Assembly (NCBI GenBank): GCA_964016885.1
Contig: OZ024746.1
Coordinates: 72,664,001-72,728,000, forward strand
Source of the DNA: Eledone cirrhosa
Lineage: Eukaryota
DNA length: 64,000 nt
Direction: 5' to 3'
Shown here: in pieces, positions 1 through 64,000 of the stretch
How the letters are laid out: each line of letters starts with the position of its first letter
How positions within the stretch are numbered: the first letter of the stretch is position 1
Notes under the pieces: model-generated
What the model was told of the DNA's origin: nothing
What the model saw: the letters and a program-made list of their open reading frames with translations, nothing else
Database searches by the model: none
Program-made: the position numbers and the translations under genes

Positions 1-321
1 GAGTAAAGCAGTTAAATTATAAAGAGGTCGTTATTGTTACGTTTGTTGTTTCATAAATTCATCTGTTGCTTTTGAATATTTGTTATTTGATGTAAAATGT
101 AACGTTGAGAGAGCAGTATTTAGTGTTTAAATTTTGATATTTGATGTATGAGTGTCGTTATGACTGTAGAGAGGGGGAATAATCTATTGTAGAGAGAGGG
201 AAGAGCGACGGAGAGAGTAAAGCTATGGTTGTTGTGTTGCTTAGGTTTCAAAGTTTGTGTCACGTTCCTTCAAAAGAAGTTTTGTTGTTCTAAACTGTAA
301 AGGGTAGTAGACGGAGGCAGT

Positions 322-451
322 AACCTTTTAAAGAGAGTTGCAGAGGAGATTGAGGGGGGGAGTAGAGAGAGTGGTGAACCTTTTAAAGAGAGTTGCAGAG
401 GAGATTGAGAGTGGAGTAGAGGAAAATATGAACCTTTTAAAGAGAGTTGCA
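322..451. repeat. Short tandem repeat, ~54-bp unit, ~2.5 copies
   Basis: AACCTTTTAAA(A)GAGAGTTGCA recurs at ~322, ~377 and ~431, with GA-rich spacers. Confidence 0.8.
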
Positions 452-717
452 ACATGTATGTAGTTTCATATATTTTTTTATGGTAGTAGTGAGAGGAATG
501 AAGCGTGTAAGAGAGAGGGTTACAGCATGTATTTAGTTTTATCGATTTTTTTTCATAGAAGCAGGAGATTTTTGGTAAAAATAATTACTGCCCTGGTAAA
601 TTTGGAGCACATTGGAAAAGAATTCATCAAAATCGGTAGAGAAATGTGGAAATGCATAAAAATCATACACACACACAGACAGACATCTACCGTTTTATAT
701 ATAGAGAGATAATTATA

Positions 718-2582
718 TATCATCATCATGATCATCATCGTTTAAGGTCTATCTTCCATGCTAGCATTGGTTTAGACAGGAATTGTCCCACTTGAGGCAA
801 GATTGGTTGTATTGCTCGTAGAGGACTGTCTGGCAGGTTTTCTACGGCTAGATGCCCTTCCTAACACCAACCACGTTTACAGTGTGGGCTGGGAGGTTTT
901 TACCGTGTTACCTACACGGCCACATTACAGCGTGGACTGTGTGTTTTTTTGTTGTGACACAACCTCATTTATTTAGGACTGGATACAGAGAAAAGGGTGG
1001 TGTAGATGGGGGTGGGGGTAGTGGGATGGGGGTGTTATTTTGGTTAAGAGGTGCCTACTGACTGTAGGTTTCGCTTTGTACTTAGGCAAGGCGGGTCTTC
1101 TGTATTACTGCGTAGCACCAAAGATCTCGGTCCAGTGACATTGTCTTAGAGAGGGGTAAGTGTGTAAGGTCGGAATTTATCAAATCATCCCAGGTTTTTC
1201 TGGGTCTGCCTACTCCATAGCTTCCATCAATTTTGATCGCCCTGCACATTTTTATACAGCTGTCGTCTTTCATGTACATCACATGACCATACCAACGTAG
1301 TCTTCTCTCGAGTAAACAGCATCTCATCCTTCTTATTCCTAATTTCTCACTTAGTTCATTTATGCTTTGCCATTCACATATATTACTATTACACATCCAA
1401 TGGAGCATGCAAGCTTCGTTCCTTTCCAGTCTGCGCAGATCCTCTGCACACAATGCCCATGTCTCACTGCCATGTAAACATTGCTGTTCATATGCAGGCA
1501 TCATACAATCTGCCTTTCATTTTTAGAGAAACCTTTAGCGGCCAATAGTGGTATAAGCTCTCTGAACTTTTTCCATCCCGTTCTGACTCTGGCTACTGTA
1601 CTTTCAGAGCACCCACCTCCACTGCTGATTTTGTCACCAGGTAACGGAAGGTGTCCACTATTTCTATAGAACCATCTGGGCAATGGAAGGAGCTAGTATC
1701 CTGAGGGCACTTGCTGCTACTTATTGCACCTGAGCACTGGCCACATATAAAATCTATGTTCTTAGTTAGCTTACCTGTGATCCCACTACATCTTTTATGC
1801 TCCCATACTTTGCATTTGGGACATAAAATGGAGTTTCTGCCTACTCCTTTCCTACACACTGAGCATGGCCATTTCCCAGAGGGGCCCAGTGCTCTATTTT
1901 CCTTCCTACATACTAGAACTTTAGTCTTAGACAAGTTAATTTTAAGGCCTTTTGGTTCTAGGCCATGCTTCCATGTTTGGAATTTCTTCTCTAGTTCAGC
2001 CATTGATTCAGCTATGAGCGTTAGATCATCTGCATATAGAAGTTCCCATGGGCAGCCGGTCTTGAACTCCTCTGTTATAGCCTGAAGGGCAATAATAAAT
2101 AGGAGGGGGCTAAGGACAGAGCCCTGATGAACACCAACTTTTACGCTAAATTCTTCACTATATTCGTTGTTAATTCTAACCTTGCTGACTGTTTCTTTAT
2201 ACATGGCTTGTATAGCTCTCACAAGCCATTCATCAACACCTAGTTTTCTAAGAGCCCACCAGATAATGGAGCGGGGGACTCTGTCAAAGGCTTTCTCCAA
2301 GTCAACAAAAGCTAAGTATAGGGGTTTACTTTTAGCTAGGTACTTCTCCTGTAATTGTCGTACAAGGAAAAGAGCGTCTGTGGTACTTTTACCTGACACA
2401 AACCCAAACTGCATTTCATCTAGGTCAATTCCCTCTCTGATTAGTTGCGCTATAACTCTTTCTGTGACCTTCATGACCTGGTCATTTAATTTAATGCCTC
2501 TACAGTTAATGATGATGCTGCTACGCCAGTCATTTGGTATGACCCCATTCTGTATGACTTGGTATACTATCCGGGTGACCAT
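718..2582 (-). mobile_element. RTE-clade LINE, 5'-truncated, frameshifted; RT plus PHD-like Cys finger, (GAT)n 3' tail
   Basis: ORF 1593-2582 has FVDLEKAFDRV, GVHQGSVLSPLLF and LLYADD, then CSVC...CPKC..H.RC...CGQC. ORF 1082-1504 has LHGSETW, RRLRWYGHV and GRPRKTW. A (CAT)n tail lies at ~718-740. Confidence 0.92.
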
Positions 2583-2611
2583 AGTGTATATATATAATAT
2601 ATATATTTATA

Positions 2612-2642
<31 letters not shown>

Positions 2643-2657
2643 ATATATATATATAAT

Positions 2658-2691
<34 letters not shown>

Positions 2692-2694
<3 letters not shown>

Positions 2695-3680
2695 GGTTTC
2701 TTTATTGAAGAAAAACATTATAGACGGTACAGGACAATACAAAGTGGGTTTTGGCCATGTAAAAAGGTTATAAGACAGAAACGTGTAAAAAACAAATTAA
2801 AAAATTCAAACAACAAAAATTCCCCAAAAAGGGGGAAGCCTCCGAAGGTCACAAGTGGCGAAAACCACACAAAAGACCATGGCCACCCTGACCACCAGGG
2901 CAAGCGCCCTCTCTCAGTTTTCCCACTCCTCAGTCTACAGGCGCATACTCAGAGTGGGCCCATTCCCTCGGACCAGACTTTCCACTTTCACCCACCTTTC
3001 AACAAACTTACTAGAAGACAGCAGTTGCCTCTCCACCCTGATTTTCCTCTTCAAGTGAAACTTGAAAAAGTTAATCAGGGATTGGCCGGAGAGGAAAGTG
3101 TCCGTCTTGAACCCTTTCAACCTTGTCCACCACACAATCTCTTTCGCCATGGCCACCAGGCAGATGAAAACTGCCTGCCCTTCCTCCTCTTTAAAGGAGG
3201 ATGGCGGGGCTATCTGCACAATGGACTCAGTTGATAACCAGATCCGTCCTACACGCGACAGCAACTGTTCGACATAGCTCCACAAGTCAGCAATCCTCAG
3301 GCACTGAACGAGTGTGTGCAAGACGGTTTCATCGCCCTGCGCGCATCTCGGACAGGCTCGGTGTGGAGCGCTAGGGCACGGCAAGGCACTACAGACGTCG
3401 TGGCTATCCACTGCAGCCAAGGAAGTCCCTGGTCGTGACGGTCCTCCGTACCACCGGATTCTGGCTTCTGCAGCCAAGTGAGTGGGACCGTCACTGTGCA
3501 CTGGCTCTCCTACTATAAACCTTTCCCGCACAGGTTTCTTCTTTAGCGTGCACTCCCAAAGCCCTGCAGCGATGTCCCCAAACCTGCTAGTCAAGGATCG
3601 GCCTCCACAGCCACCTTCGTGCCCATGGCAGACGGGAACAACAATGAAGATGTCATCATCATTTACGATGGACAACAAAG
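2692..3680 (-). mobile_element. L1/Tx1-like non-LTR retrotransposon 3' fragment (zf-RVT domain) flanked by TA microsatellites
   Basis: CPRCAQGDETVLHTLVQC...W zinc-finger motif; ORF ends at 2935; AATAAA on the - strand near 2701; TA repeats on both sides. Confidence 0.75.
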
Positions 3681-3744
3681 ATATATATATATAATATATA
3701 TATATATATTATTAGTTATGTAATAAACAACATAAGATAATTAT

Positions 3745-3805
3745 TTCATTAACCAGTGGTTTCTTGAAGACAGATGTTATATCTGTCTTCGGTCGTCAGA
3801 ATGAA
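3745..3805 (-). ncRNA. Minimal type I hammerhead ribozyme (mirror copy)
   Basis: Reverse complement of the 3887-3947 motif: TTCATT CTGACGA [stem II] GAAA CCACTGG TT AATGAA. Confidence 0.75.
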
Positions 3806-3886
3806 TAAAAAACATGGTGTTTTTATTAAATATGGATTTGAAAATGATTTTCAAATCCATATTTAATAAAAACACCATGTTTTTTA

Positions 3887-3947
3887 TTCATTCTGACGAC
3901 TGAAGACAGATATAACATCTGTCTTCAAGAAACCACTGGTTAATGAA
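3887..3947 (+). ncRNA. Minimal type I hammerhead ribozyme
   Basis: Stem I TTCATT/AATGAA; core CTGACGA 3893-3899; 11-bp stem II TGAAGACAGAT/ATCTGTCTTCA; GAAA 3929-3932; palindromic stem III ACCA-C-TGGT; GUU cleavage triplet. Confidence 0.78.
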
Positions 3948-4154
3948 ATAATTATCTTATGTTGTTTATTACATAACTAATAAGCACTGTAGCCTACATA
4001 GAGCACTCTTTTTTTCCTGTACCTTTCCGACGGAAATACTTCATTTATATATTATTATATATACATATATATATATAACAAAGGAGCTGTAATAAGGAAC
4101 CAGATGGACCATAACGCACCAGAGTACTCAATACTTAGGGTAGTAGAGTGGGTA

Positions 4155-4273
4155 ATAGGAAAATGTATGACACCGACAGCAGTGCTCAAGCCGTTTCGAC
4201 GGCTATTTCTGGACTATTCCAGAAATAGCCGTCGAAACGGCTTGAGCTCTTCCGTCGAGGTCATACATTTTCC

Positions 4274-4276
<3 letters not shown>
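4155..4276. repeat. 122-bp inverted repeat/hairpin element
   Basis: ATAGGAAAATGTATGAC...GTCATACATTTTCCTAT, with inner perfect arms GCTCAAGCCGTTTCGACGGCTATTTCTGGA / TCCAGAAATAGCCGTCGAAACGGCTTGAGC. Confidence 0.88.
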
Positions 4277-4302
<26 letters not shown>

Positions 4303-4310
<8 letters not shown>

Positions 4311-4341
4311 CACACTATATAAGCAAGACGCACATGCGTGC

Positions 4342-4400
<59 letters not shown>

Positions 4401-4449
4401 CTCTCTGCCACACTATATAAGCAAGACGCACATGCGTGCCACACATATA
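4303..4449. repeat. Direct duplication of a ~47-bp unit separated by (TA)n
   Basis: CTCTCTGCCACACTATATAAGCAAGACGCACATGCGTGCCACACATATA occurs twice. Confidence 0.85.
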
Positions 4450-4651
4450 ACATTTGCACTATATAACCGCTTATCTTCATGTTGTATTTTAACCTGTATT
4501 TTTGATTGTACCTCTTAATATAAATGTAATCTCGAAGTGTGTACTGCCACTCTAAATTCTGTAATGAATGTTGACCCACAATGTTTGAATATGTATCGGT
4601 ATGTCTCTCGGCTGAAAAGGAGGTCATATAACTGTCCATGCATTAATAAAT

Positions 4652-4698
4652 TGCTCCGAAGAATCCAAACCTCGGTTTGGAGGAAACAGCTGTAAGCA
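4652..4698 (+). ncRNA. Minimal hammerhead ribozyme with variant core (CCGAAGA)
   Basis: TGCT CCGAAGA A-TCCAAAC-CTCG-GTTTGGA-G GAAAC AGCT GTA AGCA; palindromic stem III ACAGCTGT. Confidence 0.65.
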
Positions 4699-4729
4699 CA
4701 ATAATGTTTTGAACAGTTCTTTGATTCTT

Positions 4730-4981
<252 letters not shown>

Positions 4982-4984
4982 CGA

Positions 4985-5330
4985 GGCGCATGGCTTAGTG
5001 GTTAGAGCATTGGCCCTTACAATCGAAAGGTTGTGAGTTCAATTCTTAGACCAGGTGATGTGTTGTTTCCTTGAGCAAGACACTTTATTTCACATTGCTC
5101 CAGTTTACCCAGCTGTAGAAATGAGATGATAGGGACTGGGGTCCATATCATTCCATTGCAAAGTGGTCGTGGAGGTGCCACGGCAAAAAAGCATCCAGCA
5201 CTCACTGTAAATGAGGTTGGTGTTAGGAAGGGCATCCAGCTGTAGAAATCAAGCCAAAATCAGTTCCCGTCCCAACCTTGCAAGCAGGGAAAAAGCGGAC
5301 GTAAAATGAAATGATGATGATGATGATGAT
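4985..5330 (+). mobile_element. tRNA-derived SINE with RTE-type (GAT)n tail
   Basis: A box TGGCTTAGTGG, B box GAGTTCAATTC, CCTTGAGCAAGACACTT core. The 3' end (GGAAGGGCATCCAGC...GCGGACGTAAAATGA-(GAT)n) is shared with the RTE tail at 718-900. Confidence 0.85.
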
Positions 5331-5426
5331 TATATATATATGTAAAACATAAACAGAATAACAACACAATCGGTACAGTATATGGAAGGTATATATTAGG
5401 TTAACGCTTGATATAGCAGGAAGAGG

Positions 5427-5464
5427 TTCTTAACGTTTCGGACGCTAGTCCTTCATCAGAAGAA
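5427..5464 (-). ncRNA. Minimal hammerhead ribozyme (GAAACGUU type)
   Basis: Minus strand reads TTCTT CTGATGA A-GGAC-TAGC-GTCC GAAAC GTT AAGAA; 5-bp stem I, canonical core. Confidence 0.75.
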
Positions 5465-5635
5465 AAAATGAGAAATAAATTAGATTAAGGGGACCGGCGG
5501 GATGGAATTGAAAAAAATGTCTATATATTTGTATCGTCCTGTACTGTTCTGTGCCGTCTCTAATGTTTTTCTTCGTGTTAGCCCTTGTGGCTAATAAAGA
5601 AACCATTATTTATATGTATATATATATTATTATTG

Positions 5636-5972
5636 GTGGATTGGCAGTATCGGTAGAGGGTCGGACGCCATGCTTTGACGCATAGAGTTATGGCCCTTAT
5701 CATTCTGAGTTCAAATCCCGCCGAGGCTAACTTTGCCTTTCATCCTTACGGGATCGATAAAATTAAGTACCTGTAATGTACTGGATAATTGCTGGCCTTG
5801 TGCCAAAAGTAGAAACAATTATTATTATTATTATCCTTTACAGTCTGAGTTCAAATCTCCCCGATGTTAACTTTGCCTTTCATCCTTACGGGGTCGATAA
5901 AATAAAGTACCAGTAATGTACTGTTATAATTGCTGGCCTTGTGCCAAAAGTAGAAAATTATTATTATTATTA
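5636..5972 (+). mobile_element. Two tandem copies of a second tRNA-SINE family with (ATT)n tail
   Basis: TGGCAGTATCGGTAGA...GAGTTCAAATCCCGCCGAGG.TAACTTTGCCTTTCATCCTTACGGG.TCGATAAA...GCTGGCCTTGTGCCAAAAGTAGAAA(ATT)n; the second copy is 5'-truncated. Confidence 0.88.
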
Positions 5973-6546
5973 TATGGAGAGCGAGAGAGAAATTTTAAAA
6001 ATTATTATTTTCGCTCACACACTCTTACCATCCCCTTTCTATAAAGATTGTTACAGCGTGGGCTTAAAAAACATTACTACCACCACCATTCTCTCTCTTC
6101 CACCATGACCGATGTTTTGCACGATATGTTCAACAGCTTTAATATAATAAAAGATAGAAGCTGTGAGCGTAAGGAGGTGAACAGCTATCAGAGGATTAGA
6201 TCTTGGAATCTTTACGATCAAATAAACAACACGGAAATGGTCGTAAAGCCATCAGCTATTTCACTTCCACGCCGGAAATGGCTATGAGCCTTTGACGTGG
6301 CCAGTTTCCTTATTGATTTGAAATTGTTTATTGCCAAGAAAGGTAATGCCTTACACGAAACAGAAGAAAACTATATAAAATAAGAATGTAACTCCTTTGC
6401 ATATACACAATAAATCTGATGAATGTGGAATCGACTGACCTATCGTGAAAAATACATTTCGTTTTAATTTTTTCAACCTCCAACGTTAATGTCGGGTTGA
6501 AGATTTATAGATGTAAAAATAGCGACAGACATTTATTGACGGGTGA

Positions 6547-6598
<52 letters not shown>

Positions 6599-6724
6599 AG
6601 AGTCGTATTTATGATATGTATATATGTATCTTGAGTGACTAGCACTTGAGTTTCGCGGGGTCAACCGCTAATTTATATATTATCTATATATTCATATAGT
6701 CAGTTCAAAAACTGGGAAATTATC

Positions 6725-7363
6725 ATGAAGAATATATCTTTCAGGACGAATTCAAAAGAATGTCACTTTTGTTGCGACACTGAATCTGCAAGTGAGCCAA
6801 CAAAGGAAGAAAGGCGGGGACGTCTGAAACAATCTCGCTGGAATCCGCCTCCACGAGAACGCATTGCCCTAGTAAGTAAATCTGGTCGACAAAACATTGG
6901 ATACCGAGGACGAAGGCCCATCTTCTTTATCAAAGATTTTTATTTCACTTTACTTGACATCCAATGGCGTTGGACTATTGTATGTTTTTTTATCATATAC
7001 TTCGCTGTTTGTTTGTTTTTCACCGTCGCTTGGTACACCCTCTGCTGGATCAATGGCGACTTCGATCACCTGGGAGAACCAAATTATGAACAGTGTGTCG
7101 TAGGTATGACCGGCTTTACCAGTTTGCTTCTTTTCTCGATCGAGACCCAGACTACAGTCGGGTACGGTTTGGTCCACCCGAACGTGTCCTGCCATGGTTC
7201 CTTGGCCATCCTTTACTTCCAGGTTACTGTTGGACTTATTGTGGAGATGTTTCTACTCACCTACATTGTATCCAAGTTTTTCCGGCCTTCCAAACGTACC
7301 CATATGATTCGCTTCAGTGAAAATGCTGTGATATGTCAAGAGGACGGCGTTCTTTGTCTCCAG
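6725..7363 (+). CDS. Inward-rectifier potassium channel (Kir/KCNJ family), coding exon 1
   Basis: LLDIQWRW slide helix/M1, FSIETQTTVGYG pore and filter, M2, RPSKR, FSENAVI. Donor CAG|GTATGT at 7364, phase 0. Upstream acceptor TAG at 6697-6699 with branch-point-like GCTAAT. Confidence 0.93.
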
Positions 7364-8771
7364 GTATGTCTTCTGAATTTTTTTCTATTAAATATCACAA
7401 CTTTTAAACTTCAAACCGCTTGTATCCAACATTAGGAATCTTTGGCCAATCTTGAAAGAAGAAACTGAAAATATCTCGTCCAATTCACCCTTAGGGTTAC
7501 CTAGTTGACTCGTGTGTGTGTATATATATATATATGTGTGTGTGTGAGCATACGAAATGAATCTGGGAATTGGACGAAATATTTTCATTTTTTTTTCTCA
7601 AGAACTATTGCCAGTGACAATTCCACCTTTTTATTTTTTTCAACAATTTTTTATGTTTTGTTTATTTATTATTTTTGTGGTGGTGGGATGGGGTTAAATC
7701 ATTCGTTATTTCCCTTTCAGAATTCATAATACGAATTTTTTTAGAGCTACAAATTGTTTTACAATTGTAAAGCCTTGAAACAATTTATATTATATCGATT
7801 TGTTTGGAGACAACTTGTATCGAACCATATAAATTGGATAGACGAAAACTGTCGTAAGGATTGTACCTGCAATTTGAAGGTCCGATTTTGTCGCACAGAA
7901 TTGTGTTCATAATCGTAGATCATATGTTATTCATCCTTTTTTTCTGGAAAAAAAAAATGGTTATTGTTGGATCAGAACTGACATGAGGATAAACATCATT
8001 GGGTTTTGTACTTAATCTAAAGAAACTAGTATTTAAATTAGGTGCTTTTTCAACTTAAAATTTCGCTTGCTTTTAATGTTTGTTTGTTTTGTTTTTTTCA
8101 TTATTTCAATTTTCCAAAAAAATATTTTCACATGATGTATTTAATCATCGATAATAAAACTTCATAATGAATTGAATTGATTCAGTGTTTCTAGACTCTG
8201 CCTGTCTGTGTGTGACGGGAGGTGCCGCTAAATTATATTTCATCCACCACCACCACCACATAGTTGATCTTGTTAAGTATTTTTTCCTCCTTTCCTCCCT
8301 TGCAAACAACCCCTTCTTTGCAGCCCCATTGCTTTCCAGTCTCCCACTTCAGTCTACCAGCACTCCCAAGAGTGGAGGTAACGCCCACTTTCGGAATCAC
8401 TGAATTAAATCAATATTTTTTTGTTTGTTTTATTATTCATTTTATTTAACTGTTTATTTCATCAATCGATAAAGTAAACAAGATCAATGATATAAACTTA
8501 TTGATTCTATAGCTGATATATAAATTTATTTGAATGCGGGAGGGGTACATTTGGTAATCTGTAATAAATATAAATTAATTGGGAGAACTAATTGATTGAT
8601 GAATTATATACATTTATTGTGGGCGGGGAGAGTTTATTGATTAATAAATTATACACATTTATTGGGGGGTGGGGAGTATTTATTAATATATCATATATAT
8701 GTGTGTGTCATCTATGGGAAGCATTTATATATTTATGCATATGAATTTATAGGGAGAGGGGAAGCATATCT

Positions 8772-9085
8772 AATAATTGTTTCTATTTTTGGTACAAGGC
8801 CAGCAATTCTCCCAGTGCGTTACTGGTACTTTATTTTATCGACCCCGTAAGTATGAAAGGCAAAGTTAACCTCGGCAGGATTTGAACTCGGACCGTAATG
8901 GGGCGTATCTAATAATTGTTTCTACTTTTGGCACAAGGCCAGCAATTACCAGTGCATTATTGGTACTTTATTTTATCGACCCCGTAAGGATGAAAGGCAA
9001 AATTAACCTCGGTGCGATTTGAACTCAGACTGTAAAGGGACGTAACTATGCTGAAAAGCATGGTGTCTGACCGTCTACCAATCCA
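8772..9085 (-). mobile_element. Two tandem (ATT)n-tail SINE copies, antisense in Kir intron 1
   Basis: Reverse complement of the 5636-5972 family. Confidence 0.85.
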
Positions 9086-9620
9086 ATTTATCGGAATCGC
9101 TCAAAAACTTTATCACTGTTTCTTAGTGGGTTTTTTTCCCTTTAGTTTCAGATATAACTAGTTTAGTGCCTTACCCCACCCGTGCATTTTTTCCATGAAA
9201 CTTTCTTAAATGAAAATTTTGCGGATAATCGTTTTCCGTTAAGTACTCTCGGGTCTCGAGAGTAATTTTTCAGATTTCTTTTTCATACACATACACCACT
9301 TATTAATTTTTGCTAATCTATCTTTGACGAAATTTTATTTTAAGTGGTAGCATTCCGGGTGAAATTTAAAAAAATACATAAATACTTTCGTTATTGTATA
9401 GTTCGTTCGTTAATACTTTCATTTACTGAAAATTTTCGATTTGTTTGCGCGTGACTAAACATAAATTTGGAAATTATTTCAACATGCCATCCAATTTCGT
9501 GTTGATAATGAACGATATCAATCAAGATAATGAATGTCATTTCTACAATTAGGTATTGTGAAAAAATTATGGTTAATTTTGGTTTTCTTTATAATTTCGT
9601 CAGCATAATCGTTAGCTACA

Positions 9621-10281
9621 TCATATATATAAAACTGAGGATGTCTGTCTGTGTGTGTGTGAGTTTGAATCCCTAAAACTCGAGAAGTACCCAACCGACT
9701 TTTTTCAAACTTTACATGTGTATTACTTATGTTTCAGGGAGTGTTATGCACATTAAAAAATTCAACTTTTTGATCCCCTAGCATTAGGTGAAAAACTGCG
9801 TTTTTTTTTTTTTGTTTTTTTTTAGCTTTTTATGGGTTTTCAGAGGCGTTACGTCAGATCGATTTCCTTGAAATTGTAACTATGTATTAGTCAGTCTCTT
9901 CTTCATACCGTGAGCAAAGAAAATCCAACTTTGTTATGGCCTAGGGCCCGCATTAGGTGAAAAACTTCATTTTTTTTTTTTTTTTCCAGCTTTTTAGGGC
10001 CTTTTTTAGGCGTTACGTCTAGCCGATTTTCCCGAAATTTCAAGGCATATTATGCACATAAAAAAAAATTCATTTTCTTGATCACCTAGGGCTCGCATTA
10101 GGTGAAAACCTGCATTTTTTCTGCTTCATCGAGGAAAATCTTAAAGATTATCCAGCCATCAGAGTATTCGGTTTATTTTCTTTACATATTGTCGAGGCAT
10201 GCAGTTTTTCCACGATTAGGTCTGTTGGCGGCCCGCGTTCCAAAATACCTTATCTCGTGCAACGCCGGGTACCACTGCTAG
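9621..10281 (+). mobile_element. Non-autonomous Helitron
   Basis: A|TC 5' end followed by TATATATAAAA...GTCTGTCTGTGTG; 3' GC-rich hairpin CTCGTGCAACGCCGGG then CTAG|T; internal ~150-170-bp repeats (GCATTAGGTGAAAA at ~9781, ~9950, ~10096). Confidence 0.82.
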
Positions 10282-10394
10282 TAGAAAAGATATCTCTGCA
10301 AATTTACATTTTAAAAATAAGCATTGGAAAGAAAGTCGGTATAGGATGCAGCACTAAGCTGTAGGTATGCAATCAGTGTTTACTTGCAGACCGA

Positions 10395-10592
10395 CAATTG
10401 TTTCTACTTTTAGACACAAGGCCAGCAATTTGAAGGGAGGAGAATGTCGATTGAATCGACCCCAGTGCGTTACTGGTACTTTATTTTATCGACCTCTTAA
10501 GGATGAAAAGCAAAGCTAACCTCGGCGAGATTTGAACTCAGAGTGTAAAGGGCCGTAACTCTATGCTGCAAAGCATGTCCGATTCTGCCAAA
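10395..10592 (-). mobile_element. (ATT)n-tail SINE copy
   Basis: Same core as the 5636 family, reverse complement. Confidence 0.82.
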
Positions 10593-10795
10593 AAGCTTTT
10601 CACTCCCCCCTTTCTTTCTTTTTATATATCTAGCACCACACTATCCAATGCTTGCTTTTTTTTTTAAAAATGTAGTAGGATGAGATCTGAGGAAGATTTA
10701 GCTACCACCATTCCTTGTAGATCGAGGCTCCCCTCTTCGTTGTTTTGTTTCCTGTCACACTATTTTTATTTCAAGAATCATCCGCCATCATTATA

Positions 10796-10829
<34 letters not shown>

Positions 10830-10841
10830 TTTTTTACAAAG

Positions 10842-11106
10842 ATCCGTGTTGGAGACCTCCGTAATAAACCCCTCCAGTCAGTTACGACCCAGGGTGTATT
10901 GGTGCTGGAATCTGTCACTGGTGACGACAATGTCTGTCCTTTTTATCAACAGCAACTCTGCTTCACTGTCGACTGTATGCCGCGTGATATCTGCCTCCTA
11001 TGGCCGGTCTTACTCACACACCGTATCACTGAAGATAGTCCATTCTGGAGCTGTGGTCCGTTTGACTTCAACACTAAACGTTTTGAAATCATAATATTCC
11101 TCGAAG
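10842..11106 (+). CDS. Kir channel, coding exon 2
   Basis: Poly-T tract plus AAAG acceptor; IRVGDLR...LLWPVLLTHRITEDSPFW...FEIIIFLE; donor G|GTAGGT at 11107, phase 1. Confidence 0.92.
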
Positions 11107-11386
11107 GTAGGTTGATATGGAAACAAGGTGGAAAGTCGAGCGTTTTACTTAAAATCATTAAAAAGGGTAAATTATTTGAAACACTGGAAACAAAAATATA
11201 AGAGAAAGAAAACACTTAAATTCCGTTTTATTTTTTTCCAGTAACTTTATTTCCATTCATAGTATGTAAATGAAGTATACTTGCGTGTTTATATTTGTCT
11301 TGAATAACTATGCATGAGTGAGTGAAGTTATATAGGAATATATATATGGCTTCTTGGGTATGTCACCATTTATAAAACAAATTTTG

Positions 11387-11447
11387 TATTTTATCTGATG
11401 AGAAGGTACCAAAATTTTGGTACCCTTGAAATACATATAATAAAATA
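11387..11447 (+). ncRNA. Minimal hammerhead ribozyme, sense orientation in Kir intron 2
   Basis: 8-bp stem I TATTTTAT/ATAAAATA; CTGATGA 11395-11401; stem II GGTACCAAAATTTTGGTACC; GAAA 11428-11431; TACATA-TA. The flank ATGGTTTTATAAATATAGTTT is shared with 62881. Confidence 0.72.
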
Positions 11448-11634
11448 AATATGGTTTTATAAATATAGTTTCCATTTATTAATATCATTGATATTATACT
11501 CCAGAAAATCTATAGAGTGCTTTGAATCTGTTGTAAATAAATTTGTTGAATAACCAACAAATTAAATATCTCTTTGCTTATGTATATATATATATAATGT
11601 GTGTATGTGTATGTAAGGGCAGACAGACTGTAGG

Positions 11635-12060
11635 ATGTGACAGTGGAGGTGGATGTTCTCAAAGTAGAGTAGCCAGAGTAAGAACTGGTTGGAAAAAAAG
11701 TTCAGGGAGCTATTATCACTGTTGCCTACAAGAGCTTTTCCCCCTTAGAATGAAAGGCTTGTGTGCGAATGGAAATGAGACCTGGGCATTGTGTGCAGAA
11801 AACCTATGAAGATTGGAAAGAAATGAGGCAAGCATGCTCCGGTGGATGTGTATTTGTAATGTTCATGAACGTTGAAGCATCAATGAGCTGAGAAAAACTG
11901 GCATAAGAGAAACCAGGTACAGTGTGCAGGAGAGAAGAATATGATGGTATGAACGTGTGCTGCATATGGAGGATAACAGCTGCATAAACAAATGCACTCA
12001 AAGTCAAGGGAACCTATGGACAAGGTGATTGGCGACATGCAGTATTACAGAAGACTCACC
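11635..12060 (+). mobile_element. Decayed RTE LINE 3' fragment
   Basis: SGGGCSQSRVARVRTGWKK and NGNETWALCAE match the 1082-1640 copy. Confidence 0.8.
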
Positions 12061-13735
12061 TCCTTACACAAGTGGGACAGAACAAACATGGAAAGGATGG
12101 TAAATGAAAAGACGGCGGTCCCCGTCTGCAACCACCCCCACCTCCCATCTTTGTTCCCCCTCTCCATCTAGTCAACCCACATACTTTAGGCCTCCCAGTT
12201 TAGTATTCCCTCACATCCTTCATCGTCCAACCCATGCCATGGAAAGGCAGACGCCGCCTCCCACCAGGCTTCCTCTACTTTAGACCCCCACAACTACTCA
12301 CATTCTTCATCGTCAACAACACAGTACCCACATAGATCGCCAATTCGCCTTCCTTGTCTAGCTCAGGCCAGCAAGAAAAGTCGGTCCCCCACACACATAA
12401 CATACTACAAGATGTTATTCACTCTCTACAAGGCCAGCCCCACCACCTGGTGCTTACTCTCCTACTGTAGGATAACTCCCTTTCTCCCATCATCAAACAA
12501 GATATAGTACTCCCCGCTTCCTACCCCTACTCTCACTTTACACACATACATGCATGCAACTCACATTACTGCCTTCCCAGCCTGGTCAAAGATACAGGTG
12601 GTGTCCTAGAGTTGTAATAGGATAGTGCTGGTACCACAATAAAATGTTCCCAGTCAACATTGTGGCTGGTGCCAAGAAAAAAACTGCTCGTGAGGGTGCT
12701 TGGTTGTTCCAGCGCATCAGCCCTGCCATCACCCGAGGTAACACTGCAAGCGTGCTGGCTTGCCTAAAAAATTATTAAAGAAGTTTCCCAGTGCTCTTCG
12801 CAATACTGTTATCTTTTGCTCTGGTAGCAGCTCAGTTGTCCACCCCTTTCGCTTGCCTTTAGTATGTGGTCCTAGAATTGTGTGCTACCTGTTTCTGTGT
12901 TTTTTTTTGTTTTCTTTCCTTTTCCTTTATATTATATTTGTGTGCTTTCGTTCTGTAAGCATTGTATTATTATATTTCTTTTTTATACAACTGTGAAAAA
13001 ACCATACAGTATATTGACCCTGTAAGGTCATGCTCGCATTGCAATGAACTGCTCTCAGTACACACCGTAAGGTGGTTAACATTAGGAAGGACATCCAGCC
13101 ATGGGATCCATGTCAAAAATGGAATGTGAGCTAGAAGTGGTCACCTGATCGGGACAACCTATCTAACCCATGCAAGCATGGAAATTAGAGCAGTAGTGTT
13201 GATGTTCACTGTGTGTGTATATGTATGTATGTATATATGTTGGGTCACTCTTGAGTGCTACTGGTAACATGTAACCCAGTACAACCTGCAAGACAAAAAA
13301 CAAAACCTGACAAAGGGAGGAAGAATTCATAAGAGTCAACGGCCATCCAAAAATGTGTAAATATGTATATACACATGTATATATGTATGTGCGGGGACAT
13401 AGAAATAGTCGGCCTGGGTACCCGATCACGCAGTTAAACCACGGGGAGTGAAGGACTCTTAGCCTTTATCAGTGCATTCTTCGAGGAGAAGGCAACTCAG
13501 GAAACTGGGATAACTCCAACATAAACCTGCGGCTCAGTAGTTACCAATGATGGTGATCTTTTCTTCTTTTCAGGCTATAACTACTGTTGCTCAGAGAGTA
13601 GGATTGGCTCAGTGCACAGTCTTTCCTCACTTTTAAAAGAATCTTCACACACATTGCACGATAGAATTAATTAATAATTATTAATAATGGTATATCGTGC
13701 AATGGCCATACTTGAGGGGGCAGCCATCATGTATG

Positions 13736-13783
<48 letters not shown>

Positions 13784-14013
13784 TATCTAGCTATCTATCC
13801 TTATACACATACACACTTGTTGTGGGGGAGGTCGCGGCCTAGTTATGTAGTTAAGGTGTTTACTTTGTGTGAAATTTTGGAAAAAAAATTTTGGAGGAGG
13901 CAAAGTAACAAATCTTTGAAATTTTCGGTTCAAAAGTCGGTATTTGCTTAAAAATGTTTCCTCAAAAAGAGAAAGTTCTCTCTCATCTCTGTCTTTTCTT
14001 TCTTTTCTGCTAG

Positions 14014-14243
14014 GTGTGATTGAGACCACAGGAGAAATGTGTCAAGCCAGAACATCCTATTGCCAGGATGAGATACTTTGGGGTCACCGTTTCCAGCAAA
14101 TAATTCACTTTTCCCAATCAACGGAGCGTTGGTGTGTCAACTTAGATAATTTTGATAAAATCACTGAAGTTACAATACCAGAGTTCAGTGGCAAACATAT
14201 AGAAGCTGTCTTCACAGGTTCGATGCTTTCACATCACTCTTAA
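14014..14243 (+). CDS. Kir channel, coding exon 3 (joined CDS 1134 nt, 377 aa)
   Basis: Pyrimidine tract plus TAG acceptor; G-loop (G)VIETTGEMCQARTSY, EILWGHRF, NFDK; TAA at 14241-14243; phases match exon 2. Confidence 0.9.
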
Positions 14244-14309
14244 CATGGCTTCATTTGTTTTATTTATATTTGTTATATGTATTTTTATTAACCGTTTTAA
14301 GACAGCCTT

Positions 14310-14560
14310 CAGATCGAGAGTTCGATTTCTGAACCGGGCGGCACGTTCTATCCTTGAGCAAAATGATTTATTTCACATTGCTCCAGTCCATTCAGCTGGC
14401 AAAAATGAGTTGTACCAGTAATTCAAGGAGTCAGCCTGGTCACACATTGTGCCACACTGGATGCACGTGTCTGTGAAATACTCAAACACTTACATAATAA
14501 TTTCCCGGACAGTCAGTTCTGTTGATTGAATCCCGCATCAGAAACAACGAAATTCCAACA
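14310..14560 (+). mobile_element. tRNA-SINE fragment (CCTTGAGCAA core family)
   Basis: GAGTTCGATT B box; CCTTGAGCAAAA...TTTCACATTGCTCCAGT as at 5069-5105. Confidence 0.7.
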
Positions 14561-14699
14561 ACTATTAAGACAACTGGGATAATCTACATATGCATTTTGT
14601 ATTATAAAAGAAGAGCTGATATTTGAAGAAAATATACATCTGTATATGCGATGAGCCCATGTATAAAATATAGTTATACACACTCACACATGTTCGTTA

Positions 14700-15225
14700 T
14701 TGATAATGGTTTCTGATTTAGGCACAAGGCCAACAATGTTTTTGTGGTGGGGAGCAAGTCGATTAAATTGACTCCAGTGCATTATTTTATCGACAGGTAA
14801 GGACGAAAGGCGAAGCTAACCTCGGCGGGATTTGAACTCAGAACGCATAGGAACGTAACTATATTCTGCGAAGCATGGTGTCCAACGCTCAACCGATACT
14901 ACCAACCCATGGCCCTCTATAATATTGGTTTCAGAAAGTGAACCCAGATCGTAAAGGGGCGTAATCCTATACCATAAAGCATGTCAGATACTCTACCGAT
15001 ACTGCCAATCAACTTCCCTTATTGATAATTGTTTCTACGTTTGGCACAAGGCCAGCAATTACCCAGTCCATTACTGGTACTTTATTTTATCGACCCCGTA
15101 AGGATGAAAGGCAAAGTTAACCTCGGCGGAATTTGAACTCAGAATGGCAAGGGTCGTAACTCTATACGTCAAATATGGCGTCCGACCCTCTACCAATACT
15201 GCCAATCCACCGCCCCTTATTGATA
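14700..15225 (-). mobile_element. Cluster of three (ATT)n-tail SINE copies
   Basis: Reverse complement of the 5636 family; 15022-15215 is highly similar to 5636-5825. Confidence 0.85.
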
Positions 15226-15288
15226 ATGACAGTAGATTAACCCAGTTGTCTTAGATATATGTGTGTGTGTGTGTATGTATATATGAAG

Positions 15289-15343
15289 ATAAGGTGAAAC
15301 AATTGTTCTCGGTATGGTGAACTAACTGTTGTGTAACCACTTC

Positions 15344-15348
<5 letters not shown>
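15289..15348 (+). repeat. Truncated copy of the hammerhead-bearing element family at 63330-63450
   Basis: TAAGGTGAAACAATTGTTCTCGGTATGGTGAACTAACTGTTGTGTAACCACTTCTATAT is the reverse complement of ~63330-63387; the CTGAGGA half is missing. Confidence 0.85.
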
Positions 15349-15401
<53 letters not shown>

Positions 15402-16341
15402 GATATAGTTCAAGTTAAAAGGACACAGCACTCAAAGAACAATGAGTCTTATTAGCTTCACACTTAAAAGAGGAAAAAAGAATGTTTCAACAGATCGGAT
15501 GATTAGAAGTATAAAAAAAAAACATGAGCGCATTGTATTTATTTCTTCTGCGTTTGTGCAGAGTGGTGTACGCATCGTTTGTGATTATGATAATGAGCAG
15601 GAACGAAATATCAATATAGCATCATTGTGTTTATTTTACATGACGCGCATTTTGCTCAAGGTACGATCGATATTGATCGCGCCCTGCTCTGGAAGTGATA
15701 GCTCATCAGAAGTTGTGGATTCTCTCTCTCCCTCTCTACTATATATATATACACACACACACACAAGGCAGTCATACATATAAACTGTTGTGAAATAAAT
15801 AACTTCAAGCCAAAGATTTTAAATGTGCAGTCTGAAAACAAAGACACGGGAGATAACTCAAGTAGTTGCTAGATATTTTAGGGATCTCGAGTTATCGTTT
15901 CCAAATAACAAAGAAAATTTCGATTGATTGTGGTTTTTCAGTTCACTATATTTTATACGTGGATATATATATACTTTTTGAGCCAATGTTTTACATCTAG
16001 ATGTATATATGTATTTAATCATTTATGCATATGTGTGTGTATCATAACCATCATTTAACGTCCGCTTTCTTTGTTAGCAAACCAGGGAGTGATCTGTGTC
16101 ACAGTCAGCACTCTGAAAGGACAGTCAGGAGCACCAGTGTGTGTGTGTGTATATAAAGTTAAGGTATCATATGTATGATGATTGTTTCTCAGCAGAAAAG
16201 CTCATTGGAAGTTTGTACAGAGCATCAATAATTCAAGTTATATGTATATATAGAGAGAAAAGGAACCATATATCATTAGAGAAACATAGTATTTTGTACA
16301 TATATCATTTTATCATCATTTTATGTCCGCTTTTCCCTGCT

Positions 16342-16815
16342 TATAATATTTAAGAAAAAGTACATACTTTAAGGGGAAAAGTATTTCCCTTGTGGTTACC
16401 GTTTAATAGTTCGTAAATCGATATTACATATGTTTTGATACCTTAACCTAGTATATATCTGCTCCAAATTCTTAATTTGTTGTGATGCTAATACTGAGAC
16501 TAGTACTTTGCACCTCTTTCTAGCAGATACAATATCCAGTCCTATTTGTCTTTGCCGCCACGGTTAAAACAATCGTCACACTATGCCATCTATAGTTTTG
16601 GCTGGCTCTCCAATTCCAACAGATATAAAAGTGTTTTGTACTTTACTGGAATTTATCCAAAGACAATTCATCTGATTAGTTTTGTGTCTTCCGTAGCTTT
16701 AAAAAATCAATAGTCGGTAATCGATTTTTACTTCAGTTTATGAACTATGAAATGGTAACTAACAAAAATGAGAACTTTTCCACCTTAAAGTATGTACTTT
16801 TTCTTAAATATTATA
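16342..16815. mobile_element. MITE-like element with ~40-75-bp terminal inverted repeats
   Basis: TATAATATTTAAGAAAAAGTACATACTTTAAGG... pairs with ...CCTTAAAGTATGTACTTTTTCTTAAATATTATA; inner GGTTACC..ATAGTTCGTAAA / TTTATGAACTAT..GGTAAC. Confidence 0.75.
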
Positions 16816-16906
16816 TGCTTTAAATAGATGTACAAAATACTTTGCCTTTCTCTGATATATGACTCTTTTTCTCTCTATGTGTATATATTTTATATTGGTA
16901 GACAGG

Positions 16907-16951
<45 letters not shown>

Positions 16952-17941
16952 GACAGGATATATATATATATATATATACATATACACATTATAAATATGT
17001 ATATATAAAAGGAAATATTGGACAATGTATTCCTTGATATCCAAAAAATGTAGGATGGAACACTTGTGATCATAGATTTGTTCAATCATTGATCTGGAGC
17101 CAAACAACCTGCTCGAAATAGCAGACAATTTTCCCAAATCACACCCAACCGTCTTTAAACGAAGAGAAGTCTGAGATAAAATTTAAAGTTGATATGGTAT
17201 AAAGTTAATCATTGTGGCATGAGAAAATGAAAGACTCTAATCCTTTAGCCTATCTCTCTTTATCTACCTATATTTGTCGTTCTGTTTGCCTGCCTCTCAG
17301 TATCTAAATATCACTCAATTCTGGCGACAAGGAAGGACGTTTGACCACGTCTTCCCAAACAAAATATAATATTTTCACCAAAAACTACCCTTTTAACACA
17401 TGTCAGATGGATTACAATATTCATTATTACAAATACTTTGACTGTTCCCTGACAACTAGTACCAGCTTCAACATAAAATTATTTTAACAAAGTATATTTG
17501 ATTTTCGCATATGTGGACATGAACGGGGGGGGGGGGGGGATCACTACATCCCTTAGGGATCGCAGTAAGTACTTCACAAAATCTATAAAGAACAATATAC
17601 ACACAGATTTATATATAGATACATACCACACACACATATACACACAAGTGAAAAGAAACCACACTATTTCGTGTGAGACACTATACCGGCCAATCTTGCG
17701 TACATTTGTAAAATCTTTCTTAACACTGACTTCACTTCTAACCCACATACACCTTTTAATTATATATATATAATTATATATTCGTGTGCAGATCTTTTTG
17801 CATACAAACACACAATACATAGGAAAACAGAAACAGAAATATAAAAACAAAACATAATGAAACATTTATCTCGTTAACAAATGTGCTAAACTTACACAGC
17901 ATATTTATTCGTTTACATTTATATCTTGTTCTACTGTACGG

Positions 17942-19707
17942 ATGGACAGACAGGACAAAATAGCTATTGTGACATCCATGGATGAAGTGTGCAACAAAAC
18001 TGGGCGATGTTCCAAAATAGAACATTGCCTAGAAAATCAAGTCTGTCATCTATGTACAGAACCAGAGAACTCCTTCCGAAATCGATGGGTCGAATGTGGC
18101 AAATGTCGTGTTTCGGTTTGCCTTCAATGTGCCACAAACTTTCGAAAGATCCCGGGTCAGAAAAAGAGACACCATACTTCTATGATCTAGTAAATGGTCC
18201 AGCTAACAAATTGGTCCTTTCAGTGCCTGGCTTGTATGTCTGCCTCTACCATTGCTGCTGAACAACAACAGCAAAAACCGAAGATCGTATCTTCCTCTAC
18301 CATTGTTCCTGAACAACAGCAAAAACCAAAATCCAAAAAAACCAACGACCACAGCTTCTGCTACTATTCCTGTTGAAGGACTTCATCAACAACAGCAACC
18401 CTTGTCTTCCTCCCCCATTACTTTTCAACAACAACAACAGATGACTGTGTCTTCCCTTATCATGCCTGTTGAAGAAGAACAACAACAAAAATCGACCGTC
18501 AATACGGAGTTTAAGGAAATACGGCAAATGATTTCTGCTTTAAGCCGAGAAATAGCGGGAATAAAATCAAGCGTTCGTGTAGAACCTCACAATGAGGGAT
18601 CTTACCGGAGTGCCTTGTTAAAAAATCTCTGTGTACCTTTTGCCGAATCTAGACGCATTAAGAATGCCACTGAATCTGTAAAGCACTACTGTTTTTGGTG
18701 GCTCTCTCAGACATGCCCTCTGTAGTACATACAACAACATCCCTCACTAGCTATGCTGATGACACTAAGGTAGCACAGGCAATCAAAAACCCGGCTGACT
18801 CAGCCCTTTTACAACAAGATCTGGGTGCCATATACAAATGGGCGGAAGAAAACAACATGCAGTTTAATGCTGGCAATTTCCAAGCCCTACAATACAAACC
18901 TGCAAACACAAATACAGTACAACACAGTTATGCAGGACCAGGAGGGACGGATATCCCCGTGTCAAAATTGATACGAGACCTGGGTATAGACATGAGCAAT
19001 GATGCATCTTTTTCCTCACACATCATGAAAGTAGCGACAATGTGCAGACGACTCGCTGGCTGGATCTTGAGTACTTTCCGGACAAGAAACCGAGACACCA
19101 TGTTAACACTATGGAGGACATTTGTCCTAAGCCGCCTGGATTATTGCTCCAAGTTATGGTCACCCCCATAGTGTCAAACTAACCACAGAGCTTGAGGCAG
19201 TTCAGCGAAGCTACACCAAGAGGATTGTCATGATGAAGGAGATAAGCTACTGGGAGATGCTAAAAGAACTGAAGCTCTACTCCTTGGAACGAAGACAGGA
19301 AAGATACGCAGTGATCTACATGTGGAAAATCCTGGATGGACTAGCACCAAACTTTGTCATTGGGAGCTGGACCAACCTTCGAACACGGTGTCACTGTGTG
19401 GTGCCAAAGGTCCCGTCTTCCACATCTAGAATAAGGAGCAGATATTGCAATACCCTGGGATTCAAGGGCCCTCAACTCTTCAGCAAGATGCCGAGAAATC
19501 TGAGATCTGCATGGTGTGGTGGTGGATGTCTTCAAGAAGCATCTCGACATCTTCCTATCCAGGATCCTGGATGAGCCCACAGCAAGGTACGATGGAAACC
19601 TAAGTGCAGCGGTAACAAACTCCCTCTTACACCAGTGGCTGACCAATACAGGCTGGATATAAAATGTGTAGCAACAAGGGTGGTGCCCCAGCATTGCCTC
19701 AGCCGTA
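17942..19707 (+). mobile_element. CR1/L2-like LINE, internally deleted: PHD-finger/coiled-coil ORF1 fused to RT C-terminus
   Basis: CHLC...WVECGKC....CLQC...WSFQCLAC, Q-rich repeats and a heptad EFKEIRQMISALSREI; then SYADDTK, RDLGI, SRLDYCS.LWSP and LYSLERR. Confidence 0.8.
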
Positions 19708-19717
19708 TGTATATATG

Positions 19718-19748
<31 letters not shown>

Positions 19749-19882
19749 GTATATATGTATATATATATGTATATATGTATATATATATGTATATATGTAT
19801 ATATATGTATATATGTATATATATGTATATATGTATATATATGTATAAATATATATATATATATATGTATATATATATGTAT

Positions 19883-30650
<10,768 letters not shown>

Positions 30651-31950
30651 CAGGGTGTTCGGGATAAATTTGACAAAATAATATTTGGTTGTTTTTTCAG
30701 ATGTTTTAAATTCATTCATGCCCACTAGGCTTTATTTGAAAGTTTAAACCCTCCTTCATTCATATACGTGATGACAACGAGAATGGATGACTGGGAGCCA
30801 CCTGAATCATGGAAGAGAATAACTTGTATCATGATTCGCGCCGGCCATTAAAATAAGGAGATTATGGTCGCTGCTCAATGCTCCCTGAACACTGTAAAAA
30901 CAATCCGGCATGAACAGGAGAATTGCAATGGAGACTACGAGGCTGTGGCTAGAAGAAAGAAACATAACAGAAGATCTGATTGCTGTCGCACAGCAGAATT
31001 CATCGAAAAGCTGCAGAAAAATGTGTTGGAGGACCCTGGCATCGGAATTCGGTCTTTGTCGCGTGAATTGAATGTTTCAGCCTCTACTATGAAAATTGCA
31101 CTCAATGAAGACCTTCGCTACTACTCATACAAGCGTCGCAGAAGTCAACTTCTCACAGAAAAGGCCCGCGAAAATCGTCTGACAAAGGCGAAGAAACTTC
31201 TGAGCAAAGTGAAACATCCTGCTGAAGCACAAACAATCTGGTTCTTTTCCGATGAGAAAAACTTGTGCCAATATCAAAAACGCAACACGCAGAATAACAG
31301 ATGACTTGCATACAGTCCAAAGGACACTCCTCGAGTCATGCAGACTAAATTTTCCCAAACTGTCATGGTTTTTGGATGTGTGTCCTCCGAGGGTGATGTG
31401 ATGCCTCCGCATTTTTTCAAACAGGGTCTCAGGTTGAATTCAGATGCCTACGTGGAATTGCTAACCACTGTAGTTAAGCCCTGAATAACAAGGGTAGCCA
31501 ATAATAGGCCGTATGTATGGCAGCAGGATTCGGCCCCCTGCCACACCTCGGGGAAAAGTCAAAAATGGTTGTCAGCCAATTTTTACAACTACACCAGTCC
31601 CAATGTTTGGCCTCCGAACTCCCCTGATCTTAACCCGATGGACTATTATGTATGGGGCGCTGTAGAGAAAGACACCAATCGCCGTGCCAGTACTACAAAA
31701 GGCCAGTTAATCGACAGAATTAAAGTAGTTTTTGAGGGCCTTCCCAGGGAAAGTGTAAAATCAGCTTGCTCCAGGTTCTGGGCCCGGATTGAGGCTGTAA
31801 TAGACGCTAATGGCGGTTATTTTGAGTAAAACTCTTTGACAATAGTGTAATTTCCTTGTCCATTGAATTTCTTTTAAATCAAATAAATGTTGTAGATACC
31901 AAGCATTTCTTTTTCCTGATGAAACTGTCAAATTTATCCCGAACACCCTG
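30651..31950 (+). mobile_element. Full-length Tc1/mariner DD37D (maT-type) transposon with nonsense-interrupted transposase (30771-31829)
   Basis: Perfect 25-bp TIRs CAGGGTGTTCGGGATAAATTTGACA; TA on both sides; FSDEK, QQDSAPCH-37 aa-SPDLNPMDY; three in-frame stops and no frameshift. Confidence 0.93.
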
Positions 31951-32846
<896 letters not shown>

Positions 32847-34429
32847 GCAGCAGTTGATATTAGTGTTGATTAGTAATAGTAGTTATAATGGTGAAGTTGA
32901 TGAGTGAGGAGCTTGTTCGAATAATGGCAAGTTAGTAAGTGAAGTTTGCCAGTCGAGACAAGCTTTACTATTTTCAAGGAAACAAGAAGTTATACTCCTT
33001 TCTTTTCATGTCTCCTACAGGCTAGAATGTATTTTACTTTTTAATTTATGGTGCAATTGTTTCATAAAACCTAGTTTGACAAATGTGTCCGAACACAGAA
33101 GAATCAAACTCCCACTGTCATCGCCTCCATCTCTGTATTATGAGCAAATGGAGTCCCACGTGCTGGCCAGCAGACAGAATGGAGAAGGCGTTTTCCCGGA
33201 GGATGGTAAGTCATTCATCTCGCGATGCTCACACCTGCGGCTGCCAAGGGAGGTGGGCCAAGGACACCAGAAGTCTCCGCTGCTAAGGGCACAACCGCAA
33301 ACCTGTCGAAGAATGGCTGATACTTGTGGTGTGATGTGATGTGATATTACTATGAAAAAATATTATTTTCCCATGTCATGGATAAGCGTGAACAAATGAA
33401 CAAGACACCGATAATTTTAATGTTTTTATTTGTAATAAATTTACTTCGAAGTCATGTGCAGCAGTGAACAACAGAAAAAGAATATATGTATAATTGTAGT
33501 GTGTCATGAATGCAAGTGCAGTAATATTTAACTAACCTTTGCTGGTAAATTTTCTCAACTATTGTCGGTCTCAGCAAGGCTAACTAATGAAATTGTGTGG
33601 CTGTGTATGTCGCTGCATGGCAAGGCTGAAGGAACCCCAAACCGTATCCTTCAGAGTCGAAAAACTGATTTTCACAGGGGAAAGTTATGTATTGTTTTCC
33701 CTGCATACAGCTGGTGCAGTTAGTCCTTCCACCCGAGGGTCGTACGTCAATCTTAAGGTGGTGTGTTTGGCAGACTAAAAAAAGGAATAATGGGAAAATG
33801 TGTTGAGATTTCACTACATTAGTTTCTCACCCAGATCAAAGCAGGAGCAGCAATCGATAATAGAAGAGGTAGTGAAATGGTAGAATATGATTTGAAAAAT
33901 CTGGGATTAAGATCTATGTTGCTTTTAAGTCATTCTATGTTGAAACAAATCAAATGTGCATTCTGCAATGAGTTGGAAATGTGCGACTAGATGGAGGTAT
34001 AGCTCTCAGTGCTGTATATAATTGCAAGTAGCATGTGTGTCTGCTATACTCGTTTTGATTTACATATATATATATATATATGATCTCAAACAGCCTACAT
34101 ACACAAGTAAGGAACAAGATGGAATTCTGATTGAAGCAGACACCGTTTCAAACTGGAAATGAATTCAAATTCTCCAATGAAAAGGAGTAAGCAGAAAGAG
34201 AATCCAGGGCTATAGAAAACAGACAAAGCCTAAAGCTTCCTTTAAACTTGCAAAAGGACTGCCTCGGTACACTAGGAGATAGGGCCACTTTTCCATAAAA
34301 GTACCTCACTGATTGCAGACCCGCAAGAGATAATTGAGGCACTAAATGAATGCAAAAGCGTTTTCACACCTCCAATGAGTCATGTGCAAATAAAGCTAGA
34401 TGAGTTCTTTAACACTTCTGTATTACACG

Positions 34430-35115
34430 GAGAAATGGCAACCATCAACCACATAGATATAAAGTTGTAATATCATTCATAGACGAAATGAGACCAAAAT
34501 TCAGCAGCTGGATCTGATGCTTTCCCAGCAATCCTCCTAAAACATGCAAGCAAACATTAGCAAAATTACTGCAGATCATCTTCCAAAGATCCCTTGCAAG
34601 TAGTAAACTACTAGGAAAACTGAAAGGTATATGTCCTATCCATAAAGAAGGAAGCAGAGCAGATGCTAAAAACTACAGACCTGTCTCCCTGACCTCACAT
34701 ATCAACAAAGCCATGAGTCAGAAGGAAACTGATTACTTTTCTAGAAGAAAATGGTCTTCTAACCATCACACAGCAGGGTTTTCACCTTGGTAGCAGTTGC
34801 CTTGCACAACTCTTGCAGCATTATGACTGGATACTCAAACAGCTGCTAGACTGTTTGAACATAGATGTAATATATCTCAACTTTGCAAAGTCCTTCAACA
34901 AAGTTGATCATGGAATATACCACAAATTATGTAGCTTTGGCAGAGCTGGGAAACGAGGTGAATAGCTTCATGACTTCTTGAAAGACAGAAGCCAGACTGT
35001 TGCAGCCAACAAGGCCCTCTCAAAGTTAACGTCAATAACAAATGGCGTGCCACAGGGAACCCTCATGGTGGCTCTCTCAGACATGCCCTCTAATACAGAC
35101 AGCCTCCTTCACAAG
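34430..35115 (+). mobile_element. Decayed RT fragment of the CR1/L2-like family
   Basis: NYRPVSLTS, GFHLGSSC, YLNFAKSFNKVDH and GVPQG. It ends in GGTGGCTCTCTCAGACATGCCCTC, which is identical to ~18697. Confidence 0.8.
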
Positions 35116-36047
35116 AAATATATAATGGTCTAGTGACTTTTGGGCCTCCAAACTCTTTCAGTTTAATCCTTTTGATACCAAATTGTCACTGGCTTTTTGT
35201 TACAAAGTTTTAAAGTGTGTATATGTATCTTAAAACACTTCCATGAGAATATTTGTTTCAAACACCAGCTTGATAATGAGAAATGTAATTATATTACTAA
35301 ATACCCCAAAATTCATGATTATTTCAAAATTATTTGAAAATCATAGGCAGTAGCTTTCATGAAAAATATGGTTTTTAAAAAAAAGGGGGGGGGGGGGGGG
35401 TTAACCTTTTACTACCTATCATTTTATTTCTATTCAACTTATGAATCAACTTTTATATGATTTCTCAGCCAGCTTGAAATAGCTGCCAACTTACCTTAAG
35501 GTGAGTCTGTACAATGTTGTTCAAGATACTTTTTTTTTTAATTAAAAAGACAGGATGGTAATGGCTTGAACATCTGTTTGCTCTATCAGGTTGACCTGGG
35601 TTAAACAACAAATCCAAGAATAAACAAAGCATATCTTTATTTTATTTATAAATAACCACAACCTTTTCTTCCTGGTTTCTCTAAGTCAAGGGTCTCCAGA
35701 GTGATTGATATTAATTCCCAGAGCATAGACATGACTACACAGAGGTCAGTGGAACTACCCTCTGGGATTGATTGAACTTTACATTTGTATAATGAAAATA
35801 TATAAAATATTACAATAGAATACAGCTTTGAAAATGTATCTCTGTAAAATTTAATTTTTAAAATGTGCATATGATGGCTTCAGCTCGTTGGCTGGAACAA
35901 GTAAGAGAGTATTATTTAAAAAATTATAAGGACACAAAGTCAGAAGTTAGGACTACCTAAGGCTTCAATAAATTTTGTCATTCAGTTTCATTTTCTCATT
36001 TTATATACCTAAAGTGAAACTTTCCCTGGTCTATTTTCTTCCTCAAG

Positions 36048-36207
36048 GTGATGACGTTTTGGAAAATCCTCTGTATTCAGCCCCATTTCCCAAGAGTATC
36101 TCAGACCATAGCCAGAATGCCTGTGACACCACATCGACTGCATGTTCTAGGGATCAGGCAAGCGTCTCTGATGAAACATCAAAGATTGGAGAGAAGTCAT
36201 CACGAAG
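36048..36207 (+). CDS. Candidate orphan coding exon (phase 1 in, phase 2 out)
   Basis: CTATTTTCTTCCTCAAG| acceptor and AG|GTAAAT donor; open frame GDDVLENPLYSAPFPKSISDHSQNACDTTSTACSRDQASVSDETSKIGEKSSR; no recognisable domain. Confidence 0.4.
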
Positions 36208-38921
36208 GTAAATTGCATCGCATGACAGTTTCCTCCCAGCCTGTCTTCATTCTCCCTTACTAACTTTCATTTCCTTCCACATCCATTTCTGTCACTTTTT
36301 CATCCTTGAAAAAAATGACCCAATTACCCAATTATCTCTATTTCTCTCCACAACAATTGCAATTCATTGGTTGTCTTCTTCCCATTGAGCAATATTTCAC
36401 TTATCCACTGAACCATTCTTATTTGTTTTCTTGCTTTTTCTGCTGCTCCACATGTCCCACAATACTCCACTCCATCTAAAAGTTATACAATTTCTATTCC
36501 AACAGGTTTTCCATATAACACCCGTCTTAAAGAAACGTAACCAACCCTTGTCTCTCATATCTGCTCATCATTTTTATCACTGATGGAGATGTCTACTTTT
36601 TTAATCCAAATTCACAACACATCTGACTGTTTCAAAAAAATATATATACAGTGAAATTCCGTTGATGAAATTCACGGGGTATAAAAAAATTTTTTACCTG
36701 TATATATGAATATATGTAGTAAAAAAGGAAAACGGTGCTCAATCTGGTATGAGAGCTGATATATTATGTTCATACATGGAACAAAAGAACTAAGTAAGGT
36801 TTCAAGGTCTAGCTATGACCATCTCTCAAATTTGATTGCTCTTACAATCTGGAGAGATGGTTATTATTGGACCTTGAAACCTTAGGTACCAATTTTGTTC
36901 CATGTATGAACATAAAAAGATACTATATATACACACGCACATACTAATACAATCACACATGCATACATATGTACAACTGATAATCCAGCACCTTAATTTA
37001 TTCAGATATAATATATATATATATGTATGTCCCACCCTTGCAAACAGGGAAAAGCGAACGTAAAATGATGATATAGTTATGGGAGGGCGTTTGAATTTCC
37101 CACAACATGTTAGGTGTTTGACATTACATTATATTAAATTTTAAGCTTCATATTATTTTATAGTTGAAGGAGTGTATTGGTAGAATCATTAGTGTTATAT
37201 CAAATGCTTTGGAGCATCTAGTTCTGATCCTTTACATTTGGAGTCCAAATACTGTCAAGGTTGATAAAATAAAGTACCAGTTAAGTACTGGTGCTGATAT
37301 AATCAACGTGGCCCTTCCTCCAAATTGTCGTCCTTGTGCCAATGTTAGAATTATTATAGATGAGAGGGTAACAAGAATGTTTCTGACTTTGTAATATAGC
37401 CTGATAAAATACATGATCTAGTACAGATCTGGAACCATGGAGACTGAAAAATAGGTGTTATACCTGTGTATATATTTTTTTTATTATTTTACTAATCTAA
37501 TTTTAACCTAATTTTTTTTAATCAAGAATTCATTCATCAGTCATCTGCATATTAAGAAATAAAGAATGTATGTTTAGAAAACGGAAATGGATTTTGCTGA
37601 AACTTTAACTAAATAAAATAGTCTAATAATAACATGTGCTGATGCCTACTTTTTTCCATCCAGCAATTAAATGCATTAAACAAAAATTTGATTGTTTTAT
37701 ATTTTATTTCTGCTCTGTAATACATCTGATAATTTACATTGAGCTAATTTTCTTACTGGTAAGGATAATACAAAATATTGCCATTTCTTATTTATAATTG
37801 TATATAGATTATATATACTAGAATAAAGTACCAGTAATACACTGGATAATTGCTGGCCTTGTGCCAAAAGTAGAAACAATTATTATTATATAAACAGCTT
37901 TGCATCATAGAACCATGAGTGGTTTCAATCGATGCCTATAATACACAGCTGTGGTAGCAAAACTAGAATTATCTCCCCTGCACTGATTGCTAAGAACATT
38001 TATGCTATGGGTCCAGATAAATAAAAATGCCAGGTCGTTTTTGCCAAACCTTGTCTGTCTGTTAAAAATTATAAACAAATATTATTACAAGCACTAAGAG
38101 GGATGCAGATGAGAGAATTGGTAGAATCTATGTGGCATTCATGTGTTTCTCTAAGTTCAAATTCCACCAAAACTGGCATTCGTTCAGCCTTTTGATGTCT
38201 ATAGAAAAGAAAAATAGCATCTGTTCTATGATACCACTTTTATATAAGAACCTGTCGTTTCAAACACAAAGTTCCTCATCTAATATTTTGAAAAACCCAC
38301 GGACTGTGTATTTTATTAGAAAGATGTTAACAAAAGGGTTAGAGATTAATAACAGTATTTTAGTGGTATTTATATCATGAGTCAAGAAGGCTCTTCAGCA
38401 GCGTCGAAGACATGACAACCACCTTAGTGCTGGTACAAGGACGTGAGATGTTGTCCCTGACTCTTTTGAGGTCAGTAGTTCTAACAAAGTAATAACTTGG
38501 TAAGTGACAACCTGCCGAACCTTGTTAGAAGGGAAAACAGGCATTAAATGACAATGTAAGGCAAAGTCGGCATTGTGGAAATTTGAACTCAAAATATAGA
38601 CAAGCATAAATAAATACAAAACATTTCATCTGGTCATGTACTGATTCTGCAATTCATCATTCTGAATAATTATGGTTTATAATTTAGGTACCACAAGGCC
38701 AGCAACTTTCGGGGGGATCGATTAAGTCCGTTCACTGGACACAAACGTTTATACAATCTGGTTATTCCCAAATAGGTATTTATAGATGTGATTTAGGTCT
38801 ATGAAAACATGTGTGCATTTAAATAACTTCAGAAAACCAGTAAGTTATATAAGCATAGAACTTTTTCTGCATATTTGGCACCAGAGCAGCTAGTATGTGT
38901 GTGAATATATATATATATAGA

Positions 38922-39098
38922 CAGGTATACCTCACCCTACGTCGTTAATTGGTTCCAGAAGTCAAGATTTAAGTCGAAAAACGACGAATGTCGAATTACC
39001 CCCTATAAACCGCTAATAGGCATTCCCCTGTGCATTTTAAATTTAAAAAAATGTTCATGGTTTAATATTTTTGGCCGACGTAAGCCGATTTATACCTG
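38922..39098. mobile_element. Tigger/pogo-like MITE
   Basis: CAGGTATACCTCACCCTACGTCG ... CGACGTAAGCCGATTTATACCTG|TA imperfect TIRs. Confidence 0.6.
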
Positions 39099-39695
39099 TA
39101 CATATGGAAGCTCTTTAGTCAAATCAACAAACACTCTAGTGTTCGTGACACCAGCACACTATGTAAATTGGTTGATGATAGTAAGAACATCTAGCGGTAG
39201 AAACCGTGACAAAACGGGAATGTATGTAAATGAAACGTGGTACCCTGGTCCATATATAAAGTACTATCAACTCATGAATAAACGAAAGTTAAAGAGAACT
39301 TTCGAAAGCCAAGTAACTTGCTCCATCTCTCTCTGACACGCGAATATAGAAAATGAGATGGGAAAAGAGTGATTTATTGATATATCTAGTCACACACAGA
39401 CGCACAATTATTCGGAGGTGTATACGGGTGATACCAGTTACTTCGTAGAAACACTTGCGTACATAGTTAAACATAACAGAAACACACCCAGTTTATGAGA
39501 GAAAGAGCTACTGCATAGAAACACATACATAGTTATTCAGAAGTGCATGAAGATGGTAATATTTACACGGTTTCTAGCAGGGTGAATAGACGTTAAATGA
39601 TGGTGATGAAACACATACACCCAGTTAATGGGAGATGTATAGAGTGGGAAGAGACAGACACAAATATAGAAAGGAGAAAGAGATGAAATAGATTT

Positions 39696-39730
<35 letters not shown>

Positions 39731-39944
39731 AAAAAACGGCAGACAAGCCCTGTATATGTAGGCTGTTTGACTGTCTATGCGTGTGTATGGTGGGATGGAG
39801 AGAAGTGAGATAAATATAAACCACAAGATGCAGACAAGACATGAAGAGAGTAACAGGTATACACACACATAATACAAAATGATGCCATACCCAATGACTG
39901 GCGTAACTGCTACAAGGGCAAATGTGGTGCACTAGACAGGAAAC

Positions 39945-40860
39945 TACCTAAGCATCAAATTGATGAAAGTTACAGAAAGAGCCATTGTACAACTGATTAG
40001 GGATCGAATTAACCTACATGAGATGCAGTTCCAATTTGTGCCAGATAAAAGTACTACCGATGTTCTTTTCCTTGTGAGGCAACTACAGAAGTACTTCGCT
40101 AAAAGCAAGCCCCTAAGCATTTGACAGATCCTAAGTTTCCTAATCTGGTGGACGCATAGGAAACTAATGGTAAATGAGTGGCTTATGGGGCCAGTACGAG
40201 TCGTGTACAGATGACCAGTCGGCAAGGTTAAAATTAATGAGTTTAGCGTGAAAGTTAGAGTTCACTCGGGCTCCGTTCTTAACCCCCTCCTGTTTATTAT
40301 CGTCCTTTAGACTATTACAGAAGACTTTAAAACAGGCTGCCAATGGGAACTCCTGTATGCTAATAATCTAACTCCCATAGCTGAATTTGAAAAATCCAGA
40401 TCTAAAAGCATAACCTAAAATCAAAAGGTCTTAAAATCAACTTGACTACGTAGAGAGGAAAACAAGGCCCTGATCCCTGGAAGGAAAGAAGTGGGTAGAA
40501 ATTCTATCCTTTGTCCCAAATGCAAACTATGTGGACACAAAAGATGAAGTGAGATCTCAGGCAGACTAGAAAAATACGTAGGTTCTACAGGTGGTCGATG
40601 CACAGGAAACAAGCTCTATCAAATTCGTAGAGGGTTCCATAGAAGTAGTTTACACCTGGGTGACCAAATTAGTAGTAGAGGTGTGTGTTCTGAAAGTGTG
40701 GGAGTGGGAACAAGATGGAAAAAGTTCAGGGAGCTGCTACTACTACAGCTAGCTACAAATGGTCTTTCCCTCAAAATGAAAGGCAAAAATTGTACGACGC
40801 TGCATGAGCACTGTGCATAGAGGACCTACAAAGATTGAAAAGAAATGAAGTTTGCATGCT
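39945..40860 (+). mobile_element. Decayed RTE LINE fragment
   Basis: Collinear with 1400-2500 (EMQFQFV..KSTTD.LFLVRQLQ, GCQWELLYA, RNSILCPKC); many indels. Confidence 0.82.
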
Positions 40861-40899
40861 TCACACAATTAAACCCCACAGAGACAACACCCTATCGAA

Positions 40900-41078
40900 A
40901 TCTCTGGCGTTATAATGTACTGCAGAGTTTCCGTGAAGCCACAGAGTATAAGGCTCGCCCCGGGACAGAACGCCAGTCCATCGCAGGGTTATGCCTTCCA
41001 GCTATTGCTGGTACTCATTTTCAATTGAGTATACTGGAGCAACGTGAAATGAAGTGCTTTGCTCAGGAATCGAACCCA
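40900..41078 (-). mobile_element. tRNA-SINE fragment
   Basis: CTGGAGCAACGTGAAATGAAGTGCTTTGCTCAGGAATCGAACCC is the reverse complement of the SINE core plus B box. Confidence 0.65.
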
Positions 41079-41649
41079 CATTTATATGCACATGTATAAG
41101 CGCCCTATAACCTGTATTCTACATATTGACAAGGAAGGGGACGAAGGTAAAAAGATAGAGGGAGGATCGAAGAGGGAAGGGTTATGATAAAATACCTTTG
41201 TATGTTGAGAAGGCTGACTAACTAACATACACAGAAGACGACCAAGTAAAAATAATACTCAGGACACTTATAGACAGATAGACATCTATGTGCAACGGAT
41301 ATATATATAAAAACTTAAGTAGCAACAGTAGTAAACAGGCAAATAGGGGCAGCTAGGCCATGTACATCGCAGAAGGGTCAATACTAATTAGCATCAGGTT
41401 AAGAGGGCCTCCGTTATAGAATAAACAAACTAGGCCTTGGGGAGTTGCACTTGTTTTATAGTGTTTAAATTTTAGAGCTGCAATCTGATTGGTCGAGAAT
41501 GGCACGCGCTTTTTAATCAGCGTCTAGGCATAACAAAAAACGGAAATTTTTATTCAATAATAAATTTTAATTCCTTTGTTTGCAATAAAAAAAAAATTAA
41601 ACAGCAAAAAGTATGGGTGGGCGATTGAGATTCTTCAACCCAGTCATGG

Positions 41650-42540
41650 GCGTATATCTTATCTGCACTCCATGAACAAAATGGTGAAGGCATTTCCACA
41701 AACAGCCAACAACAGCTGCATCGCCATCCTTAGGCGGGATGCACACCTAATATTGCGCAAGAAAATGGCAATTCGGGGATCGAGGACACCCGGTCTCGGC
41801 GGTGACGTGCACATAAAGGAAGCAGTTGGTCAGGTTCGAGTATTTGAATGTATTCTCCTCCACTTACAAGGTTAGATGTGTCGTAGCAAGTGATGTGCCA
41901 GATTAGTTGTTTTTTTTTACTCCCATCTGAGAGGGTTATCCCGTCCGGGCGCTTACCATCACCACGATCAAGGCCATCAAGTTCCAGTTGTGACGGGAAA
42001 CTGGCCACCCAAATGCTTTGTGTCGAGGGAACCGACCAGCACTGTGGAGACAAGAGAACGAGTGCACTCTGAACTCGTCGATTATGGCTCCACAGCGGCA
42101 TTTGTGTAACTCACACGCGAAGAGTGCACTCAAGAGTACCAATTGGTGAGGGCACCGTATTGAGCCACGTGCCACTGTAAGACAAGCGAGACAGTGTTGA
42201 TACAAGGAAAACTCGATCCGCATTAAAGTTGACCTGCATTTGATGTCCCAATTATGTTTTTCGACCTAGCTCACATTTATCGCCTCAGACTTGAACGGGT
42301 TAATCTTAAGACCGGGGAACGATAGGACTGGAATGATTTTCTGAAGGCCGTCTACGATAGACGCAACAGACTCACCTAGCGTCGTGTCATTCGGATACCA
42401 GACATTGAAAGGCGAGCGGACTGAATTCTGAAGGATTATTTGGAGTATAACTTTGCAAACGTTCTTGCATAAAATTATGAAGGAAGGCTTAAATATATAA
42501 ACCTTAAAATAGCACAGAACAAGGAGCAATTTTAGGTGGT
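41650..42540 (-). mobile_element. CRE-like non-LTR retrotransposon remnant (RT end, zinc knuckle, restriction-like endonuclease)
   Basis: WYPNDTTLG (cf. WYLDDGTLG), GLKINPFKSE, CRCG.......H.FSC....GRFPRH, DGKRPDGITL, IWHITCYDT. Confidence 0.75.
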
Positions 42541-45500
42541 TCGGATCAAGAGGATTAACACAATAATTTTAAAAAATAACCCGGAGCGAGCGAATATAAT
42601 AGTTTGCTTACGATTAGCGTTTGGCTGTGCAATGGGAAAGAAACTCCAATACATGGGTTTGAAAAGTGCACTTAAGCACGAGAACTCGAGTTACTGGTAT
42701 ATAGTTTCGTAGCTATCAAATTACAAAGGAATTCCTTTATGAACAAATCTGTTCACGAGTTGAACCTACACCACGCAAATCTTACCCATTAAAAACAACG
42801 ATTATGAGCTCCCTTAAATTATTATTTAATTTCGGGTAAAGTATGACGATCTCGTCTTTTTATTTGGACTATATTATCTATTCAAGACTGGATTTTATCG
42901 GTATTTCTAGCAGGTTGAGCGAAGCGCGTAGATAGAGGTTGTTGGAAATAGATAACAGATCTCACTTAAATCACACAAAAGAAAAATAATGGGACAATAG
43001 TCTGCTATACAAAAAAAAAAGAAAAAGTCACGGCTAGAACTCACCGGACCTGAATTAGTGCTCATATACTCTTCTCATTAGTTTCTAATTTTTTAATGAA
43101 GTTTTGCAGATATATTTTCGAAGGTATAGGTTACAACTGTGATAATGGCACTTTTATTGTATTATTTCTTTCTTTTCTTAAGCCATAGTTGTAGAAATGA
43201 CATGTTCTTATATAAGATCTACATTATCTAGATCTCCCATCTATCATTTTATTGGTTTTATCAGCTAGCACTTCCCCTAAAAGTTCGAGTGCCTCCAGCT
43301 TGGTGAATGAACTGAAAGCACAGTAAAATAATGGTTCTCTCGCAACCCACCTAACCCTCAAAGAAAGTCTCCATTACATATTTAAAGCACTTGCCAACCC
43401 AATAAGCATACTAGCAGTTTTTATAATCGGTTACCGCTAGCTTGTCCAATTCAAATAAGAAAGCACTTACATAGCGCCATAAAATCAAAACGAAAAAAAT
43501 ATTCATAAATGTCCTATTTGTCCTTTCATTTATACAGATGAAAAGTAGCTTCATTATTCAAGCAAATGCACGATATCCCATCCTCAGTCGTGCTCGGAAA
43601 AAAAATTGATTTAATTTCTCCAACCAACAAGATATAAATACAATCCGAGTCCACCAGCCCTATTAACCAGTATATAGCAACGAAGCAGGACCGAAGCACT
43701 ACACCATGTGCTACCACAAACAATGACATCACATCTACCTTCTGTTAACCTACTTCAGCCTAACCAACACACACGAATGTAACTAAGAAGACTGCAAAGA
43801 TACGTAATGACCTTACATTCCTCTTCCAAGTTTCATTATACATAAAACAATTATGGTAATCGTAATATTTTTAAAACTATAAGAAATTAAAATCCTAAAT
43901 TTCTACATAAAGCGATTCAATTTTTTCGTTACCAATTCCTAATGATTTCCAAATAATCAAAAAGAATTAACGGATTTAGTTATTTAACCTTTTTTTTTTT
44001 TTTGCTGTACTTTACGAGTTGTGATCACTGCCATTAAATAAATTGACAGTCGACTTTACACAACTCGATCATTTCTCACTAACCCAAGTCAGAACTGTCT
44101 GGACATGGCATAGAAAATCTAAAAATCTATCTTAAGTTCAAATCGTTTGTATCTGAAATTCGAATGCCTATTGAACAAGGCGAAGTATAACAAATCAGTA
44201 GCATAAGTATAACAAATGTAGTAGCATAAACTATTTGAACTGAGTTCGCTGTTCTGACAGATAAACCACATTTAAAAAAAAAAAACGTGCAAGGCCATTT
44301 AGCACGTCCTTAATGTAAGAATGCTTTGTCGACCAATGCAGAATGCTGTTTTTAAGTATTTCCCCATTCCTTGAAGAATGCCAAAAAACTTGTTAATTTT
44401 GTTTCAGATGTTTACATAAGAATTTCAATCAAGTCTATTTTCGGATTTTAGGCCATTTCCTCTTATCGTCTGGCTAAATACCAACCAGTGTGATGAGTAA
44501 ATAAATATATATATATAGTCGTTGCCAAAAACTTAGGTCTTTGGATAAAGCTTTTTCTCGTTTTCCTCCTAAGAACCCTTTAGCTTACCATATTACTAGT
44601 GGAAAACTGCCTATTTTCAAGGCATTTTAAATTTGGATAGATTTAGTAATAACTCTGCATAGCATCAAACTTTCAATCCTAGGGCCGTGGGTCCATTAAA
44701 CAAGTTGGTGTTTGGAACATAACTTACCAAAGGTTCCTACACAAAATAATAATATAAATACTTTAGAAATACTTTAAAGATGGATTTTGCACCCCTCCCG
44801 GATCATGCATTCGTCAATGAAGGAAAGGTCAACTATCAACAAGTCAATATACAATAAAAAAAATATATATGAAATAACGAATACAGAAATAACAAGAATA
44901 CGGCTTATATTTACAATAAGATGTTTTTAATTGTTTTTTATTTTTTTTAACTTACATTTTTGGCTTGGAAAAATATATTTAAAAAAAAAACTTGGGGGTT
45001 AGGGGCGACCCCCGGCTGTTTTCACAACTGTTTGTTTATAAAGGGGGAATATTTTATAAGATCTCCTTTTTATGTCTTCCTCCCATTCAATTTTGAAGTT
45101 ATCTTAAAAATAAAGATTAAAAAATATATATATATATATATAACGTATACATAAGAGGAAAATAAAACAGTTATTTCAATAATTAAGAATGTCGATGAAA
45201 TAAAGAGCACGAAATAGGTTTGTGGTGGTGGAATGGGTTCTGGAAAAGGGCGGGAAAACAATCAGAAAAGTATTATGGATGGCTGTAAGTGAAAATGTGG
45301 CAGTGATGTTTATGCCTTTTCGAGAAGGCATTCATTAGCAACGTAACAAAGTAAGAAATATTAAAACTGACTGTTTTTGTCACCCAACATTAGAAGATGG
45401 ATGTCGACTAACCCGACAAAAGGAGAGGGGGATGAAAACCCAAACTCAAATCGAAGATAGCAAGCTTGAAAGAAGGGATATTAACTATGCTAAGAAGGTA

Positions 45501-45689
45501 AATGATTGAAGAGAATGGTCAATGTAGTTCAAACTGATGGGGGAATGTCAGTTGGTCAACACGGTAGATGAATAAGTAGCATCACTGAAGTAAAACAAAG
45601 TTTCCATGAAAGGCACCTCGAAGATGGTAGATACGAGGAAGTAGACTTTTTTAACATCACTCGTAGGTACATATGTATAAGATAGTCAC

Positions 45690-45960
45690 TTGATTGACAG
45701 GTGCAGATTGTTCAGAAATTAATGCGGGTTTTGTTTTTGTTTGAGAATTTAAAAAAAACTCGCACTTTGAAAATGTGAAAAAAATATTTTTGCCAAAAAC
45801 TCAGCCGCAGTAAGTTTGTATAGTCAAGTTACTGTTTATCAATGCCCAGTGCAACGTTGGTTTAAAAAACTCCGTCATGGTAAATCGACTCATTGTATTA
45901 ACGATGAATTGATAGAAAGAGTTGGTGAAACAAAATCTGCACAACTGTTCCAAGAAGCTT
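45690..45960 (+). mobile_element. Old mariner transposase remnant
   Basis: VQRWFKKLRHG resembles the mariner HTH motif QRWFxKFRxG. Confidence 0.45.
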
Positions 45961-47819
45961 CAAAAATGAGTTTAATAATAATTGAGGTCGTTTTTTATAT
46001 CAACGTGTTCATTATTATAAGCTGATCGATATAGGTCACATATCGATGTCAGCGAAAGAAATCTACATGCGACAATTAACCTAAACCGCTTTAAAATTAG
46101 ATTTTAAGTCTTCCGTTGCTGATCAGTAGGGGGGGGGGCAGTAAAGGTTAATCCTATGTTCGACTACCGTTTCTAATCCGTAGATTTAAGTGCGCCAGTA
46201 CTAGTCTTGGTGAACCCCCTACTACTTCCTAAACACGATTTAAAACAAACCATCCGGCGTGATTTTAAAAGCACAGGAGTCGTTCTGCGGTGAGTCATTG
46301 AACTACATAAAGCTATAACAAAGCAGCCAAACCGGCTCTGGCTCATAAATGTTGCTTCAATCTGAGATATATATATATATGCACACACATACGCACTATA
46401 TATATAGTGTATGTGTATTTAACTAGCTAGAATGAATTCTTCCCTCCGAAAACCATTACAAGATGTTTATCAGAGTTCCTAATGGGCACAGAATTATGTA
46501 AAGGTCATCTGGCAAGTTTTAATTAGCTGTGACTGATGTATTATTTAAACATGGTTATTGTTATTGGCAGTGAAAAGAGCGATTTATTTGTCAAAACGAG
46601 TTCGATGAGCAATTCAGCTAGCAATGGAAAGCATGAGATTAGTCGTAGTGTGGCTGACAGGCATTTTTTTTTTTTTTTTAATAAATGCAGAAGGATGAAG
46701 GATGGTAAGAGATAATGAATAGATAAGATACATATAGAACGCCACGTGTTTTCTTTAACAAAACGAGCCTCATGTAAAATGTTTATTTCTGCAATCTCAT
46801 TGGTATTAACAGTTGTGGCCTAACGATAATTGAGCACAAATGGGTTTAAAATTGTCAACATCCATGCCTGGTTGTATCACTATTTTATTTAATGAGACTA
46901 TTACTCATGAAATTAAAACATCTGAACAGAATATTAAAAAAATTTCAATGACAATACTCCATCAAAATAAAAGAAGCCAGACTAAAATACCAAGAGGCAA
47001 ATATAGTATAATTATATAAGGCTAGCTTAAATATCTAAAATTAGAACGAAACTAGTGTGACCTAATTTAAAACCATTTCAGTCCATGAAACTCATTCTAA
47101 ACAAGAAAACTATCCGAAAAATGTACATTTGAGTAGCTGTCCCCCAGGTTATTGGTTAGGACTGTCACACGCTACCACATCCTACTATATATTTTAAATA
47201 CACTATATAGACAACTCATCTGCTATTGTAGAAACCTAACGCGAGCCCAAGTAAATGAAAAAGAAAAAACGGTTTACTAAACTAAGATTTAAAATTAATA
47301 AAAAGAAATTAAACATTATCAAAGAAAATTTGTAATATGGGCTTACTAACATTATGGTCCGTTGGAGAAAGTATATTTTAGACAAAAAATATCTACGCGA
47401 GATTGGGTTAGAAAGAAAAAAAAAATTGCTTTTCATGCGAATTTATATTAAAATAAAATCTTTTTCCAAGACAATGGAGCATAAAGTATCTTTTTTTTTT
47501 TTTTAATCAGTAATGGATGTAGGTAAAAAATTGGAAATTTGAAAAATTCTTTTTTTTTTTCATATTTTGTAAAAAAATTTTCCCACGTAAAATAAAGAAT
47601 AAAAAATAAAAAACGAGCATTGCCCCAAAATGCAATGTTGAAGGAAATTGTTTCCTTTATACTTACTTATTGGCAAGAGAAATATTAATGGAAAAAAAAA
47701 AAGTTAAATTGCCTATTGGATATTTCAAATAGATAAACTCTTCACAAAACAGCCGAGAAATTAATTGCCAAGCTAAATTTCTAATTAAAACCCATGTAAT
47801 TAATGTTAGCCGAAAGTTC

Positions 47820-48102
47820 AAGTCGGCCGCCATCTTGATATACGCGCCAAACAGTTGGCGGGCACCTGCAACTAAATATTATCAAACAAACTGGATTCAA
47901 TATATTTTGGCGTATTAAAAGAAGAGAATTTTATAACATGTTTCACAAGGTTAACGTTAACAACATTCTTAATTTAGATAAAGGAAAAATATATTTCCAT
48001 TAACTTTTCACTTTTTAGACTTGGCGCTCTTTGAAAGTGAAATGTACCACAATTGTTTGAGACACGCGTGTGTGTGCGTGTATGTATGTATGTATGTATG
48101 TA

Positions 48103-48138
<36 letters not shown>

Positions 48139-48434
48139 ATATATATACATACAAACAAAACAGTTTTTATAAATTTTACTTTCTTCAAACAATTATTTAA
48201 TCTAGAATTACTTTATTTTAGTCATGTTTAATTCCAGGGAAAAATATGATTGACGTAATTTATTTTCTCTGGCTTGTCTTATCTCAGATGTTGGATAAAA
48301 CGTTCTTTTTTTTTTCTTTCGAACCAGTGTATGGCGGCGACTCAACTAATGTGATTTTCTTCAAATTATCTTCAGAAGATTGAGATCGCATCGAAGCCGG
48401 TTGATTCGAGCAAAACAATTGACAAGATGTAAGT
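47820..48434. promoter_or_regulatory. Candidate bidirectional promoter
   Basis: Perfect YY1 motif AAGATGGCGGC on - (47826-47836) and ATGGCGGC on + (48331). E2F-like GCGCCAAA, TTGGCGGG and TTTTGGCG lie between them. Outward-facing GTAAGT donors at 47666 (-) and 48429 (+). Confidence 0.55.
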
Positions 48435-48732
48435 AAATATTAACTACGGCATCATCCGAAATATGCTGACTTTCTGGCTAAATTGATTTTTGTTATTCTA
48501 CCTATCATTTATGGGATTTTTTTTTTTTCTTTTGCTTAGCCAAAATAACTGCTGATAAATTTTTTAACTTTTCTAAAGTTATAAATGTCAGAAATAGAAT
48601 TTTGTTTAACTCTCAGCCTATGGAACGTAAAACATGCAGTTCGAGCTGTTTTCTAATTTGAAAACAAAATAGAATTATTTTCAGGAATGATTTATAAAAC
48701 TTAGAGTGTATGTATGTGTGTATATATATGTG

Positions 48733-48765
<33 letters not shown>

Positions 48766-48926
48766 TATATATATATATATATAATGAAGCTATATTGAAA
48801 GATGTCAACAGATTGGGAGGGGGAGCCATGCTCGTTAAATTTTTACAAAAATAAATATTTACAAAAAAAAATTAAAATATTACACAGTAGTATTATCAAC
48901 ATTTATCCTAATTATGGAAAGAAATA

Positions 48927-49787
48927 TCACCAATTAGTGTTGCCGCCATATCCTCCTCCGTACGGTCCCATACCACGTTGTGTGTAGGCACCACCACCAC
49001 GTCCCCGGGTGGGCCCACCACCTGAGCCGTTACCGTAGCCGGTACCAAAGTGTCCATATCCATCGAATCCCTCTCCGTAACCGTGGTAACCGCCTGCTCC
49101 GTAACCATCTCCATAGCCTTGAGGTCCGTAATTCCATCCCTGACTTGCATAATGTCCTCCAGGGTAGGCTCCTCGCATGCCACCGCGGGCACCCATCATA
49201 CTACCACCGCCACGGCCGCCGCGCATGGCCATATTCTGATTGAGTTCGTTCTTCGATACAGCTTTTTTCACCTCGACATTTTTACCGTTCAACATGAAGT
49301 GTTTCTGGATCACACATTTGTCTACGCAGTCGTGGTCATCGAATGTGACGAAACAGAAGCGTTTCGGTTTGCCAGTTGTTCTGTCTTTAATCATTTCGAT
49401 TTTCTCCACTTCTCCATAGTTGCTAAATACTTCACGAACTTGGTCCTCTGACGTACTTTCGTTCAAGCCACCAACAAACATTTTGTTGACGGTGATTTTG
49501 TTCTCCTGGGCCTCCTCACGGGGCATTGCCCTTTTCGTGTCAACGGCTTTGCCATCTATCGTGTGTGGACGTTCTTTCTGAGTCATATCTAAACTGGCTG
49601 GGTCCTTAAACGTTACGAATCCAAATCCTTTTGATTTGTGCGTAGTGCTGTCCTTCATTATAACGCAGTCGACCACATCGCCCCATTTTCCGAAATGTCC
49701 CCGCAAGTTATCTTCTGTGGTTTCGAAGTTTAAACCGCCGATAAATAACTTACAATTTCTCTCCTGCTCTCCAAATTTTTCTGGCAT
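48927..49787 (-). CDS. HNRNPA1: hnRNP A1/A2-B1 (A/B family) RNA-binding protein, intronless CDS, 286 aa; symbol is family-level only
   Basis: RRM1 KLFIGGL/KGFGFVTF, RPHTIDGK..DTKRAMPRE linker, RRM2 KMFVGGL/FCFVTFDDHDCVDK, RGG boxes, G/Y-rich low-complexity tail, RGMGPY PY-NLS. Confidence 0.93.
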   Translation of the reverse strand: MPEKFGEQERNCKLFIGGLNFETTEDNLRGHFGKWGDVVDCVIMKDSTTHKSKGFGFVTFKDPASLDMTQKERPHTIDGKAVDTKRAMPREEAQENKITVNKMFVGGLNESTSEDQVREVFSNYGEVEKIEMIKDRTTGKPKRFCFVTFDDHDCVDKCVIQKHFMLNGKNVEVKKAVSKNELNQNMAMRGGRGGGSMMGARGGMRGAYPGGHYASQGWNYGPQGYGDGYGAGGYHGYGEGFDGYGHFGTGYGNGSGGGPTRGRGGGAYTQRGMGPYGGGYGGNTNW

Positions 49788-50646
49788 TTTGTTTTGATAT
49801 GGTTATAGTTTCTACTTGAATTGGGGGAAGAGAATCTTTTCAAATAACACCGATAGATTTTTTTATCTAGTGTTAGGTTTTTTTAAGAGCGAGAGGAATA
49901 CAACGAGACCTCCAGAGACAGTGAGTAAAATACAGCAAAGAGGCGCAACTAGCAATGCAAATGATAAACCACGTGGTTTACCATTTAATCACTAACGGAT
50001 AAAGACCACCAGGTAGCGCGACCGGTCTCGTTCAAAAGGCCGCTGCTTAGCAAACAAGAGAGATTAGAAGAAGGAGGAGGTAAAGCAAAAATAGAAAGAA
50101 GGAGGAGATAAAGCAGAAATAGAAGGGGTAAAGAAAGCAAGTAAAAAAGAGAAAGAAAATGGCAAAATAATTAATTAGAGGAAGAAGAGAAAAGGAGTGT
50201 AAAGAAGAGTGGCGGTGAAGGAAGACAAAAATATGAGTGCGGGTAAGAGGGTTGAAGGAAAAGGATGTAGTAGGAGAAGGTGAAAAAACGAGGAAAAAGA
50301 AATTTGAGTTGGACAAAGGAGATGGAAAGATTGTAACGAAAAATAGTGTGAAAGGAGAGATAGAGAAAGAGTCTACGTTGAATTAAAGGCGGAGGGAGTA
50401 TATAAAAATAGGAGTAACTGGAAGAGGATGAAAAAGAATATGAGAACAACGGATGGACAAAAAATATATATGGAAAGAAACAGGAGTAATTGGCGGAGGG
50501 AGAGAAAAGGAGGAATGGCAGTAAGGCATTACGACATCCGGTTTCTAGAATTAGATATTGGAAAAGTATATCAATTGAAATTTTATTGATTGTATACTAG
50601 ATACACGTAATATATTTATGTCAATATATATATATATTACGATAAA

Positions 50647-50696
<50 letters not shown>

Positions 50697-51023
50697 TAGG
50701 CAACTTTATTCGAACAGTGAGTCGTATTTGATATGATTCATCGTAAGGCAGGTTACTAAGAAATTCAAAGCAATTTTGAAATTAGGTGTGCCATATGGTG
50801 ACAATATCGCACCAGCTCTGAACGAACGAATGCTCATTAAGTACTCTTTCTCACGTTTGTACACGCAAACGTGTGCGCTTGTATATATGACTCGTGGCCT
50901 AGTGGTAACAACTAGTCTTGAACTAGCTGTTGAAACAGCAAGAGCTCAGCCGTCAGGTCCCGACTCTCTATACTATAATCATGCTGTTGAGTAATGGTCT
51001 AACTAGTATCTGAATACATCCTG

Positions 51024-51054
<31 letters not shown>

Positions 51055-51407
51055 TCTGCTCATCTACCAGCCCAGCTCATGGAGCATCTATGGATAGTGT
51101 AGTGGCTTTTGTATTGCCAAAGGCTAGTCTACGTTTGACTATTCTATCATTCACTCTAACTACCTCAATTACCTGGTCTGCCCATCTCTCAGTTAGGAGT
51201 ACACCTACCCATTTTTGCTATTTACCCAGAAGAATTTGTACTGGTGTTCCTTGGCTGTGATGAATCGGGCTGAGGCGACACTCCATCTCCCTTCTTGCAC
51301 ACATCCACACATTTCCACAATATCACTGCACTGTGTTCTGACACACAGATATATTTATATATATACTAGCAGAAGTACTTGGCTTTGCCTGGGTTAAAGA
51401 AAATAAG

Positions 51408-51607
51408 GTTTCTAATTTAGGCACAAGGCCAGCAATTTGGGGGGAGGGGAAAGTCGATTAAATCGACTCAGTGCATTACTGGTACTTTATTTTATTGACC
51501 CCATAAGGATGAAAGGCAACGCTAACATTGGCGAAATTTGAACTCAGACAGTAATGGGCCATAATTCTATGTCGCTAAGCATGTTGCCCAACGCTCTACC
51601 GATTCTA
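51408..51607 (-). mobile_element. (ATT)n-tail SINE copy inside the Helitron
   Basis: Reverse complement of the 5636 family. Confidence 0.82.
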
Positions 51608-51844
51608 AAATTCAATTTGAAACTTCTAATATAGTTGTTTCTTTTATGTAAGATATCTTTTATTTGAAATATTATTATTTCATACTTAGTTTCTTTATTC
51701 CTTTCATACCTTGTCTGTGCTTAGGTTTTCATATTATTGATGAAATACAGTTGTAAATATTTTGGTTCTTCTGAAAGTGAGTATAAAGCCACTTTCATGG
51801 ATGACATTTGCACTAAAGGATGTCATTTGGAATGCATTATTGTA

Positions 51845-51946
51845 TCCCGCCGAGGTTAACTTTGCCTTTCATCCTTACGGGGTCGATAAAATAAAGCACC
51901 AGTAATACACTGGATAATTGCTGGCCTTGTGCCAAAAGTAGAAACA
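51845..51946 (+). mobile_element. 5'-truncated SINE inserted in the Helitron ORF, with 9-bp target-site duplication
   Basis: ATTATTGTA at 51836-51844 and 51947-51955; removal restores the KYNNAFQMTSF frame. Confidence 0.88.
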
Positions 51947-52839
51947 ATTATTGTACTTGTGGATATTTTGGAGAAAGTGTTTTGATTCAATAGATGTACC
52001 TATCAGCAGTTCTCGCAAGGGTTCTGATGGTTCAGGTAATAGTCTAAAATTAATCTTTCCATTTAAGCAGCATAATCCAGTTGACTTACCATCCCATTTT
52101 TAACACCACAATTTGGACAAATTTTGTTAATTGAGGAAATTAAAGGTTCTGAAGCATAGTCTTGATGGGGATTGTAACTAAAAGCAGCAAAGTTCCACTT
52201 GGCAACCTTTTTAAATCGTATATCTTCTGTTCTCACATAGCTTTTGAGTTGTTTGAGCTTCAGTTTCTTCATGCCATCTTTGAACTGCTCTATTTCTCTC
52301 CATTTACTGTCTGGTTGATTTTTGTACATCTGATTCCTCTTGATGAATAGTTGCTTCTATTGTTATATCTTCAGCAAACCTTTTTGATCTTTGTTTCTCT
52401 GATTCATCCTGTCTATTCCGTGCACTTCTTATTCTTTGTTGTTGAAGCCTTGATGATCCCTGTGCATCTGATTTATCCTGTCTGTTTTGTGCTGATGAAA
52501 AGTTGCATTCCTTGTCCTATCTGCAGCAAAATTTGTTGATCTTTGTCTTTCTGATTCATTTTGCTGTTGCTTTTCCTTGTTTTTGGAGTCTTTGTTGTTG
52601 CTCTTCTACACTTTCATTCTCCCTCTGTAGCTACTTTGCCATAGCTTTATGAGATTTTCTTCCAAATGAAGGTCTATTCTTCTTAGGCATATTTTGCTTG
52701 CACCTTCAAATGCCACTTAATTTTCTGTTAATAAAGTCAAGTCAAATTTTGTTGAATGGACCTGCTGTGGAAGGTTCTACAGGAGTATGAGATTGATGGT
52801 CAGCTCCTTGCTGCCCTGATATGAATGCCCAAGTATTTG

Positions 52840-53770
52840 TTTTCGGATAAATGGTGCTAAATTGAAACCATTAAATGTGGAAGTTGGACTCTGCCAAGGG
52901 TGTATACTGTCACCTCTCCTGTTCATTATTTACATGGACAGGATTGACATGCACAGCCGGGTTGGAAGTGGTATCATGACTGGCAGGTGTAAAATTAGTC
53001 AACTGGAATTTGCAGATGACATGGTGTTACTTAACTAGACAGAAGGTGATTTCCACATGGCTCGAATGAAAATCAGTGCTGCAAAGACTGAGACACTCAT
53101 CTTCTCAAGGAAGCCTGCACAGTGCACTCTACATGCAAATGGAGTTCCACTGAAGCAAGTGGAGAAGTTCAAGTATCTCAGAGCTATGTTCATGAATGAT
53201 GGCAGGCAAGAGGCTGATTTAAATGCAAGAATTGCAGGAGCAGGTGCAGTAATGCGCAAGCTTCAACATTTGGTATTCAAAAAAATGGAGGTAGGTATAA
53301 AAGCCAAACTTGCTATCTTCAATTTGGTATTCGGGCCAACCCTTGCCTATGGTCATAAATATTGGGTAATGAATGAAAAAATTTGACCACAAATACAAGC
53401 AGCTGAAATGAGGTTCCTTCGAAGGGTCTTTGGAGTAACAATACTCAAAAGAGTGTGTAGCTTGGAGATCAAACAGTCACTTCAGGTAGAGCCACTACTT
53501 CTTGAAATTGAGAGATCACAGCTCTGATATTATGGGTGTGTGGTTAGAATGTTTCAGGAAAGAATCGCTGGACAAATCTTATAAGCAAAACCGACCAGCA
53601 GGAAACACAGGCAAGGTGGTTGGATAACATTCATGAGCTCGGCTAGTTTTGGGTGGGGATTCAGCTGGATCAATTGGAGACAATTGCTTCTGACAGGACC
53701 TGATGGAAGGAGTGTTTGAGAACTCTGCTCCCATGACCCTCTCAGGAATAAGAGGGTGGGGAAGAAGAAA
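52840..53770 (+). mobile_element. RTE-clade LINE 3' fragment (second family)
   Basis: QGCILSPLLFIIYMD, EFADD, QVEKFKYL, PTLAYG..YW, QAAEMRFLRR. Confidence 0.85.
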
Positions 53771-54468
53771 TAAATAAAAATACAAATATTGATATAAACA
53801 TTATTGAAAGGGTTTGGGGGGGGGGGGGATTGGGGTTTATATTTGTCAAAGAAGAGGTTTCCAGAAGATATAATAGATAAATACAACTAAAAAAAACATG
53901 ACAAAATTGTCATTGGAGTTGTTTTTTCCTTGTATCTTGTGATGTATGTATATATGCATATTTGTTTGGTTGCACATGCATAGGTTCACTTACAGATGTG
54001 TGTAAATTGGTTAGCTGCTGAGATATACTGCACAGACTGTGTATCAGATAATTTAGATAATTATTTATTATCTAATAGGGGACAATTACATATATATTTG
54101 TGGTTTATATTTGTTAATGAATGATTTTCTTTATATATATATATATGCATCTATGTATACATGCCTCGTGCTATAAGAGGCTCCAGTTTTTCTCTGACGT
54201 CACAGAAAATTCTGTGAATTTGTTGTAGCTTAATTGCTATAAATTAATGTTTTGTCCCTCATCTCTTATTTCACTGGACAGCATTTGGTTTGTGTCAAAT
54301 ACTGTGACCCCAGGTGAACCAGCAATACTGTTGGTGGAGGTTGAAACTGCCTAAGTCCACCTCAACGACTGATGTTTGTATTTTTATTTTTTTTTTATAA
54401 TTTTTTAAGGTTTCCCCTTAAAAAATTGGTTTTTATTTTGCATTGTCCTCTCTTTGTTAATTTTCTTA

Positions 54469-54509
<41 letters not shown>

Positions 54510-56198
54510 GCATCATCATCATCATTTTACGTCCGCTTGATGATAACCAATCTGGGATTTGCCTGACCACTTCCTTTTAGTGCTAGTTGCCATCAAGACC
54601 TCCAGCATCCCCGGTCCTCTAACGTTTTCCTCCGCAAAATTAGGAGTGCATCGTGCCTGAGGTGGAATGGCTGATGCAGCGGGTGTCACTTGCTCTTCTC
54701 CATAGCAACATTTTTGTAATCTTATCTGCAGAGCGCTGCTGAGATATACTGCACAGACTGTGTATCAGATGATCAAGAATATGTACACTGTATCATAAGA
54801 AGCAACTAAAAATGTTGGTGTCAAGAAACATTGCCTCAAAAAGGACCCCATGGCATGGGGACCCTGCAAGGCTAACTCTGGCTGTAGTTGGGAAAATGGG
54901 TTTTAAATGTTTGTTGCATTGTTTGCTTAGTCTCAGCTGCTTCTGTGAGCAAATGAGATGTTATTTCTTCTGCCACTTCCAGACCTCCAAATAGTAATGC
55001 TGTCGGAACTCCTGGACCTACTTTCACCATCTCTCTCTCTCGAGTTATTCAGTCCAGAAATCAAGATTCTTGCAGCCACTATAGTGTAATAGCTTTGCTT
55101 TCTACCCTGTCTCATTGCTTTTGTTTCTGTACTGACAATGTAGCACAGATGCAAAGTGGCCCTGAGATTTTCAGTGGGTAGGGGCTATATAAACTTGAAA
55201 GTCTATGCTTACCCCTCCTGCCCACATGTTGTTCCTCATTACCTTTGTACTTACCAGCCACCTATATTGTTCTACATAGGTGATGAACCAAGGATGAATG
55301 TCACTGTCTATCACTATCACCCTTATATTGTGAGGACCCTATAGGTGTGTGTCATCATCCACATCATCACCATCTAGCATGTTTCCATGCTTGCATGTTA
55401 AATGGGTTGTCACATTATGAGGCTAGCCAGGTCAGGTGATCATGTCTTACGTATAGGGATCTGTTTTGGGCTTGGATTCTACAGCTGGATGCCCTTCCTA
55501 CTACCAACCACATTACAGTGTACTGGGAGTTTTCTTTGTGGCACCATCACTACCACTTTACAGGGTGGACTGGGTGCTTTTGGTTAGTCAACTATACAAC
55601 ACACAGCACAGTGAGCTGTCAACAAATGATTCCTTTACTGAGCACATGTTTGTGTCTATATATATATATATATTGTGTGTGCGTAGAAGTCGTGGCTTTG
55701 TGGTAGGTTAATACAGTACCAAAGCAACTAAGAGTGGACTGGGTGTTTTTTGTCATATGTCATAGTACCAGCACCACCTTACATGGTGGATTGGCTGCTT
55801 TGTGTTGTTGTGACATCAGCACTGTGGGAGAGCAAGTCCAACTTTCCATGCATGGGTAGTACAGCAAAGGTGTATCGGGTGTGGAAGAGTACATGCTTAT
55901 CATCATTAAACATGTTTACCATGCCCGCCTGGGCTGTCATGCTCTGAGACAGGGACAGTAGACCACGTTTAGTTCATACATTTCATTTTTGTTTTGGCAT
56001 GGCCTTTCTGGTCTTCTGAACCCTAACCAAGCATTTTATCATGGTACAAAGCAGGCCATGTCTGGCTTTCCCTGATGGCATGGGTGAGAGAGGGAATAGA
56101 TCAGCTAGATCAGGAAATGAGCCAGAATAAACTGAAAACATCCTGTGCCACATTAGAAAAACATTCTTGAAAAGTATAAAACAACACTATGCATCACA

Positions 56199-56410
56199 TT
56201 AACCCTTTCATTACCATATTTCTAATGAAATTTACTGTATTTAATTAATGAAAAATTTGGACCGATTTTACTAAATTTATTAATTATTTCAATATTAAGA
56301 TGGTATTCGAAATATAACTTATCTTAAATTTTAATATGAACCATTTAAAATAGATGCTTTTGTTTCATAGATCCTAAGATGTTTGGGATGGGTTGATATC
56401 AAAAGGGTTA
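56199..56410. mobile_element. piggyBac-type MITE remnant
   Basis: TTAA|CCCTTTC.TTACC ... GATATCAAAAGGG|TTA; related ends near 35162-35404. Confidence 0.55.
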
Positions 56411-57319
56411 CAAATTGAAGTATTTAGTCTAATATTGCAAATGTTCATAACAATCTGCCCAGTAGTAAAGATTCTATAAACATTTAGATGTGTTTTGCTT
56501 AATCATTATAGGATTAAGTATGAAAATAAAACTAAAATATAATGGCGGCTGTGTTTGTGGTAGGCAGCAGGGGGTGGGGGAGAAAGAAAGTTTGTACCAT
56601 CTGCCTTTCAATGAGGCAAGATTAAATAAAGGAGTTCTGAGCTCAAAAGCATTATAGTTTTTCATTGGTTGGCTGGTGAGATAATTAGGGGGTGGATAGA
56701 GTGGTAGGATTATAAGTGATTTTGGATGCTAACATTAATCCCTTCTGTCTCTTATTACTTATTAATTACTAGCACAGGTACAACCACAAACTTAATATAA
56801 TTACAGGAACACTCACAAAGGGAACTTCAAACACACTGAAACCCCTCCCCAATCACATTATGTGTTTATGCCCATCTTTATACACACACTTTGGTACATG
56901 CATATTCTGATAGTTATGTTCAAGCAGATAAATCTCAACATACACACACCTACACGTGTGAAGAAAAAGATGAGCCGGTGTAAGATATAAAACAGCCTTT
57001 TTGTTTTCTTATTGTGTGTTAACTAGGCATAACTTGATTATTTTTGTGTTTTATATTGTATTTGCTTTGTTTATATCTTCTTCCTTTCTACTTACCTATA
57101 TTTCTCTCCATTTCTGTATTTGTCTTACTGCATGAATACCTATCTCGCTTTCTATCCATACACACACATTGATAAGCTCTTACTAATTCACCAGTGAAAC
57201 CAACTGGGATAAGCATGTCTCACTTGTACATTTTTGGCAGTTTCTACAGTTGGGTACCCATAACAACTTTAAAGTAATGAGACATAGATAGTGAATGCAG
57301 AGGGTATGTAAAGGCCAGA

Positions 57320-57600
57320 GAGAAATGAAGTGAGTACGCTTCAATGGATGTGCAATGTTAATATGCATGAACAACAAAGCATGGATGAGCTGAAAGAAAA
57401 ACTGGGTATAATTAGATGTAACGTGCAGGAGAACCGACTGTGCTGGTATAGGCATGTGATATGTACAAACGATCATTGAGTGAAGAAGTGTCAAGATATC
57501 CCAGTGGAAGAAAGCTGCTAGAGAGGAAGATCAAGGAAGACCTGGCGAAGCTCACAGAGATAGCTAAGAGATGCAGCAAGTGGAGAGTTTATGTGCTAGA
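57320..57600 (+). mobile_element. Decayed RTE 3' fragment
   Basis: Homologous to the RNEACMLRWMCN...RLRWYGHV region. Confidence 0.65.
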
Positions 57601-58093
57601 AAAGAGGCATAAAATGGTGAAGACTATGATGATGCATACAACTGTCACCAACCACTTTATATGGCATATGAAACCAGCACTCTGAACTCTAGTTGGCTAC
57701 ATTCTTTCTAGACAAATATAACAGACAATGTGAATAAAGAGTGATGAAAAAGAATGAGTGTGATAGAAAATCTCCTAAATCAATGGCCAGCACATGTCTT
57801 ATATTTTTTAGTTCAGCAGCATCAGAAGATAGGATGACTTCAGTATCTACAATACTGAAAGGTTTACAGTAGGGCTCAGCAACAAATTGGACACATTCAA
57901 TTTTGAGGTGTTGCCAAACAAAGGAACAAAGAGTCCAGTAGATTCTTCAGTGCTGGTGCCACGATAGAAATGCACTCAGTAGAGCATGAGATTATGTATG
58001 CAAGATGTAGGCTCCTAGCCCATCTGAGAAATCAGTGGTCCTACTCGAGTGCTGATTCAGTATGATGACCCACCCAACCCCTAACAGGAGACT

Positions 58094-58830
58094 CATCATC
58101 ACCGTTTTACATCCATTCTTCCACGCTAGCATGGGTTAGACGGGTCGGGTGACCTTGTCTTGCTCATACAGGAACTGATTTGGGCTTGATGCCCTTCCTA
58201 ACACCAACCTCATTTATAGTGATGCTGGGTCCTTTTTTTTCCATGGTGCCTACATGACCACTTTACAGTGTGATATGGGTGCTTTTTTTGCCATGACCAC
58301 TTTGTAATGGGAGCATATTGTCTATATGCTTCAGCTTGTACCCATGGGATGTCGGGTCTTCTGTATTACTGCTAGACGCCAGAGGTTATGGTCCTGTGTC
58401 ATCGCCTTTGAGAGGTACAATTGGGTATGGTCAGCTTTTATCACCTCATCCCAGGTCTTCTTGGGTCTCCCCACCACACTCCAAATGCGCTGCACCTTTT
58501 TATGCAGCCGTCATACGCATCACATGTCCATACCAACGCAACTGCCTCTCCTGCACACAGCATTTGATTCCTCTTATGCTCAGTCTCTCTCTCAATTTGT
58601 TTATGCTTTGCTGTTCACGTATATTACTATTACACATCCATCGGAGCATGCAAGCTTTGTTCCTTTCTAATCTACACAAGTCTTCTATATGCAGCGCCCA
58701 GGTCTCACTACCATGTAACATTGCTGTTCGTATGCACACATCATACAGTCTGCCTTTCATTGAGGGAAAAGCCTTTTGCAGCTAGCAGTGGCTCCTTGAA
58801 CTTCTTCCATCCCGTTCTTACCCTGGTTAC
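58094..58830 (-). mobile_element. RTE LINE 3' fragment with (GAT)n tail
   Basis: ORF 58500-58760 KGRLYDVCIRTAMLHGSETWAL...RQLRWYGHV; tail as at 718-870. Confidence 0.88.
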
Positions 58831-60335
58831 GTGAAATGACGATCCTGTAATGATTTAGCAGAAAATATCTAAAAACAAATTTAATTTTCATAGTGTTCTT
58901 GTTAGTGGAAAAATTATTAAAGTTTGCAGTAAACTGAAGACTTTAGTCATGCAATTATAGTGCTGTTTGGTACTCTTCAATAAGGTCTTGATAATGTAGT
59001 ACAGTAGGTTAAGAGTTGGCAAAACAAAAAATAAATAAATTGAGTAATCACAACAAAGATTTGCTGAGCCTGAATATTCTCAAACATATATCATTATCAT
59101 TTAATAATTATGTGCCAAACAAGAGGGCTCTTCAGTTGTGTAAAAGACTTCCCTAGAATTGATGACTTACTTGATAAATGCACCCAGTACAGTTAAGTCA
59201 TTTGTGATAGGAAGGGCATCCAGCTGTAAAATAAACCTGCCAAACAAAGGGTCAGGGGGACTCTTCAGCTATGTCAAGGACATGACAACATCTCTTGCGC
59301 TGATGCCACAATAAAATAAAATGAGTAGTGTGTGAGAATGCTTTGTAAGAGATGCAGGCGCATGGCCCCCCTAAGCACCTGGTAGAGTGCAGGAACTTAA
59401 GTAAGCTTGATGCAGCCTTAAAATAAAATAAAATAAACCACCAATGAAGAAGCAGAAACAAGGTTACTTCATATTTTTATTTTTTTTTAAATCCAACAAT
59501 ATCATTCAGGTCCCCTGCCTGGAGCTCACCACTTCTCTTTGGGGTTAGTCACATAGTTAATTTGGTCACAATTATCAAAGTCTTCACTGATTGCCATTAG
59601 CTTTAAAGTCTGAGGTATTGAACTGAGCCTTTATGGAACAGCCATTCTTTCTCTCTCTCTCTGGAAGCAAGAAGAACTGAGGCAACGGATCTGTAGAATG
59701 AGGCTGAAAACTGAAAAGTACTGGATAGAGAGATTGGTGAAACAAAGGATGAGCAACCAAATAATCACTGTTAAACCATGCATGCCTCTGATGAATTACC
59801 AAATGGTGACCCATCTATCCGATGTAAATGGATCCACTGAATGAACAATTGAAGGGCATAGACAATGTTGATGTAGAATCAGTCAAAAGGGACAAATACA
59901 GAAAGAACAATTGTTCGGTTTAATGAGGGTGTTGATAAGAAAAGGACAGGTGTACTAGAACTACAAACAAGAAATTTACAGCTCAGTAGGTTTATCTGGC
60001 TTCCTACAAGGTTACATCTTACAGCTTTCTTCAGTGTCTTAATGAAAGGGGCCTCAGTCCTATCTCAACAGAAATGGGAAATAAAGTGGCATCTTGCTCA
60101 AGAACACAACCTGCCACCCAGTCCAAGAATTGATAATCATGAGTCCATGCAACTTCAGTATAGCTCTGAGGTTAGACTGGTGAATTGAGAAGACCAGGAT
60201 TACAATAGAACCAAACAAGTTGGTACATCTTAGTAAAAATGAAAAAAAAAAAACAGATGGGAGTAAAGGCTAGTTAAGCCAGGCAGAAAAGGAGAGAAGT
60301 GCTCAATTGGAAAGTAAGCAGACGGTAAAGGTGTT

Positions 60336-61133
60336 TTAGAGAGTGGAAGTTGTTATCACACGGATGTCAACATAAAGAGATATGGGGTTTGAAAGGAAGA
60401 GAAGATAAGTGTCAGAGTGTATAGTTGTCATGGATGTGGGAAGAAACCTCACCCACCAAGGGTTAGGGAATAGTGTCAAGATATTTAGATAAGAGCTCCA
60501 TAGAGCAGTTGCAAAAAGAGAGAAGGTTGTAACGATAAACTCCTTCATATACGATTGAAAGTGTATTTGATTAGTTCCACATGGATGATGGTAAAGTTTT
60601 TTCTTTGCTCCTTTCCAAAAGGATTCAATCACCTGCATATAGATAGTTTCTTGTCGAGGATCTACAAAATGTTTTTCTTGGATAACTAAGCTCTGGACTG
60701 ATTCCATACCAAAAGGATGATTTATTCCACTATATGCAGTCCACCCACTTGGCATTACTAAACTTTCTTCTAGAATGTTCTTTTCTCTATGCGACTTCAA
60801 TATACATTCTGCTCTGTCACCAACAGGTGCAAGGACATATTCCATTGCCCCACCAGGCTCCAATCTACCAAATAGCCAAGGATAAGAACCCATCTTAACC
60901 TCATATTTCCAACACCAACAAAACAAACAAGCTTTGTCTTTTTCCACAAATTGAATATTTCCAGTAGAACCGGTGGAAATCATGTAGAGAATATTTCCAT
61001 ACAGAACATTCATTCTTTGCTTCTTTGTAAACAGGTTACTTTTTGCAGCATCTGACTGAATTTGTGAGAGAGCCAATGGGCACATGGAAAGTGATGCTGC
61101 CTCCTCTCTTCTGCTGTAGTAAGTCTGCATCAC
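60336..61133 (-). pseudogene. Merlin (ISXO2/IS1595-like) transposase remnant
   Basis: WLFGRLE, PVGDR, SGWTAY, HFVDP, QVIESFWKGAKKKL and FQSYMKEF align to Merlin motifs (WVFGGIE, SDGWKAY, NHS..FVDP, IESLW). The catalytic D appears replaced; no TIRs found. Confidence 0.72.
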
Positions 61134-62700
61134 CAGAAGATTCCAAGTGGAAGGAAATTCTGAAGAAAAAAGAAAAGAGGAAATCTTATGATATCTGGTT
61201 CAAAATAACACTGGTAAGAAACCTATTATCAGATAGGACTGAGGATATTATGTTTCCATACTTAGATGCCCATATTTAAATTAAATCTCATCACAAAAAT
61301 ATCTCAAGATTTAAGTACCAACATAATACACTCGTGTATATACACATTTTTCACAAAAGTTTTCCATTGAAAACAATTTTCAAAATAAAGAGTTTGGAAG
61401 TATTTAATAATATATCTTTCTTATTATTTATTTGGCATTTGGAGTATAATTCAACAGATTCTTACATAAAATTATGATGGATTATAGAACTCAGGGCAGT
61501 GTTAGGTAGTTTGATATAGACAGGGTTAAGGGGATAATCATGAATAGGACATTTTTATCATAGCTCTGCTGGATCAGAGGCAAACAACATTTACTTGCAA
61601 GCTAATATGGAAACTAATGGATAATCACTCAAGAGGATAGACATAACTTGATGCATCATACTCTTGCACAGTGGCTGGTGTCACGATACCAACTTAACTC
61701 AATGTCCTGCAGCACATGAAACTGCATTAGCAAGGCATTTTTGAAAATTACAAATCAGCACTATGACTTAAAAATTGAAATCATTAGTTTACAAATTTTT
61801 ACAACAATACTGTCCACTAATAAATAAACTATAAACATTTGATTTAACAAACCTATTTTTAGATATTTTCTTTTAATCATTAAAAGATCTTAAGAACTCA
61901 TGTTCCAAATGCCACCTTAATGGCAGTAATATTACTAAATCCCACCAAATTTTTGATTTTGTTTCCCGTTAATTTTTACACCTTCCTTAACAAAAATATA
62001 TATATATTATATATTGGTCATGTTGCTGATACAACAAAAAGCACTGTCCACTTTTAAGTAATTGTGACTTGACATAAATCACCTGGTCATGCTGTATAAA
62101 GTGGTCTACTGGTGATTAGATGAATGAAAAAGTACCCAGCTGTAAAAACCAAACCAAAAACAGTTCTGTATGAGCAAGACAGTTCGGAAATATCCCCAAG
62201 AAACAAATTCTCTTAGGAAAAAATATTAAGTAAAACAAGTAAATGAAAATAGGACCACCTTTATATTTGTAGAACTGTCACAGCAGGACTTAGGTGACGA
62301 GGGGAGGGCTGTTCTCTAAAAATCGGGACTGTTGAAGCAGGAAGAATGGAAATCATCATAATCATAGTACATAACTTACTATTGCCATTGAAGGATAGTT
62401 TGTATATACATACATAAAAAAAAAAAAATCACATGTTGAAGTTATTTGATGCATATACACACACACAGCAAAAACCAACCAAACTGAGTGTTTTCTGTTA
62501 TTAATTCTGGCAATATTATTACAACAATATGACCCTCCCCAAGTATATATATATATATTATATATACATGTAAAGTTATATTTAAAATTGTTGGGTTACA
62601 ACTAGTAAATATTTATAACTGATATAAAAGCACTCGACAAATATTTGGAGTATATTTACAATATTAAATAAATGGAAAACTATATTTATAAAACCATATC

Positions 62701-62766
62701 TATTTCATTATATATATTTCGGGGATATCATATTAACAATATGCTATGCCTTCATCAGACAAAATA
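62701..62766 (-). ncRNA. Minimal hammerhead ribozyme (mirror copy)
   Basis: Reverse complement of 62812-62877. Confidence 0.7.
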
Positions 62767-62811
62767 CAATATAAACAGTTTTATAAACAGTCTATAAAAC
62801 TGTTTATATTG

Positions 62812-62877
62812 TATTTTGTCTGATGAAGGCATAGCATATTGTTAATATGATATCCCCGAAATATATATAATGAAATA
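62812..62877 (+). ncRNA. Minimal hammerhead ribozyme
   Basis: Stem I TATTTTGT/ATGAAATA (2 GU pairs); CTGATGA 62820-62826; long stem II; GAAA 62858-62861; palindromic TATATA; TA cleavage site. Confidence 0.72.
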
Positions 62878-62917
62878 GATATGGTTTTATAAATATAGTT
62901 TTCCATTTATTTAATAT

Positions 62918-62984
<67 letters not shown>

Positions 62985-63365
62985 ATGTGTTGAGGTGTCA
63001 ATACATATCTAATATGTATGATCATGTTTCTCAAAAACTCAAGGGATCTTGGTTCAGAGTGTTAATTATTGTTCAAATTTAAAAGATACATGTAGAGAAA
63101 GAGTCATATATTGTTTGAGAAACGTACCATTTGTACATGTACATGTATAGAGAGATCAAATAATATTCAGGAAAATGGTAAAAAGGTCGATGATTGTTTT
63201 ATCATCTTAAAGTATGTATATTTTCCTAAATATTATTTGATGTCTCTCTTTCTCTCTCGAGGTGTACAAAATGCTGTTTCTCAAACGATATATGACTTTC
63301 TCTCTATAAATTTATATTATATATATATATATAGAAGTGGTTACACAACAGTTAGTTCACCATAC

Positions 63366-63403
63366 CGAGAACAATTGTTTCACCTTAGCGGATCCTCAGC
63401 TCG
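63366..63403 (-). ncRNA. Minimal hammerhead ribozyme
   Basis: CGAG CTGAGGA T-CC-GCTAA-GG-T GAAAC AATT GTT CTCG; palindromic stem III ACAATTGT; stem II is very short. Confidence 0.62.
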
Positions 63404-63450
63404 TAATGGACCATTACGAGCTGAGGATCAGCTAAGGTGAAACAATTGTT
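63370..63450. repeat. 81-bp palindrome with a hammerhead core on each arm
   Basis: Symmetric about A63410 with one mismatch; the + arm has CTGAGGA...GAAACAATTGTT but has lost the 3' strand of stem I. Confidence 0.88.
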
Positions 63451-64000
63451 TTCTACCTCATCCCATGGACTGAGTGCTCTACCACTACGGATATTACCTT
63501 CCAGTGTTCTACCACTATATATATATTTATACACACACGTTTAGTAAAGAGTAAAAATTTACAGGAAAAAAAACAAAAACCCTATTACATTTATATATCC
63601 GTAATATCAAATGTTTATTAGGGATTTATAACACCAAAATATCCATAAAATTTGGCTACGAATTTGATATTCAGATACTAGCTTAAGAACATTATCAAGA
63701 TGACTCCTAATTAGTAATTATCCTTGCACTAATTAATTCTCATATACGAAAGGAATATAGCATATTACCAGTAACCATTTGGTTCCAGTAGTTAACTACT
63801 GCATTTTTATTTTTATTAAATAGACTGGAATGAAAATAGGATGTGATGATGGTCATACTTTTCTGTGAAATAAAATCGACGTGCAAAATCCACATCTACA
63901 AGAAATATATACCAAATCACTCCATACTGCGTTTAAATTGGGGACTGAATTTTAGCCCTTCCGTTACTATTTAAGTCTATTCAGAGCTGACGTACAATGG

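What the first reader, a model, noticed from the sequence alone, without database searches (positions are those of the whole stretch)
3709..3983. Foldback DNA element made of two back-to-back hammerhead ribozymes
Seen: a 275-bp palindrome with a 1-nt centre and one mismatch; each arm carries a complete minimal type I hammerhead pointing outward. The same architecture recurs with unrelated sequences at 62657-62921 and 63370-63450, so it is a recurring design. Known: minimal hammerheads with palindromic stem III mark Penelope-like element terminal repeats and retrozymes, and usually cleave as dimers. Inference: these are small non-autonomous, ribozyme-only foldback retroelements. A read-through transcript meets the antisense arm first and should lock the ribozyme in a 137-bp duplex (an ADAR/Dicer substrate), whereas RNA starting near the centre could cleave. 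That would be a built-in antisense on/off switch. Nearly identical arms imply recent origin or ongoing arm conversion.
Basis: partly seen in the sequence, partly recalled or inferred. Interest (0 to 1): 0.78.

Follow-up and report, generated by a model that had tools for sequence, protein, structure and literature searches.

The report
Truncated inverted Penelope-like retrotransposon insertion
The palindrome with a hammerhead-ribozyme motif on each strand is real, but it is two back-to-back end pieces of a common Penelope-like jumping gene, likely a dead by-product of one insertion whose centre likely marks the start of the element's RNA, not a new self-copying switch.

Summary
Observation confirmed: 3709-3983 has 137-bp arms, one mismatch, a 1-nt centre and an outward-facing minimal hammerhead motif per arm. 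The unit really runs to 4047: the right arm has a 64-nt tail, and both ends sit in TA runs. The arm is the terminal repeat (pLTR) of a high-copy Penelope-like retrotransposon with Hydra-clade motifs; at other loci it leads into an RT/GIY-YIG ORF, and a sister copy has the same head-to-head palindrome in front of an open 715-codon frame. Inverted, one-tailed, 5'-truncated insertions are the published PLE structure. Short foldbacks are common (10 of 29 other loci) with differing junctions, so there is no discrete foldback family; arms show no conversion (private changes shared 1, one-arm 73). The loci at 62.6 and 63.3 kb are two more families of this kind. One new detail: arms stopping at this centre mostly carry an extra G (20 of 26), as expected for a copied RNA cap, so the centre likely marks the transcription start; either arm can be longer, favouring priming on both strands. 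Cleavage and expression are untested. The scan reported the same kind of structure before in two other genomes.

The parts
3681..3708 (.). TA-rich target run, left flank
   Evidence: sequence
3709..3845 (-). Inverted, tail-less pLTR arm; ends at the tail boundary like 10 of 29 other foldbacks
3745..3805 (-). Minimal type I hammerhead motif of the left arm; its private change breaks a further stem II pair, and its lowest-energy fold is not the hammerhead fold
3846..3846 (+). Single centre G, not templated by the parent on either side; likely the reverse-transcribed RNA cap (inferred)
3847..3983 (+). Forward pLTR arm; 3847 is the likely transcription start of the element (inferred)
3887..3947 (+). 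Minimal type I hammerhead motif: 6-bp stem I, core at 3893, 11-bp stem II closed by C.A, GAAA at 3929, palindromic stem III, predicted cleavage after U3941 (untested)
3984..4047 (+). 64-nt tail present on one arm only; in 5' pLTRs it runs on into the 5' UTR and ORF
4048..4076 (.). TA-rich target run, right flank
62593..62921 (.). Same structure from a second family (B): tail 62593-62656 on the left, hammerhead cores at 62758 (-) and 62820 (+); parent has a 738-codon frame with 36% identity to P0001
63333..63517 (.). Same structure from a third family (C): tail on the right, 37-nt deletion in the right arm; no ORF partner was looked for

Best explanation
The palindrome is two head-to-head copies of the hammerhead-bearing terminal repeat of a Penelope-like retrotransposon with Hydra-clade motifs, sitting in a TA run, and was likely made in one insertion in which both target strands primed reverse transcription and both cDNAs likely ran off the capped 5' end of the element's RNA. 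Shown: the arm is the pLTR of ORF-bearing elements; one arm has the tail and one lacks it; junctions vary between copies; both arms of an insertion share subfamily alleles and then diverge independently. Inferred: the RT/endonuclease nicks both strands of (TA)n; one 3' end starts copying at the tail end (about 201 nt from the RNA start) and the other at the inner site (137 nt); starting in the 5' pLTR of an uncleaved transcript, both run to the RNA start at 3847, one adds a C opposite the cap (the centre G), and the two cDNA ends are joined. The two hammerheads are passengers. The copy has no ORF and is likely inert; a read-through RNA would fold into a long duplex as a side effect.
For: 2103 first-look candidates for the arm. 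Inverted second arm in 8 of 16 longer stretches, 0.3-6.5 kb away; RT-thumb/endonuclease coding sequence upstream of an arm in the same orientation at L031, L032, L037, L040. L139: TA run, inverted tail-less arm, arm plus tail, 715-codon open frame, arm plus tail (arm 80% like the window's). Window-type arms (91.6% and 94%) lead directly into the 5' UTR and a broken copy of that ORF at L155/L194 and L158/L195. P0001 has RWK, DKT, YRDD, CxCX5C, CxxC, CxH and no DKG, the Hydra signature (PMC8557442 section 11). Tail-selected sample: 10 of 29 other loci have an adjacent tail-less inverted arm, junctions from 123 to 217 nt from the end, 4 of 29 long enough for two whole hammerheads. Six exact foldbacks at this centre have six different junctions. 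The tail-less arm reaches further 5' than the tailed arm in L037, L088, L105 (family A) and L173, L177, L188, L190, L193 (family C), the reverse in L084, L089, L109, L112 and L164, L168, L169, L185: neither arm can always be a copy of the other. Arms concordant at 69 of 71 diagnostic sites against 52% in shuffles. Extra G before the start purine in 20 of 26 arms that stop there; 11 of 16 after dropping the window, one twin arm and 7 microhomology cases (P=0.004); 4 are solo arms with TA run, G, then the arm. Family B: 35 head-to-head pairs and 0 tail-to-tail among 100 listed hits, and 14 of 15 hotspot junctions stop 1-6 nt into a TCACT motif. Literature passages: inverted copy plus one-sided tail (PMC8557442, PMC3846280), both strands cut and extended, two internal RT starts, hammerhead not needed (PMC11167929), untemplated G as cap copy for L1/SVA (PMC4859970).
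Against: No intact ORF of the window's own subfamily was found; the open 714-715-codon frames belong to a sister subfamily. Pfam gave no RT or GIY-YIG hit on P0001 or on the family B protein; the endonuclease call rests on motifs and on a GIY-YIG hit in homologue P0003. No tree with reference PLEs was built. The tail (64 nt) is longer than the 30-40 bp in the papers. The G excess is not significant against run-on copies before the 13 unrelated-repeat matches are removed (Fisher P=0.24), arms preceded by T could not be scored, and several G cases overlap microhomology. Unequal arms could also arise by later deletion. In family B four junction types were seen twice and L210 has three changes on both arms. 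No read across the centre was seen.
Confidence: 0.8

Rival explanations
1. Solo remnant: a full-length element like L139 inserted here and recombination between its two direct pLTRs removed the ORF, leaving the inverted 5' pair plus tail. Same parent, different history.
For: L139 carries this palindrome, centred within a few bases of the same site, at its 5' end; such a deletion would leave exactly the window's structure.
Against: Most short foldbacks have junctions inside the pLTR, often inside the hammerhead, and are far commoner than full-length copies (11 exact 5' pLTR-UTR junctions of the window type), so short forms arise without this route.
Confidence: 0.08
2. Self-priming foldback: one cDNA folds back at its 3' end and is copied to make the second arm, as proposed for rotifer Penelope elements.
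For: Arms share subfamily alleles (69 of 71); PMC3846280 reads junction palindromes as self-priming (passage); many junctions fall at short natural palindromes.
Against: Insertions where the tail-less arm is longer and the shorter arm has the tail cannot come from one cDNA copied on itself; private changes shared by both arms are rare (1 against 73; 1 against 125).
Confidence: 0.06
3. One reading: a non-autonomous, ribozyme-only foldback retroelement that spreads as a unit and uses its antisense arm as an on/off switch.
For: A junction hotspot exists at this centre and in family B (14 of 35 pairs at 195-210 spacing); the centre is likely a transcription start; D. virilis Penelope has an internal promoter (PMC2377424 passages); the duplex is very stable.
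Against: Six of six junctions at this centre differ; family B has 12 junction types in 15, and one repeated type has the tail on opposite sides; 0 of 30 unbiased family C copies have the window's centre; many junctions destroy the hammerhead; the window's rare cleavage-site allele also occurs in a copy that runs on into the 3' UTR (L009).
Confidence: 0.04
4. Assembly or amplification foldback artefact.
For: No listed read piece bridged the centre.
Against: Arms differ at one base that is present in a read-derived contig; the left end is the family's tail boundary; similar foldbacks elsewhere have arms diverged by 3.3% on average.
Confidence: 0.02

Closest known systems
Hydra clade of C-terminal endonuclease Penelope-like elements (Craig et al. 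2021, PMC8557442; passages and section 11 read)
   Same: Single ORF with RWK, DKT, CxCX5C, CxxC and CxH motifs, no CCHH; hammerhead in the pLTR; (TA)n targets; inverted 5'-truncated copy and one-sided tail.
   Different: Unit about 4.7 kb rather than under 3 kb; tail 64 nt; hammerhead has C.A (or U-A) at the base of stem II; the window copy is only the two ends.
Inverted pLTR insertions of Adineta vaga Penelope (Arkhipova et al. 2013, PMC3846280; passages read)
   Same: Head-to-head inverted pLTRs, palindromic junctions, optional tail on one arm, TCACT initiator-like motif.
   Different: They infer self-priming; here unequal arms favour two primed strands, and an extra G at the run-off point suggests a copied cap.
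Anolis Poseidon element PAc (Frangieh et al. 2024, PMC11167929; main text read)
   Same: Two RT start sites define the tail; both strands cut and extended at AT-rich DNA; uncleaved RNA is the template.
   Different: Different clade; their ORF starts inside the hammerhead, here about 290 nt downstream of its cleavage site; they do not treat inverted junctions.
Minimal PLE hammerheads and non-LTR retrozymes (PMC4209133 parts 1-2 of 4; bioRxiv 10.64898/2026.07.22.740005 part 1 of 5)
   Same: Type I motif with short palindromic stem III; PMC4209133 already notes pairs of such motifs 100-700 bp apart on opposite strands.
   Different: Retrozymes are head-to-tail tandem units; this is an inverted pair, and one transcript carries only one sense motif, so it cannot dimerise within one RNA.

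Membership tests
Endonuclease-positive PLE insertion | Hammerhead-bearing pLTR flanking a single ORF | tested here: met
   L139, L140, L143 (sister subfamily); L155/L194 and L158/L195 (window-type arm into ORF)
Endonuclease-positive PLE insertion | Inverted 5'-truncated copy and a tail on one side only | tested here: met
   window 3709-4047; 10 of 29 other loci
Endonuclease-positive PLE insertion | RT plus C-terminal GIY-YIG domain recognised by profile | tested here: inconclusive
   No Pfam hit on P0001; YRDD and GIY/YIG-like motifs present; homologue P0003 hits PF01541
Hydra clade | RWK, DKT instead of DKG, CxCX5C linker, CxxC and CxH, no CCHH | tested here: met
   DKT/S in 119 of 120 and CxC-C linker in 118 of 120 homologues
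Hydra clade | Insertion into (TA)n | tested here: met
Hydra clade | Placement in an RT tree with reference PLE clades | not tested
   no named reference set was fetched
Minimal type I hammerhead | CUGANGA and GAAA core, NUH triplet, stem I closing, palindromic stem III | tested here: met
   stem II keeps pairing across three subfamily sequences
Minimal type I hammerhead | G10.1-C11.1 pair | tested here: not met
   C.A in 77, U-A in 34, A.A in 3 of 117 copies
Minimal type I hammerhead | Self-cleavage | not testable with these tools
   needs an in vitro assay
Non-LTR retrozyme | Head-to-tail tandem units each with a hammerhead | tested here: not met
   inverted pair only
Non-autonomous foldback or MITE-like family | One fixed structure shared by many copies | tested here: not met
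Non-autonomous foldback or MITE-like family | Target-site duplication of fixed length | tested here: inconclusive
   both flanks are TA runs

The most novel reading that the evidence does not exclude
The centre of these foldbacks is the element's capped transcription start, and if the promoter is internal, each foldback is a ready-made bidirectional mini-gene: it would send out two short hammerhead RNAs, the tailed one carrying both RT start sites and so mobilisable in trans like a SINE, while read-through transcripts would make long duplex RNA that silences the family. Hundreds of such units per family would form a self-seeding, self-limiting layer of PLE minis, and foldback centres would map PLE start sites from DNA alone.
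Probability: 0.12. Interest if true: 0.62.

Novelty: new member of a known kind. Interest (0 to 1): 0.27.

Why it matters
It is mainly a correction: palindromic twin-hammerhead units are routine products of Penelope-like element insertion, not a new RNA switch. The genome is useful for an open question, how PLEs make inverted, one-tailed insertions: thousands of young copies give junction statistics that favour priming on both strands and run-off at a capped RNA end. I found no paper reporting a cap-derived G or start-site run-off for PLEs, but the library lacks most subscription papers and I read no supplements.

Tried and rejected
Fixed-centre family C: the first searches used queries spanning the centre and returned only palindromes with one centre; I suspected a self-copying foldback with an A/T centre, but 0 of 30 position-ordered copies had that centre and the A/T difference is explained by which arm supplies the base. 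Fixed-centre family B: spacing cluster real, junction sequences varied. Arm conversion: rejected for A and C (the shuffle step for C crashed because C has no diagnostic sites). Cleaved RNA as template: 0 of 29 family A loci have a junction at the cleavage site. Rfam: whole-window scan swamped by TA-repeat miRNA models, no hammerhead among the 150 of 474 matches listed, none. Repeat finder swamped by the TA array. DNA search with arm B found nothing, not even itself. Cap-G control: 13 of 16 C cases share one upstream sequence and, in the 5 checked, match only 20 nt of the arm, so they were dropped as an unrelated repeat; 30 of 33 control matches were fetched. Sequencing runs: no RNA holder listed. 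The promoter scan is bacterial and uninformative. No PLE ORF in the window itself; a fragment lies in the 10 kb before it (L226). Earlier-finding look-ups by sequence and by place were empty.

Full report
Observation. The 275-bp palindrome is as described: arms 3709-3845 and 3847-3983, one mismatch (3791/3901), centre G3846, hammerhead cores on + at 3893 and on - at 3799. The right arm alone folds into three helices (-17.5 kcal/mol, 0 of 200 shuffles as good); the left arm's private base favours another fold. The full unit folds as one hairpin of -217 kcal/mol. Two right-arm RNAs are predicted to form the dimer fold through the palindromic stem III (-44.0 against 2 x -17.5). The unit is longer than reported: the right arm runs on 64 nt to 4047, and both ends abut TA runs.

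The arm is a high-copy repeat end. A search of the 3.0-Gb genome G000 gave 2103 candidates, 40 scored. Of the 28 other loci fetched, 5 had an inverted second arm within 1.5 kb; most ran on upstream into a microsatellite-rich stretch. In 16 stretches of 9.9 kb, 8 had an inverted second arm 0.3-6.5 kb away, mostly without the tail, and four loci had RT-thumb/endonuclease coding sequence upstream of an arm in the same orientation.

Parent element. A protein search with that fragment gave 298 matches among 150 scored candidates, many in frames of about 714 codons. L139 reads: TA run, inverted tail-less arm, arm plus tail, 5' UTR, open 715-codon frame, 3' UTR, arm plus tail, TA run; its arm is 80% like the window's. 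A pattern for the window-type tail joined to the 5' UTR gave 11 matches; at L155/L194 and L158/L195 an arm 91.6% and 94% like the window's leads into a broken copy of the same ORF. I found no intact ORF of the window's subfamily. P0001 has RWK, DKT, YRDD, CxCX5C, GIY/YIG-like motifs, CxxC and CxH and lacks DKG, which matches the description of the Hydra clade (PMC8557442 section 11). Pfam gave no useful hit; 1432 of 8000 scored proteins match at E<=1e-20, nearly all unnamed; one carries a GIY-YIG hit. No reference tree was built.

Is the foldback a family? No. Among 29 other loci chosen by the tail, 10 have an adjacent tail-less inverted arm ending 65-77 nt from the element end; their junctions lie 123-217 nt from the end; only 4 keep two whole hammerheads (L102 counted). 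Six exact foldbacks at the window's centre have six different junctions. Family C (63333-63517) has 1288 exact matches of a 38-mer; in the first 30, 16 have an inverted arm (15 adjacent, two of them duplicates), none with the window's centre. Family B (62593-62921) has 2995 exact matches; among the 100 listed there are 35 head-to-head pairs, 0 tail-to-tail, spacing 43-5718 nt, and its parent has a 738-codon frame (L244). This is the published structure: inverted 5'-truncated copy and one-sided tail (PMC8557442 passages; PMC3846280 passages; PMC8969392 passages), and opposite-strand hammerhead pairs 100-700 bp apart were noted in PMC4209133.

Arm history. In 23 family A pairs (window included) the arms agree at 69 of 71 diagnostic sites (shuffled mean 52%, maximum 74%), so both come from one source lineage; private changes are shared once and confined to one arm 73 times, and 1 against 125 in 36 family C pairs. 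That rejects ongoing conversion. The window's single difference is within chance of the family mean (4.6 expected, P=0.058). Against this, L210 of family B shows three changes on both arms, which a distinct source copy would also explain.

Mechanism. Either arm can reach further 5'. A tail-less arm that is longer cannot be copied from the shorter tailed arm, and the tailed arm cannot be copied from a cDNA lacking the tail, so two primed cDNAs are needed unless later deletions intervened. This fits the Anolis element, which cuts and extends both strands, starts RT at two internal sites that bound the tail and does not need hammerhead cleavage (PMC11167929 main text). The window's centre is a hotspot: several 5' pLTRs and arms begin there. 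The parent base before it is T. Genome-wide there are 25 exact matches with G before it and 33 with A or C. Of the 55 fetched, 16 run on upstream and 39 stop; 13 of the 16 C stops belong to an unrelated repeat; of the remaining 26, 20 have G (P=7e-6 against one third), and 11 of 16 after dropping the window, one twin arm and 7 microhomology cases (P=0.004); 4 are solo arms reading TA run, G, arm. Before removing the unrelated repeat the contrast with run-on copies is not significant (P=0.24). An untemplated G is the accepted sign of a copied cap for L1 and SVA (PMC4859970 passages). In family B, 14 of 35 pairs cluster at 195-210 spacing and 14 of 15 junctions examined at 195-244 spacing stop 1-6 nt into a TCACT motif, with 12 junction types (the sample was chosen by spacing, and L233, identical to L230, was dropped). 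I infer that 3847 is the RNA start and G3846 the cap copy. Short natural palindromes at these sites may also attract junctions.

Ribozyme. The core is conserved and stem II keeps its pairing across three subfamily sequences, but the pair next to the core is C.A (77), U-A (34) or A.A (3) of 117, never G-C, and the window has GUU where 107 have GUA. From recall, both lower activity. Each transcript of the palindrome holds one sense motif only. Cleavage is untested.

Context. The unit lies in a nest of repeats: a LINE RT fragment at 1596-2606, another foldback at 4077-4276, and an inward-rectifier potassium channel gene on + from about 6726. Whether that gene's transcript covers the palindrome is unknown.

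Earlier scan notes. Two reports on other genomes reached the same kind of verdict; I had stated my reading before seeing them and did not check their genomes.

Verdict. A real but ordinary truncated, inverted insertion of a new family with Hydra-clade PLE motifs. The switch and the non-autonomous family are not supported. The junction statistics add a modest mechanistic lead. Papers were read as stated under Closest known systems; PMC6765202 and PMC2377424 as passages; no supplements were opened, and those of PMC8557442 may list related families.

Noticed in passing
window 4077-4276: Fourth head-to-head foldback (family D) with a tail on the left; its junction removes the 5' half of a hammerhead-like motif. 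Longer copies (L067, L102, L194) have a variant core, CUUGANA-like, instead of CUGANGA.
   Followed up: partly
window 6650-14240 (+): Inward-rectifier potassium channel gene (Pfam IRK, IRK_C) in at least three coding pieces; likely start codon near 6726, 2.7 kb downstream of the finding.
   Followed up: no
window 11368-11520 and 5341-5520 (-): Two single hammerhead-bearing PLE ends of other families; the first is related to family B and lies inside the channel gene.
   Followed up: partly
window 15290-15344 (-): A 55-nt truncated family C arm in TA/CA repeats.
   Followed up: no
window about 20500-30600: About 10 kb TA/TG-rich array with 7-10% GC and strong G skew.
   Followed up: no
window 48930-49802 (-): 291-codon frame with two RRM domains in one piece.
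   Followed up: no
window 1596-2606 (-), 30852-31826 (+), 60339-61199 (-): LINE-type RT with PHD finger, Tc1-like transposase fragments, ISXO2-like transposase fragment.
   Followed up: no
L157, L159-L163: Six loci share one rearranged unit: inverted tail, tail, 5' UTR, start of the ORF, then a later arm; it may be a small amplified derivative or a duplicated region.
   Followed up: no
L153: Tandem mini-units in which the 5' UTR joins the hammerhead region just after the start codon, a retrozyme-like arrangement derived from this family.
   Followed up: no
G000: 70,305 first-look candidates for the PLE protein and many near-identical 714-codon frames: a very large, young PLE expansion suited to biochemical study.
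   Followed up: partly
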